A stretch of 64,000 bases of DNA from Candidatus Heimdallarchaeota archaeon (lineage in GTDB: Archaea > Asgardarchaeota > Heimdallarchaeia > Heimdallarchaeales > Heimdallarchaeaceae), in contig JAEOSZ010000031.1 in assembly GCA_016840095.1 (NCBI GenBank), positions 96,001-160,000 of the forward strand. The letters are read 5' to 3'. The notes beneath the pieces were generated by a model. It did no database searches. It was not told the origin of the DNA and was given only the letters and a program-made list of their open reading frames with translations. Below, one piece after another: positions 1 to 64,000 of this stretch. The translations under genes and the position numbers were made by a program. Numbering within the stretch: the first letter of the stretch is position 1; every line of letters begins with the position of its first letter.

Positions 1-1
1 T

Positions 2-364
2 AGAGACAAATTATTATATGGTCTCCAAACAAGTATCGAAAGAACTGAAATTAATGGACCTTCAGGAGATAGAAGAGCACCAGACAATGTTAATATAAGC
101 TATATGGGTTGTGAAGGAGAAGCATTAACTGTTGAATGTAGTATGAACGGAATCTACGTTTCTAGCGGCTCTGCTTGCACTTCGAGAGTATTAATGCCAA
201 GTCATATACTTACAGCTATCGGGAGAAAGCCTGAAGAAGCACACGGCAGTTTGCTCATGAAGTTGAATCGACTGAATACTGAAGAGCAAGTTGATTATGT
301 TCTTGAAAGAATGCCAAAAGTCATTAAAAGAATTAGATCTATAACTGGAGGAATTGAACTTTAG
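2..364 (+). CDS. iscS: Cysteine desulfurase IscS/NifS, C-terminal part (5' truncated by window edge)
   Basis: Frame is open from base 2 (RDKLLYGL...NVNISYMGCEGE); class I motif SSGSACTS and PSHIL; directly upstream of iscU. Confidence 0.93.
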   Translation, partial: RDKLLYGLQTSIERTEINGPSGDRRAPDNVNISYMGCEGEALTVECSMNGIYVSSGSACTSRVLMPSHILTAIGRKPEEAHGSLLMKLNRLNTEEQVDYVLERMPKVIKRIRSITGGIEL

Positions 365-376
365 AGGAGATTAAAA

Positions 377-889
377 ATGTCGAGTAGAATACCTTTACCT
401 TACGCACCACGTGTTCTTGAATTATTTCAAAATCCACAAAATCTAGGACGAATGGAAGATGCAACAGTTTATGCATCAGCAGGTAGTCCTGCATGTGGAG
501 ATATGATTGCTTTTTATCTAAAATTAGATGAACCCAAAGGCCTCATTACTAAGTCTAGTTTTGAAAGCTATGGTTGTGCTTCAAATATTGCAGCTGCAAG
601 TCAACTTACAATTATGATAGAAAATAAATCTCTTGAAGAAGCCTGGAATATTAGTTGGGCTGAGATTTCTGAAGCTCTAGGAGGATTACCTTCTGTGAAA
701 ACACATTGTGGTTCTTTAGCAGTAGGGGCTTTGAGAAGAGCAGTTAGGGTTTATTATGAACAAAAGGAAATTCCGTTACCTTCTTGGTTACCAGAAGAAC
801 TTACTAAGGATGAAAAACATGCTTTAGAAGAAGAAGCTTTAGCAGAAAAGCTAGCAAAGAAGTATAAGATTCTTGAAAAAAGTGATTAA
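377..889 (+). CDS. iscU: Fe-S cluster scaffold IscU/NifU-N
   Basis: Motifs ACGDMI, YGCASNIA, LPSVKTHC (three conserved Cys); charged C-terminal extension. Confidence 0.93.
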   Translation: MSSRIPLPYAPRVLELFQNPQNLGRMEDATVYASAGSPACGDMIAFYLKLDEPKGLITKSSFESYGCASNIAAASQLTIMIENKSLEEAWNISWAEISEALGGLPSVKTHCGSLAVGALRRAVRVYYEQKEIPLPSWLPEELTKDEKHALEEEALAEKLAKKYKILEKSD

Positions 890-973
890 GTACATAGATT
901 ATCTGAAAGTCCTCTAAGCTTGTTTCTAAAAAATAAACAAAGGTTTTTATATTTTATTTAACCAATTCTAAAC

Positions 974-1189
974 ATGGCTGGGTATCGAATAATCTCATTG
1001 TTTCAAGCAGTGTTTGGTTTATTTCTAGCTCTATCGGTTTTTGATTTTGCTGATGCTATAGGTTTAAACGTTGCATTGAATTTTGGTATTTCTCCCTATT
1101 GGTCTGTTTATGCTTTTTGGGGATACATAATAGCAGTAATTGCAATTTTACAAGTAGTTAAAGCTTTTATTGTTAGAGAAAGAGAATAG
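974..1189 (+). CDS. Small membrane protein, 2 TM
   Basis: 71 aa with two hydrophobic segments; AT-rich promoter-like region upstream. Confidence 0.6.
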   Translation: MAGYRIISLFQAVFGLFLALSVFDFADAIGLNVALNFGISPYWSVYAFWGYIIAVIAILQVVKAFIVRERE

Positions 1190-1233
1190 AATTCACAAAC
1201 CTTTAATTCTCTTTATTTCTATTATTTTAACAC

Positions 1234-2211
1234 TCACGAAAGCATTTCCGGTATTGCTAAAACAATTGATCCTGCAATAATTATTAAAACTCCGAGAATC
1301 TGAGGTATCGATATTTTTTCCTTCAGAAAAATTCCACCTAAAATCATAACGAACAAAGGTGAAATTGAAGATATTGGCGTTGTTATTCCTGCAGATTGAA
1401 GTAGTTGAACAGCTGTGAAGAATACAGCCCCACCTCCAATCCAAGATACAGCTCCTCCAGCCATCAATATCAAAGCTTCTTTTCTTGGAGCAAATGTTTT
1501 ATCTCTGAATTTCTCTTTATTAACTAAGAATCTTGTTAATGCAAAAATAGCAACAAGCACTACCATCAATCCATTCCTAAGAGCCATTAATGGAATAACT
1601 TCTATTGTTAAATCCTCAAGTATTATTCTGTTGAAAACTATAGCTGTTCCCCAAAAAATAGCTGCAACAATTGATAATGAGATACCAACAGGAAGAACTT
1701 TCTTTTTCTGTTCATATTCTTTCACATCCATGGTATTCTCAATAGATCTCAAACTATTTCTGCTATCGCGTCTTGAGAAATAGGATATCATAATTACACC
1801 AGATGAGATGAGAAGAGTTCCCCCAATAATGAACCAAGTTATATTTTCGATTCTAGCTATTAAAAGTGTTAAAGTGGTGAAAATGGGATAGATTGAAGTT
1901 ATAGGTTGAGCTATTGAGACATCAATTTTCTTCAAAGCACTCAGTGAAAGAAAATCACCTAAGGTTAGAGTTAAAACTCCTAAAAATAACCAGAGAAGAT
2001 TTAATCCTGATGTAATTTTAGTATATGAATTTGTTCCATCAATTGCGAATCCAATGATAAGCAGAACAGGAATTGCAAATAATCCTTTGATATATGTTGC
2101 TGCTAATGGGCTAGTGTTTTTTACACCTACTTTGAAAATGACCATAGATGATCCCCAAGAAAAAGCAGCTGCAATCGACATTACAACTCCTACTGCAAAG
2201 CTAACCATCAT
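1234..2211 (-). CDS. EamA/DMT family transporter
   Basis: Two EamA-like halves (AAFSWG / AAIFWG; PITSIYP / PISSISP; FLKEKI), about 10 TM. Confidence 0.9.
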   Translation of the reverse strand: MMVSFAVGVVMSIAAAFSWGSSMVIFKVGVKNTSPLAATYIKGLFAIPVLLIIGFAIDGTNSYTKITSGLNLLWLFLGVLTLTLGDFLSLSALKKIDVSIAQPITSIYPIFTTLTLLIARIENITWFIIGGTLLISSGVIMISYFSRRDSRNSLRSIENTMDVKEYEQKKKVLPVGISLSIVAAIFWGTAIVFNRIILEDLTIEVIPLMALRNGLMVVLVAIFALTRFLVNKEKFRDKTFAPRKEALILMAGGAVSWIGGGAVFFTAVQLLQSAGITTPISSISPLFVMILGGIFLKEKISIPQILGVLIIIAGSIVLAIPEMLS

Positions 2212-2313
2212 CTTTGGATGAGAATCTTAATTCATAAACTTTTGTTTGAGGTGTTGAAATCTTTCATGAACAATATGTTTTTATTTTATTTCACTCGTTT
2301 TAGATTGATAATA

Positions 2314-2652
2314 ATGAGTAGAAATATACCTATCAAAGTAGAGAGAAGAGAAGATGTTCCAAACTTCTATGCTGAAAGCATTCAAATGGTGCATTCCATA
2401 TCGGGTTTTAAAATGATAATTTTCAAAGATCAAGCAGAATATGCAACAGAACCTAGTATAGGTCCAAATGCTCTAATTCCACGTACAATAATTAAAGAAA
2501 TAGTTTCTGAGGTGAGTTTCTCTCCACAACAACTTAAGATTCTTCAAAAAGTTGTTGAAGAACAAATCAATGCTTATGAATCACGTTTTGGAGAAATAAC
2601 TCTTCCTGAACAAACTAAGAAACAAGATAACACTACTGCAACTTTCATCTGA
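2314..2652 (+). CDS. DUF3467-like protein
   Basis: FYAESIQM...VSFSPQQLK...YESRFGEI pattern; start moved to ATG 2314. Confidence 0.75.
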   Translation: MSRNIPIKVERREDVPNFYAESIQMVHSISGFKMIIFKDQAEYATEPSIGPNALIPRTIIKEIVSEVSFSPQQLKILQKVVEEQINAYESRFGEITLPEQTKKQDNTTATFI

Positions 2653-2667
2653 ATTGAGAAAGTTACA

Positions 2668-3051
2668 CTACTCTTTCTCATTTTCAATTGTATCAATAGT
2701 TGCTAGTAAATCATCCAAACTGAAAGGTTTTCTTAGAAAATATGGGATTCCTAAATCTGCAACTTGATCTCTAGAAATTGTATCATCTGCTGTAGCTATA
2801 ATAATTTGTTTTTTGAGGGTTGGTGAAATCTCTATTAGTCTTTTCGCAACTTCTAATCCAGTTTTTTCAGGTATTCGGTTATCAATTAGAAAAACAATAT
2901 CCTCAATTTTTTCTTTTAATTGTTCAATTTTCTCTAATGCAACTCGACCACTAGAGACAATATCTTCAATTTCTATACCCTCTCTCTCAAAAAGTAATCT
3001 ATACAAATTGCTTATATCTTTCTCATCTTCTATGATATAGATTTTCTTCAT
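2668..3051 (-). CDS. Stand-alone response regulator receiver (CheY-like)
   Basis: IIEDE acidic pocket, LIDNRIP phospho-acceptor Asp, IATA, RKPF. Confidence 0.88.
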   Translation of the reverse strand: MKKIYIIEDEKDISNLYRLLFEREGIEIEDIVSSGRVALEKIEQLKEKIEDIVFLIDNRIPEKTGLEVAKRLIEISPTLKKQIIIATADDTISRDQVADLGIPYFLRKPFSLDDLLATIDTIENEKE

Positions 3052-3164
3052 AGGACCTCACTATTCGATAACGGATTTGAAGAGGACTATTAAATATTTC
3101 GAAATTTTGACTAACGTTGAAAAATTAACAAAAATCTTTTAAGACAAGTAAAGAACTATTTATC

Positions 3165-3788
3165 ATGAAAAAGAACTCTTCTCTGGTTGCACTAGTTCTT
3201 ATTGTAATAGTACTAGCATCTGTTACATCAGTTAAAGCTGAGAAATTCGAATGGGACTATAATGTTAATACAGGTGCATCAAGTAGCAGAGAATTCTTTG
3301 TAACAAAAGATAATCAATTTATCCAACTAACAGTTGAGGTTCATCAAGGAGGACCAATCAATATATTCGTATTTAATAATCAAACTTTTCTCGATTGGAA
3401 TGATGGTTTCCCTGCAACTCCTGATGGTTTTGTTATTGCTTTATTTGGGGAAGCAAATATCACAGAGGGAACAAAAATTACTATAGATGGGTATCTTGGA
3501 CCTGCATTTAATTATACTGTTGAATCAATTTCTATAGGTGAAGAAACCAATACATATAATGGAACTGAAACTCTAACTACCACACTATATAACGTACGTA
3601 CTACATCAAATTATCAAGAAGCATATTATGTTATAGTGGATAACAGATCTGGAGATAGACCAGCTATAGTATCTGTAACAGCTGTTTCGACAGTTGATGC
3701 AGCAAATATTGTATCTGCTCTTGGGGGGATAATACTAGTAGCATTAGTATTCTCAAAGAGGAAGAAATGGAAAAAGTCCCCTTTTTAG
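3165..3788 (+). CDS. Secreted, C-terminally anchored beta-sandwich (GOLD/p24-like) protein
   Basis: Signal peptide (..VKA), GGPINIFV and YYVIVDN motifs, C-terminal TM with basic tail. Confidence 0.55.
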   Translation: MKKNSSLVALVLIVIVLASVTSVKAEKFEWDYNVNTGASSSREFFVTKDNQFIQLTVEVHQGGPINIFVFNNQTFLDWNDGFPATPDGFVIALFGEANITEGTKITIDGYLGPAFNYTVESISIGEETNTYNGTETLTTTLYNVRTTSNYQEAYYVIVDNRSGDRPAIVSVTAVSTVDAANIVSALGGIILVALVFSKRKKWKKSPF

Positions 3789-3855
3789 TGTTGGAATAAG
3801 TAAGATTATTATACATCCTTTCTATTTGAAATTATCAAATACATTTGGTGTTATT

Positions 3856-4170
3856 ATGGTTAATGTTCCACATGATGAAGCTGTTAACTTTAGATACGAT
3901 ATTGTAACTGTTATTCAGAACAAAGAAATAACTAAAGAAAATCTGAAGGAATTCTCAGCGAAAGTAAAAGAGAATATTGTTAGTAATTGCACAGGTGATA
4001 GTTTAGCAATAACAGGAATGAGAGGGATGCTCAAAGTTCATTGGCATGCTGACGATCCTGCAGAAGTATTAAAGGTTCTAGAACAATTTGGAACTGTCCT
4101 ATCTCATGATGTTGAAGATATGAAGGAACAATACGAAATTTACAAAGCAAAACAACAACAAAATGAGTGA
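3856..4170 (+). CDS. Stand-alone FakA/DAK2-associated middle domain protein
   Basis: FRYD...GDSLAI...KVHWHADDP...EDMKEQ resembles the GDS...KVHVHTDDP...DM motif of fatty-acid kinase A; ATG at 3856. Confidence 0.7.
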   Translation: MVNVPHDEAVNFRYDIVTVIQNKEITKENLKEFSAKVKENIVSNCTGDSLAITGMRGMLKVHWHADDPAEVLKVLEQFGTVLSHDVEDMKEQYEIYKAKQQQNE

Positions 4171-4556
4171 AAATGTCACAAATTTCCCAAATACATCTCT
4201 ATTTTTCTTTATGTAAAGATTGTGGAGAATGTTGTTTCGAGTGTGGTTTTTTAGACAAATATACAGGATGTTCTAATGAAGACTTCAGAGTGAGATCTAG
4301 ATGTTCCTCTTTTCCAATAGTTTATGGTAATCCAGAAAGTATGGGACATAAGGATTTGTGGGGAAATATCTCTTCTACAAGAACAGATTGTAATAATAAA
4401 TGGTTCTTGATAGAATTCGAAAAATGCCTTCTTCTCCAAGATGAAGTTTTCTTTCACCACCTTAGATGGATTATTGAAGAAATAAATAATGGAAAAGATA
4501 TTTCTGGTTTTGTTGTTAGTTCAAAAGATGCTATTTTGACAGTAAATCCAAAGTGA
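4167..4556 (+). CDS. YkgJ-like cysteine-cluster (Fe-S/Zn) protein
   Basis: CKDCGECC...CGFL...GC...RCSSFP; overlaps upstream stop. Confidence 0.6.
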   Translation: MKMSQISQIHLYFSLCKDCGECCFECGFLDKYTGCSNEDFRVRSRCSSFPIVYGNPESMGHKDLWGNISSTRTDCNNKWFLIEFEKCLLLQDEVFFHHLRWIIEEINNGKDISGFVVSSKDAILTVNPK

Positions 4557-4609
4557 AGTATTTAAAATGTTAGCAAAAATTCAAAATACATCACAGAAAG
4601 AGTCAATTA

Positions 4610-7129
4610 ATGTCTAAGAGAATGCGTTTGGCAAGGAGGTTGACCATATACATTGTTTTGGTTCTCTTCATTTTGATGTTTTTGATAAATGGAACCATCA
4701 TTTTGGTAATGGAATTAAGGATAAAGAATATATCACAAGAAGCCTCAGAAGAATATTTGCAGGCCAAAATACAAAGTATGAATGTTTCTACTTACCAGTT
4801 TGTTCAGTCGTTCGATCATCTCGTAGGAGGACTGAAATTAGAATTAAATAACACTGTTATGACAATTAGAAATCAACTTTTTTCTAATGAAGCTAACAAC
4901 ATATATGAGCATAGTTCGATCATGTTCAATGATACAGACGAGTATGTTTATGTAAATGCATCACTAGAGATGGAAGTAGATAGAGAAGACAATCTAGGCT
5001 TTTATGACTATGATAACAATGGGATAAATGATTTTGAAACTACTGGAAGTTCTCTATACGGTGATGTTGATTCTCAACTTAATGTGTCTGGTGAATTCTA
5101 TTTACAAGTAAACGCTTCTTTTGAAGGTGAACTCTCTAACCAAAGTTCAGTGCTAATTTATGCACATAGAGGTGATGAAGTTCTAACCATCAACATAACT
5201 GAATACTATATTAACGATTATTCAAACTCCTTCAATAATCAATTTCTGAATCTATGGAATCAAGATAATTACACCTTTCCCTTGGAGTTAGAGGAGGAAC
5301 TAACATTACTTGATGTAGATTATCTAGATACATTTTTCTTGATAAAAGAACCTTATACAGATACTAATTGTTCAATAGTTTCTAGCGGTCTAAAATCCCG
5401 AATTGAGGGATGTATTAATGGAACTTTGTTTGGACAATATAATGGGCTAATTAGAGGAAACTTAAACGGTACAGCTTCTGGTTTCATCGATACCAGACCA
5501 AAAGATATGTATGATATGATGCTCCCTCTATTGAATCCAGTTTTACAGTGGGTTTACTTTGCAACTCCAAATTATATTCTTATTTTTCCATGGTTTCCTG
5601 ATTATGGAAATTCATCTCCTTTAGGACTATCTGCTGACTTCGATTGGACTAGAAGACCTTGGTATAGTGAATTACATGCTGCCGAAGATGCATCTACAAA
5701 TAAAGGATTAGAAAGTCATTTTTCAGATCTTGGTGTTGACTATGTACATCAAAATATCTTCATCTCTCTTGGACAAGCAGTTTACAATGAAACAAGTGAT
5801 TTTCAAGGATTTTGGGTCTTAGACCTTAACCTCGATTACTTGATGAATACACTAGAGCTAAGAATAACTGATGATGATTATTCATTGATAATAAATGTAG
5901 ACAAGGAAATACTATTATCTCCACAATATGCAGCGAATGTTTCAAGAAAACCAAAAGAAGAATTCCCAACTGAAAACATGGAAGATTATGAGAATCCTGA
6001 TCTTCAAGAATGTGTAAATGATGTAATAAATTTCCAAACAGGATATAGAATATTTACACACAATGAGACTCTTTATTTGTTATTGTATCAGCCAATTTAC
6101 TCAATACCCTGGTTCATGTTACATTTTTCACCTTTTGACTTAGTAATGGAAGACTTTGATCCAATTTTAGATACACTCCTGAAAAATATGAGATCCTTAG
6201 AAGTTGTGCTAATAATTGTTTCTATATCAATTATTGGTTTTGTTGGAACAGTATCATTATTCTTTGCTGTTAAGTTCACAAATTATGCTGTAACACTACT
6301 TAACGGAATGAAAGCCATTTCGGATGGAGATTTCAGTGTAAGTTTTGATGTTTCAGAAAAACGTCGGCTTAATGAAGTAAGTGAAGTGTATTTTGCTTTT
6401 GAGGAAATGGCTCTCAAACTTGATGAATCAATTAGAAAAGAGAGAGAGTCAGCTCATTTGGCTGAGCTTGCAATGGACTTGTTCACTCACGATTTGAGTA
6501 ATTATCATCAAGCAATACTTGGATACTTAGAACTAGCAAAAATGAATGGTCTTGATTCTAAAGAAAATCTGAAACACATTGATCAATCTATACGAGTCTT
6601 GAAGAGAGCAGATGAAGTTAAGGATAGAATAAGAAAACTAAGTGGTCTGGAAAAATTCTCTGAACCTTTCATTCAAAGAACTCTAGGATCTTATATTGAT
6701 AGTGCGATTACAACAATAGAAAAAACTTATCCTGATTATATTATAACTATTGTTCGAGACTTCGATTCTAAAATAGAGATTACTGCAAATGAATTCATTG
6801 AAGATGTTTTTACAAATATTTTTGAAAATTCTATCCATTCTGCAAAAAATCATCAGATAGACTTCAAGATAGCAGCTACAAGAACAAAGAAAAACCAAAA
6901 GAATTTCTGGGAGATTTCTATTGAAGATAATGGAAAAGGAATCTCTGACGAAAGAAAAGAACAAATTCTTAGCAGTTTTGAAACAGGACAGAGAATACGG
7001 GGGCTAGGAATGATGTTTATCTATCGAATTGTCAAAGCATATGAAGGTAGTATACGACTAGAAGATAGAATAGAGGGAGATTATTCACAAGGAGCAAAAA
7101 TCATCTTCAGTATAAGAGATTACGAATAA
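4610..7129 (+). CDS. Membrane sensor histidine kinase (extracellular Cache-like, HAMP, HisKA, HATPase)
   Basis: Two TMs, DWTRRPWY Cache motif, HAMP, H-box FTHDLSN, N-box NIFENS, DNGKGI, GLG. Confidence 0.92.
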   Translation: MSKRMRLARRLTIYIVLVLFILMFLINGTIILVMELRIKNISQEASEEYLQAKIQSMNVSTYQFVQSFDHLVGGLKLELNNTVMTIRNQLFSNEANNIYEHSSIMFNDTDEYVYVNASLEMEVDREDNLGFYDYDNNGINDFETTGSSLYGDVDSQLNVSGEFYLQVNASFEGELSNQSSVLIYAHRGDEVLTINITEYYINDYSNSFNNQFLNLWNQDNYTFPLELEEELTLLDVDYLDTFFLIKEPYTDTNCSIVSSGLKSRIEGCINGTLFGQYNGLIRGNLNGTASGFIDTRPKDMYDMMLPLLNPVLQWVYFATPNYILIFPWFPDYGNSSPLGLSADFDWTRRPWYSELHAAEDASTNKGLESHFSDLGVDYVHQNIFISLGQAVYNETSDFQGFWVLDLNLDYLMNTLELRITDDDYSLIINVDKEILLSPQYAANVSRKPKEEFPTENMEDYENPDLQECVNDVINFQTGYRIFTHNETLYLLLYQPIYSIPWFMLHFSPFDLVMEDFDPILDTLLKNMRSLEVVLIIVSISIIGFVGTVSLFFAVKFTNYAVTLLNGMKAISDGDFSVSFDVSEKRRLNEVSEVYFAFEEMALKLDESIRKERESAHLAELAMDLFTHDLSNYHQAILGYLELAKMNGLDSKENLKHIDQSIRVLKRADEVKDRIRKLSGLEKFSEPFIQRTLGSYIDSAITTIEKTYPDYIITIVRDFDSKIEITANEFIEDVFTNIFENSIHSAKNHQIDFKIAATRTKKNQKNFWEISIEDNGKGISDERKEQILSSFETGQRIRGLGMMFIYRIVKAYEGSIRLEDRIEGDYSQGAKIIFSIRDYE

Positions 7130-7134
7130 GAAAA

Positions 7135-7455
7135 CTATTCCTTGAGTTCTTCTTTTTCTTCCTCATTCTTCTCTTCCTGTCGTTTATTGTAGTCTCTTAC
7201 GTCTTCTCTTAAACTTCTAAATAAAGGTATGACAACAAGAAAAATTATCACAGCTGTCAGAACAATGCTAAAAATAACCCAAGGTGTTTCAATAATCCCT
7301 TTCCCTATCCATAAATCTCTGATTCCCAAACCTGCAGAGACTGCCCACAGTATAGAAATTGCTGCTAAAGCTATATATTTTCCTGTTTTTGATAATTTGA
7401 TCTCAACTTCAGTAGATTGAATGTCTTCAGCCTCATTGTCTTCAGTATCTGACAT
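7135..7455 (-). CDS. Small membrane protein, 2 TM
   Basis: Acidic termini around two hydrophobic helices. Confidence 0.65.
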   Translation of the reverse strand: MSDTEDNEAEDIQSTEVEIKLSKTGKYIALAAISILWAVSAGLGIRDLWIGKGIIETPWVIFSIVLTAVIIFLVVIPLFRSLREDVRDYNKRQEEKNEEEKEELKE

Positions 7456-7585
7456 AAGTTGGAAAAATCAAAAGGTTTCTTAACTTTTTGGATGAATGAT
7501 GATTTATCAAATTTAGATAAAGAATGTGATTTCATAAGTAAATATTTAAAAATTAATTAGAAAAGAAAAACTGAAGGTGTAAGCC

Positions 7586-8650
7586 ATGAGTTACGAAATA
7601 AATGAAGAATTCTTAGAAAAACTAGTAACAACACCACGAGCTACAGGGTATGAATTCCCAGCTCAAGTTGTTATGAAAGAATACTTAGAGAATGATGTTG
7701 ATAAAGTAAAGGTGGATAATGTAGGTAACTTGTATGCTATAATAAATCCAGAAAGTCCTTTCAAAATTATGCTGGCCGGTCATATTGACCAGATAGGTTT
7801 CCAAATCTCCCACATAGATGATAATGGGTATCTGTGGATACAGCCCTTGGGTGGATTTGATACTTCAACAATCCCAGGAAAAAGAGTTAGAGTTATTTCT
7901 GAAAAAGGAGAATTTCTTGGTGTTTTAGGAAAAAAAGCAATCCATTTAATGAAACCAGATGAAAGGAAAAAAGCTCCAGAAATGGAGAAACTTTTCATAG
8001 ACATTGGTGCTAAGGATAAGGAGGAAGCTCTAACTAAAGTAGATGTTGGAGACTTTGCCGTTTGGGACTATGGATATCAGAGATTAGGTGATAATAACTT
8101 CGCAGTATCCTCAGGTTTTGATGATGCTATAGGTTCTTTTATTGTTGCAGAAATAATGAAAGAACTAGCGAAGGATAAAAGCTTCTATGCTGGAGTATAT
8201 GGTGTATCTACAGTACAGGAAGAAATTGGTCTTAGAGGTGCTCATGTAGCAGCTGAAAAGATCAAACCAGATGTAGGTATTGCATTTGATGTAGGTTTTG
8301 CTGCAGATGCTCCAGAAATCGAGAAAAAGATGGTTGGAGATACAAAACTTGGAGGAGGACCTATTATTTCAATGGGACCAAATTTCAACCCAGTAGTTGT
8401 TAAAAAGTTCTTTAAACTAGCTGAAGAAACAGATATACCTTATCAGAAACATGCAGCAAATAGGGGAACTGGAACAGATGCAAATGCTATCCAATTATCA
8501 GGAGCTGCAACTGGTCTATTAGGGATTCCTAACAGATACATGCATACAGCTTCTGAAGTTATAAGCCTAGATGATATAAAAAATATCATTAATCTGGTTG
8601 TAGTATTCATTAAATCAATAAAAGAAGGAGATAATTTCTTACCTCTTTAA
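7586..8650 (+). CDS. M42 family (TET-like) aminopeptidase
   Basis: AGHIDQIG, FDD, VQEEIGLRGA, GTDA, RYMHT. Confidence 0.93.
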   Translation: MSYEINEEFLEKLVTTPRATGYEFPAQVVMKEYLENDVDKVKVDNVGNLYAIINPESPFKIMLAGHIDQIGFQISHIDDNGYLWIQPLGGFDTSTIPGKRVRVISEKGEFLGVLGKKAIHLMKPDERKKAPEMEKLFIDIGAKDKEEALTKVDVGDFAVWDYGYQRLGDNNFAVSSGFDDAIGSFIVAEIMKELAKDKSFYAGVYGVSTVQEEIGLRGAHVAAEKIKPDVGIAFDVGFAADAPEIEKKMVGDTKLGGGPIISMGPNFNPVVVKKFFKLAEETDIPYQKHAANRGTGTDANAIQLSGAATGLLGIPNRYMHTASEVISLDDIKNIINLVVVFIKSIKEGDNFLPL

Positions 8651-8663
8651 TTTCCCTTTTTTT
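8651..8663 (+). terminator. Putative oligo-T terminator between convergent genes
   Basis: tttccctttttt immediately after the M42 stop codon. Confidence 0.4.
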
Positions 8664-9500
8664 CTATTCTATTAACATTGTATAGTCAAAATTGGTAACT
8701 GAATGGGTTAATGCTCCAGAAGATATTAGGTCTACGCCTTCTAAAGCATATGAACTGAGATTTTCAAGATTTATATTACCTGATAGTTCAATTAATGAGT
8801 CGTTTTTGATTGACTTAACCTTAGGAATTGTTTTCCTTGCTAGTTCGGGTGAAAAATTATCTAACATAATTATATCTGCCCCAGCATTTGCTGCTTCCAA
8901 AGCTTGATCTTCATTTTGAACTTCAACTTCAATCTTTTTGCTAAAGCTTGTCTCACTTTTAGCTTTTTGAATAGCTTCTGTTAACGATCTAAAGCTTCTA
9001 AGATGGTTTTCTTTCAAAAGAACATTGTCCGATAAATTAAATCTGTGAGTATCCCCTCCTCCAATAACTACAGCATATTTATCGTATTTACCCAAACCAG
9101 GAACTACTTTTCTAGTAGCACAAATTCTAAGACTTGGATTGGTTTTTTGAGCAATTTCAGCCATCTTAGAAGTTTGAGTTGCAATTCCTGAAAGTCTTCC
9201 AAGTATATTAAGAGAAACTCTTTCAGCTTGTAGAAGACTGAGTATATCTCCTTTAACAATTGCAACAGCTGTTTTCGGTGAGACACTTTCTCCTTCATTT
9301 ACTAGTATTTCACACTCTGCACCTAAGAATTCAAAAATGCGTTTAACAAAAAGGAGACCTGCAACAATACCTGCTTGTTTAGTATAGATTTTACCTTCAG
9401 CCTTTTTACTTGGCAACAAAGATGTTGTTACATCCCAATAAGGAATATCTTCCTCAATCCATTTTTTAATGTCTTCATCAACTAAAACTAAGGGGATCAT
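8664..9500 (-). CDS. nadC: Quinolinate phosphoribosyltransferase
   Basis: AERVSLN, ATRK, HRFNLSD, LKENH, IEVEV, IIMLDN, SGNI, GALTHS. Confidence 0.96.
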   Translation of the reverse strand: MIPLVLVDEDIKKWIEEDIPYWDVTTSLLPSKKAEGKIYTKQAGIVAGLLFVKRIFEFLGAECEILVNEGESVSPKTAVAIVKGDILSLLQAERVSLNILGRLSGIATQTSKMAEIAQKTNPSLRICATRKVVPGLGKYDKYAVVIGGGDTHRFNLSDNVLLKENHLRSFRSLTEAIQKAKSETSFSKKIEVEVQNEDQALEAANAGADIIMLDNFSPELARKTIPKVKSIKNDSLIELSGNINLENLSSYALEGVDLISSGALTHSVTNFDYTMLIE

Positions 9501-9518
9501 CTGTTTTTGACTCTCTTC

Positions 9519-10544
9519 TTAATATTTTAGCATATTGTTTACTGCTCTAAAAGCCTTTTTACGAATTTCTTCATCTAGTTCGATAACATTATCATCAGTA
9601 GGTTTTTCCAGAGCTTTCCAGGTAGCAAAAAGATCATTTCTTTTCATACTTATACAGATCATTTTACTATCTTCAAACTGAACATCAGGAAATTCAATTT
9701 TCATACGATCTATGAAACCTTGTTCAGTTAGAAACAATACTTTATCACCCTTAGAAGCTTTGGCAGCATAACGATGCATGTCACCAGTTCCACCGGCATA
9801 ATCAACAGTTTCTATGATTTCTGGTCTGCATTCAAAATGAGCAAAAGTTTTAGTTTCTTTATCTTGAATAAGTCTTTCTAATCTTTTCATAGTGAGTGCG
9901 TGATGAGTTCTACAAAAACCATGCCATGTGATAATGTTCTTTCCTGTCAATTTTGCTAGATTGTGTCCCATATTTTCATCAGGGATAAAGATAATTGTAT
10001 CCTCTTCTAAGCTTTCAATGATTCTGCGAGCATTTGCTGATGTACAACAAATATCTGATTCAGCTTTAACATCTGCATTAGTGTTTACATAGCATACAAC
10101 TGGAGCACCAGGATTTTCATCCTTTAGTTTCTTGACATCTTCTCCGGTAATTGAATCTGCTAAAGTACAATCTCTCCCTCTTGCTGGAACAAGAACTAAC
10201 TTTTCTGGATTGAGTATCTTTACAGACTCAGCCATAAAATCAACACCACAGAACAAGATTCGTTTTTCTGGAATTTCAGTTGCTTTTTTAGCAAGAGCTA
10301 ACGAATCACCTACAATATCAGCAATTCCGAAAACTATATCTGCTGTTTGATAAGAATGTGCTAAGATCTTGAATCCTTTCTCCTTCTTTAATTGGTTAAT
10401 CCTGTAAGTAAATGGAGCAATTGATTCACAGGCACTTCTAGTCCAGCCTAGAGGATTCAATTTAACATATAATCTCTCAACTTCTTCCTCTAGTAAACCG
10501 AACTCCTCTCTTCGTATTTCAGGAGTTTCTTCTACAACTACCAT
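9519..10544 (-). CDS. nadA: Quinolinate synthase
   Basis: LAHSYQ, GDSL, FCGVDFMAE, CTLAD, YVNT, CTSAN, FCRTH, HFEC, CISMK. Confidence 0.95.
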   Translation of the reverse strand: MVVVEETPEIRREEFGLLEEEVERLYVKLNPLGWTRSACESIAPFTYRINQLKKEKGFKILAHSYQTADIVFGIADIVGDSLALAKKATEIPEKRILFCGVDFMAESVKILNPEKLVLVPARGRDCTLADSITGEDVKKLKDENPGAPVVCYVNTNADVKAESDICCTSANARRIIESLEEDTIIFIPDENMGHNLAKLTGKNIITWHGFCRTHHALTMKRLERLIQDKETKTFAHFECRPEIIETVDYAGGTGDMHRYAAKASKGDKVLFLTEQGFIDRMKIEFPDVQFEDSKMICISMKRNDLFATWKALEKPTDDNVIELDEEIRKKAFRAVNNMLKY

Positions 10545-10660
10545 CTCAACCGGACTACTCTTTTAAGAATCGCATTTAAAGACTGTTCGTTTAAGGACAA
10601 AATTGAACAATGATTTACACTATAAACCTTAAAACCTTTGAAAAATTGACTCTTAAGACA

Positions 10661-10708
10661 TTTGCTAGTATACTATAAGCAAAAATTGCCTATTCTTTTC
10701 GGAGAAAA
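10661..10708. promoter_or_regulatory. Palindromes in the nadA / NADK-HTH divergent intergenic region (candidate operators)
   Basis: Perfect TAGTATACTA (10666-10675) flanked by tttgc...gcaaa; TTTTC-gga-GAAAA (10696-10708). Confidence 0.3.
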
Positions 10709-10855
10709 CGACAAAGGAAGTAAGTTTGGATGTCTCTAAATACGATATGTAAAATTCATATGTAGGAGAAATTCTTCATTTTCACTGTTTTCTATGGTAA
10801 AACTATAAATAAATATGAGATATTATTATTAAGCTAAGTATATGTTGATGGAATA

Positions 10856-11902
10856 ATGATAATAGCTCTATATATTGCAAATGAATCCCTCTCAAAAAAA
10901 TTTGCAAATACTATAAAGGATACACTGGTAGAATTAGATGCAGAAGTAGAAATTATCGAATTTGAAGATGAGATTCTGAATGAAGAAAACTGGGAAAATC
11001 TGATGAATGATTTTTCTAATCAAAAAGCTAACTGCATTATTTCTGTAGGTGATACTGGAACATTTCTTAGAGCAATCTTTCTATCAAGATCTTCGATTCC
11101 AGTGGTAGCTGCATCATCTGAAAGTGTGAGTTTTTTCACTGAAATAAGTCCGATTAACATGAGTTATACTTTAGCTAGTATACTTAATCGGAAATATGAT
11201 GTTGACAATTATCATAGAGTAGTCTTCCAAGATTCAGGAAACAATATTCCAATTCCAGCTTTAAATGAAATCGCAATTTTTCCAAAAGATTCTGCACTAC
11301 TAATGAACTATACTTTGATTATTGATAAGAATCAACTCTATCGAGGAAGAGCAGATGGTCTTATTGTATCAACATCTTTGGGAAGCACAGGTTATGCTCT
11401 ATCTAGTGGGGGACCGATTGCATTTGGAAATCCAGATGTGCTGATAATTGTTCCAGTTAACCCTCTAAATAAAGAACACATTCCATTAGTTGTTCCAATT
11501 GATTCGGAAATTAAATTGGTGAATTTGCGCTCTAGATCACCTCTTGAAGCTATTATTGATGGACAAATGAGGATAGGGATTGATGAAGAAATATTAGTTA
11601 GAAAATCAGCTTCTACAGCTAGAATTATTAGATTCCAAGCAAAGAAAAACATACTTGCTAAATTGAGAAACAGACTAGTTGAATTGGATCTTCGAACTTT
11701 GGAGCGTGTCCCTCCTTCAGCAAAATACATCTTTAAATTGCTTTTAACAGAAGGGGAAATGACTCAAAAGGACTTAATTGAGAGCACAGGATTACCAAAT
11801 AGAACAGTTCGTAATGCACTTTCTATACTCAAGGAAAAAGGTGTGATTAATCAAAGACCTCACTTGAGAGATGCTAGACAATCAATCTACTTTGTTGAAT
11901 GA
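10856..11902 (+). CDS. NAD kinase-like protein fused to C-terminal winged helix-turn-helix
   Basis: ALNEI and ADGLIVSTSLGSTGYALSSGGP NADK motifs; GGDGT replaced by GDTGT; C-terminal PPSAK...MTQKDL...RTVRNAL...DARQ MarR-like wHTH. Confidence 0.85.
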   Translation: MIIALYIANESLSKKFANTIKDTLVELDAEVEIIEFEDEILNEENWENLMNDFSNQKANCIISVGDTGTFLRAIFLSRSSIPVVAASSESVSFFTEISPINMSYTLASILNRKYDVDNYHRVVFQDSGNNIPIPALNEIAIFPKDSALLMNYTLIIDKNQLYRGRADGLIVSTSLGSTGYALSSGGPIAFGNPDVLIIVPVNPLNKEHIPLVVPIDSEIKLVNLRSRSPLEAIIDGQMRIGIDEEILVRKSASTARIIRFQAKKNILAKLRNRLVELDLRTLERVPPSAKYIFKLLLTEGEMTQKDLIESTGLPNRTVRNALSILKEKGVINQRPHLRDARQSIYFVE

Positions 11903-11953
11903 AATTCTTCTTACGCTAGTACTATCAGTTTTCTTAAATATTCCACCTACATA

Positions 11954-11980
11954 ATATTGTGAGAGAATACTCTACAATAT
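11954..11980. promoter_or_regulatory. Inverted repeat upstream of small GTPase
   Basis: ATATTGT(g)AGAG-aata-CTCTACAATAT, 11-bp stem with one bulge. Confidence 0.45.
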
Positions 11981-12000
11981 CTAGGGGATAAAAGTTGAAT

Positions 12001-12687
12001 ATGCTTGAACCATTAGTTATGAAAAAGGTGACAATATTAGGAACTACTGGTTCAGGAAAAACTACATTCTTGGAAGCTCTGTTTGGGAATATAGAGAAGA
12101 ATGATGTTGCTCGTAGAGTATTCAAAGAAGTTCAGAGTAACTTAGATTTCACACCTCTAAAATACAACAATTTTACTTCAAGTACTACAACAATTTCTCT
12201 TAATGTAGTTAACTCAGTTATAGTTCTAACAAGATTCAACAAGGTATTAATCAAAAAGTTTGAGGATAGAGAAACTATTGATTTTGAATCCATTGATTCA
12301 GCTTTTCAGGTAGTTTTATCTGATCCAGCTGGGCAAGAAAGGTTTAATTTCATGCAAGAAATTGCCTTAAAAGGCTCTGATTTAGTTATCATTATGGCTG
12401 ATGGTACAAATATTTCTTCTATGGAGAAAATTCTCCATTATTTGGAAATGGTTCAAATGGAAGAATACAGAAAAAATAGACAAATTCCTGTACTAGTTTT
12501 CATCAACAAATCTGATCTTAGAGATAGAGGTATATATTTAGGAAAGGATGTTGCAGAGAGAATAGTTTTTTCTTCTATTATTGATCGTGAGATTGTTTTT
12601 TACGAAACTTCTAATCTTGATGCAAGGTGTTATGAACTTCCCTTAACTATTATCTTCAATTATTTAGCAATGCAGGCTTATTCCTAA
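12001..12687 (+). CDS. Small Ras-superfamily-like GTPase
   Basis: G1 GTTGSGKT, G2 TTT, G3 DPAGQERF, G4 NKSD, G5 ETSNL; no C-terminal prenylation Cys; alternative TTG start at 11995. Confidence 0.88.
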   Translation: MLEPLVMKKVTILGTTGSGKTTFLEALFGNIEKNDVARRVFKEVQSNLDFTPLKYNNFTSSTTTISLNVVNSVIVLTRFNKVLIKKFEDRETIDFESIDSAFQVVLSDPAGQERFNFMQEIALKGSDLVIIMADGTNISSMEKILHYLEMVQMEEYRKNRQIPVLVFINKSDLRDRGIYLGKDVAERIVFSSIIDREIVFYETSNLDARCYELPLTIIFNYLAMQAYS

Positions 12688-12746
12688 AATCCTTTCAAAC
12701 TAACTAAATCTTTATCTATTTTGGTTGATTGGTTCAGTTGAAGGCA

Positions 12747-13112
12747 ATGAAACAGATTAAACAGCTTACTTTCAATATTACTCAAAGTAGGCGTATAAAG
12801 AACTATTCTCAAAAAAATAATATTCCTGAAAAAGAACTGTTAGCTCGTTATCAATCTGCTATGCATGTGATTTTTCTTGCCTGGAAAAAGAATCAAGAGC
12901 TTAATCCAGATTTACCATTCAGAACATTTTTTCTAGATATTATGAAATATGCAGAATTTGTCTTCAGATTAAAAGAGAGAAAAGTAGATCTAGTAAAAAT
13001 TACTGAACATGTAGAGATTTTAGAAGATGCTATTGAGGAATATAAACAAGACTACAACAAACTGATTGGAATTGAGAAAGTAGTTAAAGAATATGAAGAG
13101 AGGAATGCTTGA
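12747..13112 (+). CDS. Hypothetical alpha-helical protein
   Basis: Clean ORF with C-terminal coiled-coil-like segment; stop overlaps next start. Confidence 0.7.
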   Translation: MKQIKQLTFNITQSRRIKNYSQKNNIPEKELLARYQSAMHVIFLAWKKNQELNPDLPFRTFFLDIMKYAEFVFRLKERKVDLVKITEHVEILEDAIEEYKQDYNKLIGIEKVVKEYEERNA

Positions 13113-13561
13113 TGAAAATAGGTACAACACAATTCACTGTCAAATTCAAAGATAAGATTCCTTGTGACGATGAAGAGCTTCTTGCTAGTGATTTAGCATA
13201 TTATCTTTATTACCTAGAACTAATTCCAGAAGAACTTAGTGATTGGAATATGGACGATCTTAATTCTAAAAGAAAAGATGATGAAGAAGTCTTTACTAAA
13301 CTAAGTCGCGAATATTCAAACTTATTCAAAACCTATGCTCTGATTAGACTCAAAGCAAATGAATTATATGAAGGAAATAGGGTTATTGCATTAACTATGG
13401 GATTGCTAAGACAAAAATTACTACAGTTAAAAGAATCAGGTGTGGAACTCCCTCTTGACTATGTTGAATCTATAGAACATATCGAACATTTCATCTACAG
13501 ATATCTTACCAAGAAACAAGACAAGAGACTAGTAGAACAAGTAGTTTTTGATGAAAGGTAA
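13109..13561 (+). CDS. Hypothetical alpha-helical protein
   Basis: Translationally coupled (TTGATG) to upstream ORF. Confidence 0.7.
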   Translation: MMKIGTTQFTVKFKDKIPCDDEELLASDLAYYLYYLELIPEELSDWNMDDLNSKRKDDEEVFTKLSREYSNLFKTYALIRLKANELYEGNRVIALTMGLLRQKLLQLKESGVELPLDYVESIEHIEHFIYRYLTKKQDKRLVEQVVFDER

Positions 13562-13584
13562 AAAAATATTTTGTCGGTATTACA

Positions 13585-13622
13585 GACCTTTTAGATAAGG
13601 TCGCGACCTTCTTAACAAGGTT
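13585..13622. repeat. Doubled inverted-repeat array (candidate recombinase binding/crossover site or operator)
   Basis: GACCTT-ttagat-AAGGTC-gc-GACCTT-cttaac-AAGGTT, with perfect 14-bp central palindrome AAGGTCGCGACCTT (13597-13610); ends 3 bp before recombinase ATG. Confidence 0.8.
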
Positions 13623-13625
13623 AAA

Positions 13626-14357
13626 ATGATTCGTTGTATTATTTATGTAAGAACTTCAACAGCTGATCAAGAATCAGGTCTGGAAACACAAATAGATGAT
13701 GTCACTGCGAAAATCTATCAAGCTGGAGACAGGGAGATAGTCAGAATCATTAGAGATGAAGATGTTCCAGGAGACAGCGATCCAGAATATAGAGATGGAT
13801 TCAAAGAAATTTTGCAAATGGTTGAAGATGATGAATTTGATGAGCTATGGAGTCAGTCAAGAGATAGACTATCAAGGGATGTTGATATTCTAGGTTATAT
13901 CAGAGTCATGCTCAAAAAGAAAGACATTTCCATCATTTGTTTGGATGATGAAGATAACAAAGCTTTTGCTAGAATAAAAGATCTATTTGGTGAAATGGAA
14001 CTTGAGAAATATAGGGAAAAGCGTTACAAAGGAATGTTGAGAAGGATAGAGAGTAAGAAGGTTATGTCACGCCCTCCTTTTGGTTATACAGTTAACGAAG
14101 AAGGAAGCTTAATTATTGATGAAAGTAAAATGGGTCTTATTAGACGTCTTTTTGGTGAGTTTGACAATCCATTTGCATCACTCAAAACACTGAGTATCAA
14201 ATACAATATTCCTGTATCAACATTGAGGAATATTAGGTCAAACCCAATATACCGAACCGGTGAAGTACGTTGGGCAGGGAAAATTGCTTACTATGTTGAC
14301 CCTATTGTTCCTGAAGATAAAGATCAAATGTTAAAAACTGAATGGGAAGCAAACTAA
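13626..14357 (+). CDS. Serine recombinase (catalytic domain plus compact recombinase domain, no zinc ribbon)
   Basis: YVRTSTADQ (catalytic Ser), DRLSR, RPPFGY, SNPIY...PIV. Confidence 0.92.
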   Translation: MIRCIIYVRTSTADQESGLETQIDDVTAKIYQAGDREIVRIIRDEDVPGDSDPEYRDGFKEILQMVEDDEFDELWSQSRDRLSRDVDILGYIRVMLKKKDISIICLDDEDNKAFARIKDLFGEMELEKYREKRYKGMLRRIESKKVMSRPPFGYTVNEEGSLIIDESKMGLIRRLFGEFDNPFASLKTLSIKYNIPVSTLRNIRSNPIYRTGEVRWAGKIAYYVDPIVPEDKDQMLKTEWEAN

Positions 14358-14362
14358 TCTTC

Positions 14363-15268
14363 TCATTCATACATTTCTCTAATATACTCTTTTTCTAGTA
14401 CTAATTTTACATCAGGTATGTTGGTACTGAAACCATGTTCTGTTACAAAACCTGCAATTAAGCTAGCTGGAATTATCTCAAAATAAGGATTATAGACTTT
14501 TACTTCTGCTGGTCTATCTTTAGCCCAAACCTCGCTAGATGGATAGCTTTGTATTGTAAATGGTATCGTTTTCAGAAGTAATTTGAGTGTTGTACTTACA
14601 ACATAGAATGGTACCTTGCATTGAAAAGCAAAAATAGCCAAAGCATGACAACCAATTTTGTTTACAACATTACCATTTGGAAATATAGTATCTGCACCAA
14701 TTAACACTAAATCAGGATTAAGAGCTTTTATCGCTCTACCAACAGCTGCATCAACAAGGTAGTTTACTTTGAAACCTAGGTTTACTACTTCTAAAGCTAA
14801 TTTCTTTCCTTCTAAAGCTGGTCTTGATTCAAATATTGTAAGTTCTGGAAGGTTTTCTTTATCCTGTATTTCGCTAAGTTTTCTAAGAGCACTGAAAATT
14901 GTGCTAGACCTTGACATGGTTACAATGTTTTTACACTTTGAAATTATAGGTAATAGTTTTTCAATCAAATGATCCCTTTGATCATCCATCTTTTGAATCA
15001 CTCTATCAGCTAAATCTTCAACTGCAACTCCATGTTGAAAGAAATCGATAAAATAAATCAGAACATTTCGAAGTGCAGACATTTCTTTCTTTATTTCTAT
15101 TACCTCACGAAGCATCTCAGATAAATCCATTATCTTTCCATACTTAGAAGGATCTTTCTGTATCTCATTTTTTATGAGTAGAATTGCTTTTCTAACAATT
15201 TCTTCAGACCCACTAGTTTTGTCTGCTTTTAAATCGGAAATTCGCTCATGAAATTCTTCTGAATACAC
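14363..15268 (-). CDS. eIF-2B alpha/beta/delta family protein
   Basis: ESRPALEG, VDAAV, IGADTI, NKIG, NPYFE; TMSRS where the isomerases have a catalytic Cys. Confidence 0.85.
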   Translation of the reverse strand: MYSEEFHERISDLKADKTSGSEEIVRKAILLIKNEIQKDPSKYGKIMDLSEMLREVIEIKKEMSALRNVLIYFIDFFQHGVAVEDLADRVIQKMDDQRDHLIEKLLPIISKCKNIVTMSRSSTIFSALRKLSEIQDKENLPELTIFESRPALEGKKLALEVVNLGFKVNYLVDAAVGRAIKALNPDLVLIGADTIFPNGNVVNKIGCHALAIFAFQCKVPFYVVSTTLKLLLKTIPFTIQSYPSSEVWAKDRPAEVKVYNPYFEIIPASLIAGFVTEHGFSTNIPDVKLVLEKEYIREMYE

Positions 15269-15324
15269 AAAGCTTCAATTGGAAATGCCTTTAAAAAGTT
15301 GTTTTTTAAACATATAAAGGAAAA

Positions 15325-16059
15325 TCATATGCCAAAGAAGTCTTTTCTGCTATCTATAATCTCAATGTAAAGTCTATCTAACTTATGGGTTAGATGAATT
15401 ATATGTTCAGGTAGAATTTCTTCATCCCATTTGTTAAAGAAGGATTTGACTGTAGCTAGATCTTCTTCATCAACCATCATATCTTTTTGAAGTCGAATTA
15501 CAAGGAGTGGAATGTTTTTGTTTTCTTCAAGAATATTTTCAACATTTCTTCCAACTAATCTAACGCATTGATTGTACTCTTTTTTCATTTTGCTAGCACC
15601 ATTTTCAATTAACCTCTCTAATCCCTCAAAGGATGCAGGGATAGCCTTCTTTAGGTTGAAACCAGTAACAATAAGGTTGAATGGAAAGAGAAGAGCAATA
15701 ATACTAGCTAGGAAGTAAATTAATGGTACAGGAAGTTTGAATAGGAAATTGAGAAACCAGTGTGGTGTTAATATTCTTGCTGCTCCAACCAAAATAACTC
15801 CTTTACAATTAGGAAGAGCTTTACGACTTAGAAGTTCTATTAAATTGCATCCACCCATGCTATATCCAACAATCATATAGGATCGATTTTCAGGAATAAC
15901 AGATTCCATTTCATCTAAATGATCTTCAATTGAATATCTTTTGTAATTGGTTGTATGTGCAAAATTCTCCTCCCCATACCTTTCTTCATAAGCTGGGTAT
16001 TTCCTGTAATAATTACTGAAACCAGGAGCTAATACCATGAAAGGTTCTTTCTCAGACAT
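15325..16059 (-). CDS. Alpha/beta hydrolase
   Basis: GYSMGG nucleophile elbow, downstream Asp (KDMMV) and His. Confidence 0.8.
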   Translation of the reverse strand: MSEKEPFMVLAPGFSNYYRKYPAYEERYGEENFAHTTNYKRYSIEDHLDEMESVIPENRSYMIVGYSMGGCNLIELLSRKALPNCKGVILVGAARILTPHWFLNFLFKLPVPLIYFLASIIALLFPFNLIVTGFNLKKAIPASFEGLERLIENGASKMKKEYNQCVRLVGRNVENILEENKNIPLLVIRLQKDMMVDEEDLATVKSFFNKWDEEILPEHIIHLTHKLDRLYIEIIDSRKDFFGI

Positions 16060-16151
16060 AGTATTTGTGATAGTTAACTTGGTTTTAAGTTTTTTTCAAA
16101 TAATGAGGTTTCAAAGCAAAATCTAAAAAGGAGTTGAAATATCAATCCAGT

Positions 16152-17060
16152 ATGGTTAATTTCCTCTTCATCATTTCAGTGTTTTCTGGTTTAGCTTCTT
16201 TTGCTCTTTATAACATTGGTTTTGTTCTGGAGAAGAAAGCAATAAACAAAATGTCAGAGGAAATGAAAAAGACTACAAAAGCCATGTTGAAATCGATTTT
16301 AAAGAATAAACTTTGGTTATTTGGATTACTCCTAACTATACTAAGTATAGGTTTTTACTATGTAGCATTGTTATGGGCTCCACTAAGTGCTATTGCACCT
16401 TTAGCTGGTTTTGGAATCATAGTTTTGGTTATTTTTGCTCATGTAGATCTCAAAGAAACAGTTAGAAGAATTGAACTCATTGGTTTCCTTCTAATCCTTG
16501 GAGGAATAACAGCTTCTTCATATCTAACAAGCTTAGGTGAGTCTTCTCTTTCTTGGAGTCAATGGAAAACAGTTTCTCATTCATGGCAAAGTGTAATTAT
16601 GATAGTTGGAAGTCTTATTATTGCAATATCATTTACCTTTGTACCTGTGATTTTTAAAAGAAAAATAAGACCTTTTGATATAGCAATTTTTGCTGGAATT
16701 ATTGCTGGTCTTCAGGCAATAGTAATTAAAGGAGTCACAATATGGACTTCAGAAGGAAATTGGAATACAGACATAGTTATTGCTGTAGTGTATGTTTTTG
16801 GATTCTTATTAACTGCTCTTCTGTCTACAGGAAGTCTTCAATTCGCATTTAGAGAAGGGAAGGTTTCTAGTATCATGTCAATTTACAATGGAGTCATGAC
16901 TATATTTCCAATATTCTTTGGAGGAATTCTTCTTGGAGAATGGAATTTGCTATCGGTTCTAGAGCAAACATTTCTAGGAATTTCAATTTTCGTAACTTTA
17001 GCTGGAGTAGTGATCATAAGTTTTCATCACACTCATTCTTTCACAGAAACTAGTCGATGA
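16152..17060 (+). CDS. DMT superfamily (NIPA-like Mg2+ transporter) membrane protein
   Basis: About 9 TM; LWLFG...ALLWAPLSAIAPL...LKE pattern. Confidence 0.7.
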   Translation: MVNFLFIISVFSGLASFALYNIGFVLEKKAINKMSEEMKKTTKAMLKSILKNKLWLFGLLLTILSIGFYYVALLWAPLSAIAPLAGFGIIVLVIFAHVDLKETVRRIELIGFLLILGGITASSYLTSLGESSLSWSQWKTVSHSWQSVIMIVGSLIIAISFTFVPVIFKRKIRPFDIAIFAGIIAGLQAIVIKGVTIWTSEGNWNTDIVIAVVYVFGFLLTALLSTGSLQFAFREGKVSSIMSIYNGVMTIFPIFFGGILLGEWNLLSVLEQTFLGISIFVTLAGVVIISFHHTHSFTETSR

Positions 17061-18388
17061 GTAATTTTTTCAATTTCATCTAATGACATATCAATATCTT
17101 GGTTCAATAAAATGGAATTTTCCACAATCAATTTTCCATTACTTATTACATTTGTAACATCATTTCCCTTCATTGAGTAGGCGAAGTGATTAAGAATATA
17201 ATTTTCATCAAAGTTAGGTGTTAAATGTGGTTTCCTGAGGTTGATTGTTACAATATCTGCAAATGAACCTTTCTCTAAAGTTCCAATCCCTTCCCATCCA
17301 AGAGCTTTAGCTCCACCAATAGTAGCTAATTTCAATACTTCCTCTGCTTTTATTACAACAGGATTATGTTGAAGTCCCTTGTAGTATAATGCTAGAAATC
17401 TAATTGTATCAAAAAGATCCAATGTATTGTTACTAGAGGGGCCATCAGTACCTAAGCCTATCCTGTCTATTGATTGAATCATTTTGGGAATAGGTGGCAT
17501 GTAATTTCCAAGTTTAGCATTTGAAAGTGGATTAATTGAGATTCTTGTTCCTCTTTCTTTTAATGTTTCAATGTCTTTATCGTTTACATGAATACAGTGA
17601 GCTGCAATTAGATTCTCATCTAAAACTCCAATTTTATCAAGAAATTCTACTGGTGTTTTCACATCTGGATAGGGAACATCAAATTTGTTGTTGAAACTCT
17701 TGCTATCTTCAATTTCAGTTTCAGATTCAGCTAAGTGAGTATGAATGTACACCTGAGGAATATCTGTGTTCTCAGAGTTATATTCATCTATGAATTGATG
17801 AGCAGCTTTGAAATCAGCAATATTAACAGTATAAGGAGAATGTAAAGCCAAGGAAACACGTATAGTTTCATCCATAGTATTATGATGTTCCTTAACAATT
17901 TCAATAGCCTCTTCTAAGGTAGTTATACCGGTGAGTAAAGGTGCAGCGACCATCCCTTTCAAACCTATATCAGTGATTGCTTTTGCTTCGAATTTTGGAT
18001 ACCAATACATTGAATTAACTGTTGTGACACCACTAAGTATTGATTCCATACTCCCAAGTAGAGCACCTTGATAAACGTCTTCACCAGTTAATTTAGCTTC
18101 TAAGGGCCAAATGTGATCCTCTAACCAAGTTTTTAGAGGAAGATTATCTGCAATTCCTCGAAAAATTGTCATAGCTATATGTGTGTGGCAATTTATTAAA
18201 CCTGGAATAATAAGCTGATTTTTATCTCCAATCACATCATGGCCAGACAAGTACTGTTTCATCCTAACATAAGGACCAATTTCTACTATTCTATCTTCTT
18301 CAATAATCAGTAGGGGATGCTTAACAAATTTAAGATTTAAATCTTTATCAAAGTAAATTGCCACTCTACCTTCAACAGCAAGTTCCAT
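17033..18388 (-). CDS. Amidohydrolase, MTA/SAH deaminase-like
   Basis: PGLINCHTH, HSPYT, HTHLAE, AAHC, GTDG, GSFADI; start moved to MELAVEG. Confidence 0.85.
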   Translation of the reverse strand: MELAVEGRVAIYFDKDLNLKFVKHPLLIIEEDRIVEIGPYVRMKQYLSGHDVIGDKNQLIIPGLINCHTHIAMTIFRGIADNLPLKTWLEDHIWPLEAKLTGEDVYQGALLGSMESILSGVTTVNSMYWYPKFEAKAITDIGLKGMVAAPLLTGITTLEEAIEIVKEHHNTMDETIRVSLALHSPYTVNIADFKAAHQFIDEYNSENTDIPQVYIHTHLAESETEIEDSKSFNNKFDVPYPDVKTPVEFLDKIGVLDENLIAAHCIHVNDKDIETLKERGTRISINPLSNAKLGNYMPPIPKMIQSIDRIGLGTDGPSSNNTLDLFDTIRFLALYYKGLQHNPVVIKAEEVLKLATIGGAKALGWEGIGTLEKGSFADIVTINLRKPHLTPNFDENYILNHFAYSMKGNDVTNVISNGKLIVENSILLNQDIDMSLDEIEKITHRLVSVKE

Positions 18389-18450
18389 AAGAGAGAAAAA
18401 GAAGAAAATTATTTGAGTGTTGTCTAAGTGATACAATTATATTTAGAAAA

Positions 18451-19512
18451 CTAAGTCAAATAAACAGGCTTGTAAGGATAAATTGGAATAACTTGATTAC
18501 ACTTAGGGCATCTACCTTTTTCTGTTAGAGAATTGAAGATAACTGAAAAAATATTCCTCTTTATCAGTAATTCAGAGCAATTGGGGCAATATGTACTTTG
18601 GAAGGGATGACCAGGGATGTTCCCCAAGTAGACGAAATTTAACCCTTCATCTTTTGCAATGGTGTGAGCTTTTTGAAGTTGTGAGATTGAAGTTTTTTCT
18701 ATCCTTGTTAAGTAGGATGGAAAGTATCTTATGAAATGAACAGGTGTGTTGACAGAAAGATTCTTTATAACATCTTGAGCGAAATCCCTAATAAACTCCT
18801 CATCATCATTGATTGTTGGAATTAATAAGTAAACGAGTTCGATATGGATGCTTCTTTGATAAGCCATCTGTAGATTTTCCCAAACATATTTGAGCTTCAT
18901 ATCTAGCAAACAATCCACAACATTTTCTGTTCCTTTAAAACTAACAGTCATCCCAGTCATTCCAGCTGAGATGAGATAATCTAAAGCTTCACCAGTCATG
19001 TAACCATTGGTAACAATCATTTTGTAATAATCATTTGTGACTAGTTGGAATACATCAACAGCAAATTCTAGAGAAAGAGTAGGCTCATTGAATGAGAAAC
19101 AAACACCATTAATTGATGGATTAAAAGAAGCATTCTCTGCAACTTTTTCTGGTGTCATTAGACTTGCATCTGTATATTTTTCTGGAGGAGGATTTTTAGT
19201 TATATCCCAATTCAAGCACCAATCGCATTCAAAGTTACATCCCCATGAACCTAAAGTCAAAGCTGTTGAACCAGGAAAATAATGATATGCAGGTTTTTTC
19301 TCAATTGGGTTTAAACTGTAACTAGAAACATCCCCATATTGAAGAGTATACAACTTTCCTTCAAAATTCCTTCTTGTTTTACATTTGCCTATTTCTCCCT
19401 CTTGAATAACACACATTCTTCTGCATGTTAAACATTGAACACTGTCACCACTCATCTTTTTGAAGAGATATGATTGTTTAATTCGTGGATCATCTGTGTT
19501 CAATGTATTCAT
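18451..19512 (-). CDS. AmmeMemoRadiSam-type radical SAM enzyme
   Basis: N-terminal CxxC/C cluster, PIEKKP, GCNFECDWCLNWDI, C-terminal CPNC...CPKC. Confidence 0.9.
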   Translation of the reverse strand: MNTLNTDDPRIKQSYLFKKMSGDSVQCLTCRRMCVIQEGEIGKCKTRRNFEGKLYTLQYGDVSSYSLNPIEKKPAYHYFPGSTALTLGSWGCNFECDWCLNWDITKNPPPEKYTDASLMTPEKVAENASFNPSINGVCFSFNEPTLSLEFAVDVFQLVTNDYYKMIVTNGYMTGEALDYLISAGMTGMTVSFKGTENVVDCLLDMKLKYVWENLQMAYQRSIHIELVYLLIPTINDDEEFIRDFAQDVIKNLSVNTPVHFIRYFPSYLTRIEKTSISQLQKAHTIAKDEGLNFVYLGNIPGHPFQSTYCPNCSELLIKRNIFSVIFNSLTEKGRCPKCNQVIPIYPYKPVYLT

Positions 19513-19623
19513 TTCTTATGTAGGATATTTCCTATAAAAGATTGTTGTAGTCTTTAACTCAATTCTATGATGTAATTAGAAACATTTTTTATTTTAGTGA
19601 CAAATACATATTAGGTTTCGATC

Positions 19624-20283
19624 TTGAGTTATGTTCTAATGAAAGTTCTTGAATCTGCTCCCCATAGGTACGATAAAGGTATAAAGATTCTAACTTTAGG
19701 GAAAATTGACAAAGCATACGATAGGGTAATTGAAAACATAAAGAAACATGATAATGTTCTAGATATTGGTTGTGGAACTGGAATGTTATCTTTTAGAGCT
19801 GTTATTAAAGGTGCAACAGTAATAGGAATTGACATCAATCCAGAAATGCTAGAAATTGCAGAAAAAAGAACGGAAGAGCTCAAAGTAGAAGAGAAGATAA
19901 AATTTCTAGAAATGGGAGTTGCTGAATTAGATCGATTTGAAAATGAATCATTTGAAGTAGTTGTTAGTGGATTATGTTTTTCAGAGCTAAGTGATGATGA
20001 AATTTCTTATACATTACATCAAATTAAACGGATTTTGCATACTGAAGGTAAATTTCTCTTAGTTGATGAAACTAGGAGTAAATCAATTGTAAAGAGAATT
20101 GTAAACTTGTTTTTACGGGTACCTCTTATTATTCTAACGTACATTCTAACCCAAACCACTTCCAGAGCTTTAAAAAATATTGAGAAAGAAATAGAAGAAA
20201 CTGGCTTAAAAATCCAATCTAGAAAATCGAATTTTCTAGATAATTTTGTTGAATTAGTAATTGTTAGGAAGGATATGAAATGA
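19624..20283 (+). CDS. cpaM: Class I SAM methyltransferase (corrinoid protein-associated, CpaM-like)
   Basis: MKVLESAPHRYD N-terminus, VLDIGCGTG, GIDIN; overlaps the downstream HgcAB-like gene (ATGA). Confidence 0.75.
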   Translation: MSYVLMKVLESAPHRYDKGIKILTLGKIDKAYDRVIENIKKHDNVLDIGCGTGMLSFRAVIKGATVIGIDINPEMLEIAEKRTEELKVEEKIKFLEMGVAELDRFENESFEVVVSGLCFSELSDDEISYTLHQIKRILHTEGKFLLVDETRSKSIVKRIVNLFLRVPLIILTYILTQTTSRALKNIEKEIEETGLKIQSRKSNFLDNFVELVIVRKDMK

Positions 20284-21425
20284 GATTATTCTACTACATT
20301 TATTATGGCTTTATTACCATTCTGGAGACATTGATGAGAATGTTTCCCTTTCCTGCTAAAACAGGATATCAGAAAGTTGGGAAGCCTGATGAAGATTCTC
20401 CGGTCCTTTTAACATGTAATTTTCATTTAACTATCTTGCGATTGAAAAAAGCTACAAGAGGACTGAATTATCATCTTCTGGTTGCTAATAGCAAAGGTAT
20501 TAATGTCTGGTGTGCTGCGACAGGAGGTCATTTTAACGATCATTCTGTAATTTCAGTCATAAAGTTGAGTGGAATTGAAAATAAAGTAAATCACAAGAAA
20601 ATTATTCTTCCACAACTAGCTGCACCAGGTGTAGAAGCAAAAGAAATTCAAAAAAGGATCGGTTGGAAGGTTCTATGGGGTCCAGTTGATTTAAAAGATA
20701 TACCTGAGTTTTTTGAAACAAATTTTGAAAAAACAGATCCGATGAAAGAAGTGAAGTTTAAACTAATCCAAAGAATTGAGATGGCAATTATGTGGTCATT
20801 TCTTGCAAGTATAGTAGTAATGCCAATATGGGGACCATTGTTTAAACTTGAAGCAGCATTCATGTTAGCACAGATATTCTTCATTTACTTGCTATCACTA
20901 ATTTCGTTTCCAATATTTGAAAAAATCTTTCAAAAAGAAGTTGAAAAGAAGAAGGCTTTTTTCACAGTTGGTAATCTTATAGTTGTTCTTATCAATCTCA
21001 TTTATGCAACAATTGGCGTAGTATTGTATGTGATTGTTTATCAAAAAGATTATTCTTGGATTTTACTTAGGTGGTGTATTGTCTCGTTCCTATTGGTTCT
21101 ATTAGCAAATATGGAACTTAAAGGATCAACTCCAACATACAAGAGTGATTCTCATGCTGACAAACTGTTTGATGTAGGGATAGATTTTGAGAGATGCAGG
21201 GGAACAGGAATCTGTATTGATGTTTGTCCAAGAAACTGTTATAAGATGGATACGGAGAAGAATAAAATTACCATGCCTAGGCAAAAATATTGTGTTCAGT
21301 GTGGGGCTTGTATTGTTCAATGTCCATTTGACGCTCTTTATTTCATTAATAGAAAAGGAGATACAATCAACCCTAGTACAGTAAGAAAATTCAAGCTAAA
21401 TCTAATGGGTAAGAGAGTTGACTAA
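20280..21425 (+). CDS. Fused HgcAB-like protein (corrinoid domain + TM helices + ferredoxin)
   Basis: SPVLLTCNF, GINVWCAATGG cap helix, ILPQLAAPG, WGPV; 4 TM; CRGTGICIDVCP and CVQCGACIVQCP. Confidence 0.9.
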   Translation: MRLFYYIYYGFITILETLMRMFPFPAKTGYQKVGKPDEDSPVLLTCNFHLTILRLKKATRGLNYHLLVANSKGINVWCAATGGHFNDHSVISVIKLSGIENKVNHKKIILPQLAAPGVEAKEIQKRIGWKVLWGPVDLKDIPEFFETNFEKTDPMKEVKFKLIQRIEMAIMWSFLASIVVMPIWGPLFKLEAAFMLAQIFFIYLLSLISFPIFEKIFQKEVEKKKAFFTVGNLIVVLINLIYATIGVVLYVIVYQKDYSWILLRWCIVSFLLVLLANMELKGSTPTYKSDSHADKLFDVGIDFERCRGTGICIDVCPRNCYKMDTEKNKITMPRQKYCVQCGACIVQCPFDALYFINRKGDTINPSTVRKFKLNLMGKRVD

Positions 21426-23302
21426 TACACAATTACCTGTTTCTTCTGACTACCTGCTACCATAACTATTGGTAACCATTCAATGAAAGGAACCATTTTT
21501 TGTTCTTCCAGAACATAGTCTCTAAATTTAAGTGATAGTGGATTTGCTAGATTGAATGAAAATGGTGTCAAAGAATTGTAATCAACAATAGGAAGTGTAA
21601 TCTTGGAACTGTTTGTAAATACAGTATTATTAGCTACGTAAGTTGTTGTATTTGCCCACAAAGGATCTCCAGTGTTAGGGTTTGGTTCAAATCTTGGGTA
21701 ATTTGAACTAGATACATCTATTCTAAGCTTGTGACCTTCATTGAAGAGATATGCAGTACTATCTAATTCTAAGTTTATCTCATAAATTGAATCAGGAGTA
21801 AGAAATTCCCAATCAGTTAAACTATTTCTATTTCTTGCTCTGATAATTGTATCTGTTATAATCATAGATCTGTTATCTGGATAAACATCAATTAACTTGA
21901 CTGTAAAATCAGTATCTGTACAATTAGAGCTTATGAAGAGAGAGACTTCAACTTGACCTGCAATAGTCAAAGGTTGTGCAAGAACAGGAGTGGAAAAGCG
22001 AAGAATATCATCTCGGTAATCTAAAGGTTGTTGATCATATATTCCAGCGTCAATCGCTAGATTACCTCCACCAATAGTGAGAACAGGATTATTTGGATCA
22101 TAATGAAAAGTTATACTTTCTGTCAAGGAATTACTTATTGAGGGAGTACTAGCAATAGGTGAGTATACTGATGGAAGCAAACTTAGATTTGAATACAAAT
22201 ATAGATCATCAGGAACAGATGCAATTGGCCAGGAAGAAGCTTGGTACCAATTATTACCCAACAGACCTGGATTATGTTCTAGTGAACTCATAAGATAGTA
22301 CATAACTGGGGGTAACATATCCCATGAACTAGAGTTACCCAATAACCATTTATCAAAAATGGCATCAGTTGCTTGGATTATAATCCCAGGATTTTGATAA
22401 GGAAAAGAAATGACACCTGTTGGAGCTCCAAACATCCCCCCATGTACCCAAGGACCCATGATTAGTTTTGCATTGCCTGCTGCTCCTAAACCTCCTTGAG
22501 TCTGGTATCCATTGAACCCATCAATTGAACCTTGAGCAAAAATATCATACCATCCTCCCAGATGAATAGATGCAGCATGAATATCTGAAAAATTATTTCT
22601 TATATCTCCTTGTGCCCAAAATTCACTGTATTTCTCATAAGTTTGCATCATATCAAAAGTACTTTCTGGAAAACCATTTGCTAGTGACCAAGGGATTATT
22701 AGCTCACTCCTTAATTGTCCTCCTCTAAAAACTGCCTCATAGACATTGGGAGTTGCAACTGTAGGAAATTGACATACTAAAGAATCTGGCGCTTTAGGCG
22801 CCATAAGATATTGAGCTATACCCAGCGCCGATAAACCCCATGTTCCAATTTTTCCGTTACACCAGGGTTGATCTGTTATCCACCATAAGGAATCTTGGCC
22901 ATCATTTTGTTCTGAAAAAAATGGTAGTGTTAATTCACCTTCTGAACCAAAAAATCCTCTGAAGTCTTGTAAAACTACTATCATACCTTCTTCAGCATAG
23001 CCTGCAAGTGCAGTTAAAGCATCTTTATTATATGGTGTTCTCACAAAAATCACAGGTTTGGATTCATTGATGTAAAGAGGTAGATAAACATCAGTTGCCA
23101 GTCCTATGTCATCTCTCATAGGCACTAAATATGATACTTTAGCATAATGAGTATAGTAAGTTGTATTAGTTGGATAATCCCAGTCGAATAACTCATTAGG
23201 AGGAGTATTTTTTGGTACAAATATAACTAGTAAAGTAGTTGAAGCGGCTACGATAATAATAGAAACTATGATTAGAGTAATTAGTTTGGTCTTCACAATC
23301 AC
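21422..23302 (-). CDS. CocE/NonD (S15) family hydrolase, N-terminally anchored
   Basis: MRDDIGLATDVY, RTPY, QDFRG, WGLSALG, GGWYD, GPWVH, SSSNYPRF. Confidence 0.9.
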   Translation of the reverse strand: MIVKTKLITLIIVSIIIVAASTTLLVIFVPKNTPPNELFDWDYPTNTTYYTHYAKVSYLVPMRDDIGLATDVYLPLYINESKPVIFVRTPYNKDALTALAGYAEEGMIVVLQDFRGFFGSEGELTLPFFSEQNDGQDSLWWITDQPWCNGKIGTWGLSALGIAQYLMAPKAPDSLVCQFPTVATPNVYEAVFRGGQLRSELIIPWSLANGFPESTFDMMQTYEKYSEFWAQGDIRNNFSDIHAASIHLGGWYDIFAQGSIDGFNGYQTQGGLGAAGNAKLIMGPWVHGGMFGAPTGVISFPYQNPGIIIQATDAIFDKWLLGNSSSWDMLPPVMYYLMSSLEHNPGLLGNNWYQASSWPIASVPDDLYLYSNLSLLPSVYSPIASTPSISNSLTESITFHYDPNNPVLTIGGGNLAIDAGIYDQQPLDYRDDILRFSTPVLAQPLTIAGQVEVSLFISSNCTDTDFTVKLIDVYPDNRSMIITDTIIRARNRNSLTDWEFLTPDSIYEINLELDSTAYLFNEGHKLRIDVSSSNYPRFEPNPNTGDPLWANTTTYVANNTVFTNSSKITLPIVDYNSLTPFSFNLANPLSLKFRDYVLEEQKMVPFIEWLPIVMVAGSQKKQVIVY

Positions 23303-23418
23303 ACTTTAAGCTAGTTGAATATATTTCTTTGGTTTTACTAGTTACTTGAGTTTCCAAATAAGTTGAAGAAAGGATACGTTTCAAAAGTATTATAAACGCA
23401 TTCAGTTCATTCAAGATA

Positions 23419-26400
23419 ATGCTGAAGAATAAGAAATTAGTATTTTACATTTTCCTAGTTTTAGTTCTGCTGCCATCTTCTTTATCTACAGCACAAACAA
23501 CTGAAACAGAAGAACTAATCTATCTTACCAATATCATAGATAATGGTGGGATACTAGAATCTGTTCCTTTGATAGACAATGAAGGTAATCTACATGCATT
23601 TGTACATGTAAGAAATTCTGAAAAAGATAGCTTAATCCATTTATCATTCCTTGATGGTGAGATTGAGATGGAAACTATTGAAGAACAAGCTTCAGGTCTT
23701 ACTATACATTATGCTTACACTTCTGATATTAATCTAGGTTTAGTTTACTCAATAGAAGATAATCTAGGTTCATTAACTTTTTATCATTTTATTGCTGGAA
23801 AATTTCTACATAACACATATGAATTCTTTTGGATATCAGGGAGTGATTATACTGGTGAATATGTAACATATTTTGAATTCCAATTCATAGATGGAATCCT
23901 TCATGGTTTTCATAACATGTGGGATCATATTGATAAGGTTAACATGACTATGTACCACTACTACGGCTTTTTGTCTTTTGACTCTGAAAGCTTCGAGTTA
24001 GATTATCCAGTACCATTTGTAACTGATACAATGGATATTACCTTAGATGAAACAGGTCAAATCTGGTATATTCATAGATTAGATCAATCTGCTTTTGGCA
24101 TCGGTACATATATTTTAGATAACAATACCATGTACATTCAACAAGATAGAACCTTCAGTAATGTTTTATCACCTGTTGAAAAAATAGATGTAAGAGCAAA
24201 TGCCAATGGTCTTTCTTATGTCTTTACGAATCCACTTTCCTTATACTGGGGTTCAATTAATAGTACAACAATTGAAGAAAATAAAATTACTACATTTTTT
24301 GATGATCCTATTGACTCATTTTATTTCAATAATGGTTTGGCACAATCAGTAATTATTGCTGATCAAGTTGATGATGATTACGTAAATCTTTACTTCTATC
24401 AATATGTAAGTGGGAATTGGAAATTCTCTTCAATAAACTCTCTGTATCAAATTACAGAAGAATCTTTTTCTATTTTTCTAACAGCAATAGACTATATTGT
24501 TCTTTATAACTTTGAAATCTCTACAGAGGATTTTAAACCTGGCCCCTCTCAAAAATATCGAGAAGAAGAAGCTTCTGGACTTTTCATACTTACATCTCTT
24601 TCATTTGATCTTGAAACGTATGCTGATGGATTAACTGCATATAATGTCATAAAAGAATTTTTCACTAAAAAATGGTATTTTCTATTAATTGCTATTATTG
24701 GTGTTGTACTGTTAGGTGTTATTATCTGGCTTTATTTAAGACGTAGAGGAGGAGATATTAAGGAGTTTTTAACCGATGAGCAGGTAGGACAACATCCAAA
24801 GATTATACTTGTTTTACTAAATATCTGGAGAAGAATTTCAAATGGTTTTAGTACAGTAACTACAATTTGGTTTTCAAACAAGAAGAGATCAATTCTTACT
24901 TTAGCAGGATTTGTTATAACCGGATATTTACTCTGTTCTGCAATAATTATAGCACAATCAGAAGAATCTGCAATGATTAAAGCTTATGATCGCGCATTTC
25001 CTCTTTTCTCAGATAAGCTTCCATCAGCTCAGCTAGAAACATCTTTTCAGTCAAGTTTTGTTGGAGGATTAAATGTATCTTCTTCTTATGGAACTGACGC
25101 AGAACAAGCAATACTGAATCTCTACGATGGATTAGTCATTGAGAAATATCTCTCCGGTGTTCAAACTAGTTATTGGACAAATACGAAAATTTATTCACCC
25201 TCATATCCCGTTTACCTATCATACCATTTTGTATCTCTACCAGATTCATGTGATGATTTTATTGATTCTATGTTAGTTGAAGGGAGAACACCAATAAATG
25301 ATTCAGAAGTTATATTGGAACAGAGGCTTGCAGATTTAACTCATACAAGTGTCAATGATACATTGAGCATAGTTGCTTCTACTGATAGTCCAGGAGATGT
25401 ACATAATTACCTCCTAAACACAACTGTTGTTGGAATTTATGCTCAAATAAATACAGCACAAGCAAAACGTACTGCAGCTTATTTTGGCGTCCCTTATGAT
25501 ATCTATACTCTTGCTTCAGATAATTCATACATTATTACTAAACAAAGTATCTTTTTTGATATCATTTCTAAAGGTGGAAAGATGAATCTTCTCCTAAGGG
25601 GATATTATCAACTGGAGATGAACTTCGATGAATTCAATGTTGCTGAAAGGAATGAAATATTAGCCGAGCAAGATATTTTAGCAGGAAGAGTGTTTTCATT
25701 TGCATTTGATGATTCATCAATTGTTAGAGTAAAAGATGAAATCGCGGATTTCTTTGAAGAGTTCAATACTTATTATCTTAATAATATGGCTCGATTATTG
25801 ATTTTTGCAATACCTGCAGTGCTACTATCAATTTTCATGGTATTTGAATCTTCAGAACTATTTTCTACTAGTTATGAGCAAGAAATGGAAATTATGAGAA
25901 GCAGGGGTATAAAAACGAGGAAGATTTTTTCTACTTACCTCGCAATAAGAGTTATCGAAATTATAATCGCAAGTTTATTTAGTTTTGCAATTGCAGTAGC
26001 AACGGCAGTTCCCCTAATTAGAATTAATGGTTTTATAAGATTCACAAATACTGATACTAACTTAACTATAGGAAATGTTCCAGGAATACTAGGAATAGTG
26101 ATTGCATTCTTATTCATAATTTCTATTCCAAGAATTATTATTCTAGTTAGGAGAAAGAAAAAGATCGAAAAAGCACCACCTGTGAAGAAGAAATCTCACA
26201 AGAGATTAGACAATAGAGGATTGGTAAAAGCTGCAGCAAAGACTACTAGCAAAGATATTGCAAAATCTTCTATTACAGGTGTAACAGAAATATCTGAAGA
26301 AACCGCACTAAATTCAGTTATTGCATTCTTCTCTATCATTATTAAGTACAAATTAATTTCTTGGAGAGATGTATTCTTCCTCATTTTGGGATCTGGAACA

Positions 26401-27765
26401 GTAGTCTTATTCTATAACCGTTCAGTTACTTCGTATTATGATGCAACTCAGGGGAGTTTTACTCTTAATCTCTTCTTAACAATAACTGGAGCAATAATTA
26501 TCTTGATGGGGGCATTGCCTTTCATAATCAAAGTTCTTGGACTAATATTGAGAGCAGTGAGTAATGTAGTTTGGAGAGCTAAGAAAAGTAAATTCAATTT
26601 CTCAATAGCTGAAATTGGAAAAGATATCAGGTACTTCGAAAATATCACTCTGATTTTCCTATTAGTTGTTCTAATTATAATACCTGTACTCATCGTACCT
26701 TATTCAAAAGAATCAACTCTGACAGAACAAGCTTATTTCATCAATGGTTCAGATGTTAAAATTGAAAATTGGGCAGATTTAGATGGAATTACAGAGGAAG
26801 ACATCAACGATTTGCCACAAGTGAAAGAGTATACTCACATTGAAGTTCATACTGTATACAATACGATGTTTAGGTATACGCGTTTAATTGTAGTAAATAC
26901 GACGTCATTCTTGGATACAGTAGAGATTCCTCCAGAATATATGTCAAATGTAAGGTGGAACCAAATTAAACAGCTTAATGCAAATACAACAATGGTATCA
27001 GAAGCAATGTATACAGATTATTATTTAGGATTAGGAGATAGATACGAATTCGCTCATCCGGATATACTAGGGTTAAGGCACTCTTTAACTGTTATTGCTC
27101 AATTTGATATGTTTCCGATGCATTATTTCGAAGAAGATTCTGATGATAGGGAATATACAATGATTATGTCGACAGAAGCTTTTGAAATCTTAGAAGACAT
27201 CATAGTCAGAAGATTAAAAACTAGTGATGAAATAATAATAAAAACCCAAAACAGCATAGCTGCACAAACAGTTAAAAATAAACTATTTGAAGAAGACCCA
27301 GATATCAAGGCTAAAACAATTGAAGATGTAAAAGATAGTCTGAAAACACCTTTGTATAACATCTTCATTATAGAAATGATTCTATCACTTTTTGTAGCCT
27401 TAGTTGTATTAATGTTTTCAACATTTACAACAGCAATAAAGATTCTTGAGAAACGTGTAATAAAACACGATATTATGAAAAAGATGGGAATAAACACAAC
27501 GAAAATAATTAACATGACGACGATTCAAACGACAATAGCAGCAATCGTTCCTGCATTAATATTAGGAGCAGCAGGAGGAATAGTAGCTGTAAATCCAACA
27601 TTGAAACAATTAGAATATGGAGCACAACAGTTCTCGATGCATGTGAATTATCCTGTAGTGATGTTAGTAGTTTTATTCGTAGGAATACCCTCACTGATAT
27701 ACATAAGTCTAAGGTTTATCCTGAAACGGGAATTTGCAAAATATGCACCAACTATGATGGAGTAG
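23419..27765 (+). CDS. Large FtsX/MacB-like ABC permease with extra N-terminal extracellular domain
   Basis: Signal peptide, about 390-aa beta-rich domain, TM, then two FtsX-like modules (EGRTP, MRSRG, MKKMG). Confidence 0.82.
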   Translation: MLKNKKLVFYIFLVLVLLPSSLSTAQTTETEELIYLTNIIDNGGILESVPLIDNEGNLHAFVHVRNSEKDSLIHLSFLDGEIEMETIEEQASGLTIHYAYTSDINLGLVYSIEDNLGSLTFYHFIAGKFLHNTYEFFWISGSDYTGEYVTYFEFQFIDGILHGFHNMWDHIDKVNMTMYHYYGFLSFDSESFELDYPVPFVTDTMDITLDETGQIWYIHRLDQSAFGIGTYILDNNTMYIQQDRTFSNVLSPVEKIDVRANANGLSYVFTNPLSLYWGSINSTTIEENKITTFFDDPIDSFYFNNGLAQSVIIADQVDDDYVNLYFYQYVSGNWKFSSINSLYQITEESFSIFLTAIDYIVLYNFEISTEDFKPGPSQKYREEEASGLFILTSLSFDLETYADGLTAYNVIKEFFTKKWYFLLIAIIGVVLLGVIIWLYLRRRGGDIKEFLTDEQVGQHPKIILVLLNIWRRISNGFSTVTTIWFSNKKRSILTLAGFVITGYLLCSAIIIAQSEESAMIKAYDRAFPLFSDKLPSAQLETSFQSSFVGGLNVSSSYGTDAEQAILNLYDGLVIEKYLSGVQTSYWTNTKIYSPSYPVYLSYHFVSLPDSCDDFIDSMLVEGRTPINDSEVILEQRLADLTHTSVNDTLSIVASTDSPGDVHNYLLNTTVVGIYAQINTAQAKRTAAYFGVPYDIYTLASDNSYIITKQSIFFDIISKGGKMNLLLRGYYQLEMNFDEFNVAERNEILAEQDILAGRVFSFAFDDSSIVRVKDEIADFFEEFNTYYLNNMARLLIFAIPAVLLSIFMVFESSELFSTSYEQEMEIMRSRGIKTRKIFSTYLAIRVIEIIIASLFSFAIAVATAVPLIRINGFIRFTNTDTNLTIGNVPGILGIVIAFLFIISIPRIIILVRRKKKIEKAPPVKKKSHKRLDNRGLVKAAAKTTSKDIAKSSITGVTEISEETALNSVIAFFSIIIKYKLISWRDVFFLILGSGTVVLFYNRSVTSYYDATQGSFTLNLFLTITGAIIILMGALPFIIKVLGLILRAVSNVVWRAKKSKFNFSIAEIGKDIRYFENITLIFLLVVLIIIPVLIVPYSKESTLTEQAYFINGSDVKIENWADLDGITEEDINDLPQVKEYTHIEVHTVYNTMFRYTRLIVVNTTSFLDTVEIPPEYMSNVRWNQIKQLNANTTMVSEAMYTDYYLGLGDRYEFAHPDILGLRHSLTVIAQFDMFPMHYFEEDSDDREYTMIMSTEAFEILEDIIVRRLKTSDEIIIKTQNSIAAQTVKNKLFEEDPDIKAKTIEDVKDSLKTPLYNIFIIEMILSLFVALVVLMFSTFTTAIKILEKRVIKHDIMKKMGINTTKIINMTTIQTTIAAIVPALILGAAGGIVAVNPTLKQLEYGAQQFSMHVNYPVVMLVVLFVGIPSLIYISLRFILKREFAKYAPTMME

Positions 27766-27769
27766 AAAA

Positions 27770-29530
27770 ATGATAATAACAAAAGACCTGATAAAAGTGT
27801 ACTATGACCCTTTAACAGAAGTAAAGGTTTCTGCTTTAAGGGGATTAGATCTTTATGTGAAGGAAGGCGAAGTAGCTAGTATCATTGGGCCATCAGGTGC
27901 AGGTAAAAGTACTCTAGTTAAGATTCTTTCAGGATTGGATAAACCTAGTGGAGGGACTATCTATGTCGATGATATCAATATAGCTGAACTGGGAGAAAAA
28001 CAAATGAGGGAATTCAGGTACTATAGAATGGGGATAATAAACCAATTTGTAGGACAAAATCTACTTTCATCATTGACTTTAGAGAAAAATATTCTTCTCC
28101 CTATGAAAATGCGATATACAGCTAGAGAAAAAGCAAAGAGAGAGACTGATGAGCTCATAAAAATGCTTAATCTAGAAAAAATTAGAATGAACCCTATAAC
28201 AAAAGTCTCAGGGGGAGAAGCTGTAAGAGCAAGCATAGGTGTAGCAATTGCTAAAAAACCAAGAATTTTACTGGCTGATGAACCCACAGGACAATTAGAT
28301 ACAGCTAACACAAATGACATCATCGAAACATTCCGTGATTTGAATGAAAATTATGGTACTACAATACTAGTTGTTACTCATGACCTTAGATTCAGAAACG
28401 CTTTCAAGAAAAGTTACATAATTCGAGATGGACGTCTTGTAGGAGTGAATACTGATCTAGACAGAAGTGAACTAGAGTTTATTGTTCGTCCCCAGGAATC
28501 ATCACTTCAATCCATTATTGATAGTTCTCAATTTATACGTGTTCCTGATGAAGTATACATTACTGGAAATTACAAACATATCGCAGAATTTGACATTCAT
28601 CCCTCGAAGAAATTTTCAATTATTTACAATCCTGATGAAATTAATGCTACTGAAATTTATGATATAATGAAGCAAACTGATGACGATAAAGTTAATGATC
28701 ACATTCATGAAAATAACAATAGAACAAACATTCCTTTCAGTGAAGTCCAACCAATTTTAGAGCAACAATTCGAATATCCTAAAGCTTCTGAGGAGATTAT
28801 CGAAGTAAAACATCTCAACAAGTCATTTCCTGCTGGAAGGATAAAGAACGATGTTCTGAAGGATTTATCATTCACTATTAATCAAGGGGATTTTGTAGTT
28901 TTTTCAGGAAAATCTGGAGCAGGTAAAACTACTCTAATGAATGTAGTTTCTGGTGTTGAAGACCCAGATGAAGGAAGTATTAAGATTAAGGATTTTGATA
29001 TTGTGAATAACAATCAAAAAGAGATTGATGATTTCCGATTTCATGAAATCGCTATGATTAGTCAGGTTAATAATTTATTCACTCAATATACCGTTGAGGA
29101 AAATATGTTTATTCCTAGGTTGTTCAATGATAGGTCAAATGATCTTACTAGGGATATTTATGATATTGCTAAGAATGTTGAGATAGATCACAGAATTTCT
29201 GCTTATGCTGCAGAGTTATCTGCTGGAGAAAAGCAAAGGGCTGCATTATCTGTTGCCTTAGCTAGAAAAGCTCCAATTATCTTTGCTGATGAACCTAGTG
29301 CAAATCTTGACTCAAGGCTAGCTCGAAATATAGTTACTCTTCTTATGGAAACAGCTGTAAAATTTGGAACAACAGTAATAATGAGTACTCATGATTTATC
29401 TTTAATCCGACCTGGTTTTAGATTAATCCGTCTTGAGAATGGAAGAATAATCGAAGATATGAGAGTTACACCAGATAAACTAAGAGGGATAATAGAAGAC
29501 TACTTGGGAGTTGAAATTGCAGATGACTAA
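27770..29530 (+). CDS. ABC ATPase with two LolD/MacB-type NBDs
   Basis: GPSGAGKS...SGGE...LADEPTGQLD...THD and GKSGAGKT...SAGE...FADEPSANLD...THD. Confidence 0.92.
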   Translation: MIITKDLIKVYYDPLTEVKVSALRGLDLYVKEGEVASIIGPSGAGKSTLVKILSGLDKPSGGTIYVDDINIAELGEKQMREFRYYRMGIINQFVGQNLLSSLTLEKNILLPMKMRYTAREKAKRETDELIKMLNLEKIRMNPITKVSGGEAVRASIGVAIAKKPRILLADEPTGQLDTANTNDIIETFRDLNENYGTTILVVTHDLRFRNAFKKSYIIRDGRLVGVNTDLDRSELEFIVRPQESSLQSIIDSSQFIRVPDEVYITGNYKHIAEFDIHPSKKFSIIYNPDEINATEIYDIMKQTDDDKVNDHIHENNNRTNIPFSEVQPILEQQFEYPKASEEIIEVKHLNKSFPAGRIKNDVLKDLSFTINQGDFVVFSGKSGAGKTTLMNVVSGVEDPDEGSIKIKDFDIVNNNQKEIDDFRFHEIAMISQVNNLFTQYTVEENMFIPRLFNDRSNDLTRDIYDIAKNVEIDHRISAYAAELSAGEKQRAALSVALARKAPIIFADEPSANLDSRLARNIVTLLMETAVKFGTTVIMSTHDLSLIRPGFRLIRLENGRIIEDMRVTPDKLRGIIEDYLGVEIADD

Positions 29531-29550
29531 AATCTTCTGCACTATTCTTT

Positions 29551-30297
29551 TCATTTAATTTTTATATCTGCAATAGAGTCAACTATGACATCAGCATGCT
29601 GGAAATCTTTTTCTTCAGCTTTTCCTGAAAGAACTCCAATACAAGCTAAAGCTCCGGCATTTCTCCCCATAAGTAAGTCACGATCATCATCTCCAACAAC
29701 AATGGATTTTGTTATATCTACTTCAAGAATTTTGCATCCATATTGGAGCATATCTGGTGCAGGTTTAGCTTGATAAGGAGAGTCAATGTCTAATCCATAT
29801 ATTAAATTGAAATAGTCAAACAATCCTGCACTTGCTAGTTGTTTGGATGCCGGCTCAGTGCTATCATGTGTAGAAACCATCAACTTGACTCCTTTATCCC
29901 GTAGATTGTCCAGAAGAGAGCCAACACCTTCGAAAGCTTCAACATATTCAGTGAAATCTACTAGATGATCTACTTCATCAAAAAGTTCTGCTACTTCCTC
30001 AACAGAAGAATTAATGGAAAATGTGCGGAGATATTCTCGAGTTCTTTTGATTATTTCAACTCGTTCGATGTGAATAGGACCTTTTTGAATTATCTCTTTT
30101 GTTTCAGGATTTAGTCCCATTAGAGAAAGCAAATCATTATAATTCTCTTGTTTAAGCCTATATTTTTCCAACAACAACTCTGCTCTTTTCTTCATAACTG
30201 GCTTATACATATTGAGTGTTAGTAATGTGCCGTCTTTATCAAAACAGATAATTTCTACATCTTCAAACTTCTTATCTCCACAGATTATGGTGACCAT
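29551..30297 (-). CDS. HAD-superfamily hydrolase (phosphoglycolate phosphatase-like)
   Basis: FDKDGTL, KPAP, VGDDDRD. Confidence 0.88.
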   Translation of the reverse strand: MVTIICGDKKFEDVEIICFDKDGTLLTLNMYKPVMKKRAELLLEKYRLKQENYNDLLSLMGLNPETKEIIQKGPIHIERVEIIKRTREYLRTFSINSSVEEVAELFDEVDHLVDFTEYVEAFEGVGSLLDNLRDKGVKLMVSTHDSTEPASKQLASAGLFDYFNLIYGLDIDSPYQAKPAPDMLQYGCKILEVDITKSIVVGDDDRDLLMGRNAGALACIGVLSGKAEEKDFQHADVIVDSIADIKIK

Positions 30298-30358
30298 ATA
30301 AGTGAAGAAAACAATATGTGTTTAATAACTTTACGTAATCATGGTAAATGGAGAGATA

Positions 30359-32038
30359 TTAGGATTCTTCTATTCTTTCTTTAAGCTCTTCAAGCTCTTT
30401 TGTTCTGTCACTTATTTCTTCTTTAAGAGATTTAATAGCAGCATCCAAATTCTCTATCTCTAAATTGATTTTACTTGCTTTCTTGTACTCTTCTTCTTGA
30501 TCAATGCTTGATATTAGAGTTTTCTGTATATCAAGTTCAACATCTAGTTCTTTGTAAAGAATTTCCAACTGCTGATTCTTCAAATCAGATTCTTTTTGAG
30601 ATCTTGTAAGAGCTCGTTTTTCGTTTTCCAAATCTTCAAGAAGTTCAGTTAATTCCAGTTTTGTTTTCTCAAGTTTCTCAAGATCTTTCTTCATACATTC
30701 TTGACAGTAATCAACATCTTTTTCGAGTTTCTCGATTTCTTTTTCAGTCTTCTTTCTTTTTTTCTCATCAGTTTCAGAAGTAAGTAGTTTCTTTAGCTCT
30801 GAAATCTTCTCTGTATCTTCAGCTACTTGTTTTTCAAGTTCAGAAATATCATTTTGAAGTTCTTGGATGTCTTTTTCGATCTTGCTAATTTGCTTATTTG
30901 TTTTTTCAATTCTATCCTTAAGATCATCCATTTCTTTATTCTTTTCCTCAGTTTTATCTTTGAGTTGATCAATTTGTTCTTTTAGATTATCAATTTCCTG
31001 TCTTATTTCTGCTAGTCTATTTGCATCCTTTTGGACATCAACTGTATCCTTGAGATTCTTTTCTTTCTCTAATTTTGCTTCTAGATCTTTGTATAAACCT
31101 TGGATAAATTGCTCCTTCCTATCCTTTTCTTCAATAATTTCTTTATGTCTAAGTTTATCATCTTCGATTTTCAATTTTAGATTCTTGAGCTCATCTTGTT
31201 TTTCAATAAGCTTGAGTTGTGATGTCTCTTTCTGAACTTCCAATTCATCTATTTCCTTAGTTAGTTCAGTTATTTTATCTTCATCCTTCTCATCCTCTCC
31301 CTCTAAAAGAGTCTTTTTCACATCTTTATCTCTGATACGTTTATCGAGTTCTTTGACATTTTCACGTTTGAGTCTGAGTTCTTTTTTAACTAAATCTATC
31401 ATCGTTTCTTCTGAATTAATTTTTTCATCGATTTTATCTTTTTCTTCAGCTCTCAAATCCCTTTCTATTTCGTTCTTCTTGATATCAGTTGTTAATTCCT
31501 CAATTTCTTTCTGAATTTTCTCAACTTCTTTAATCTCATCAGAAGAAGCACCTAATAAAATACTTAGCTCTCTTTGTTTCAGAAGTTTTTCTTCCATCTC
31601 ATCAATGAGTTTCTTTAGTTCCCTTTCGTTAAGTCGAATATCTCTCTCAACCAAATCGATTCTTCCGATATCAATAAGTTTACCAATTTTAGTTATGTAT
31701 TTCCTAATTGAATCAATCTGGAGCTCTCCTTTCTCAAGTGCTTTCTTAAAGAAAAGAGCTAGATTAGTATTTTCACCAATTTTGATTATTAGAACATCAG
31801 TATCTTCTGTGTCAAATAGAATCTGGTTGTATTCTTTGATTTTGTAATTAGATAAATCATACAATTTTTTGAAAGTTGAAAGAATATTAGCTAACCCTTC
31901 CCCAACTTTAGGAATATTAACTGATTCCTCAAATTGCTCAAAAGTTGTTTGATAGACTGTACCATCATTATAAAACATAACAACATGTTCAACTTCTGGA
32001 AGTGCTCGTTTTATCCTTTCTATTGTTTTTAATACCAT
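30359..32038 (-). CDS. Roadblock/longin-like N-terminal domain fused to long coiled coil
   Basis: N-terminal alpha-beta-beta-alpha-beta-beta-beta pattern (IKRALPEVEHVVMFYNDGTV...VLIIKIGENTNLALFF); about 430 aa of E/K-rich heptads. Confidence 0.7.
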   Translation of the reverse strand: MVLKTIERIKRALPEVEHVVMFYNDGTVYQTTFEQFEESVNIPKVGEGLANILSTFKKLYDLSNYKIKEYNQILFDTEDTDVLIIKIGENTNLALFFKKALEKGELQIDSIRKYITKIGKLIDIGRIDLVERDIRLNERELKKLIDEMEEKLLKQRELSILLGASSDEIKEVEKIQKEIEELTTDIKKNEIERDLRAEEKDKIDEKINSEETMIDLVKKELRLKRENVKELDKRIRDKDVKKTLLEGEDEKDEDKITELTKEIDELEVQKETSQLKLIEKQDELKNLKLKIEDDKLRHKEIIEEKDRKEQFIQGLYKDLEAKLEKEKNLKDTVDVQKDANRLAEIRQEIDNLKEQIDQLKDKTEEKNKEMDDLKDRIEKTNKQISKIEKDIQELQNDISELEKQVAEDTEKISELKKLLTSETDEKKRKKTEKEIEKLEKDVDYCQECMKKDLEKLEKTKLELTELLEDLENEKRALTRSQKESDLKNQQLEILYKELDVELDIQKTLISSIDQEEEYKKASKINLEIENLDAAIKSLKEEISDRTKELEELKERIEES

Positions 32039-32048
32039 TTTTATCCCA

Positions 32049-33497
32049 TTATGAAATTATTAATGATCTGAATTTGTTTATCCATTTATTCAAGTATGAT
32101 TTTATCTTATCATTACCATACTTTGAAAATATAAAAACTATTCCAACTGTCGCAATTAACACGATTAGCAGAATTAAACCTACTAGATATGTTTGCTTTG
32201 AATAGAAGGTGAAAAAGATTGTTACAAGAATTAATTGGAGTATTGAAGTTGCAAAACCTAGTTTCCAAAAAGTCTTGATCTTTATAGGTCGATTGTTTTG
32301 TTCTGCTATATTGAAAACTAGAATATTATCTCCCAGAGGAGTAAGATTATCACCCCAGTTAGCTCCAAAAGCAAGTGCATAATAATAGTAACTATTTCCA
32401 GAAGACATTATTCCTACAATTGGAAGAAGTACCTTCGTTATAGGTATATTATCAATGAGTGCACTTAGAAAAGCTCCAATCCATATTATCAAAATTAACT
32501 GAAAAATCGGATTGTTACTTCCCAAACCTTTCAAAGCATTTCCAATTACATCTATTACCCCTACTATTTCTAATCCGCCAGCAATAACAAATATTCCTAG
32601 AAGATACAACAGAAGCTCAACATCAAATTTCCTCATGATTTCTTTCGGTTTCACACCGAAAAATGTACTGAAAATTGTTAAGAGCATCGCAATTGATAGT
32701 GCAATGACATCTGGAGTAATTATTGGAGAATTTATGCTTACAAGTAATATGATCAAAACAACTAACGAACTCATGGATGCATACAGGAGTTTTCTATTAG
32801 GGACAAAGTTCCATACATTAAATTCCTCAAGATTTGCAACCATTCTTCTTCTAGGTTCTCTCAGTTCCTGTCTATAGAGAAATATGAAAAATCCAATTGT
32901 CACTCCTGCTATTAATAAGGAAAATAATCCTACATTTACAAAGAATTCATTGAAACTTATACCAGATTCTGTCACAATCAGAATATTAGGAATTGACGAA
33001 ATTGAGAAAAATGTACCACCAATATTGACCATAATAGCTTCTGTAATAATATAAGGAGTTGGATCAATATTTAGCATACGAGAGATAGTTATTGTCAATG
33101 GTATAAGTACCATAACTGTTAGTATATTGTTGATCAAAGCAGAAAAAATAACTGATACTATTGCCATAATTGTCATTAGTCTGATAGGTTTTCCTTTAGA
33201 TAGTTTTATTGCTAAAACCCCTAAGAATTGGAATAAGCCTGCTTCATCTGATATTTGCACTATAAACATCATACCAACAATCAAAATTAATGAATGTAGG
33301 TTTACGAATTGATCATCCAATGTACCAAAAAGCAATTCAACAATAACATCAAAACCTTTTTTCTCTATGAAAACCAGAACAAAGTAAGTAATTACTGCAG
33401 CTGTTAAAGATGCAATGGCTCTGTTTAGCTTGTCAGTAAACAATAGTACTACTACTGCTAAGAAACATACCCCAATTATTATCTGACTAGCTAACAT
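32049..33497 (-). CDS. ArsB/NhaD (IT superfamily, P-protein-like) permease
   Basis: SALINN, NIGG...PNILI, SALIDNIP, GANWGDNLTPLG; start moved to MLASQ. Confidence 0.85.
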   Translation of the reverse strand: MLASQIIIGVCFLAVVVLLFTDKLNRAIASLTAAVITYFVLVFIEKKGFDVIVELLFGTLDDQFVNLHSLILIVGMMFIVQISDEAGLFQFLGVLAIKLSKGKPIRLMTIMAIVSVIFSALINNILTVMVLIPLTITISRMLNIDPTPYIITEAIMVNIGGTFFSISSIPNILIVTESGISFNEFFVNVGLFSLLIAGVTIGFFIFLYRQELREPRRRMVANLEEFNVWNFVPNRKLLYASMSSLVVLIILLVSINSPIITPDVIALSIAMLLTIFSTFFGVKPKEIMRKFDVELLLYLLGIFVIAGGLEIVGVIDVIGNALKGLGSNNPIFQLILIIWIGAFLSALIDNIPITKVLLPIVGIMSSGNSYYYYALAFGANWGDNLTPLGDNILVFNIAEQNNRPIKIKTFWKLGFATSILQLILVTIFFTFYSKQTYLVGLILLIVLIATVGIVFIFSKYGNDKIKSYLNKWINKFRSLIIS

Positions 33498-33651
33498 CTT
33501 ATAAACCCAAACAGCTGTTGAATAGTTCGTTACTTGATTATATTTCCTTCTCTCAACAATGAAGTTATAAAACATATCGAAATAACAGCAAAAATCATTC
33601 TTAATCAGTAAAGTAATTTAATAAAAGAAAAAGATGTTTGGAGGAGAAGAA

Positions 33652-36600
33652 TTACAGAATATTTAGCTGTATTAGTTTTTGACGAAGCAAAAGCATAGCT
33701 TCCTTACTTCTTTCTCTCCAAGTTATACCTTGTTTGATCTCATTTCGAAGATTTCTAGAAAGTTCAATATCTCCTGTAGGAACTCTTGTATAAAGAATAA
33801 GAGTGTCGTGAAGTTCAATTATCTCTCGAATATACCGAACCATTGATTTATGATATCGTTTCAAACGGTTAAGATTGGTAGTTAGATTATTTTCGAGATC
33901 AAGAACTATACATGTAAGCCTATTAAGTCTAAATCGGTATTTACGTAAATCTCTTTTTAATTCAGATAGGAATACAAAATGATTGTCATATCCTTGTAGT
34001 TCAGATTTAAGTTGGAAGTCAATCGAAGGAAAACCTGAAACTTTGGCATATATCCACTCATCAAATGAAGAATAACCATTAGAAATTGAATCATCCCACT
34101 GTTCTTTTGATGAAAAACCGTGTTGTATTGCAAAACGATAATCTTCACCTGAAGTGAAACCTAAATCTGTACCTTTAGAATATTCAGTATAAGATTTGAA
34201 ATTGTGTACCTTAGCAATTTTATGTCTTTTCAGCATTTTACGTAGAATTTTAGAACAGAAATATAATCCAACATAGATGGGAATAAGGTAGAAGAAGAAG
34301 AGTAGATACCAGTTATCCCATCTAGTTGGATGTTTGCCTAAAGCATATTCTCTAATGTTAACAATACCATCTTTGTCAGGGTCATCCATAGCATCTTTCT
34401 TGCGAGGATCAGTACCATGAGAAACTTCCCAACCGTCCGGTAACGAGTCCCTGTCTGTGTCCTCTTTAAGAGGTCTTGTACGGTAGATTTTAACTTCTTG
34501 ATAATCTGATAAATTATCGTCATCACTGTCGACATCATGTGGATCGGTTTTATAGACATATTCAAGCAAATTGGTCAATCTATCATTATCCTCATCATTT
34601 TTTTCTTCATGAACTAGAGGATTAAGTTTATGTTCTATCTCGTAGCCATCTGGAAGAGTGTCATAGTCCGAATCATACCAGTTTGGTTGAGTGCCATAAA
34701 GATATTCATGGTAATTGAGAACATCATCGCAATCAAGGTCATCATAAGCATTTCTAACAGTCAGACTGAGACCATATGTTGCTTCCCAAGAATCTGGCAT
34801 TTTGTCTAGATCTGTATCATTAGAAAACGGATTGGAACCTAGGTAGAACTCTTCTAAGTTGGTTAGAGTATCATTGTCATAGTCATCAGATGAATCATCA
34901 AAGAGAGGATTCAAACCAACTTCAACTTCATATCCGTCAAGCATTAGGTCAAAATCTGAATCTTGATTTAATGCATCAGTTTTATACTGTTTAACTTCCA
35001 TACCATCAACTAAATTGTCAAAATCACTGTCTTCAAAACATGGGTCAGTTTCTAGTTGATATTCCTCAATATTCAGAAGACCATCATTATCTTTGTCACC
35101 TCTTGAATCGTTTATGAATGGATTCAGGTTATTTTCAATTTCATATAAATCATCAAGTTGATCAAAATCTGTGTCTACTAAGTTTGGCGAAGTTCCATAA
35201 ACATATTCTTCAAAGTTGTTCAAGCCATCAAGATCAAAGTCTTCTAAACTATCATTTTCAAACGGATTTAGGTTATTTTGAATCTCCCACCAGTCAAAAA
35301 TCAGGTCATTGTCTGTGTCTTCTAGCACAGGTGATGTACCATGAATCAACAACTCCTCAGCATCAGAAAGATTATCAAAATCACTATCTGGTAAGAGCGG
35401 ATTTGTAGGATATTCGTACACTTCCTTATAATCTGACAATGTATCATAATCTGTATCAAAATATTGAGCATTAGTCTTATAGGTATATTCTTCTAAATTT
35501 GTCAATAAATCTTCATCTGGATCTTCGAAAGAATCGTTGAACAATGGATTAAGAAGATTACAGATCTCCCAATAGTCGTCCATGAGGTCAAAATCAGAAT
35601 CTGAGCAATTAGGGTGTGTTTTATAGACAAATTCTAACTGATTTGGAAGTTTATCACCATCTAAGTCTTCATTTGAATCTTTTACTAACGGATCTAAATT
35701 ATATTCTACTTCCCACCAATCGATCATAGAATCATCATCAGAATCACTCTTTCTAGCATTTGTTTTGTATACAAAGACTTCTTCCCAATCTGATAACAAA
35801 TCTGAATCTGTATCATTGTTATTTGGATCTAAGTTATAGGAGTAGATTTCTGAGTAATCACTTATATTGTCTGAATCTGTATCGTTTGAATTGAAATCAG
35901 TGTGATAAATGAAATATTCCAACCCATCATCTATCTGATCTGCGTCAGAATCAGAAAATGAAATTGATGACCCTAATATTAGTTCATTTGTATCATCTAA
36001 ATAGTCACCATCACTGTCAATGCTTCGGGTTCTTGAAGGACCTCCGTTATATGCGGGTACTCTATGCTTACCATTTGTGGGTAGTCCAAAGATTTCCCAA
36101 CAATACAGATAGTCATTCTCACAGATAGCAAGTAATTCAATTCTACCATTGTTATCAAGGTCTGTCAAGAGAACAGCTGACCTAATAACTGTATGACAAT
36201 AGTAAGTTATTAATTCCAAACCGTTTTCATTTAGGATCTTAAATTGGTTATCTTCGGTAAATACGATTATTTCCAAGGAACCATCACTAGTTAAGTCAAT
36301 CACAACAGGTGTTCCAACAAGTGACTCTCCAACATTGAACGTAAATTTTTGAATACCTAAATTGGAAAACTGACAAACCATTCCTGAATCTGAGCATAAT
36401 AAGATGTCCATGTTTCCATCAAGATTAATATCTGCAATCAATGGATTTTTGTAATTGCCATAATTAAGAGTTTGACTCCAAAGAGATGTACCTAATGAGC
36501 TTATACAGTGAATGCTTGTTTCAGTAGTTACTATAATTTCTAGTGTGTCTTGTATGTTATCGAAATTTGCCACTCCAATCCCTCCAGATGCGTAATTATC

Positions 36601-37302
36601 AACGTTATAGGTCCATTTAATATTTCCTTCACCATCAAAACAAAATAGCAATTTACCATGGGTAACAATTATCTCACCCAAACCATCATTATTGATGTCA
36701 ATCGAACAAGGTTCTCCAGTCTCACCTGAAAGAGAAAATGAATGCTGCCAAAGTAGTTCTCCTGTATTTGAGAAACAGAATAATCCATCCCATTGAGTAC
36801 TTGCTATAATCTCAAAATCACTATCTCCATTAACATCACAGATACATGGTGACGAGAAGATAGAGTTATCATTAGGTCGGGTATATGCCCATGCAAGTGA
36901 ACCATCATGATTCTGGACATAGATCTGTCCTGCTAAGGCATTGATTATTTCTGCATAATTATCGTTATCAATATCAGCAACAGCACAGGATGATTGAGTA
37001 GCAAATGATAGGTCATTTATTTTCCATTTTAACTTTCCTGAATTACTTAAACAATAACCTGTAGTTAGGATTTCTTGTTTTCCATCTCGGTCAAGATCTA
37101 CTATAGTAGGTGTTTGAGTACACCATTCAAACGGATATACCCAATCTATCTGGAAAATTAGTTCACTGATATCAATATTGATGAAATTAGTGTTGTTATC
37201 CTCCAAAGCACTGCCTTTTGCAGAATTATTCAAAAAACTCACATAAATTATAATTACAAAAACAATTCCCGTTATCAACCTTCTCTTAAATCTCTTGACC
37301 AT
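33652..37302 (-). CDS. Surface adhesin-like protein: FG-GAP/VCBS propeller + TSP3-like Ca-binding repeats + TM + cytoplasmic tail
   Basis: Repeated DxDxDGxxEI blades; many DSDxDxLxDxxE...P repeats; TM WYLLFFFYLIPIYVGLYF; GGTG SD before ATG 37302. Confidence 0.85.
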   Translation of the reverse strand: MVKRFKRRLITGIVFVIIIYVSFLNNSAKGSALEDNNTNFINIDISELIFQIDWVYPFEWCTQTPTIVDLDRDGKQEILTTGYCLSNSGKLKWKINDLSFATQSSCAVADIDNDNYAEIINALAGQIYVQNHDGSLAWAYTRPNDNSIFSSPCICDVNGDSDFEIIASTQWDGLFCFSNTGELLWQHSFSLSGETGEPCSIDINNDGLGEIIVTHGKLLFCFDGEGNIKWTYNVDNYASGGIGVANFDNIQDTLEIIVTTETSIHCISSLGTSLWSQTLNYGNYKNPLIADINLDGNMDILLCSDSGMVCQFSNLGIQKFTFNVGESLVGTPVVIDLTSDGSLEIIVFTEDNQFKILNENGLELITYYCHTVIRSAVLLTDLDNNGRIELLAICENDYLYCWEIFGLPTNGKHRVPAYNGGPSRTRSIDSDGDYLDDTNELILGSSISFSDSDADQIDDGLEYFIYHTDFNSNDTDSDNISDYSEIYSYNLDPNNNDTDSDLLSDWEEVFVYKTNARKSDSDDDSMIDWWEVEYNLDPLVKDSNEDLDGDKLPNQLEFVYKTHPNCSDSDFDLMDDYWEICNLLNPLFNDSFEDPDEDLLTNLEEYTYKTNAQYFDTDYDTLSDYKEVYEYPTNPLLPDSDFDNLSDAEELLIHGTSPVLEDTDNDLIFDWWEIQNNLNPFENDSLEDFDLDGLNNFEEYVYGTSPNLVDTDFDQLDDLYEIENNLNPFINDSRGDKDNDGLLNIEEYQLETDPCFEDSDFDNLVDGMEVKQYKTDALNQDSDFDLMLDGYEVEVGLNPLFDDSSDDYDNDTLTNLEEFYLGSNPFSNDTDLDKMPDSWEATYGLSLTVRNAYDDLDCDDVLNYHEYLYGTQPNWYDSDYDTLPDGYEIEHKLNPLVHEEKNDEDNDRLTNLLEYVYKTDPHDVDSDDDNLSDYQEVKIYRTRPLKEDTDRDSLPDGWEVSHGTDPRKKDAMDDPDKDGIVNIREYALGKHPTRWDNWYLLFFFYLIPIYVGLYFCSKILRKMLKRHKIAKVHNFKSYTEYSKGTDLGFTSGEDYRFAIQHGFSSKEQWDDSISNGYSSFDEWIYAKVSGFPSIDFQLKSELQGYDNHFVFLSELKRDLRKYRFRLNRLTCIVLDLENNLTTNLNRLKRYHKSMVRYIREIIELHDTLILYTRVPTGDIELSRNLRNEIKQGITWRERSKEAMLLLRQKLIQLNIL

Positions 37303-37614
37303 TTGAGACACCTTTTTTACAAGGTAAGAGTACAAGATATTTCATCACGTTACACAGTTAAATACCAGAAAAATTGTTAAGCAAACCATATTCATTTTCT
37401 TCTACTCTTCTTGTATTCCGATAATAATAGGTAGAGGCCTTAATAACTGTTAATACATTGTTTTTATTATTGGAAAATTTGACGGAGTAAAATATATTAG
37501 TGCATAAGGCACACACATTCGAAAATTAATAATTAGAATAGTATCTATCTTAATAATTAGATTAGTTTATTTAAAGAATCAACATTCAAATCTTTTACTT
37601 TCTTTACACTTCTT

Positions 37615-38703
37615 TTATTCAGTATACACTATGGAACGATTATTGTCTATCAGTTCAATTTTTTCTCCTTCAAGTCCAGTGAGGTTTGTAAAATAACATG
37701 GCAATCCTCTTGCAGTTAAGAAATCAGTACCCTTCATTAACTGGAAATGAAGATGAGGTGCAGTAGAATTGCCAGAATTTCCTAATAAACCAAGGACTTG
37801 TCCTTGTTTGACTTTCTCTCCTTTGTTCACTTTGATGCTTCCAGGAATTAAATGTGCATAGAATGAACTCTCATTCCCTGAATGTTCAACTATAACGTAG
37901 TTTCCAGCAACTATAGGTTTGTATCCATGTTTTTCAAAGGTCTCCTTGACTAATTCTTGAGACATTAATTCCCCAGCTACAGGATTTTCTGGAATTAAAT
38001 CAAAAGTATCAATAACCTCTCCATCAGCAATAGCAAGAACTTCTTTTCCATGGAAACAGAAATTTTCATTATTATTCCCTTTTGGAGGAAGGAAATTCAT
38101 ATTCTCATCCAATTGTCCTAAATCAAAACCAAATTCCTGCGAATGCATTCTCCTATGTTCGTAAGGATTATCAAAAGTATTAAGCACAAGCCACGTTCCT
38201 TTGAGAGGAAAGATGTACTCATTTCTATTTTCATGTTGGAAGAGATGTATAGTACAAACTTTCTCTTTCTCTTGTTCTTCCTCAATATAAGTTACAGTTA
38301 GAATCAACTTATTTACAGATCCAAAATCCAAATGAGTGAAGTACTCTAATCTAAAACCAGTTTCTTGGTTAGGTTTCAGGATGTTTGAAGAATAATTTTC
38401 TACGTCCCAAAATTGTTCCACTCCTAAGAAAATTTTCGAAACATCAGGATTAACTAATCTGTCTAAAATCTTTTTTACATCTTCAGATTTTTCCTTAATT
38501 ATCTCTTCATTGTAACTGATTGTTCTAACACAGTTATTGTTTTTCAGTATTTCAAATTTGTATTGTACTAACCTAATTACATCATCTGAATCATTTCTAA
38601 TTTTAACTGCTCTTAAAAGAAAAGTAGATTCTACCCTTTCAATGTAATCTAGTTTTCTTAAACCATTAATCAAGTAATCCGAAGGAAGATAAGAGATTTC
38701 CAT
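37615..38703 (-). CDS. M23 family metallopeptidase
   Basis: VLAIADGEV, GNYVIVEH, YAHL, GNSGNSTAPHLHFQ. Confidence 0.9.
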   Translation of the reverse strand: MEISYLPSDYLINGLRKLDYIERVESTFLLRAVKIRNDSDDVIRLVQYKFEILKNNNCVRTISYNEEIIKEKSEDVKKILDRLVNPDVSKIFLGVEQFWDVENYSSNILKPNQETGFRLEYFTHLDFGSVNKLILTVTYIEEEQEKEKVCTIHLFQHENRNEYIFPLKGTWLVLNTFDNPYEHRRMHSQEFGFDLGQLDENMNFLPPKGNNNENFCFHGKEVLAIADGEVIDTFDLIPENPVAGELMSQELVKETFEKHGYKPIVAGNYVIVEHSGNESSFYAHLIPGSIKVNKGEKVKQGQVLGLLGNSGNSTAPHLHFQLMKGTDFLTARGLPCYFTNLTGLEGEKIELIDNNRSIVYTE

Positions 38704-38769
38704 ATCCGTGAGTTAAGTATCTGATATAATAATATTACTAGATATACCTTCCCTTAACTGTCCAATTCA

Positions 38770-40356
38770 TCAAATATATGTAATAGTATTATTAGCGAGT
38801 ATACATGCAAGTTCCTCTTGATCAATGTTGCCACTGACTAAATCAACATCATTGTCAAATGCAAGTGTATTGTTTTCTATTCTGAAATTTGTACAGTTGT
38901 AGATTGTAAAAACTTGAAAATAGTTAATCGAAATAAAGAAGCAAAAGTAAATATCAATATTTGAGGAATAATACATTGCAACTGCCGTTCTTCCACTCAT
39001 AGCTGTTGAATTTGTAATCAGAATATTTGTCGAATTTATGATCGTGATTTTCCTTCCAAAAGCGCTAGCTAAAGGACATGCTATGTTCAGAAATTCAATA
39101 CTAATATTCTGTGAAAAACTCAAATAAAATTCTAGAGTAGTAGCATCTATATATGAAAGATTTCCTTTTTGCGAGTATCTAATGGATATGAGTCCAGCCG
39201 TCATGTTTAGTTGATATAGATTTAAATGAGTGGAATTTCTAAAATAGAAACTTCCTTCAATAACTGATGAATTAGTTATATTGATTTCTGAGCAATTTAG
39301 AAATGATAATGAGTATCCTTCAAAATCCGATTGACTAATAGTTATTACCTGGCAGTTGATCAAATTTAATCTATTACTCAAGCTTTCTTCTGAAAAATTT
39401 TGTTCAATGAAGGAGATATTCCTGCAGTTATAGAATAAGAAGTAAGAATATTTTTCATCAATATTTAAGTCTGTTTTGTTTTTGTGTACTTGTAAATTTC
39501 TTCCATTCAAGAAAGTATTTTCAATCAAAATGTTATCATAAAATTCTATATCAAACATGTTAAGAGATACTGCGTAATTGGATAAATTAATGTTTATCAT
39601 AGTTAAGTGAAAAGCATCTAGAATATACAATTCTGCACCTTTACCTGGGGAGCTGTAGAAGTAATTGTTATCAAGAATAACATTATTTGTGTAGCAAATA
39701 CTAAACTGCATTTTGTTTTCTACTAAAGTATTGTTTACAAACCAGAAATTCTTATTGTTTACTTCATAATTTGATATCTTTGGTTCACCGTATAATTGGT
39801 TAAATTCAGTACTCAAGCTTACTATTTCATAGTTTGAACTGAATTCACAGTTAGAAATTGTGAGATTCTCAAAGTTATTTAGTACAATACTACGACCACC
39901 ATTTCTGAATTCACAGTTGTCAATTACAACAGACCCTTCGCTAACTTTTGTGATTTTTATTGGATTCCATTTAGTATTCTCAAAAACGCAATTCTTAATT
40001 TGATAACTGAAATTGCTTAAATCATACAATCTTATACCGTATTCTACATTTTTGAAAGTACAATTTTGAATTATGAAGTTTTTTGAAGTTGAGCTGATTT
40101 TTATTAATGCTTGGTAAGGAGTTCTTGTTTTTGTAAATTCAAGATTCTCTATTCTATATGGATTTTCAAGAGTTCCTGCTCCAGGGATGAAATATCGGTT
40201 AAAATCACTATCCTTACTGATATCGATTCCATATCTTGGTAACCTATAATATGCTAATACTGGAATAATGACTGATAGTACTATTAACACACTAACCACT
40301 ATCACCCATAATCTGGATAACTTCAATGCAAACCACATTTTGATACTCAGAAGCAT
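38770..40356 (-). CDS. Membrane-anchored right-handed beta-helix (NosD/pectin lyase-like) protein
   Basis: N-terminal TM, GAGTLENPYRIENL, repeated IxNCxF/IxNN turns. Confidence 0.8.
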   Translation of the reverse strand: MLLSIKMWFALKLSRLWVIVVSVLIVLSVIIPVLAYYRLPRYGIDISKDSDFNRYFIPGAGTLENPYRIENLEFTKTRTPYQALIKISSTSKNFIIQNCTFKNVEYGIRLYDLSNFSYQIKNCVFENTKWNPIKITKVSEGSVVIDNCEFRNGGRSIVLNNFENLTISNCEFSSNYEIVSLSTEFNQLYGEPKISNYEVNNKNFWFVNNTLVENKMQFSICYTNNVILDNNYFYSSPGKGAELYILDAFHLTMININLSNYAVSLNMFDIEFYDNILIENTFLNGRNLQVHKNKTDLNIDEKYSYFLFYNCRNISFIEQNFSEESLSNRLNLINCQVITISQSDFEGYSLSFLNCSEINITNSSVIEGSFYFRNSTHLNLYQLNMTAGLISIRYSQKGNLSYIDATTLEFYLSFSQNISIEFLNIACPLASAFGRKITIINSTNILITNSTAMSGRTAVAMYYSSNIDIYFCFFISINYFQVFTIYNCTNFRIENNTLAFDNDVDLVSGNIDQEELACILANNTITYI

Positions 40357-40397
40357 TAATAATAGTTTTGCAAACCAAAACTAAAGTTCAAATAATA

Positions 40398-41072
40398 TTA
40401 GTTATCCAATGTAACCTTCTTATTTACTATAATCAAAAATCTAGCTAATATCAGTGTAAAGTAGATGAAGAATGCGTAAATTGTAACCTTTTCAAGTATT
40501 CCCAAAGTGGCCCAGATAAACCATTGGAAGAAAATCATTGCGATTCCATAAGCTAAGAAGCAAATTATAATGATGAAGATAACAGAATAATCGAGAACCC
40601 AAATCTTGAACTGTTTATATCTAGAGTTCTTATCCATTGTTTTAACATAGATTCCCCATAAAATAGCAGCTACAATTACAAATAGATAAGCACCAACTGC
40701 AAAGATGATGTGAAGTACAAAAAAATCTCCTTCGTTGAAAACACCAGCAAGAGCAAGGAAAGGACCTATAAGAGTTCCAGATATAGTAAGAGCAATGCTT
40801 AATTTTGGTTTGTGATCTCCTTCTTTCTTTAGATTATAATAGATTGCTGGAAAACAAGGTATCATTAGAACTCCTGAAAAAAGCAATGTCAAGTTGAAAT
40901 ACATTGCATAGGGATTGTCATGTCCCGTAACTGATATTACATCTTTGATGAAATCGTGATCTTCAACAAGTAACATAACTGTTAATGTTCCAACAATGAA
41001 AAGAATTATTGAAATGATAGCACTAATTAATCCTGCATTAATGAGTAGCTTTGTTCTTCTTTCTGTAAGCAT
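40398..41072 (-). CDS. DUF998-like membrane protein
   Basis: ISVTG, FNLTLLFSG, GVF...LHIIFA, ILEK; about 6 TM. Confidence 0.65.
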   Translation of the reverse strand: MLTERRTKLLINAGLISAIISIILFIVGTLTVMLLVEDHDFIKDVISVTGHDNPYAMYFNLTLLFSGVLMIPCFPAIYYNLKKEGDHKPKLSIALTISGTLIGPFLALAGVFNEGDFFVLHIIFAVGAYLFVIVAAILWGIYVKTMDKNSRYKQFKIWVLDYSVIFIIIICFLAYGIAMIFFQWFIWATLGILEKVTIYAFFIYFTLILARFLIIVNKKVTLDN

Positions 41073-41160
41073 TCAACAAAAGAGAAAGAAAAAGATATTT
41101 ATTTTTATCGGATAATCGATGATACCCATTATTTATATATTTTAGCAAGTTATTTCTCTT

Positions 41161-41637
41161 ATGACATCTATCAAAGTAGCAATCATAAACGAGATGAGAG
41201 CTGTTTTTAAAATGCTGAATGATGCTATTTCTAGGATTGAAGGAGATTTTTGGAAAGAGAAGGAAAATGAATGGATGTATGGATATGTACTCTTTCATTC
41301 AATTGAAGCAATCGAATTCTACATGTCTGATTCTTCAGATTCTTGGATTCCTCTAAGTGGTGTATCAGAAAATTCTGAAGAAAAAGAAACAGAGACTTTG
41401 AAAACTCTGAATCAGAAGTTTTTCAAAAATTATCTCCATAAAGTAGAGAAACATACTTTCAATGTATTAGATAAACTGACAGACAAAGATTTACTGGAAA
41501 ATGATGGATTTGGTGTAAGAGGGTTCACTTCTAGATTACACAAGTTCTCATACGTAATTAGACATTCAATGGTTCATCTTGGAGAGCTCTCTAAGACTGT
41601 ACGTGATTTCGGAATGAAGAGTATTAAGTGGGAATAG
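41161..41637 (+). CDS. DinB/YfiT-like protein
   Basis: LFHSIE...RHSMVHLGEL His triad. Confidence 0.75.
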   Translation: MTSIKVAIINEMRAVFKMLNDAISRIEGDFWKEKENEWMYGYVLFHSIEAIEFYMSDSSDSWIPLSGVSENSEEKETETLKTLNQKFFKNYLHKVEKHTFNVLDKLTDKDLLENDGFGVRGFTSRLHKFSYVIRHSMVHLGELSKTVRDFGMKSIKWE

Positions 41638-41642
41638 TTTTT

Positions 41643-42941
41643 CTATTTGATTAGAAGTATTCTCTCATTTGGTGGGTATAACCACTTTACTCCATCTTTA
41701 GTTACAACTGCATTATCTTCTATATTGAAGCGTACTTTCCAACCATTCCATTCTGGGTTTGGAGTATAAGCCATAAATTCAAACGCAAATAGATTATTTT
41801 CTTTTATTACTAAATGAGCTCGATCTTTGCGAAAACCTGCAATTGATGGACCTGAAGCAACTTCACTATTTCCAGTATTCCCAACACAATGACAATCTAT
41901 CATTACTTCCGTTTTTCCAGGATATTTTTGATTCTCATTTGGTTCTATACTAGGTCCCCCTCCTAACATTGGATCAACAGTTAGTGGAAAATAAACAAAA
42001 CCAGCGTTTTCAAGAGCTTTTCCAACCTTTTCTAATGTTTCAGCTGCAGTTTGACCTACTTTGATCTCTTGCTTGATTACTTCTCTTGCTTCCAATGCTC
42101 TATCCCATCCAAACTGTATTCCACTTGGTACTGAAGTTTCACTATCATTCAATACATAAGCTACTCTCTTAAAATCCGTACCGAAGTTCATGTGACTAAT
42201 TCCAAAATCATACTGCATCAGATCACCTTTTTGAATAATATAATCAGTAGAGCTAAATTCCTCTCTCTTTGAGGTATCTGAATGAATGATCATAGGTGTA
42301 GCCAAATCAAAAGTTGAACTCATTCCATGTGTGATTAGTTGATCTTCCATCCACCAACCAACATCTGCTAAAGATGTTTCACCAGGAGTGATAACTTCAT
42401 TAGATAAAGCTCTTTCGAGAAGTTGTCTAGCTATTTCACAAATTTTAGAATAAACATCAATTTCGATTTGGACTCTTCTTGTTCTAAAATCTGTTATGAC
42501 TATTTCAGCTGAAGTAATTCTTTCGGAATATTCACCTAAAGCTTGAGTTAGTTTTCGATATTCTGAGAGTGAGATACCATCAGCAACAGCTAACCATTCA
42601 GAAGTGTTTACAGCGATTGACTTCGGATTTCTCTCTGAAACGAATTCATACAGCTTTTCCCGTGGTTCAATAATATCATAGACATCTAACATCTCTAGAT
42701 CTTCTTCATATCCACCTAAGACAGCTCTTTCAATACGAGATTCTCCAATATCTGTAAAAATGAAGTAACCATCATTACCACCTAGATCAATAGTGAGTGG
42801 GTCAGGATTTCCTTCTCTCATAACATGAATCCACATGTCTATGTTGTTTTCTCTCAATGCTAAAGGTAAAACTGAATCGAATTTTTCTTTTCTAATTTGG
42901 TTAAGAGTCTCCCATCGTTTACGTGCATCATACATCATCAC
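41643..42941 (-). CDS. M24 family (Xaa-Pro aminopeptidase-like) peptidase
   Basis: GDLMQYDFG, TDFKRVAY, HCVG, AFEF, IEDNAVV. Confidence 0.82.
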   Translation of the reverse strand: MMMYDARKRWETLNQIRKEKFDSVLPLALRENNIDMWIHVMREGNPDPLTIDLGGNDGYFIFTDIGESRIERAVLGGYEEDLEMLDVYDIIEPREKLYEFVSERNPKSIAVNTSEWLAVADGISLSEYRKLTQALGEYSERITSAEIVITDFRTRRVQIEIDVYSKICEIARQLLERALSNEVITPGETSLADVGWWMEDQLITHGMSSTFDLATPMIIHSDTSKREEFSSTDYIIQKGDLMQYDFGISHMNFGTDFKRVAYVLNDSETSVPSGIQFGWDRALEAREVIKQEIKVGQTAAETLEKVGKALENAGFVYFPLTVDPMLGGGPSIEPNENQKYPGKTEVMIDCHCVGNTGNSEVASGPSIAGFRKDRAHLVIKENNLFAFEFMAYTPNPEWNGWKVRFNIEDNAVVTKDGVKWLYPPNERILLIK

Positions 42942-43120
42942 ACATCTCTGAAGGAAATTAAATCTCTTATTTCTTAAATCTGTTCCAAAAGTAATAGCTA
43001 AATTTTATCTGAGAGAATATATCTATCATCTTTACACTAGTTTTGAAACTGTAGTTTGAACAATTTCCCTCTACTCCTAAAGAAGTCTTTATATTTAATA
43101 ATAATCTTTGTAGTATTGAA

Positions 43121-43501
43121 ATGAGTTTGCGAAGTTTGCGAAGACGTAGATCTTTTAATGGAGTTATAACTTTCTTAATAATAATTCTTGTTGGACTATT
43201 AGTAGCAGGAATTGTTACTAGAAGGCCAGTATTCTATATACTAGATGGGATAATCCTGTTCTTCATTATTCTAAGTGTTGTTCTTCTATTCAATTTTCTG
43301 AAAAAGACAGGTCAAGAAACATCTAGCACCCGTAGAAGCACCTATGATATTCTTGAAGGAAGGGAAATCAAAGGATTGAAAGTAGAAAAGGAAGAAGTAT
43401 CTGAATCTAAGAAAGATAAGGGTGCAGGTTTTTGCCAACATTGTGGCATGAAGTTAGAGCCAGGAATGAAGTTCTGTAGCAATTGTGGAAAGTCTAATTA
43501 G
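43121..43501 (+). CDS. Membrane protein with C-terminal zinc ribbon
   Basis: 2 TM, FCQHCG...FCSNCG. Confidence 0.8.
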   Translation: MSLRSLRRRRSFNGVITFLIIILVGLLVAGIVTRRPVFYILDGIILFFIILSVVLLFNFLKKTGQETSSTRRSTYDILEGREIKGLKVEKEEVSESKKDKGAGFCQHCGMKLEPGMKFCSNCGKSN

Positions 43502-44534
43502 AACCTTTATTATCCTCTTTCATCATTCTAGGAATAGAGATAATTGAATCATGAATTATATTATCTTGTACATAAACATTAAAACAATCAGTGAACTCAA
43601 AGGGAAGGCTTTCATTGTACATTCTATATACCGTATTGTTTGTAATAAACAATGATGTACTGTTGTAAGCAATAAGAGCTATTTCTCTAATATCTATAGT
43701 GTTGTTGTCCACTTGTATTTGATTTGAATCTACTATTAGTATACCGTAGACCCTATCTGAAGCACTAATGCTGTTGTTACAAATTGTTATATTATTACTT
43801 AGTAGTATTTTAAGAGTCCCATGTGAAAAATAATAAGGATTATAATCACTATTTAGCTTAAGAGAAAAGACATACTCGACATAGTAGTCTGAGTTATGAG
43901 TATTGTTTCTTATAATTGCGTTCATAGAATTTACAAGCAATATTTCACAAAAGAAAAAACTGTTTTCAATTAAACAGTTGTCTGAATTTTCTAACATTAA
44001 TCCATTCCCCTTATGATTTAGATTATAATCTCTCAGAAACTCATTATTGCCATAATGTGTGTTATTTGAGATTCTAACACCATCTGAATCTTTAATCAAT
44101 AATCCTCCCATAGCTCTAGGATTATCCCAAGGAGTTTGAAAAACAACAACAAAAGTACAATTTTCAATTAAACATGTGTTATCTGCAATTGATGTTATTT
44201 TTAATCCATAATTTCCTCCTAAGATTGTACAATTTCTTACTACGAAATGCTTAGATGTAAAACTGATTTCTAATGCTGTATATGTCTCTTTAAGCCATGT
44301 TTCATTTGTTCCCAAAATAAGATTTTCAATGAAATATGGATCCTCAGCTGTTCCACTGCCTTGAAAATCAAATTTTTCAAAATCACTATCCGAATCTATC
44401 AGTAAAGTATTTTCAGCGACAGGACAAGAAGGACAAGGATATCTGAAAGCTAGGAAGACAACTAAGAAATAAGAGGTAACTGCTAGAATAACAATGCTCA
44501 TGATGCTTATGACAATTTTTTGTGCAGTATTCAT
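43494..44534 (-). CDS. Membrane-anchored right-handed beta-helix protein (paralog of 38770..40356)
   Basis: GSGTAEDPYFIENL, repeated IxNN turns. Confidence 0.8.
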   Translation of the reverse strand: MNTAQKIVISIMSIVILAVTSYFLVVFLAFRYPCPSCPVAENTLLIDSDSDFEKFDFQGSGTAEDPYFIENLILGTNETWLKETYTALEISFTSKHFVVRNCTILGGNYGLKITSIADNTCLIENCTFVVVFQTPWDNPRAMGGLLIKDSDGVRISNNTHYGNNEFLRDYNLNHKGNGLMLENSDNCLIENSFFFCEILLVNSMNAIIRNNTHNSDYYVEYVFSLKLNSDYNPYYFSHGTLKILLSNNITICNNSISASDRVYGILIVDSNQIQVDNNTIDIREIALIAYNSTSLFITNNTVYRMYNESLPFEFTDCFNVYVQDNIIHDSIISIPRMMKEDNKGSN

Positions 44535-44540
44535 TTTACA

Positions 44541-44564
44541 ATCAACATATCAACATATCAACAT
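44541..44564. repeat. Tandem octamer (ATCAACAT)x3
   Basis: Three perfect copies 6 bp upstream of the minus-strand ATG at 44534. Confidence 0.85.
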
Positions 44565-44656
44565 ATTACAATACTTTATTTAAATCTTTCTGAATTATAG
44601 GTATCTTATTAGAAATACCTATCTTCTGAATTACCCACATCTTCTTGTTTTGTCAT

Positions 44657-44712
44657 CCTTCTCGTTAGGGAAGTTAATTTCAAAGAAGTGGAAATAATAC
44701 CCTTATTAGAAG
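44657..44712 (+). repeat. 56-bp intergenic repeat, copy A (imperfect hairpin)
   Basis: Ungapped match to 46226-46281 with 12 mismatches by manual count. Confidence 0.75.
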
Positions 44713-44733
44713 GGGGTTGATTTACTCCAAAAC

Positions 44734-45177
44734 TCATATATTTTTTCTTAAGGAATATAGTAATGTAGTAATTGGAGTTACAATAGTAAATACTAACATT
44801 ATAGTTAGATAAAGAAATAAATCTACATAAACTCTACATGCTCTTTTATCAATAATTAAGTAGATTGAGTATAATATGATGAAGAGTAAACTATTGATTA
44901 TTCGAAGAAGATTATGGAACTCAGGATAAAGATCCTCATCTCTATTAATGAAATCATATGTCATAAATGGAAAAGTAAAAACTATCCAATAAAAATAGAA
45001 GAAGATTTTAACCCAAAGCTTTAGAGCAACAACATCACAGGTAGCTGCACCTGGAGGATGAGTAATAAATAATAATACAAAGAAAATGATTATTGTAAAG
45101 AAGAGATTACTCTCAAGCAAAAAGAGCACAGTTTTGAAACTAATTATCTGTTCTGCCTTTGTATGTGTTTTTTCCAT
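44734..45177 (-). CDS. Hypothetical membrane protein (4 TM)
   Basis: Four hydrophobic segments. Confidence 0.6.
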   Translation of the reverse strand: MEKTHTKAEQIISFKTVLFLLESNLFFTIIIFFVLLFITHPPGAATCDVVALKLWVKIFFYFYWIVFTFPFMTYDFINRDEDLYPEFHNLLRIINSLLFIILYSIYLIIDKRACRVYVDLFLYLTIMLVFTIVTPITTLLYSLRKNI

Positions 45178-45244
45178 TACACTAACAAAAATGAATGTGT
45201 CTAAAAACTTTACTCCGATTCAAGAATAAATATCTGGTTTCTTA

Positions 45245-45270
45245 AAATAATACCCTTCTTGGAAATACCT
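45245..45270 (+). repeat. Partial copy of the 56-bp repeat (right half)
   Basis: aaataatacccttcttggaa matches aaataatacc(c/t)tt(a/c)tt in copies A and B. Confidence 0.55.
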
Positions 45271-45361
45271 CTGAAATTTATTTATACTACTAACAATTTA
45301 AATAGTAGTTTATTCAAAGTACAAGTTTAAGAATAAAAATTAAGTTTAAGGAGTTAAAACA

Positions 45362-46189
45362 ATGAAAAACAGAAAAATTCTCTCTTATCTAATAGTGTTA
45401 TTATTCTTACTTCTATTTTCCTCAAGTAGCTTATTCATCATGAATGTGCAAGGAGCATTTTATTCTGATAATTTGTCAGCTGGTACAGAATTAAAATGGA
45501 AATTGTCAATTGAGGATGTTGTTCCTATAGAAGACATAGATCAGTATAGACTTAACATTACAGCAACAGAATCTCTAAGTGATGGAGATACCTTCAAAAT
45601 AGTACTTGCAAAAGATCCTGATTTGTTAGGAGCTCCAGGTTTGGATGGAATTTTTGACACATCAGACTATTGGGCTGATTTCTACATCAATAATATTCAT
45701 ATAGGAAACGACTCTACAGAATTACTTGTATCACGTGATTTTAGCCCTTCAAATGGTCCAGAAATTATTTTCATTTATATTCTACCTACACATTTTGATG
45801 TAGAAAAAACTAGCAGAATTATTCAAGAACATCTAAAAGAAGGATATGAAAATTATGAAGAAAGCAACAGCACATATCTTTATGAGATATCTATTAATTC
45901 TAAAAATTTCTACATGAAATCTTTCATTACAGTTTATGAAAATGCAACAGATACTACTTATGAATACACAACTGAAGTTATATACAATATCAAATGGGGA
46001 GTTCTTGCAAAACTAGATTCTTTGATGACTGCCAAAAATAGTATCTCAAACACAACTGCTCATATACTATTAGAATCAACCAAAACAGGAATCAAAGTGT
46101 CCTATGAATGGATTATTGGTTTCCTAGCAATTATTCTGTCAGGAATAGTAGTAAGATCTCGAAGAAAAGGAAAAATAAAAATAGAGTGA
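45362..46189 (+). CDS. Secreted glycoprotein-like surface protein with C-terminal anchor
   Basis: Signal peptide (..VQG), several N-x-S/T sequons, YNIKWGVL, C-terminal TM plus RSRRK. Confidence 0.7.
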   Translation: MKNRKILSYLIVLLFLLLFSSSSLFIMNVQGAFYSDNLSAGTELKWKLSIEDVVPIEDIDQYRLNITATESLSDGDTFKIVLAKDPDLLGAPGLDGIFDTSDYWADFYINNIHIGNDSTELLVSRDFSPSNGPEIIFIYILPTHFDVEKTSRIIQEHLKEGYENYEESNSTYLYEISINSKNFYMKSFITVYENATDTTYEYTTEVIYNIKWGVLAKLDSLMTAKNSISNTTAHILLESTKTGIKVSYEWIIGFLAIILSGIVVRSRRKGKIKIE

Positions 46190-46225
46190 AGATTAGCTCA
46201 AGATTTAATTAGAGTCTAATTATTA

Positions 46226-46281
46226 CCTTGTCGCTAGGGAACTTAATTTGAAATCGTTGGAAATAATACCTTTCTTGAAAG
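46226..46281 (+). repeat. 56-bp intergenic repeat, copy B
   Basis: ccttgtcgctagggaacttaatttgaaatcgttggaaataatacctttcttgaaag compared with copy A. Confidence 0.75.
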
Positions 46282-46333
46282 TTAACCGCTTCTTTGTAAG
46301 AAATTTAATAAGGTATAAGAAATTCTTGGTGCT

Positions 46334-47362
46334 ATGAAATCTGAAGATGTTTGTGTGAACATACATGCTCTGGAAGTACTTGAAGAGTTGATAAAACACA
46401 GAATAATACCTGAAGATTCTGAACTGGATGACTATACTCAAGTATATGGTGGTGCAGATACTACTATTTTTGAAATAAGCTTCAAAGATTATCCAACGAA
46501 GTATATTCAAAGAATTTTTAGATCTGAAGTATCTAAAGAGCATGCTGAGTTTGAATTCATTATTCAAAAAATCCTTTTTGATAATGATGTCAGTGTTCCA
46601 CAACCATTTCTGATGAAATTTACTCCAAACTCCTTGGAAAGATTCTATTTTATTATGGAGAAAATCGAAGGACCTCAATTAGCTCAAGCATTCGAGAGTA
46701 ATCCTGAACAGTTTGACAACTTACTTTTCAAACAATTTAAAGAACTACATAAAATTCATACAGTTGATCCGAAACTATTTCCTCAAATTGTATCGTTTGA
46801 TATCAAGGAGAATCCTTTTGCACCAGTTGAATATCTTTTAAATCGAAGAAAGTCTTTTCTCGAGAAATATCCTGAAGACCTTAAGGAACTAAAACCTGTT
46901 TTCGACTGGTTAGAAGAACATAAAAAAGATAATCCTTGTAAAAAATTGGTAGTAGTCCATGGAGATTATCATGGTTTTAATATTATTGTTCAAGAAAATC
47001 AAGAATTAAAAATCTTAGATTGGACTGGAATTAGTATTAGTGATTTCAGAAGAGATTTAGCATTTGCAGCTACGACTACAAGTTCGATGGTAGGGGAAGA
47101 TATGTCATCTATAATAGTGAGTGTATATGAACAGATTTCAGGTTTGAAAGTGGAGAATTTGCACTACTTTCTTATTTTAGAAAATATCTTTAACTTGATT
47201 AGATTTTATAGTGGGATAAACAATCCTCTGATTACTAACGAGACTGAAGACACTATGAATTTCTTCAAATCAGTAAGAACCTATCCATTGTTTCTTGTAG
47301 ATTTGATAAAGGAAACTTGTGATATCGAACTTAATCAAATAAAGGAGTTCTTTAAAGAATAG
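46334..47362 (+). CDS. APH/choline kinase-like phosphotransferase
   Basis: VPQP, IMEKIEG, VHGDYHGFNI, ILDW. Confidence 0.85.
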   Translation: MKSEDVCVNIHALEVLEELIKHRIIPEDSELDDYTQVYGGADTTIFEISFKDYPTKYIQRIFRSEVSKEHAEFEFIIQKILFDNDVSVPQPFLMKFTPNSLERFYFIMEKIEGPQLAQAFESNPEQFDNLLFKQFKELHKIHTVDPKLFPQIVSFDIKENPFAPVEYLLNRRKSFLEKYPEDLKELKPVFDWLEEHKKDNPCKKLVVVHGDYHGFNIIVQENQELKILDWTGISISDFRRDLAFAATTTSSMVGEDMSSIIVSVYEQISGLKVENLHYFLILENIFNLIRFYSGINNPLITNETEDTMNFFKSVRTYPLFLVDLIKETCDIELNQIKEFFKE

Positions 47363-47481
47363 CTTAACCATATATTCACAATCCTCTTCCAAGATTTTAG
47401 TCGGACTTTAAAAGTAATATAGAATTAAATTCGTTAAATTGCCTTTTTGGTAACTTTAAATAGGTTTCATTTCAATTATTT

Positions 47482-50400
47482 ATGATAGGGGTTCTTAGTT
47501 TGCTTGGAAAATTAAGAAATAGAACCATTTCATTTCTCAGTATTTTTCTATTACTTATTTTAGTAATTTCTCTTAACTATACTTCAATACAGAGATCATT
47601 TGGATCTATATTACAAGAAACTGATTTACTGGATTCTTTGAGTGTAGATAATTCTCTCCCTGCATACACACCATATCTTAATGATTTGAGTTCATATCCT
47701 TATACTCCTGTAACAAATCTTACTAAAGCAGGTGATGATTTTGATGTTTCAGATACTCTAGCTGTTTATGACGAGTTTTCTCTAAATCTGTCATATAATC
47801 CCATTACAGGGGATTTTGAAGACAATTTTACCCTTTCTGATTTATCTTCATCTTATGATGAATCTTTGCTAAAGTATAACATGACACATATTCAAGCAAA
47901 ACGAGATTCTTATGTTATTGAAGATGTACAAAATGGTTTTGTTCTCTTTGATGGATCTAGACCTGCGATTGCTCAAAGTTTTGAAGTAAAATGGGAGTAT
48001 GCAATGTTTTATGGTGCAGAAATGCATCTTGCTGATGATGGATCTAATCTTTTCACTGAGTTAGAGCTTTTCGTAGTAAAAGCAGATGAATTCACAGGAG
48101 CTCCTGATCTGAGTTATAATTACTCTAATGAGCTAAATGGTCCCTATGATAATACCAATAGAATTCCTACCACTTTTACATATTATGATTTTGAAGATAT
48201 AGTCTTGGAGCAAGGAAAGTATTTTGTTGTTGGAAAACTTACAGAAAAAGACTGGATTGGACCCAAATTTTTTAGATGGTATAGGAATACATTATCACCT
48301 TATACTAGTGACACTTACTATCAAACAGGATCCCTTACTTGGGAACTCCAAGCTTCTGTAGACCACACTTTTATTGTTGATCTCTTACCAACTTTTCAGA
48401 ACGGTACTGCAAGGGTTTTCGATAATTTAGATGATATTACTATGAAGGATAATGATTTGGAAATATCCTCAATAGATTCTCCAATAACATCTATAGGTTC
48501 TCACAATATAACTTGTGATACTTCATTAGAAATAGCTTTCAACAATTCCTATCATTTTTCAAATAATTATATAGTTACTACACATTATTCTGCTTTCAAC
48601 GGAACTGCTGGATCATACTCGATATATTGGAATTTAACTTGGGATGTTTCATCAGTTGACCCATCTCCCTATCTGACTAGTTACAGATCCATCTATATTG
48701 AAGTAGAAGATGATTGGTTTGAAACTCCTAACTGCTATTACAACGAATCATTATCCTTTTCAGCAACTTTAATTGATAATTACTATAGTTGCATTTTGGG
48801 AACTAACAATTCAGCAGGTACTTTTCGTATAGAAACGTCAAGTAGGAATTATATACAAAACCTTGATTTATCTGATGGGGAAATCAGCACTGACTTCTTT
48901 ACACTTGGATATTGGACAACTGACAGTGTAACTTCAACTGGGCATGAAGGTTCCACTATTTATTCTTCTATTACATTATTAGAAGCTACAGCAACTGGTA
49001 CATTGAATTTTACTTTATTTAATCCTGAAGGTAACATAATTCCTGTAAAAACAGGGCTACCAGCTAACCTTACTTTTACAGACTTAACAGAATACACAAT
49101 TATAGAACCAACTGCTGATAGTCCAGGTTTATTCACTTCAGAGATTACTCTAGATCCATCTGTTTATGGTAGTGATAGTGAAGGTATATGGACAGTCTTC
49201 GTTTATTGGAACAACGGGACTGAAGTAGGATTATTTTCTGTCCCAGTCTACATCCAATCTTCAACATACTTCAATGTTGAATGGGAAGAAATCCCAACAT
49301 ACAATAATTGGATAAACGATACTAATCAACTCATTGTAAGACAGAATGGTGATGAACTTGTGCTCAATACTAGTTACTATAAATTGAGTGAGCCTTTCTT
49401 TACAGGAAATGGTAAATTAATAGAGGACACAAATATCACCTTTACTGCTAGCTGGGGTGAGTCTGGTGTCCTACTGAATGAAAATGATTATCACCTTCTA
49501 TCGTATCAAACAAACTTAACTGCTAATACATATTCAATTGGCTTATCAACAAATGGTGTTTTGTTAGAAAATCATTATGTCAATCTTGATTTACAAGTAT
49601 TCAATATATTCTCAATTGAAGTAATTGAATCATCAATCGAATCTAATTCAACAGATGATTTGAAACTATCATTTAGACTTATTAATGAAACAGACACAAA
49701 TAGAAATCCTATGTCTGTAGTTGAAAGTGAGTTGTCGATTATGATTTTAGACGAGGAAGTAGATCAAGAATATTACTATATAGAATTTGAAGACGGAATA
49801 AATACTGTTATCATCTCAACTCAAGCAATAAAATTCAGTGATTTTGATTTAATGCTTAATGTAACAAAAGCACATTTCAAAACAGATTATACTAATAATA
49901 TAATTGAAACAACTTTTGATATTATTGTTCATCAAGTAAACCCCTCATCTGGCATACCTCCCTACTTGATTGGAGTAATAGGTGGTTCAACATTAGTAGT
50001 TGGAATAATTTCTGGAATAGTTATTCGAAGGTTAAGAAGAAACAAGGAGATAGTAGTTAGACCTGTTGATATATCAGAAGGTTCTAATTTAGTTTCTTTA
50101 TTTGAAAATATACAGTCGCTGAGAAAAGTTCTATTTACTCATACTGCTACTAGCTTACCAGTTTATGAGTATGATATTCAATATGAGAAAACAGTAGATA
50201 CTGCATTAATCACTGGGTTCCTATCTGTTGTAGAAACTATGGGTAAGGAAATAGGAGGTACAGGAACAGGTGGTATTAAGAAATTAGAATATGGGAATTT
50301 TGTTGTCAATACTGCAAGTTCAGAGAATTATTCAGTTTACTTGTTTACATCAACAGAAATAAACGCTGAAATATCTAATCGATTATTCAATCTTGTGATT

Positions 50401-50727
50401 TGGTTTGAAAATAGATTCAAATTAGTATTACCATGGGATGGAACTATGGATGAATTTAATGAGAAAGAACGCATAATACAGGAGAAAATTTTTGAAGACT
50501 TGTATGTATGGCTATTCTTCCCACTTCTGGTTAATACTGTGAAAGTAAATGAAATATATGAATGTGAAGGGATCAATCCAGAAATAGCTGATTTCATAGC
50601 AAAATCCACATCAGTGAAAATTACTAAGTTAATTCAGACATTTCAAGAAGTAGAGTTGAAAGATATACTATACACAGTATTTACTTGTGTAGATAATGAA
50701 TTTCTCTTACAAAAGAAATCTATGTAA
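47482..50727 (+). CDS. Receptor-like single-pass protein with large ectodomain and cytoplasmic longin-like domain
   Basis: N-terminal signal, about 780-aa beta-rich ectodomain, TM then RRLRR, SLPVYE...DTALITGFLS...LEYGNF...FENRF. Confidence 0.75.
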   Translation: MIGVLSLLGKLRNRTISFLSIFLLLILVISLNYTSIQRSFGSILQETDLLDSLSVDNSLPAYTPYLNDLSSYPYTPVTNLTKAGDDFDVSDTLAVYDEFSLNLSYNPITGDFEDNFTLSDLSSSYDESLLKYNMTHIQAKRDSYVIEDVQNGFVLFDGSRPAIAQSFEVKWEYAMFYGAEMHLADDGSNLFTELELFVVKADEFTGAPDLSYNYSNELNGPYDNTNRIPTTFTYYDFEDIVLEQGKYFVVGKLTEKDWIGPKFFRWYRNTLSPYTSDTYYQTGSLTWELQASVDHTFIVDLLPTFQNGTARVFDNLDDITMKDNDLEISSIDSPITSIGSHNITCDTSLEIAFNNSYHFSNNYIVTTHYSAFNGTAGSYSIYWNLTWDVSSVDPSPYLTSYRSIYIEVEDDWFETPNCYYNESLSFSATLIDNYYSCILGTNNSAGTFRIETSSRNYIQNLDLSDGEISTDFFTLGYWTTDSVTSTGHEGSTIYSSITLLEATATGTLNFTLFNPEGNIIPVKTGLPANLTFTDLTEYTIIEPTADSPGLFTSEITLDPSVYGSDSEGIWTVFVYWNNGTEVGLFSVPVYIQSSTYFNVEWEEIPTYNNWINDTNQLIVRQNGDELVLNTSYYKLSEPFFTGNGKLIEDTNITFTASWGESGVLLNENDYHLLSYQTNLTANTYSIGLSTNGVLLENHYVNLDLQVFNIFSIEVIESSIESNSTDDLKLSFRLINETDTNRNPMSVVESELSIMILDEEVDQEYYYIEFEDGINTVIISTQAIKFSDFDLMLNVTKAHFKTDYTNNIIETTFDIIVHQVNPSSGIPPYLIGVIGGSTLVVGIISGIVIRRLRRNKEIVVRPVDISEGSNLVSLFENIQSLRKVLFTHTATSLPVYEYDIQYEKTVDTALITGFLSVVETMGKEIGGTGTGGIKKLEYGNFVVNTASSENYSVYLFTSTEINAEISNRLFNLVIWFENRFKLVLPWDGTMDEFNEKERIIQEKIFEDLYVWLFFPLLVNTVKVNEIYECEGINPEIADFIAKSTSVKITKLIQTFQEVELKDILYTVFTCVDNEFLLQKKSM

Positions 50728-50843
50728 TTCTTTTAAAAATTTTTTTGCACTCCTTTTACATATAATCTAAGTTTTGAAAACTTTTTCGAATTCTTTTTAT
50801 TATAAATACATTAAAATTACTAATATTGAGCAAAATTTCATAT

Positions 50844-51614
50844 CTAGAATACTTCTTCAGAATAGGTACCTGTCCGTTTAACGCTTAATTTGATGTACTC
50901 TTGTTTTACAGATTTTACTGGGGGTAGCTGCAAACCTTTTAGTTGCCCAAAGATTAGAGGATTACTCATAGTAGCTCTTCCAATCATAACTCCAACACAA
51001 CCTATTTCCTTCATTTTTTTAACGTCCTCCTTTGTCTTTATATCTCCATTAGCAACTATCGCTTTTCCAGTTTCTACACATTCGGGAAATACCTTCCAAT
51101 CTGCTTTCCTCTCATAAGATTCTGATCTATATCTAGCATGAACAACAAAGAAATCTGCATCTACTTTTTCTATAAGCTTAAGATATACTTTTTCTCTCTT
51201 TTCCGCTTTGGTTAACCCTAGACGTAGTTTGACATTAACATTGTACCCATGATCTTTGATTATATCAACCATTCTCTTTACTTTTGTTGGTCTCTTAATC
51301 ATTGCACTACCAATTCCTTGTCTAACATATGATTGAGAAGGGCACCCTAGATTCAAGTTAAAACCTTGAAAACCTGATTCAGGTATAAATTCCTTAAGAA
51401 ATTGACCTAGTTTTTCCTCATCCTTCCCCATAATCTGAATCATGGTAGGAGTATCATCATATAATCTGATTCTATCTAAAGCAGATTTGTTTTTTTTGAC
51501 TAATGTCTCAAATCTAATCTGTTCTGTAAAAGTAAGATCTGCACCATATTTATGGCAAATATATCTGAAACAAGAATCAGTTACTTTCTCCATTGGTGCA
51601 AGCATATACTCCAT
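50844..51614 (-). CDS. dus: tRNA-dihydrouridine synthase family protein (catalytic barrel only)
   Basis: LAPME, NLGCP, VHAR, ANGDI, GVMIGR. Confidence 0.88.
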   Translation of the reverse strand: MEYMLAPMEKVTDSCFRYICHKYGADLTFTEQIRFETLVKKNKSALDRIRLYDDTPTMIQIMGKDEEKLGQFLKEFIPESGFQGFNLNLGCPSQSYVRQGIGSAMIKRPTKVKRMVDIIKDHGYNVNVKLRLGLTKAEKREKVYLKLIEKVDADFFVVHARYRSESYERKADWKVFPECVETGKAIVANGDIKTKEDVKKMKEIGCVGVMIGRATMSNPLIFGQLKGLQLPPVKSVKQEYIKLSVKRTGTYSEEVF

Positions 51615-51720
51615 AAATTCTGACTATTTACTTCATTAATAAGTCTTAATACTATTCCAGTTTAGTTTCTCAAAAAACCATTTATTATTAAGTGTATAAG
51701 AAAAAAATGGGAAGAGAAGA

Positions 51721-53490
51721 TTACTTCTTCTTCTTAATGAAAACAAGTGTTCCTGCTGCGACAACGGCTATCCCTGTAACAACACCTGCTATAATACTAG
51801 CAAATTCTCTCACATGAGGAGGATTATATTGAACATATTCACAATTAGAAAGATAACTTAAGCCATATTGATTTTCTGCAACTAAAACATAGTAATAGAT
51901 TCCTTCAGAACTCAGAGTATCTGTATAATTAGCAGATGATATTGAAGATAATGCTGTTAGACCATCGATAGATGAGATATATTCAGTGCTTCTGTATAGA
52001 ATAAACTGTGTAACTCCAGGAACAGCTTCCCAAGTTAGTTCCACTTGATCACTTTCAGAAGGATTAGGTACAATAGGTTGTAATATAGGTTTATCTGGAG
52101 GTCCTGCAAATTTCCTGAGAAAGATATCATCATCTAGGCCACTTCCAAGAATATCAAGTTGATCATCCCAAGCAAATATGACATGATCAGCTGAATTGAT
52201 GGCAATAGTTCCTCCACCAGGGGAATTTACTTGATCAAATGTTACTGACATGACTTTACTCCACTGATTCTTATCAATGTAAAGAACTTTGTATAAGATG
52301 TCCCAGTCAGTAGTTGGACCATAATCTGAGTAATCCATCCAGACGAAATGAACGTTATTTATAGAGTCAACAAGCATTGTAGTCATTGAAATGTCATAAA
52401 ACTGTGAAGTACCTTCAAATCCGCTGGAAACAACTTCTATTACATCCCAACTAGAAAGTGTGTCTACATACCTTCTATAGAAGATGTCTTTATCAGAACC
52501 AGCCAAGAAATAATCTTCATTGTCTTCCCAACATATATGTACATCATCCTTGGTATCGATAACTATTTTCGGAAGTTCAGAAGCAGCACCACTTACTGAA
52601 GATAATACTTCAGTAGTTGACCACATATCTTCTGAAAGAAGATGAATCCTATAGAAAATATCTGAATCTAAACCAGCAGAGAGATAATTTTCTTCATCAG
52701 ACCAGACAAAATGAATGTAGCCTTTGGAATCTATTGCAACTGCAGGAAAAATCGAAGGTGAAGAACTAACAGTTGAGACGACCGTTACGGATCTCCAAGT
52801 TCCTAAGAGTATGTCTTTTTGTTTGTAGAATATATCAGTATCTCCTCCGGCTCCTAGGTAATTAGTTTCATCATACCAGGCAACAACTGGATTATCATGA
52901 TTATCAATTACAATATATGGTGCAAATGAATGGTCTGTACTTTCAGATGATACTACTTCCGTTGTTTGCCAGATTTGTGTAGTAGCATTCCAACATCTGT
53001 AGAAAACATCTGCATCACTTGCTCCTGCTCCTGCATAATCTGAAATATCTTCCCATACAACATGAAGGTTGTCCTTTGAATCAATTGCAATTATAGGTTT
53101 ATATGAGCTTAAATCACATTGTTCAGATACGAAGTATGCTGTAGACCAATCTTGGGTTTCTTCTTCCCAAACACTATGTAGAACAGCTCCATCTGTTCCA
53201 CTTCCTAGATAATCTCCATAGTCTGTCCAAACTACATGAATACTCTCTTTTGAATCTATAGCTATTGAGGGATAGATTGAACCACCACTAGTTACTGTAG
53301 AAACAACTTCTACAGGTGTAAACTCCCAATTTTCCTTATCGGAATTATTGAGCCCGATTGAGGAAAATGGATTTTCTATACTTGTTTTTCCAATTATAGA
53401 ACTTTTTGTTCCTAAATTCAGAAAAAACAGGATAACAAGACTAAACGCTAAAATTCTAATCATTTTTAGTTTTTTTCGCATTAATTCCAC
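51721..53490 (-). CDS. Surface protein: seven ~60-aa propeller repeats + FN3-like domain + C-terminal anchor
   Basis: 7x EVVS...PxIAIDSxxxxHVVWxD...DIFYR; VELTW...YTD...YYYVLVAEN; VREF-TM-KKKK. Confidence 0.8.
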   Translation of the reverse strand: MELMRKKLKMIRILAFSLVILFFLNLGTKSSIIGKTSIENPFSSIGLNNSDKENWEFTPVEVVSTVTSGGSIYPSIAIDSKESIHVVWTDYGDYLGSGTDGAVLHSVWEEETQDWSTAYFVSEQCDLSSYKPIIAIDSKDNLHVVWEDISDYAGAGASDADVFYRCWNATTQIWQTTEVVSSESTDHSFAPYIVIDNHDNPVVAWYDETNYLGAGGDTDIFYKQKDILLGTWRSVTVVSTVSSSPSIFPAVAIDSKGYIHFVWSDEENYLSAGLDSDIFYRIHLLSEDMWSTTEVLSSVSGAASELPKIVIDTKDDVHICWEDNEDYFLAGSDKDIFYRRYVDTLSSWDVIEVVSSGFEGTSQFYDISMTTMLVDSINNVHFVWMDYSDYGPTTDWDILYKVLYIDKNQWSKVMSVTFDQVNSPGGGTIAINSADHVIFAWDDQLDILGSGLDDDIFLRKFAGPPDKPILQPIVPNPSESDQVELTWEAVPGVTQFILYRSTEYISSIDGLTALSSISSANYTDTLSSEGIYYYVLVAENQYGLSYLSNCEYVQYNPPHVREFASIIAGVVTGIAVVAAGTLVFIKKKK

Positions 53491-53614
53491 CTTTAAGTCT
53501 AAACTATACTTTATAGTATTGCTAAAAATAAATATTGTGGCTGCATTTCTTGCATTATTCCAGTCTACAGTTGCTAAATAGAAAACTATTTAGTTTCATA
53601 GATTCGGAAAACTT

Positions 53615-54469
53615 ATGGAAGGAAAAGTTATCTTCATTTCTGGTTCTACTGATGGCATTGGAAAGCAAGCTGCACTTGAGTTAGCAAAAATGGGTGCACA
53701 TGTAATTGTTCATGGGAGAAATGAAGAAAAAACATTAGCTGTTGTAGAGTTTATCAAAACTGAATCAAAAAGTGAAGATATAGATTATGTTCTCGCTGAT
53801 ATGTCTTCATTTGAACAGATAAGAGCAATGTCTGATGTTCTTCATGAACGCTATGAAAGAATAGATGTTCTTGTAAATAATGCTGGAGCACAGATTCACA
53901 AATTTCAATATTCAGAAGATGGATATGAGCTAAATTTTGCAGTAAATCACTTAGCATATTTCTTAACAACTTCTCTCCTCCTGGATATGGTATCAAAATC
54001 TGATTATAAACGTATAGTGGTTGTTAGTTCAGGTATGCATTTCAGACTGGAGGAAATTGATTGGGATGTTTTCAAAGGGAAAAAGGAATATGACCTTTAC
54101 AATTACTATGCTCATTCGAAACTAGCGAATATTATGTTTAGTTATAAACTATCGAGATTACTTCAAAATAAAGAGATTACAGTAAATTGTCTTCATCCAG
54201 GACTCATTAACACTAATCTAAATCCTCAAAGAGCTCCACATATTGTAGCTCGGGCATTACCAGTTGAGTCGGGGATAATTAGCACTATGCGTTTAGTTAC
54301 TGATCCTGCATTAGATGGAGTTACAGGAAAATACTTCACTTCAGATGGAACTGAAACAGAATCTAGTCCCATCTCTTATAATATAGAAGATCAAGAGAAA
54401 TTGTGGACCATTACAGAAACATGTGCAGGTATGAATGTTTTGAAGTTTATTGAATCTGAAAGTCTTTAA
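53615..54469 (+). CDS. Short-chain dehydrogenase/reductase (retinol dehydrogenase-like)
   Basis: SGSTDGIG, NNAG, YAHSK, HPG. Confidence 0.92.
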   Translation: MEGKVIFISGSTDGIGKQAALELAKMGAHVIVHGRNEEKTLAVVEFIKTESKSEDIDYVLADMSSFEQIRAMSDVLHERYERIDVLVNNAGAQIHKFQYSEDGYELNFAVNHLAYFLTTSLLLDMVSKSDYKRIVVVSSGMHFRLEEIDWDVFKGKKEYDLYNYYAHSKLANIMFSYKLSRLLQNKEITVNCLHPGLINTNLNPQRAPHIVARALPVESGIISTMRLVTDPALDGVTGKYFTSDGTETESSPISYNIEDQEKLWTITETCAGMNVLKFIESESL

Positions 54470-54487
54470 AGGAGATTCTTCAATTTC

Positions 54488-55720
54488 TCACTCATTATGA
54501 ACCAAATCATAAAATTCTTTCAATCTATCAGCCATAAATCTTATCTCTCTTTTGTTCATGTTGGGAGTTGAAGGAATGTAAACTATACCATTGTTGAATT
54601 TGACATCAACTTCTTTACCTTCATAATCATGATTGAATACTTTGTAAGTTGGATTAGAAATACAAGATATGTCATATTCAGTTAAGAATTCAAGAAACTG
54701 ATCAACCAATTGTTCTTCAACTTGAAGAGTATTATAAACTGATAAACTGCCTTCTCCCCTTTGCCAAGGTAAGAAGTAAGAAATGACCTCTGGATCCAAG
54801 TATTCTAAGAAGTAAGAATATTTCTTTGCAAACAAAACTTCCATATCTTTGTAGTCATCCAAATGCCTATACATTGATTTAAGTAATCCTTTGGATGGTT
54901 TACTGAGATAGGTTTCACGATCAAACCCAGGATTCTTAGCTCTATACATTTTTGCAAATTCTAACAGACTGAACTTTTTGTTGAAGAAAGTTACAACCCT
55001 AAGAAGTTCAAGAAACACTGCTACAAATATTCGACTATTGTAAAATAGATAAGTTGGTATCTTCTTTAATAATTCCTTAAATCTTTTTCCAGTTTTTTCT
55101 TGAGGTAGTGTTTTTGTGATTTTTACAATACCTTCTATTATTTTCTTATGTTTATTCTCAAGATATAGAAATCCACCACCAAGAGCTATAGGTCTCTTAT
55201 CCATACCCATTGAGTAAATTGGAATATCAACAATCTCATGACTTGTAAGTGTATCCATTGTTCCGCCTTGAACTCTATCTTCGATAACAAAACAGCTATG
55301 TTTCTTCTTAAAATTTACAAGTTTTGATAGATCTATATCTTGTCCAAAATAGTGGGTTATGACAACTAAATCACATTTTTTAACTTCTGGAATTCTTTCT
55401 ATTTCATTGAAGCTTTTGTTTAATTTTATTATATAGATATTTTCAGGTTTTACATATTTTTCAATGATGTTTCTGAATGAAGTGTGTTGTATTGGAGTTG
55501 TTACTACTACTAAATCTTCTTTACTAAAATACTTCATACATGTATCAAATAATGCTCTGCATGAATAACCTAAAACTCTTGTATATTTTTCACCTTCTAT
55601 AGTTAGCTCAAATTCCTTTGATGTCAATAGGTTTGTTATATGTCTTCCGAATTCAATAGGACTTAAAGCTAGGTAGTCTGGTGCTGCTTTGATTATTCTT
55701 GGCATACTTATTTTATCCAA
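54488..55720 (-). CDS. DegT/DnrJ/EryC1/StrS-like PLP-dependent protein
   Basis: VITHYFG, VIEDRVQG, YSMGMDK...GGG. Confidence 0.7.
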   Translation of the reverse strand: MDKISMPRIIKAAPDYLALSPIEFGRHITNLLTSKEFELTIEGEKYTRVLGYSCRALFDTCMKYFSKEDLVVVTTPIQHTSFRNIIEKYVKPENIYIIKLNKSFNEIERIPEVKKCDLVVITHYFGQDIDLSKLVNFKKKHSCFVIEDRVQGGTMDTLTSHEIVDIPIYSMGMDKRPIALGGGFLYLENKHKKIIEGIVKITKTLPQEKTGKRFKELLKKIPTYLFYNSRIFVAVFLELLRVVTFFNKKFSLLEFAKMYRAKNPGFDRETYLSKPSKGLLKSMYRHLDDYKDMEVLFAKKYSYFLEYLDPEVISYFLPWQRGEGSLSVYNTLQVEEQLVDQFLEFLTEYDISCISNPTYKVFNHDYEGKEVDVKFNNGIVYIPSTPNMNKREIRFMADRLKEFYDLVHNE

Positions 55721-55798
55721 AATCAGTGATTTAAAAGGCTAATGGTGGTTCTGAATCTCAAGGAAAGTACTTTTATTCTTATAGTCTTGTAGGATACT

Positions 55799-56398
55799 AT
55801 GAGTGATAGTCAAAGAACTTCGAAATTCCTCCGGACATTATCTTTTATTGGACAACTCATTGTAAAAAGAATGAATACAATTTTGATAATGGAAATTCCG
55901 CCGGAAAAAATACTTGATATTGGTGGCGGGGGAGAAGGAATAATTGCTCAAGTTGGTAGAGAGAGAGTAACAGCTGTTGATAAGTATCAAAGTGAGATCA
56001 ACCAAGCAAAGCATAAAGCTCCTGAAGCTACATGGGTGCTTGCAGATGCTACAAAATTAGGTTATTCTGAAAATTTCTTTGATAACGCAACTTCATTTTT
56101 TAGTATCATGTATATGTCTAATGAAGATAAATCTAAAGTCTTTCAAGAAGTCTATAGAGTGCTTAAACCTGAAGGTGAATTCTGGGTTTGGGATGCATCT
56201 ATATCTAGTGATAAAGGAGTGTTTTTCATAAAAGTAAAAGCAATTCTACCTAACAAAGAAGTTGTTAGAACAGGATATGGTGTCTCTTCTAAGATACAAA
56301 CATCTGATGTTGTGAAAGATTTGCTTGAAAACATTGGATTCAAAGTTGAAGTTGTAGAAGACAATGAGAACTGGTATTTTCTGAAAGCTAAGAAATAA
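55799..56398 (+). CDS. Class I SAM methyltransferase
   Basis: ILDIGGGGEG, FFSIMYM, RVLKPEG. Confidence 0.85.
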   Translation: MSDSQRTSKFLRTLSFIGQLIVKRMNTILIMEIPPEKILDIGGGGEGIIAQVGRERVTAVDKYQSEINQAKHKAPEATWVLADATKLGYSENFFDNATSFFSIMYMSNEDKSKVFQEVYRVLKPEGEFWVWDASISSDKGVFFIKVKAILPNKEVVRTGYGVSSKIQTSDVVKDLLENIGFKVEVVEDNENWYFLKAKK

Positions 56399-56498
56399 AA
56401 TTATCTTCATTTGTTAAGAAAATTTTCGCCTTTAATGAAAGATATTTAATACATTATCTATTTTATCAATGTAACTGCAAAAAGTGAGAGTGACGTAA

Positions 56499-58430
56499 TT
56501 TACTGACAACGATACACAACTCAAGAAAATAGACTCCTTAGTAGATTCTTATAGATACAAGGAAGCCTTAGAAGAAATCACTCAATTAGAGAAGACTCCC
56601 ACTATTTCTGAAGAAGCTTTTGCAGAACTAATGTACAGAAAGTCGTTTATTCTTACACACTTAGGTTATTTTGATGATAGTATATCTCATGCTCAGCATA
56701 CATTGAATCTTTTTGGTGGAAAACTAATCACTCTAACTCAGAAATTTGATCTATATTTTGTAATTATTGAATCTCTTTGGAGGTTGGGTAAATTTGAAGA
56801 GAGTCTTCTGATGATTGAGAGAGTAGAGAATATTGCAAGAAATGAGATTATTGGCGATGAAACATCAGTTATGAAAGAAATTCAAACACAGTTTCAGTTT
56901 CATAAAAGCTGCATTTATTGTTTCATTGATTTAGGTAGATCAACTGATTTTGTTGATAAAAGTTTGAAGCTTTCAAAAGAATTAGAAGATGATGTACTTT
57001 ACGCTAGAAGTCTCTTTAGAAAAGGTAAGATTCTCACTTATCAAGGAATTTTAGATGAATCACATGAGCTTCTAGAGGAGAGTTTAGAAATAGGAAGAAA
57101 ACTAAATGATCATAGTGTAATGGCTAACTCCTTAGTTGCTATAGGAGAAATTCACAGATTGAAAGGAGATTTTGACCAAGCATTACAATTCTTCAATACG
57201 GCTTTAGCTCTTTATCAGGAAATTGGAAATAACTATGGAATGGCAATTACCTACAACAATGTAGGAATAGTCTATTACAGTCAAGGTGATTTTGATAACT
57301 CCTTTGAATTTTTCACCAAAAGTCTTGAAAGAGCATTAGAAATAAACTTTAATTTCACAGTTGTAGAGTCTCTCTACTATTTGATAAATATACTATTGAG
57401 TAGAGATAATTTGTTTGAAGCAAAAGAACACCTAGATATTTCCAGGAATGCATCCAAAGATCAACAAGAGACCATGATTTATTATTATACACAACTCTCT
57501 GAAGCTGTATACAATAGAAAAACTAACAGATTTACTAGCCTAGGAAAAGCTCAAGAGATTCTTGTAGATATAATTGAAAAGAATCTTGTCTATCAGGAAA
57601 TCAATATCCATGCAATGTTAAACTTGTGTGAGATTTTACTTCATGAACTAAGATTTACTAATAATCATGAAATTCTTGAAGATTTAGAAGTTATATCAGA
57701 TAAATTATTGGAGATAGCTAAAGAACAAATCTCAAGGTCTCTTTTAGCAGAAGTTTATTGGTTAAAGGGACGACTTGCACTCATCGATGCAGATATTGAC
57801 AAAGCTACTGGTTTTCTATCTCAAGCGCAAATCATTGCTGAGGATCAGAAACTGGAAAATCTCGCTAGAAAGATTTCAAATGAGCATGATGAAATATTAA
57901 CCGAATATGCAAGTTGGAAAAACATAATAGAAGAGAATACTAGTCTTGCAGACAGAATCAAAGCTTCCCAGGTAGATAAACTAGTTCTGAATATGATAAA
58001 TAGGGCTACATTTGATTTGGAAGAAATAGAAAATGATGCGCCTGTAATGTTGATGATTCTAGATGAAAATGGTATTCCTTTCTTCTCATACCAGTTTGGT
58101 GATGAAGATCAAGTTAATCAAGTTATTTTCTCTGGTTTTCTAACTGCAATCAATAACATTATTCAGGAAGTTTTTTCAACTGAAGGATCTCTTAGAAGAA
58201 TTGAACATCAGAACTATCTACTTATTTTCAGTCAAATTGAAAATGTAATTATATGCTATGCTTTCAAAGGTTCATCCTATTCAGCAAGTAAGAAAATAGA
58301 AGCTTTCAGGAGTAGATTAGTATCTTCACCAATTTGGTTAGATTTTCCTACAATGATTAAGACTGGAAGATCATTAGAGGATGAAAAATTCAAACGTCTT
58401 GAAAATTGGGCAGATGAAATTTTTACATAG
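56499..58430 (+). CDS. TPR protein with C-terminal longin-like domain (start uncertain; first ATG 56631)
   Basis: TPR repeats (GEIHRLKGDFDQAL, NNVGIVYYSQGDFD); C-terminal GIPFFSYQF...FSGFLTAI...CYAFKG; frame open from 56499. Confidence 0.8.
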   Translation, partial: FTDNDTQLKKIDSLVDSYRYKEALEEITQLEKTPTISEEAFAELMYRKSFILTHLGYFDDSISHAQHTLNLFGGKLITLTQKFDLYFVIIESLWRLGKFEESLLMIERVENIARNEIIGDETSVMKEIQTQFQFHKSCIYCFIDLGRSTDFVDKSLKLSKELEDDVLYARSLFRKGKILTYQGILDESHELLEESLEIGRKLNDHSVMANSLVAIGEIHRLKGDFDQALQFFNTALALYQEIGNNYGMAITYNNVGIVYYSQGDFDNSFEFFTKSLERALEINFNFTVVESLYYLINILLSRDNLFEAKEHLDISRNASKDQQETMIYYYTQLSEAVYNRKTNRFTSLGKAQEILVDIIEKNLVYQEINIHAMLNLCEILLHELRFTNNHEILEDLEVISDKLLEIAKEQISRSLLAEVYWLKGRLALIDADIDKATGFLSQAQIIAEDQKLENLARKISNEHDEILTEYASWKNIIEENTSLADRIKASQVDKLVLNMINRATFDLEEIENDAPVMLMILDENGIPFFSYQFGDEDQVNQVIFSGFLTAINNIIQEVFSTEGSLRRIEHQNYLLIFSQIENVIICYAFKGSSYSASKKIEAFRSRLVSSPIWLDFPTMIKTGRSLEDEKFKRLENWADEIFT

Positions 58431-58458
58431 AAAAAAGAAAATAGGGAAAGAATACTAA

Positions 58459-59892
58459 TTACTTTTTAGCTTCCTTCTTAGCTTGTTTCTTAGCTTTCTT
58501 CTCTTCTTTGAATTTAGTTAATTCAGCGTCTGAGTATGGTTCTACGAACATAATTGGTTCTACGTTGTAAACTATTCCTCTAGAACGAATAGGATCTTTA
58601 TGATCTATCTTTCTTCTGCCTACTGCCAAGTTAATGTATGCGAACATCCATTCGAAAGTTCCGATATAACGAGCCAAATCCCAGAGTCTGATTAATCCTT
58701 CCATAAATAGAGCGAAAACAAATGCGAGGAATAATGCTCCTAAGAATGTAGCTTGATATCTAGCTACATACTCTAAACCAGGTATGAATGTTAGAACCTT
58801 TTCTGGTATGAATATTAAAATCTGTAACATATAAACTGAAAGAGCCATAACTCCCCATCTTCTAATGAAACGAGATCTTCTTACCCACTTTTCTACTCTA
58901 AGCTTCTTGTTGAATTCTACTTTTTGAATAATGAATAATAGAGCTGCTAATTCTAATCCCGTATTTGCTAGCATAAACCATGTTGGATGAACATGTTGGA
59001 AGACTAGGACTCCATCTATATCATTCCCATTACCAAATAATGATACGGTGAAAAGTTTGGAATCTACTAGAACAAACCAAAGTCCACCAATCACAAATAA
59101 TCCTAAAGCTACCCAATAGCCTATTTTCAGAAATTTCTTTGAAGGATTATCCTGAGCAAGCCACATACCAATGATTACACCAACAAGTGCTGATGCAAGC
59201 ATTGGAAATATCGGGGCTTCTCTTCCTCCGAAGAATATAAGCCAGTATCGCGCAAATGGATTCGTAATTGGATCTAAATATGGTGGTCCAGCATTTGTTC
59301 GGAAATCAACTGATAATCCTATTGAGCTATTAACTCCTTGTTGAACAAATGGAGCGGTGAAGATTATTATTAAAGCCATACAACCAAAAATGATTGAATT
59401 TCTTAGTAGTTTCTTCATGCCATCCTTTCTACTAATAAGGAAAAAGATTACACTTGCAATTATGATGCTGAAAGCAATATCCTGAAGTGCTTCAACGAAG
59501 AAAACGAAATCTGCTGCAATAGCCCAATTCCATGATCCGCTTCTGTGCCAGACATCTATTATACCAAAAGTATTGAAAATTGCATTATATAATGTTCCAA
59601 TTCCCCAAAGCATAAGACCAGCAAAGAGATTCTTGAGCATAATGTTGAGTCTATTTTGACCATCTTTGAATTTCTTAACCATTACGTAAGTATGAACAGC
59701 TGCAGAAATCATGATAAAGAATCCACGCCAGTGACCTAAGATGAAGAATATGAAAGCAAATGGTAATTCCCATGTTAAGCTACTTAAATCTCCTGTCCCA
59801 AAAAATTCCCATGAATTGAAAAATCCATGAAAAACAGTCATACCCAAGACAGCTAAACCTCGAGCAAAGTCAAGTGATGTTATTCTCTTCAT
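58459..59892 (-). CDS. DUF1624/HGSNAT-like membrane acyltransferase
   Basis: RITSLDFARGLAVLGM..FH, FIMISA, ALSVY, FEW. Confidence 0.75.
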   Translation of the reverse strand: MKRITSLDFARGLAVLGMTVFHGFFNSWEFFGTGDLSSLTWELPFAFIFFILGHWRGFFIMISAAVHTYVMVKKFKDGQNRLNIMLKNLFAGLMLWGIGTLYNAIFNTFGIIDVWHRSGSWNWAIAADFVFFVEALQDIAFSIIIASVIFFLISRKDGMKKLLRNSIIFGCMALIIIFTAPFVQQGVNSSIGLSVDFRTNAGPPYLDPITNPFARYWLIFFGGREAPIFPMLASALVGVIIGMWLAQDNPSKKFLKIGYWVALGLFVIGGLWFVLVDSKLFTVSLFGNGNDIDGVLVFQHVHPTWFMLANTGLELAALLFIIQKVEFNKKLRVEKWVRRSRFIRRWGVMALSVYMLQILIFIPEKVLTFIPGLEYVARYQATFLGALFLAFVFALFMEGLIRLWDLARYIGTFEWMFAYINLAVGRRKIDHKDPIRSRGIVYNVEPIMFVEPYSDAELTKFKEEKKAKKQAKKEAKK

Positions 59893-59953
59893 AAATTTGG
59901 TTAATCTGAAGCTTGTTTAAAAAGATTATTAGAAGTTAAATTAACAGTGTTCT

Positions 59954-61456
59954 TTAATCGTCAGAACCAGTTTGCGTTTCTTCATAATTAGCCCAGATTA
60001 CATCTTCGGATATAACTCCGCTTTGAAGTTTGTTAGATTTAACCTTAGAGAACAGACTTTGTAATTTTACAAAGAACCACTCGACTGAACCTTTCATGTT
60101 AAACCTAATAAGTATCATTACTACTAGTTCGTAGAACATAAGAACATAGATGACGATGAAGATAATTAGCCAGAAATATTCTTTAGGAATAACATAATGA
60201 TCTAATAAACTTACACCAGTTGTTTTTTGGGTTACTAGTGTGAGAATTCCTCTTGGAAGAAGCTCTAGGATATGTAAACTATAAATTGTTAGCGAAAAAG
60301 TTCCCCATCTTCTGAAAAATTTCCATACAAATTTATTGGCGAATTTTTCTCCTTTTCCTTTAAACTCTATTTGACTGAAAAGAAGCATGAGTAGCAATAT
60401 CTGGCCCCCTAGTCTAACCATATAAAATCCAATCCCAGGAGGATTTTCAATTGTGGTGAATTTAAAAATCTGATAAAGGTTCGTTAATCCTAGAATACTT
60501 CCGTTACTAGACTGTACATCTAGTATTGGTCTTGTAAACATACTCAATTGATATTTACTCGGTAAATCTTGTACTACAAACCCTAACACAACAAGTACTC
60601 CTCCAACAAGAATAAGAACAGCACCTACTATTGAAAAATTCCTGAGAACCTTCTTTTTCGGTCTAGGATCCGCAAGAAAAATTCCTATTAAAGAACCAAA
60701 AAATGCAGAGACCATAAAAGGCATTAATGGAAACTTTGGTCCAGCAATTATATTAAGTAACCAAGTTTTCCCATTCATGTGTCCACTGACAGCATAAATA
60801 TCAGGCCAATTCGGGATATAAGTTGATGCTATAAAATCATTGATGAAAGGAGTAGCTAACAAAACAAAGCCTATTAGTAAACCATAGATTATTACATTAC
60901 GAGTTGTTTTTTCATATCCTTTCTTTCTTAGGATTAAATATTGAATAACTCCATTAATCATAATAGCAAGTCCTATTATCTGGAGTGTTTGTATCCAGAA
61001 ACTTTCCGCAACAAATGGTCTGAAATTCGTCCAATCTCCAGTTCGAATCGAATTTCCAAAATACCCCCAATAACCGAATCCTTCTACTAAATAACCAATA
61101 GCAACTATAATTATTCCACCTATCAAATTTTTTCCTAACAGTCTTCTTGCATCGTACCCAGCTTTGACTTTTCTAGCAAAAACCAAAGAGTTGACAATGG
61201 CGGAAATAAAGAGGAAAAAACCATGCCAGTTTCCGAAATATCCTAGAATTATTACTAATATCCAGACAAATGGATTAAAGTCAAAATTTCCAGCATTTAT
61301 AGAATCCATCAACCAAGTTGCATCAAATAGTTTATAGCTGACATGTACTAGAATCATACCGAAAATTGCTATACCTCTTAGAATATCTAAAGTAACCAAA
61401 CGTTTAGGTAAATTTCTGGAGCTATCAGCTGATTCTAGAGAAGTCAATGTTATCAC
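59954..61456 (-). CDS. DUF1624/HGSNAT-like membrane acyltransferase (tandem paralog)
   Basis: RLVTLDILRGIAIFGMILVH, FLFISA, SLTIY, VEW. Confidence 0.75.
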   Translation of the reverse strand: MITLTSLESADSSRNLPKRLVTLDILRGIAIFGMILVHVSYKLFDATWLMDSINAGNFDFNPFVWILVIILGYFGNWHGFFLFISAIVNSLVFARKVKAGYDARRLLGKNLIGGIIIVAIGYLVEGFGYWGYFGNSIRTGDWTNFRPFVAESFWIQTLQIIGLAIMINGVIQYLILRKKGYEKTTRNVIIYGLLIGFVLLATPFINDFIASTYIPNWPDIYAVSGHMNGKTWLLNIIAGPKFPLMPFMVSAFFGSLIGIFLADPRPKKKVLRNFSIVGAVLILVGGVLVVLGFVVQDLPSKYQLSMFTRPILDVQSSNGSILGLTNLYQIFKFTTIENPPGIGFYMVRLGGQILLLMLLFSQIEFKGKGEKFANKFVWKFFRRWGTFSLTIYSLHILELLPRGILTLVTQKTTGVSLLDHYVIPKEYFWLIIFIVIYVLMFYELVVMILIRFNMKGSVEWFFVKLQSLFSKVKSNKLQSGVISEDVIWANYEETQTGSDD

Positions 61457-61551
61457 TTGAAATGGAATTTTACTATTTCAGATTTATATAAATTTTCAGT
61501 ACATCTGCTTAAAGTATTTGGGTTCTTTAAAAACTATGCAAAAGAACTTTG

Positions 61552-61603
61552 TTAATCAGCTAAAGTATCTGTTACATCTATTACAATTTCAGATTCATCT
61601 GCT
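61552..61603 (-). repeat. Displaced duplicate of the 3' end of the 63233..64000 gene
   Basis: 61554-61603 matches 63235-63284 at 48/50; minus strand reads ADESEIVIDVTDTLAD*. Confidence 0.9.
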
Positions 61604-61696
61604 ATTCTTCAGTTAAATTGAAAACGGGATTATTTGCTATGCTTTAAGAGGAAGATTTTTAGAAGAGAAAACATAAGTTTATTATTGGTGTACTCT

Positions 61697-63121
61697 TTGC
61701 GAAGAAGATTAAGTTTTCAACTTGTCAGTATTTTGTTTTTATTTGGATTTTGTATGGCTTTATTTGTAACAATAGATGTTAAGGCAATTAGCAGAGCAGG
61801 ATGGACCTGGAGTGAAGTTGAAATAGCAACTCATGAAAGTGTAATACCATCAGTTGCACCTGAAGTTGCAATAGATTCATCAGATAATCTCCATCTTGTT
61901 TGGGAAGAATTAACAGGAATCAATTATGCAATGAGAAGTGCACTGACTGAAACATGGTCATCATCAGAAATAGTTTCTGTAGACAGTCTTGCTCTTGCAG
62001 AATTTCCATCAATTGTAATTGACAAATCTGATAATATTCATACGATATGGCAAGACAACACAGACTATTTTGGTACAGCAGGTTCTGACTATGACATATG
62101 TCATTCAATGAAAGCAGCAGAGAGTAGTAGTTGGACGAGTGTTAAAGTGATTTCAACTGAGAGTACTGGAGATTCAGAAATTCCAGAAATAGCCTGTGAT
62201 AGTAATGGTAATCTCCATGTAGTCTATTGGGATGAAACTGATTATCTATCATGTGGTGTTGATAAAGATATATTCTATAAGAAATGGTCTTCATCTTCTT
62301 CTACTTGGGGAGTAGCAGAAGTAGTTTCCACGGAGAGTGATGATGAATCTAGTAATCCTCAGATTTGTGTAGCTGATGATGGACACATTTATGTTGTTTG
62401 GACAGATGATTCGGATTATGATTTTTGTGGAACTGATAGAGATATTTTCTTTAAGCACAAACCTATAGGAGAAGACTGGTCAACTACAGTGGTACTTTCT
62501 TGGTTATCTGATCAAGGAAGTACATTTCCTTCAATGATATGTGAAAATAATGGTAGGATTCATGTTGTATGGGCTGATTTTTCTGATATTTTAGACACAG
62601 GAATAGACTGGGATATACTCTATTGCATGTATGCTCCAATTTTAGAATCTTGGACAAACATAGAACTAGTCTCAGAGATGTGTGATGATGACAGTGGAAA
62701 ACCAGATATAACTATAGATAAATTTGGAGATTTGCATATAGCGTGGCATGATCCGACTCCCTATGGATCTTCAGGAAGCGATTGGGATATACTTTATAGG
62801 ATAAAAGAAGGAGTTACAGGAACTTGGTCTCAGACCTTTGTTGTTTCCACAGATAATGATGGTAATTCATTTTCATCAAAAGTTATCACAGATTCTGCTG
62901 GTTATGTTAATTTCATTTGGCAAGATGATATGGAGTACCTGGGGGATAATTACGATTATGATATGTTTTATAGAAAACTATCTGGACCGATAGAAGAAGC
63001 ACAAACTGGTATCTTTCAAACATTGGATATTGGCGAAATAATTGTGCTTGCTGCTATTGTTGGAGGATTTCAAGTATTATTAGTAGTTATCACTTATCTG
63101 CTATTAAGAAGAAGAAAATAG
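61697..63121 (+). CDS. Surface protein with seven ~60-aa propeller repeats and C-terminal anchor (paralog of 51721..53490)
   Basis: Signal peptide, seven repeats, TM then RRRK; probable TTG start at 61697 after GGTG. Confidence 0.8.
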   Translation: MRRRLSFQLVSILFLFGFCMALFVTIDVKAISRAGWTWSEVEIATHESVIPSVAPEVAIDSSDNLHLVWEELTGINYAMRSALTETWSSSEIVSVDSLALAEFPSIVIDKSDNIHTIWQDNTDYFGTAGSDYDICHSMKAAESSSWTSVKVISTESTGDSEIPEIACDSNGNLHVVYWDETDYLSCGVDKDIFYKKWSSSSSTWGVAEVVSTESDDESSNPQICVADDGHIYVVWTDDSDYDFCGTDRDIFFKHKPIGEDWSTTVVLSWLSDQGSTFPSMICENNGRIHVVWADFSDILDTGIDWDILYCMYAPILESWTNIELVSEMCDDDSGKPDITIDKFGDLHIAWHDPTPYGSSGSDWDILYRIKEGVTGTWSQTFVVSTDNDGNSFSSKVITDSAGYVNFIWQDDMEYLGDNYDYDMFYRKLSGPIEEAQTGIFQTLDIGEIIVLAAIVGGFQVLLVVITYLLLRRRK

Positions 63122-63232
63122 GAATAGAAACTTAATGATTTACTCCATCATTTTCTTTCTGCAATTTTCTAAATTTTAGTAGTATTAATCTGAAGTAATT
63201 TAGTTTGTGTAATAGTTTTCTAATTAGCAAAA

Positions 63233-63284
63233 TCAATCAGCTAAAGTATCTGTTACATCTGTTACAGTTTCAGATTCATCTGCT
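63233..63284 (-). repeat. Second copy of the 50-bp direct repeat (in-gene 3' end)
   Basis: Encodes ADESETVTDVTDTLAD*. Confidence 0.9.
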
Positions 63285-64000
63285 TTTTGAATGGCAACAT
63301 CAATGGGTTCTATATCAATATCTGCAACATAATCGTGTTGTAAGTTGAAGGGGAGATACACAATATCACCAAAAGAGTTCACTTCTGCAAATTTACCGAA
63401 TTCGGGTATAAATATTGAGTACGGATCAAAATATTCTGTAGATAGCAATCTTCTCATATCATAAGATGCTTCTTCATTGTTAAGAGCTAAGCATATATTT
63501 GAAAGATAAATTTCAATTTCGGAATTGAGTTTTGGAGTGAATGACATATAGAAATTTCCATGGAGCTCTCTCATTCTTTTCTCAAACACTTCTAAAGAGA
63601 TTTCCTTTCTAATTGTAAGAATCAAGTTTCCAGTAAGAGCAAATGCAAGTGAATTTCGAGGTTCATATAGAGAGTTTTCAGAAAGATTGAGTAATTTGTA
63701 TGCATATCCTTCAAGTTTAGAAAATTGTTCTTTACGAGTAGCTAGAGTTGTTAAGAACATAACGTATAAACCATTTAACTTAGGATATCTTTTCATCCCA
63801 TCCTTAGAGAAGAAATATGTATACTCTCTTTCAAGTTGATCTAAATGACTAAAATCATCAGTATAGGTTGTTATTAGTCCTCCATAGTAGATGATTTCTT
63901 CAAGCATTCCAGCGATTCCATCAGCCATTTGACTGTTTATGAATTCTTCATCGTCCATTAGATGTTTGTATTTATCAAGATATTTCCATAACTCAGGCAT
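63233..64000 (-). CDS. Hypothetical helical protein, probably 5'-truncated by window edge
   Basis: Open frame to the window end; no recognisable motif. Confidence 0.6.
   Translation of the reverse strand: MPELWKYLDKYKHLMDDEEFINSQMADGIAGMLEEIIYYGGLITTYTDDFSHLDQLEREYTYFFSKDGMKRYPKLNGLYVMFLTTLATRKEQFSKLEGYAYKLLNLSENSLYEPRNSLAFALTGNLILTIRKEISLEVFEKRMRELHGNFYMSFTPKLNSEIEIYLSNICLALNNEEASYDMRRLLSTEYFDPYSIFIPEFGKFAEVNSFGDIVYLPFNLQHDYVADIDIEPIDVAIQKADESETVTDVTDTLAD

Follow-up and report, generated by a model that had tools for sequence, protein, structure and literature searches.

A NAD kinase-fold protein carrying a winged helix as a candidate NAD(P)-responsive regulator of nadA-nadC in Heimdallarchaeaceae

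[quoted passage not shown] We consider it likely that the fusion protein is an NAD(P)-sensing transcription factor of nadA-nadC, derived from NAD kinase. This reading builds on computed features: the fold, the state of the kinase motifs, a separate NADK, linkage to NAD genes, a dyad that tracks nadA, and the grouping of the fusion proteins in a single clade. An earlier note on this DNA had suggested an NAD(P)-sensing regulator, and the separate NADK, the conserved linkage and a dyad that tracks nadA together with the fusion gene all support that suggestion.

The locus comprises nadC, nadA and the NADK-wHTH gene, and all three ORFs were confirmed in the window (Table 1). The nadC gene lies 18 bp 3' of nadA, the order of the two genes is the same in orthologous and distant loci, and they are presumably co-transcribed. 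The fusion gene is head-to-head with nadA-nadC across a 311-bp spacer (10545-10855), an arrangement that had been read from the letters and that the ORF coordinates confirm. Orthologues of the fusion protein in Heimdallarchaeaceae are 348 aa long and share 55-93% identity.

Table 1. Features of the nadC-nadA-regulator locus (window coordinates)
Feature	Coordinates	Strand	Basis
nadC, quinolinate phosphoribosyltransferase, 278 aa	8664..9500	-	TIGR00078, 309.6 bits vs cut-off 198
nadA, quinolinate synthase, 341 aa, proposed target	9519..10544	-	Pfam NadA, E 4e-96; NCBIfam NF006878, 315 bits vs cut-off 294
nadA TATA box, CTTTAAATG on minus strand, ~29-37 nt before nadA ATG	10573..10581	-	invariant CTTTAAATA-type block, 23/23 orthologous spacers, anchored at nadA ATG
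Promoter-proximal conserved block AGGACAAAATTGAAC (family GGnCAAAATTG), candidate weak second operator O2	10593..10607	.	spacer alignments
Distal dyad, candidate operator O1, AAGCAAAAATTGCCT, 15 bp; family consensus AGGCAAAATTTGCCT	10677..10691	.	spacer alignment, PWM
Third conserved spacer block; palindrome CGTATTGnCAATACG in most relatives, degenerate here (ATATGTAAAATTCATAT)	10745..10761	.	spacer alignment; unlike O1
Regulator gene TATA-like box, CTATAAATAAATA, ~45 nt before its ATG	10803..10815	+	(G)ATAAnTATAAATAA block, fixed ATG distance, most orthologous spacers
NADK-fold/winged-helix fusion gene, candidate regulator, 348 aa	10856..11902	+	ORF, Pfam, AF2 model, Foldseek, orthologues
GDTGT codons, residues 65-69, replacing NADK GGDGT catalytic loop; Thr67 at catalytic Asp position	11048..11062	+	alignment to 1SUW/1Z0S
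C-terminal wHTH, residues 286-348; recognition helix ~315-328	11711..11899	+	HTH_24, TrmB, MarR_2 matches; AF2

Both domains of the NADK fold, which define the NAD kinase class (EC 2.7.1.23) for our comparison (Pfam PF01513 and PF20143), score above the Pfam cut-off in the fusion protein: NAD_kinase at residues 35-114 (E 2e-8) and NAD_kinase_C at residues 136-259 (E 5.5e-20). They are followed by HTH_24 at residues 292-331 (E 3e-5; 23.8 bits against a cut-off of 21.9), while MarR_2, TrmB and ArsR (HTH_5) give matches below the cut-off. The AlphaFold2 model (mean pLDDT 88) displays the NADK fold followed by a linker helix (266-281) and a winged helix of H-H-H-beta-beta topology that spans 287-347 (helices 287-299, 304-311 and 315-328, strands 331-335 and 343-347; pLDDT 81-92), so that the complete MarR-like wHTH described before is borne out by both Pfam and the model. 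The best Foldseek matches of the model are all NADKs (probability 1.00, TM 0.78-0.86 by target), and the PDB sequences closest to the wHTH part are wHTH proteins, at E values of 0.04-0.6 only. Within this part, P287, S288, A289, K290, L313, R316, T317, V318, R319, A321 and L322 are (near-)invariant across phyla. Pfam and NCBIfam searches of the protein returned no NMNAT/RNK, 3H or Nudix sensor domain of NadR, NiaR or NrtR. A homodimer was modeled with an ipSAE of 0.51 against 0.00 for the best control; among proteins of solved structure, 20 of 30 pairs and 1 of 23 single chains reach this mark. The runs agreed in at least 90% of contacts (partner pLDDT at least 79; interface residues 156-217); since NADK dimers have already been solved, this pass may reflect likeness and is perhaps not independent.

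The kinase motifs are retained selectively. In a HMMER alignment with the Archaeoglobus fulgidus NADK (1SUW/1Z0S), 'isvGDTGTflr' falls on 'vsvGGDGTilr', which places Asp at the second Gly and Thr at the catalytic Asp. The second loop of the N-domain, GxNxGxLGFL, is gone, with VAASSESVSFFT ('vaassesvsfft') aligned on GINTGRVGLLT of 1SUW. The NE, DG..ST..GSTGY..S.GGP and DG motifs are intact, and the alignment thus agrees with the earlier description of preserved NAD-binding motifs beside a catalytic loop changed from GGDGT to GDTGT. The NAD-binding residues N137, E138, D167, G168, T173, G176, S177, T178, Y180, S183 and G186 are present, and all of these but E138 and T173 are invariant among 98 family sequences, as are D235, G236 and R239. 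In NADKs, the Asp of GGDG(T) is the catalytic centre contacting the ribose 2' position, and NE/D and region II bind NAD (PMC9763689). The NCBIfam NADK equivalog score of the fusion protein (146.5 against a cut-off of 326) is uninformative on kinase status, because the canonical paralogue of the same genome also falls below the cut-off (195.6).

Across the 98 family members the GGDGT loop is variable and GxNxGxLGFL is replaced by a consensus S..SF(L/F). While G65 is invariant, position 66 is D in 58, T in 17 and G in 6 members, position 67 is D in 76, T in 18, A in 2 and S in 2, and position 68 is G in 27, N in 27 and R in 20. Every sequence with Thr, Ala or Ser at position 67 and a GxxGT-type loop is Heimdall-type, and the Heimdallarchaeaceae clade as a whole has Thr or a similar state there. 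Most non-Heimdall members keep the Asp, so catalysis loss is not family-wide, and a "dead kinase" reading, as judged from these alignments, is limited to the Heimdallarchaeaceae clade. A nearby Thr or Asp could conceivably allow residual kinase activity in the fusion protein. In a tree of the NADK domains, a branch with an SH-aLRT of 98 separates 49 fusion proteins from 39 canonical NADKs, and the fusion clade extends over Asgard, Thermoproteota, DPANN and marine archaea. Such NADK-HTH fusions, which the earlier note mentioned for other archaeal annotations, do exist there: those of Vulcanisaeta are listed as "ATP-NAD/AcoX kinase" and "winged helix-turn-helix transcriptional regulator."

The earlier note had also raised the question of a separate canonical NADK, and one was found in the genome: a 284-aa protein with GGDGT, GINCGKVGFLTE, ND and DG..SIGSSAYGLSAGG (G000:C152, L001 1093-1947), accompanied by two further NADK-family paralogues of 371 and 388 aa, both with GGDGT. 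A second NADK match occurs in at least 22 of the 26 Heimdallarchaeaceae genomes that encode the fusion, this one included, and the same pairing is seen in H. aukensis, one Thermofilaceae MAG and V. distributa. These observations bear on whether the protein could be bifunctional, that is, an active NAD(H) kinase as well as a transcription regulator, like RbkR and NadR. We regard this as improbable, given that Thr occupies the Asp position here, with changes also at the second and fourth glycines and in the GxNxGxLGFL loop, and that nearly every genome tested, this one included, has a canonical NADK, which in DPANN locus L146 directly adjoins the fusion gene. In its favor are the bifunctional precedents (PMC5397151), an Asgard MAG (G084, completeness not known) in which the fusion is the sole NADK homologue seen, and the 76 of 98 members that keep the Asp, although the flanking glycines are lost, as well as a perfect GGDGT in one member. 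Because the Asp is kept so widely, a double role is still conceivable in other lineages and less likely in the Heimdallarchaeaceae protein.

Linkage to NAD genes is conserved both within Heimdallarchaeaceae, where nadA is divergent from the fusion gene in 23 of 26 loci, and across phyla, where NAD genes adjoin the fusion gene in 8 of 10 distant loci; the linkage that had been put forward for checking therefore holds. The partner is nadA-nadC(-aspartate dehydrogenase), again divergent, in Thermofilaceae L011, Thermoprotei L148, L091 and marine L093, and nadA in L147, and the divergent arrangement is found in at least five lineages. Directly 3' of the fusion gene in L145 and L012 there is a NAPRT-like gene, and in DPANN L146 the fusion gene adjoins a salvage cluster of NADK, NMNAT-like, NAPRT, pncA and nadE genes. 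In two Vulcanisaeta genomes the fusion gene is not beside NAD genes, and nadA has half-sites only.

The strongest footprint in 23 aligned orthologous spacers is the dyad O1, whose arms are conserved and whose centre is variable. Scored with a matrix trained on Heimdallarchaeaceae only, it reaches 21.5 and is among the 16 best matches of the 3.44-Mb genome, where it is one of only two intergenic ones. The palindromes that the earlier note had placed in the spacer stand in part: a 10-bp perfect palindrome, TAGTATACTA (10666-10675), and the dyad are visible by eye, but the former is not conserved in relatives, and a repeat search (6-nt seed, at least 10 bp) reported none. One dyad like O1 was found in 64 kb against 0.9 expected by chance (at most one mismatch), and the weight of O1 consequently derives from its conservation rather than its presence here. 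Motif specificity is likewise not given by the matrix alone, as the top match of the genome (22.1, C25:33174) is inside an ORF and another intergenic match (17.2) lies between unrelated genes. No O1-type site was found upstream of nadE or the canonical NADK of this genome, so that the visible regulon comprises a single operon.

In three held-out genomes in which nadA is apart from the regulator gene (G005, G016 and G003), the matrix finds sites of 19.9-23.1 upstream of nadA, and the unlinked regulator gene itself has no O1-type site before it. No comparable site precedes nadA in 44 Heimdallarchaeia genomes that lack the fusion (best 11.3, median 3.0); this contrast is confounded by phylogeny, as it amounts to one phylogenetic event. 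Beyond the family, the regulatory spacer, some 1-2% of a locus of 11-13 kb, contains the best match of the locus in L093, L147, L148 and L145, and in L093 this is a perfect AGGCAAAATTTGCCT (24.1). The two top spacer matches are 30-32 bp apart in L093, L147, L148 and L091, with a null probability of 0.04-0.08 each. It could be argued that the dyad belongs to another, family-specific transcription factor, with the linkage being metabolic clustering and the wHTH serving protein contacts or non-specific DNA binding; the single phylogenetic event behind the Heimdallarchaeia contrast and the ORF-internal top match would be in keeping with this. We find it very unlikely, since the same dyad, detected with a matrix trained on Heimdallarchaeaceae, stands beside fusion and NAD genes in phyla where protein identity is 33-40%, R316, T317 and R319 of the recognition helix are conserved across those phyla, and the divergent arrangement recurs in five or more lineages.

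Core promoter boxes in the spacer were assigned with the archaeal TATA consensus. O1 lies at a fixed distance of ~100 bp upstream of the nadA TATA box here (100-103 bp in genera g1/g2, 91-92 in g5, 112 in g3); the sequence between O1 and TATA varies, and so does the distance from O1 to the regulator ATG (153 to 910 bp). The promoter-proximal block precedes the nadA TATA box by 13 nt and is 84 bp away from O1, with O1-O2 spacings of 81-84 bp in g1/g2, 72-73 in g5 and 94 in g3. Because the block scores poorly with the O1 matrix in its own genome (PWM -6.9), its status as an operator is one that we infer. Any argument from helical phase has three spacing classes only to draw on.

O1 is thus off the core promoters in this genome: it lies ~130 bp upstream of where nadA is inferred to start and ~150 bp upstream of the regulator's start. 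Archaeal repressors seldom sit in such a position, which is equally compatible with activation, so that regulation could be of either sign. Archaeal activators usually sit just upstream of TATA-like boxes. In marine L093, sites lie 12-16 nt upstream of both TATA-like boxes, the weaker one 12 nt from that of nadA. A transcription factor of nadA-nadC working by another logic, either as an upstream activator (apo or ligand-bound) or with an effector other than NAD(P), such as NaAD, NADH/NADPH redox state, ATP or ADP-ribose, is accordingly a real though clearly less probable alternative. In its favor, O1 lies upstream of the BRE/TATA of both genes without covering a start site, and replacement of the 2'-OH-contacting Asp by Thr in this clade could shift the preference between NAD and NADP (based on PMC9763689). 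Against it, the stronger site in L148 and L091 overlaps the regulator gene's own ATG in an autorepression-like manner, the invariant pocket residues are the NAD binders of NADKs, and the characterized NAD regulators NadR, NiaR and NrtR are all repressors (PMC2330246, PMC2330245, PMC5397151).

Returning to the NAD(P)-sensing factor that we favor, its DNA binding, ligand, sign of regulation and looping or tetramerization are what we infer from these features. An NADK body would have been turned into a sensor, with the dinucleotide pocket (NE, conserved region II, DG) and the dimer interface of the C-domain retained; the Heimdallarchaeaceae clade has lost the catalytic Asp together with both glycine-rich phosphate loops in the N-domain, which would leave NADP synthesis to the canonical NADK encoded elsewhere in the genome. 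In a dimer, the C-terminal winged helices would read the dyad AGGCAAAnTTTGCCT, and O1 may act jointly with the promoter-proximal block. Two dimers, forming an NADK-like tetramer, would probably bridge O1 and this block and thereby cover the BRE/TATA region in front of nadA-nadC. Feedback is the most likely logic: with NAD(P) in its pocket, the protein would bind or bridge DNA and switch off de novo NAD synthesis. A bolder and rather doubtful extension is that an ancient, archaea-wide NADK-derived family constitutes the missing regulator of NAD homeostasis in Archaea, working by ligand-driven oligomerization inherited from NADK: with NAD(P) bound, dimers sitting on a pair of helically phased dyads (spaced by 30-32 bp in most lineages and by 72, 83 or 94 bp in Heimdallarchaeaceae) would join as a tetramer and loop the nadA promoter shut, and the Asp-to-Thr change in the Heimdall clade would mark the passage from a bifunctional kinase/regulator to a pure sensor.

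We found no paper on an NADK-derived, wHTH-fused type of regulator, nor did we find an archaeal transcriptional regulator of NAD metabolism in the literature; the known ones, NadR, NiaR, NrtR and NadQ are bacterial. If our reading is true, the family would fill this gap for Asgard, Thermoproteota, DPANN and marine archaea, place NAD kinase among the few enzymes that have been re-used as cofactor sensors, and correct the widespread "NAD(+)/NADH kinase" annotation, which can mislead metabolic reconstructions that count NADK genes. As most lineages retain the Asp and Heimdallarchaeaceae have lost it, the family may capture an enzyme losing catalysis after gaining a regulatory role. The compact pair of a 348-aa protein and a 15-bp dyad is directly testable, and the conserved pocket and DNA site are possible parts for an NAD(P) biosensor.

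The fusion protein follows the functional-class pattern of RbkR, NadR and NrtR, which is not a homologous family: an enzyme-type ligand domain with a DNA-binding domain, neighbors from the same pathway and a shared dyad. RbkR, an archaeal riboflavin kinase/wHTH regulator with palindromic, often paired operators (Rodionova et al. 2017, PMC5397151), is likewise an archaeal one-component regulator that combines a small-molecule kinase fold with a MarR-like winged helix and controls biosynthesis genes of the cofactor bound by its kinase fold, and it was discovered by the same comparative-genomic logic. However, its CTP-dependent riboflavin kinase fold is unrelated to NADK, its wHTH is N-terminal rather than C-terminal, and it is an active kinase and the sole RibK in most genomes, whereas the fusion protein is without the catalytic Asp and coexists with a separate NADK; RbkR is experimentally validated, and the fusion protein is known here by computation. 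NadK/PpnK (EC 2.7.1.23; A. fulgidus 1SUW/1Z0S, Mycobacterium tuberculosis 1U0T/1Y3H) has the same two-domain fold, NE, conserved region II, DG and predicted C-domain dimer interface. It is a housekeeping singleton that has GGDGT and the second Gly-rich loop of the N-domain, whereas the fusion protein has GDTGT and has lost that loop, carries in addition a linker helix and a winged helix, falls into a clade of its own (SH-aLRT 98), and is encoded beside nadA-nadC. Enterobacterial NadR (HTH, NMN adenylyltransferase and ribosylnicotinamide kinase) also couples an NAD-pathway enzyme fold with a domain that binds DNA and, responding to the NAD pool, represses de novo genes of the nadA type, but it has no sequence or fold relation to the fusion protein, is bacterial, and has an N-terminal HTH and active enzyme domains. 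NrtR re-uses a catalytically degenerate enzyme fold as a sensor with a C-terminal wHTH-like domain, and both NrtR and NiaR control nadABC and salvage genes and were first identified via comparative genomics (PMC2330246, PMC2330245). The fusion protein has no Pfam match to these two families except a generic HTH_11 below the cut-off, and they differ in being bacterial, in their Nudix and 3H sensor folds, and in their effectors, ADP-ribose and niacin.

Our search of the window recovered the ORFs that the earlier note had read from the sequence, namely nadC, nadA and, divergent from them across a 311-bp spacer, an ORF of 348 amino acids (aa); all belong to a MAG of 3.44 Mb with 33% G+C and a completeness of 89%, to which Candidatus Heimdallarchaeaceae are the closest among named relatives. 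The 348-aa protein matches the Pfam families NAD_kinase (residues 35 to 114), NAD_kinase_C (136 to 259), and HTH_24 (292 to 331), and several further winged-helix (wHTH) families at scores below cut-off. An AlphaFold2 model based on 98 homologues (mean pLDDT, 88) displays an NAD kinase (NADK) fold, a linker helix (266 to 281, with low confidence at 271 to 277), and a winged helix of three helices and two strands (287 to 347), so that both the HTH_24 match and the model bear out the wHTH that had been described as appended to the NADK. The top Foldseek matches of the model are NAD kinases only (TM, 0.78 to 0.86 by target). Next to nadC lies a gene for an M42 glutamyl aminopeptidase (window 7586-8650), syntenic with Heimdallarchaeum aukensis at 80% identity, and upstream of it one for an 839-aa membrane sensor histidine-kinase-like protein (window 4610-7129).

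Coordinates and neighbourhoods of the features discussed (Lnnn, loci)
Feature	Location	Strand	Basis or neighbouring NAD genes
nadC	window 8664-9500	-	ORF; NCBIfam equivalog cut-off passed
nadA	window 9519-10544	-	ORF; NCBIfam equivalog cut-off passed
Fusion gene (348 aa)	window 10856-11902	+	ORF
nadA TATA box	window 10573-10581		spacer alignment
27-nt block directly upstream of nadA TATA box	window 10582-10608		spacer alignment
O1 dyad AAGCAAnnnTTGCCT	window 10677-10691		spacer alignment
Third palindrome, degenerate here	window 10745-10761		spacer alignment; CGTATTGnCAATACG in most Heimdallarchaeaceae (L096-L114 spacers)
TATA-like box of regulator gene	window 10803-10815		spacer alignment
Canonical NADK, own genome	L001 1093-1947		
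NADK-family paralogue, 371 aa	L003 1489-2604	-	
NADK-family paralogue, 388 aa	L004 1477-2643	-	
Fusion locus, Thermofilaceae	L011		nadA-nadC, divergent
Fusion locus, Thermoprotei	L148		nadA-nadC-aspartate dehydrogenase, divergent
Fusion locus, metagenome	L091		nadA-nadC-aspartate dehydrogenase, divergent
Fusion locus, marine	L093		nadA-nadC-aspartate dehydrogenase, divergent
Fusion locus, metagenome	L147		nadA, divergent
Fusion loci, Asgard	L145, L012		NAPRT-like gene, 442 aa, directly downstream
Fusion locus, DPANN	L146		canonical NADK, NMNAT-like, NAPRT, pncA, nadE adjacent
Fusion loci, Vulcanisaeta	L090, L020		none

NADKs are defined by three elements, GGDG, the NE/D motif, and conserved region II; the GGDG aspartate forms the catalytic centre, at the 2' position of the ribose, and conserved region II binds adenine and nicotinamide (PMC9763689). 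In a HMMER alignment to the NADK of Archaeoglobus fulgidus, the fusion protein keeps NE, DG..ST..GSTGY..S.GGP, and DG, and its VAASSESVSFFT aligns on GINTGRVGLLT. Its GDTGT aligns on GGDGT, therefore placing Thr67 at the position of the catalytic Asp, and the earlier note's reading of intact NAD-binding motifs beside an altered GGDGT loop holds. Across 98 members of the fusion family the pocket residues are invariant, and of GGDGT the first Gly alone is; by alignment, glycine loss in this loop is a family-wide trait. At the catalytic position, 76 of these members have Asp and the other 22 have Thr, Ala, or Ser; among the 22 are the Heimdall-type sequences, with the loops GDTGT, GGTGT, GDAGT, GDSGT, and GHTGT, which makes loss of the Asp a trait of the Heimdall-type clade. 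We consider the fusion protein of the window very likely to be catalytically inactive, and inactivity of the whole family is not supported. The NCBIfam score of the fusion protein (146.5; cut-off, 326) is uninformative in this respect, since the canonical paralogue (195.6) also falls under the cut-off.

The fusion protein is not the sole NADK of its genome, a point that the earlier note had left to be checked: a separate canonical enzyme of 284 aa carries GGDGT, GINCGKVGFLTE, ND, and DG..SIGSSAYGLSAGG, and two further NADK-family paralogues retain an intact GGDGT. These two (on contigs C152 and C93) have a DAGK_cat-like N-domain and are of the AcoX/'ATP-NAD kinase family' type. A second, canonical-type NADK match is present in at least 22 of the 26 fusion-holding Heimdallarchaeaceae genomes, own genome counted, and a separate NADK also in H. 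aukensis, one Thermofilaceae MAG, and Vulcanisaeta distributa. In one Asgard MAG, whose completeness is not known, the fusion protein is the sole NADK homologue seen.

Full-length relatives of 317 to 357 aa, with the same C-terminal wHTH and 32 to 40% identity, occur in Heimdallarchaeaceae, other Asgard MAGs, Vulcanisaeta, Thermofilaceae and other Thermoprotei, Woesearchaeota and Parvarchaeota, and marine metagenomes, and the wHTH signature PPSAK..K.L..EG..TQKE....T.LP.RTVR.AL..L..KGLI.....LRD.RQ.IY is kept across all these groups. Within Heimdallarchaeia, 25 of the 30 further genomes from the family to which the window belongs carry the fusion gene, and a match extending into the wHTH was found in 1 of 52 scored genomes of the other six families (G040, partial, residues 90 to 347). 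A maximum-likelihood tree of NADK domains separates 49 fusions from 39 canonical NADKs by one branch (SH-aLRT, 98), which fits a single origin of the fusion proteins. The outgroup came from a locus search with the pattern GST[AG]YA.S, common to all NADKs and derived from seven sequences, which returned canonical NADKs at 76 of 80 loci and fusions at L010, L011, L012, and L020. Using the last 88 residues as query, 750 proteins were matched at an E value of ≤1e-3; among the best 150, approximately 37 are fusions and most others are stand-alone wHTH proteins of 72 to 130 aa. Among these hits (P0121 to P0263), the wHTH of the family has many close stand-alone relatives at 41 to 57% identity, together with a few in other architectures (such as 684 aa, with the wHTH N-terminal, and 537 aa, with seven repeats). 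The wHTH appears to be a common archaeal module that was joined to NADK once.

Linkage to NAD genes, proposed in the earlier note as a check, is conserved: nadA is divergent from the fusion gene in 23 of 26 Heimdallarchaeaceae loci, and NAD genes adjoin it in 8 of 10 loci outside this family, the two Vulcanisaeta loci alone being without them. In the draft genome of V. distributa JCM 11216, the fusion gene and nadA are both split by frameshifts (L020 10010-10719; L135/L136), more likely through draft sequencing error than as pseudogenes because the copy in Vulcanisaeta moutnovskia is intact (328 aa). On the Parvarchaeota contig L146 (4835-5000 and 5971-9968), the fusion gene adjoins a complete NAD salvage cluster. 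Neither aspartate dehydrogenase (PF01958) nor L-aspartate oxidase was found in the whole 89%-complete MAG of the window, and nor was an archaeal NMNAT (TIGR01527). Two nadB candidates (C25:5-1585 and C134:2-1153) were rejected as SdhA/FrdA flavoproteins, scoring over the TIGR01812 cut-off, and no gene identified in this MAG accounts for the iminoaspartate that NadA uses.

Alignment of 23 orthologous spacers resolves five conserved blocks. The palindromes reported in the earlier note were not recovered as inverted repeats at the thresholds of a repeat search, but a conserved dyad, O1, does emerge from this alignment, with conserved arms and a variable centre. The third palindrome differs from O1 and may either bind another factor or contribute to control of the regulator gene itself. 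An RNA-based control element, considered as an explanation of the long spacer, is unsupported: Rfam reveals no riboswitch or other RNA in it, with only a chance snoRNA match (E value, 0.3), and its RNA fold has a z score of -1.2.

A matrix was built from 15 distinct versions of the dyad, all from Heimdallarchaeaceae spacers (consensus, AGGCAAAATTTGCCT). O1 at nadA scores 21.5, and of the 16 best matches in its own genome only this and one other are intergenic; the top match (22.1) falls within an ORF, so the motif by itself is not specific. The second intergenic match (C163:170886, outside the window; AGGCAAAAATAGCTT, 17.2) is flanked by two divergent genes, one for a beta-helix/NosD-like protein and the other for an aldehyde:ferredoxin oxidoreductase, and is tentatively judged to be chance. 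No O1-like operator was found upstream of nadE, the canonical NADK, or the SdhA-like genes in this genome. In three held-out genomes, nadA is 6 kb from the regulator gene (G005) or on a separate contig (G016 and G003), and all three have a site scoring 19.9 to 23.1 upstream of nadA and none upstream of the regulator gene. On this sequence evidence, the O1 element is assigned to nadA. Across 44 fusion-less Heimdallarchaeia genomes, the 631 bp upstream of nadA reach a top score of 11.3 (median, 3.0), a contrast that is insufficient by itself because it represents one phylogenetic event.

Outside Heimdallarchaeaceae, the same matrix places the top match of an 11- to 13-kb locus within the regulatory spacer (1 to 2% of the locus) in L093, L147, L148, and L145, the L093 site being a perfect AGGCAAAATTTGCCT. 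The two best spacer matches are 30, 30, 31, and 32 bp apart in L093, L147, L148, and L091, respectively; shuffled spacers yield a separation of 29 to 33 bp with a probability of 0.04 to 0.08 each. The phyla that share the dyad retain R316, T317, and R319 of the recognition helix, which fits a shared site across phyla. In Vulcanisaeta, a full dyad was not found upstream of nadA or the fusion gene, where only TTTGCC half-sites occur; the site may have diverged, or the fusion protein may have a different role there. Upstream of the L146 fusion gene, in sequence that we take to resemble a tRNA gene, no O1-like dyad was found. In L147 (the P0056 locus), a third operator-like site (6106-6120; CGGCAAAATTTACCT, score 13.2) separates the regulator gene from a LarA-like gene. 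Nicotinic acid adenine dinucleotide is the precursor of the LarA cofactor, and with such a site beside a LarA-like gene the regulon may therefore exceed NAD synthesis in some lineages.

It is likely, in our assessment, that the fusion protein is a sequence-specific transcription factor of nadA-nadC that acts via O1. In the genome of the window, O1 does not coincide with a core promoter. The end of the nadA TATA box and the centre of O1 are separated by 100 to 103 bp in genera g1 and g2, by 91 to 92 bp in g5, and by 112 bp in g3, with no conservation of the intervening sequence, and the distance from O1 to the regulator ATG varies from 153 to 910 bp. The promoter-proximal block, GGnCAAAATTG, is found 13 nt from the nadA TATA box, and its centre is 81 to 84, 72 to 73, or 94 bp from that of O1. 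The steps between these spacings, which form three classes only, are suggestive of approximately one helical turn. The weaker site of L093 is likewise close to the nadA TATA-like box, at 12 nt.

A homodimer model of the fusion protein reaches an ipSAE of 0.51 (best control, 0.00), a mark attained by 20 of 30 proteins whose solved structure is a pair and by 1 of 23 whose solved structure is a single chain; its runs share at least 90% of contacts, with a partner pLDDT of at least 79. The interface (residues 156 to 217) is that of the NADK C-domain, and the pass may reflect likeness, since NADK dimers have already been solved. NADKs also form tetramers, and tetramer formation of the mammalian enzyme is promoted by NADPH (PMC9763689). 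From the homodimer, the NADK tetramers, and the geometry of O1 and the proximal block, we infer that two fusion dimers would bridge O1 and the promoter-proximal block. The ligand bound by the conserved NADK pocket is probably a dinucleotide of the NAD(P) type. Activation by the fusion protein from its upstream site is a real alternative; on balance, we lean toward repression by the ligand-bound protein.

In the open full-text literature, outside which most subscription journals lie, neither a regulator of the NADK-wHTH type nor any other regulator of NAD metabolism in archaea was found to be described. We rate the fusion protein as a putative enzyme-derived, cofactor-sensing transcription factor. 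Its closest analogue is RbkR, which however has a different kinase fold and an N-terminal wHTH, and is an active enzyme and the sole RibK in most genomes (PMC5397151). With NadR, NrtR, and NiaR, the fusion protein has the logic in common but not the fold.

Follow-up and report, generated by a model that had tools for sequence, protein, structure and literature searches.

Why does the gene for a short serine recombinase, an enzyme of a kind that is usually mobile, stand in line with a small GTPase and two orphan genes in the chromosome of an Asgard archaeon? The window analysed here is the whole stretch of 64,000 nucleotides, and its ORF listing places four open reading frames on the + strand within the block at 11,954-14,357, in agreement with the four co-oriented genes described in the initial annotation:

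11995-12687, + strand, small Ras-like GTPase, 230 aa
12729-13112, + strand, orphan O1, 127 aa (probable start 12747)
13109-13561, + strand, orphan O2, 150 aa, overlapping the O1 stop
13626-14357, + strand, serine recombinase paralogue A, 243 aa

That annotation had left two explanations, a domesticated recombinase whose activity or direction is controlled by the GTPase and the orphans, or a minimal integrative element carrying the GTPase.

The block is a vertically inherited neighbourhood of the Heimdallarchaeaceae and not a mobile element. Our survey covered 83 genomes of the class, 31 of this family and 52 others, and two of the relatives, H. aukensis and H. endolithica, have closed genomes (PMC8813620). 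Gene-order comparison found the block wherever the locus was assembled, with the eIF-2B-like neighbour retained, and no relative with an assembled locus lacked it. The locus was the same across five genera, the gene order was retained in most genomes of the largest genus, and an orthologue of recombinase A occupied the same locus in 22 other genomes with 77-97% identity. The ORFs around the block, at 6-20 kb of the window, read as housekeeping genes, no GC anomaly was found over the block, and no att-like repeats above chance flanked it within 10.5-15.5 kb of the window, as had also been remarked at the outset. A minimal integrative element would suit the usual mobility of serine recombinases, and B-clade relatives of the enzyme (see below) do sit among mobile-type genes. 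However, with the same locus in five genera, a tree of recombinase A that follows the genera, neither att repeats nor a GC shift, and no relative of recombinase A found in viral contigs, we give this explanation practically no credence. Elsewhere in the window, the product of the gene at 10856-11902 resembles NAD kinase, has a changed GGDG motif and is joined to a winged HTH; the gene is divergent from nadA-nadC (8664-10544), and its product looks like an NAD-sensing regulator. At 19624-21425 a SAM methyltransferase gene overlaps a 381-aa gene.

The first gene of the block does encode a Ras-like small GTPase: profile searches matched it to PF00071 (E 1e-10) and, above the cut-off, to TIGR00231, and it carries G1 (GTTGSGKT), G3 (DPAGQ), G4 (NKSD) and G5-like (ETSN) motifs. 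It is mostly single-copy across the class and has an orthologue in 24/30 genomes outside the family, where the recombinase was not found. In both genomes of one genus the GTPase lies on a different contig from the block, in Heimdallarchaeum a ferritin gene stands between it and O1, and in one genome (G004) it is frameshifted, possibly by an assembly error, with the recombinase intact. Neither GTPase nor orphans adjoin the recombinase paralogue B, and no GTPase adjoins the recombinase homologues outside the family. The GTPase is thus probably a syntenic neighbour by descent and not part of a recombination system.

The orphans matched no Pfam or NCBIfam family, and fold and atlas searches with them returned only generic helical matches with Z under 8. 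For O1, alignment favours the ATG at 12747 over that at 12729 as the start, and an N-terminal strand-helix-helix pattern, judged by eye, suggests a ribbon-helix-helix-like protein; the predicted model of O2 consists of helices. O2 is specific to the family (28/31 family genomes, 0/52 others). In nearly all genomes O1-O2 are linked to recombinase A, more tightly than the GTPase is, which agrees with the earlier claim that the orphans are accessory factors; against that claim, a paralogous pair exists elsewhere with no recombinase or GTPase beside it, in which an O2 paralogue (~30% identical) adjoins a weak O1 paralogue. The orphans may therefore have an accessory role for recombinase A, although their paralogues do without one. 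This second O1-O2 gene pair is itself conserved (G000:C56:31055-31840; L227, L223, L213), and in three genomes it shares a contig with site I, described below, at a distance of 34-67 kb on the left-array side. One module of four genes, with the GTPase and the orphans controlling the activity or direction of the recombinase, would accord with the gene order of the largest genus and with the position of O1-O2 upstream of A in nearly all genomes, but it is very improbable given a GTPase that occurs throughout the class in genomes without the recombinase, lies apart from it in one genus and is disrupted in G004, a recombinase with a promoter motif of its own, and B and outside homologues that have no adjoining GTPase. 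Because the GTPase is class-wide and unlinked in one genus and an orphan pair occurs without a recombinase, the proposed control by the GTPase is unsupported.

Recombinase A, in contrast to the integrative-element option, is a domesticated host enzyme, fixed and strongly conserved, and a member of an A/B pair of short serine recombinases. This part of the initial annotation is upheld by the fixed locus, by the identities and the genus-wise tree given above and by a dN/dS of 0.021-0.029 (about 0.025), the lowest among five genes compared, with dS partly saturated. The protein matched PF00239 (E 5e-19, 69 bits against a cut-off of 23) and has the YxRxS (Ser11) and RDRLSR motifs intact, so that profile, motifs and fold matches all place it in the serine recombinase superfamily. 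In its predicted model the catalytic domain is followed by a long helix E and a small C-terminal domain; the best fold match was the large serine recombinase Bxb1 (E 1e-10, full-length Foldseek alignment). RPPFGY and NPIYxTG motifs are present with no PF07508 match, profile matches to CcrA and XisF were weak, and sequence and predicted structure together suggest a compact recombinase-type DNA-binding domain at the C-terminus. Large serine recombinases have a zinc ribbon and a coiled coil in about 450-600 aa and belong to attL/attR-bounded elements, whereas A ends at 243 aa (orthologues 237-277 aa), has neither zinc ribbon nor coiled coil and lies on no such element; the usual control of directionality is therefore missing. 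IS607 TnpA was rejected as an identity for A, since the catalytic domain begins at residue 2-5 without a preceding HTH, NF033518 scored 31 bits against a cut-off of 110, and no tnpB lies nearby.

The second paralogue, ~45% identical to A, stands alone at another locus in nearly every genome:

G000:C31:9183-9932, outside the window, paralogue B

Catalytic residues are conserved in A in 22 genomes and in B in about 25. In two genera A has lost the catalytic serine and kept the DNA-binding half, so that A may be partly architectural. Extra B-clade copies (L045, L090, L100, L095, L099) have no promoter motif and lie among small ORFs and an RHH-like gene, apparently riding undescribed small mobile elements. 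In G004 (L042:13950-14250) two LVIVD-repeat genes are inserted behind the recombinase, and ahead of the second one lies a degraded copy of the final ~95 bp of recombinase A (76% identity); there is no ACCTT box at the junction, and the copy is therefore probably a tandem duplication.

The intergenic region ahead of recombinase A contains the following motifs:

13569-13577, - strand, CCGACAAAA motif, also found upstream of paralogue B
13577-13583, + strand, GTATTAC motif, conserved upstream of both A and B
13586-13621, no strand, four-box dyad ACCTT-N6-AAGGT-N4-ACCTT-N6-AAGGT, 36 bp, over the promoter

The 3' end of the dyad is 4 nt from the recombinase ATG, and a four-box cluster within 90 bp upstream is unique to recombinase A among the 2610 genes of the genome. 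The boxes are conserved ahead of A orthologues, related arms precede B, and a box lies 50-80 bp upstream in 9/10 homologue loci outside the family (about 6 lineages), against a local background of 0.08-0.45. As the box also precedes these outside homologues, the motif follows the enzyme family and not the family-specific O2, and this joint occurrence of motif and enzyme suggests that the recombinase binds the boxes. To judge from the sequence, the dyad is a putative autoregulatory operator at which A probably represses its own promoter. A role of the dyad as a dif-like crossover site was considered and is disfavoured, since the length of the middle spacer varies between orthologues (4 or 5 bp), which argues for an operator and probably against a crossover site; scanning with a half-site matrix revealed no further instance of the arrangement. 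As for the CCGACAAAA motif, 28/37 copies in G000 are intergenic (8% of the genome is intergenic), sometimes as inverted pairs, and it is probably the site of a regulator or nucleoid protein.

In the family that has the A/B recombinases, no inherited XerA was found. Recombinases of the A/B family were present in 29/31 family genomes and in 0/52 others of the class, and the inherited XerA clade, that is, the vertically inherited Xer-like proteins, was found in 0/31 family genomes vs 36/40 of five sister families; a sixth sister family has a conserved Xer-like gene of its own. The one exception in the family is a distant long-branch match, and the closed H. aukensis genome gave no tyrosine-recombinase match at all. 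Homologues of the enzyme outside Asgard, mostly in Thermoplasmatota, occur together with strong tyrosine-recombinase matches in 5/5 genomes, and no composite site of the type described below was found there. Since the XerA contrast is a single evolutionary event and the outside homologues coexist with tyrosine recombinases, the pattern suggests replacement but is not proof of it, and Xer replacement as a general trait of the enzyme family is unsupported on account of that coexistence. Short-recombinase homologues of Thermoplasmatota and other archaea (L306, L313-L316, L367) lie among housekeeping genes, suggesting further domestications. The sole strong Xer-like tyrosine recombinase found in the family (L051; G001:C11:22620-23441) has an N-terminal extension, falls outside the inherited clade and is probably mobile.

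Boxes of the promoter type recur at two chromosomal positions far from the gene:

G000:C33:7378-7462, outside the window, site I, intergenic box cluster, ~85 bp
G000:C45:83245-83327, outside the window, site II, intergenic box cluster, ~85 bp

Both have the same layout, a 15-16-bp box, a 33-bp dyad, a 20-21-bp free spacer and ACCTT-N5-AAGGT; the core varies from 32 to 34 bp, and the cores of the two sites are related in opposite orientation. The composite pattern had an exact match in 16/31 genomes and 0 control matches. By profile search, site II was found once per genome in two genera (27/27 genomes, of which 14 had not been part of the training set), and site I was present in about 17/27 of the same genomes, with no match to site I below E 0.01 in the 52 genomes outside the family. 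Sites I and II are thus, in two genera, single-copy conserved chromosomal sites of the kind that defines Xer/dif. Patterns, profiles and synteny did not find them in three genera, including both complete Heimdallarchaeum genomes, which have A and B intact and the syntenic position without an array; an intergenic look-alike in G028 (L397) is no better than expected by chance. The assemblies that do contain the sites are fragmented. The sites may be specific to two sister genera, or may have diverged elsewhere. A pattern scan of viral contigs gave ten matches, unlike the core and mostly repeats in giant-virus bins, and a metagenome scan gave one match without the other boxes.

Site II immediately precedes the TATA-like box of a gene that is itself fixed, and no insertion specific to this site was seen. 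It was rejected as a cassette site, the only inserted gene beginning ~190 bp away; one mosaic patch in G012 is only suggestive. Recombination between sites I and II was likewise rejected, because the products to be expected, with either two left boxes or two N5 boxes, occur in no genome and the sites have different central letters. We also observed a dispersed intergenic repeat of ~25-45 bp that ends in ACCTT-N5-AAGGT (L190, G001:C6:65909 and 71308; G000:C57:6724), which may be one end of a different small element or an additional binding site.

The genes that flank site I differ in almost every genome and are drawn from a shared accessory pool. In G008 the left flank is that of G029, from another genus (98.9% over 1153 bp), and the right spacer is that of G013. 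At site I of G016 there is a complete 1.8-kb element made up of an AAA ATPase of the defence type and a 159-aa ORF, with no recombinase, and it is bounded on one side by a full site whose right arm is foreign and on the other by a right half-site, resembling attL and attR. Both junctions share AGTCCTC, which is central in the 33-bp dyad. G007 and G018 also have right half-sites joined to this element arm, giving three elements with one exact junction, and the half-site of G018 runs into DNA matching the intact site of G003. The G016 element thus combines the features of an IMEX, being integrase-less, with hybrid junctions and one degenerate arm, and the junctions in G007 and G018 are attR-like. 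In G007 an insertion sequence apparently lies inside the conserved arm of the site I element (L182:1-140, L286:1-135).

Traces of earlier events are found on one side of site I. The ~100 kb left flank contains 12 leftover left boxes, all in one orientation and several directly after gene ends, some of the leftovers being common by descent, against 0 in the ~62 kb right flank and an expectation of 0.4. G029 has the array of G025 plus an extra gene next to the site, with a leftover box at the former site position, so that this is a polarised array in which genes are added at one site, as in integrons. In these left-hand leftovers the breakpoint is at core position 8-11 or earlier, around the middle of a broader dyad of 49 bp, and not in AGTCCTC (14-20). 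At the far end of the G008 cassette no leftover is present. These facts call for a second register or some other process. Contigs over site I contained no alternative junction in the matching population; a single contig agreed in the site only and had different flanks. No match to PF00589 was obtained in G016, where the only PF00239 matches are A and B, or in G004, G007, G013, G025 and G029, in which arrays are present. With no tyrosine-recombinase match in G016, only A and B as matches of the resolvase type, and the shared motif, action of A and/or B in trans is suggested, an assignment made by elimination in genomes that are 88-95% complete.

From these results we propose that A and/or B act in trans at the two sites as a serine-recombinase analogue of Xer/dif, with capture of genes resembling that of IMEX elements and integrons. 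The observation of a domesticated recombinase with candidate sites and a landing pad is well supported, and the mechanism moderately so, with a probability of roughly 0.6. Recombinase A would bind the ACCTT/AAGGT boxes and repress its promoter, and A and/or B would work in trans on two single-copy ~85-bp chromosomal sites, the layout of which resembles a crossover site with accessory subsites. Site I would be the landing pad at which small recombinase-less elements integrate at the centre of the 33-bp dyad (AGTCCTC), and exchange of flanks between lineages there would build up accessory genes into the polarised array. Conservation, the two sites, their junctions and hybrids, the motif in common and the lack of XerA orthologues in the genomes searched are direct observations, and from them we infer the identity of the protein that binds and cuts and the division of roles between A and B. 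It is a more speculative and rather doubtful step that the Heimdallarchaeaceae lost XerA, that the pair of short serine recombinases at multi-box sites took over the Xer/dif function, and that integrase-less cassettes exploit one of these sites and so assemble defence and other accessory genes into an integron-like array. Equally tentative is chromosome-dimer resolution in place of XerA as the housekeeping job, and the missing sites in three genera are the main weakness of that reading.

The boxes might instead be operators, either of another protein, for example an O1/O2 ribbon-helix-helix-like heterodimer, or of A and B as regulators only, the junctions at site I being the work of recombinases from passing mobile elements. 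Boxes 10-11 bp apart, as here, suit ribbon-helix-helix dimers; where catalysis is lost in two genera A keeps its DNA-binding half; the position of site II at a TATA-like box, with no site-specific insertion, would suit an operator; and the mobile-looking B-clade copies could have made the junctions transiently. However, both paralogues keep their catalytic residues in the numbers of genomes given above, a box precedes homologues outside the family although O2 was not found in other families of the class, and the integrated G016 element encodes no recombinase, and we regard this explanation as unlikely though deserving of some weight. Improbable, in our judgement, is that the sites are RNA hairpins or terminators and that the array arose by homology-facilitated illegitimate recombination unrelated to recombinase A. 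Stems can indeed be drawn from the boxes, and recombination can start from short sequences in common, but none of the pairs varies on both sides, covariation does not exceed that of shuffles, no Rfam family matched over the site, the invariant letters include unpaired ones, and three elements share one arm and one exact junction. The missing covariation and Rfam match favour recognition of DNA by a protein over an RNA structure.

The proposed serine-recombinase system can be compared with Xer/dif and its IMEX elements (XerCD, XerS/difSL and archaeal XerA; PMC5357621, PMC8371274). Common to both are two paralogous, conserved host recombinases off mobile elements, a single-copy conserved site, and small integrase-less elements with one degenerate arm landing at the host site; the differences are serine instead of tyrosine chemistry, two related sites with accessory boxes, and the three genera in which these were not found. 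As in integrons, including the archaeal ones (PMC9668308), genes are added at one site of a polarised hypervariable array and cassettes are common across genera, but there is no IntI-like tyrosine recombinase, the enzyme gene is not beside the array, and in place of a folding attC the leftovers are partial sites of 16-27 bp, with many array genes having none. With the large serine recombinases (Bxb1, SPbeta, phiC31) A shares the catalytic domain, helix E and probably a recombinase-type DNA-binding domain, although it is far shorter, has no zinc ribbon or coiled coil, and is fixed in the host chromosome and not on an element. The A/B pair recalls CcrA/CcrB of SCCmec, which are also paired paralogues. 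The Tn3/gamma-delta resolvases act at res, a multi-subsite target with a ~21-bp free spacer, and have binding sites over their own promoter, all of which resembles the present arrangement; unlike them, A has a C-terminal domain probably of the large-recombinase type and not a simple HTH, no transposon is involved, and the targets are far from the gene.

To our knowledge, chromosome-dimer resolution and gene capture at a host site (IMEX, integrons) are known only as the work of tyrosine recombinases. According to a 2021 review, archaeal serine recombinases have been seen in transposons and never fully investigated (PMC8371274), and in the open-access literature we found no paper describing such a host serine recombinase system, which is not proof of absence. 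New here are the link between the XerA gap, the promoter motif and site I, as well as site II and the integrase-less elements. The proposal lends itself to direct tests, since the enzyme has 243 aa and its candidate substrates are named; if true, it would show an enzyme of the large-recombinase type working without zinc ribbon and coiled coil. A serine recombinase that is fixed in its host and has defined sites would then be a new route to the jobs of Xer and integrons, in an Asgard lineage near the eukaryotes, and would explain the gain of accessory genes at one hotspot in Heimdallarchaeaceae genomes.
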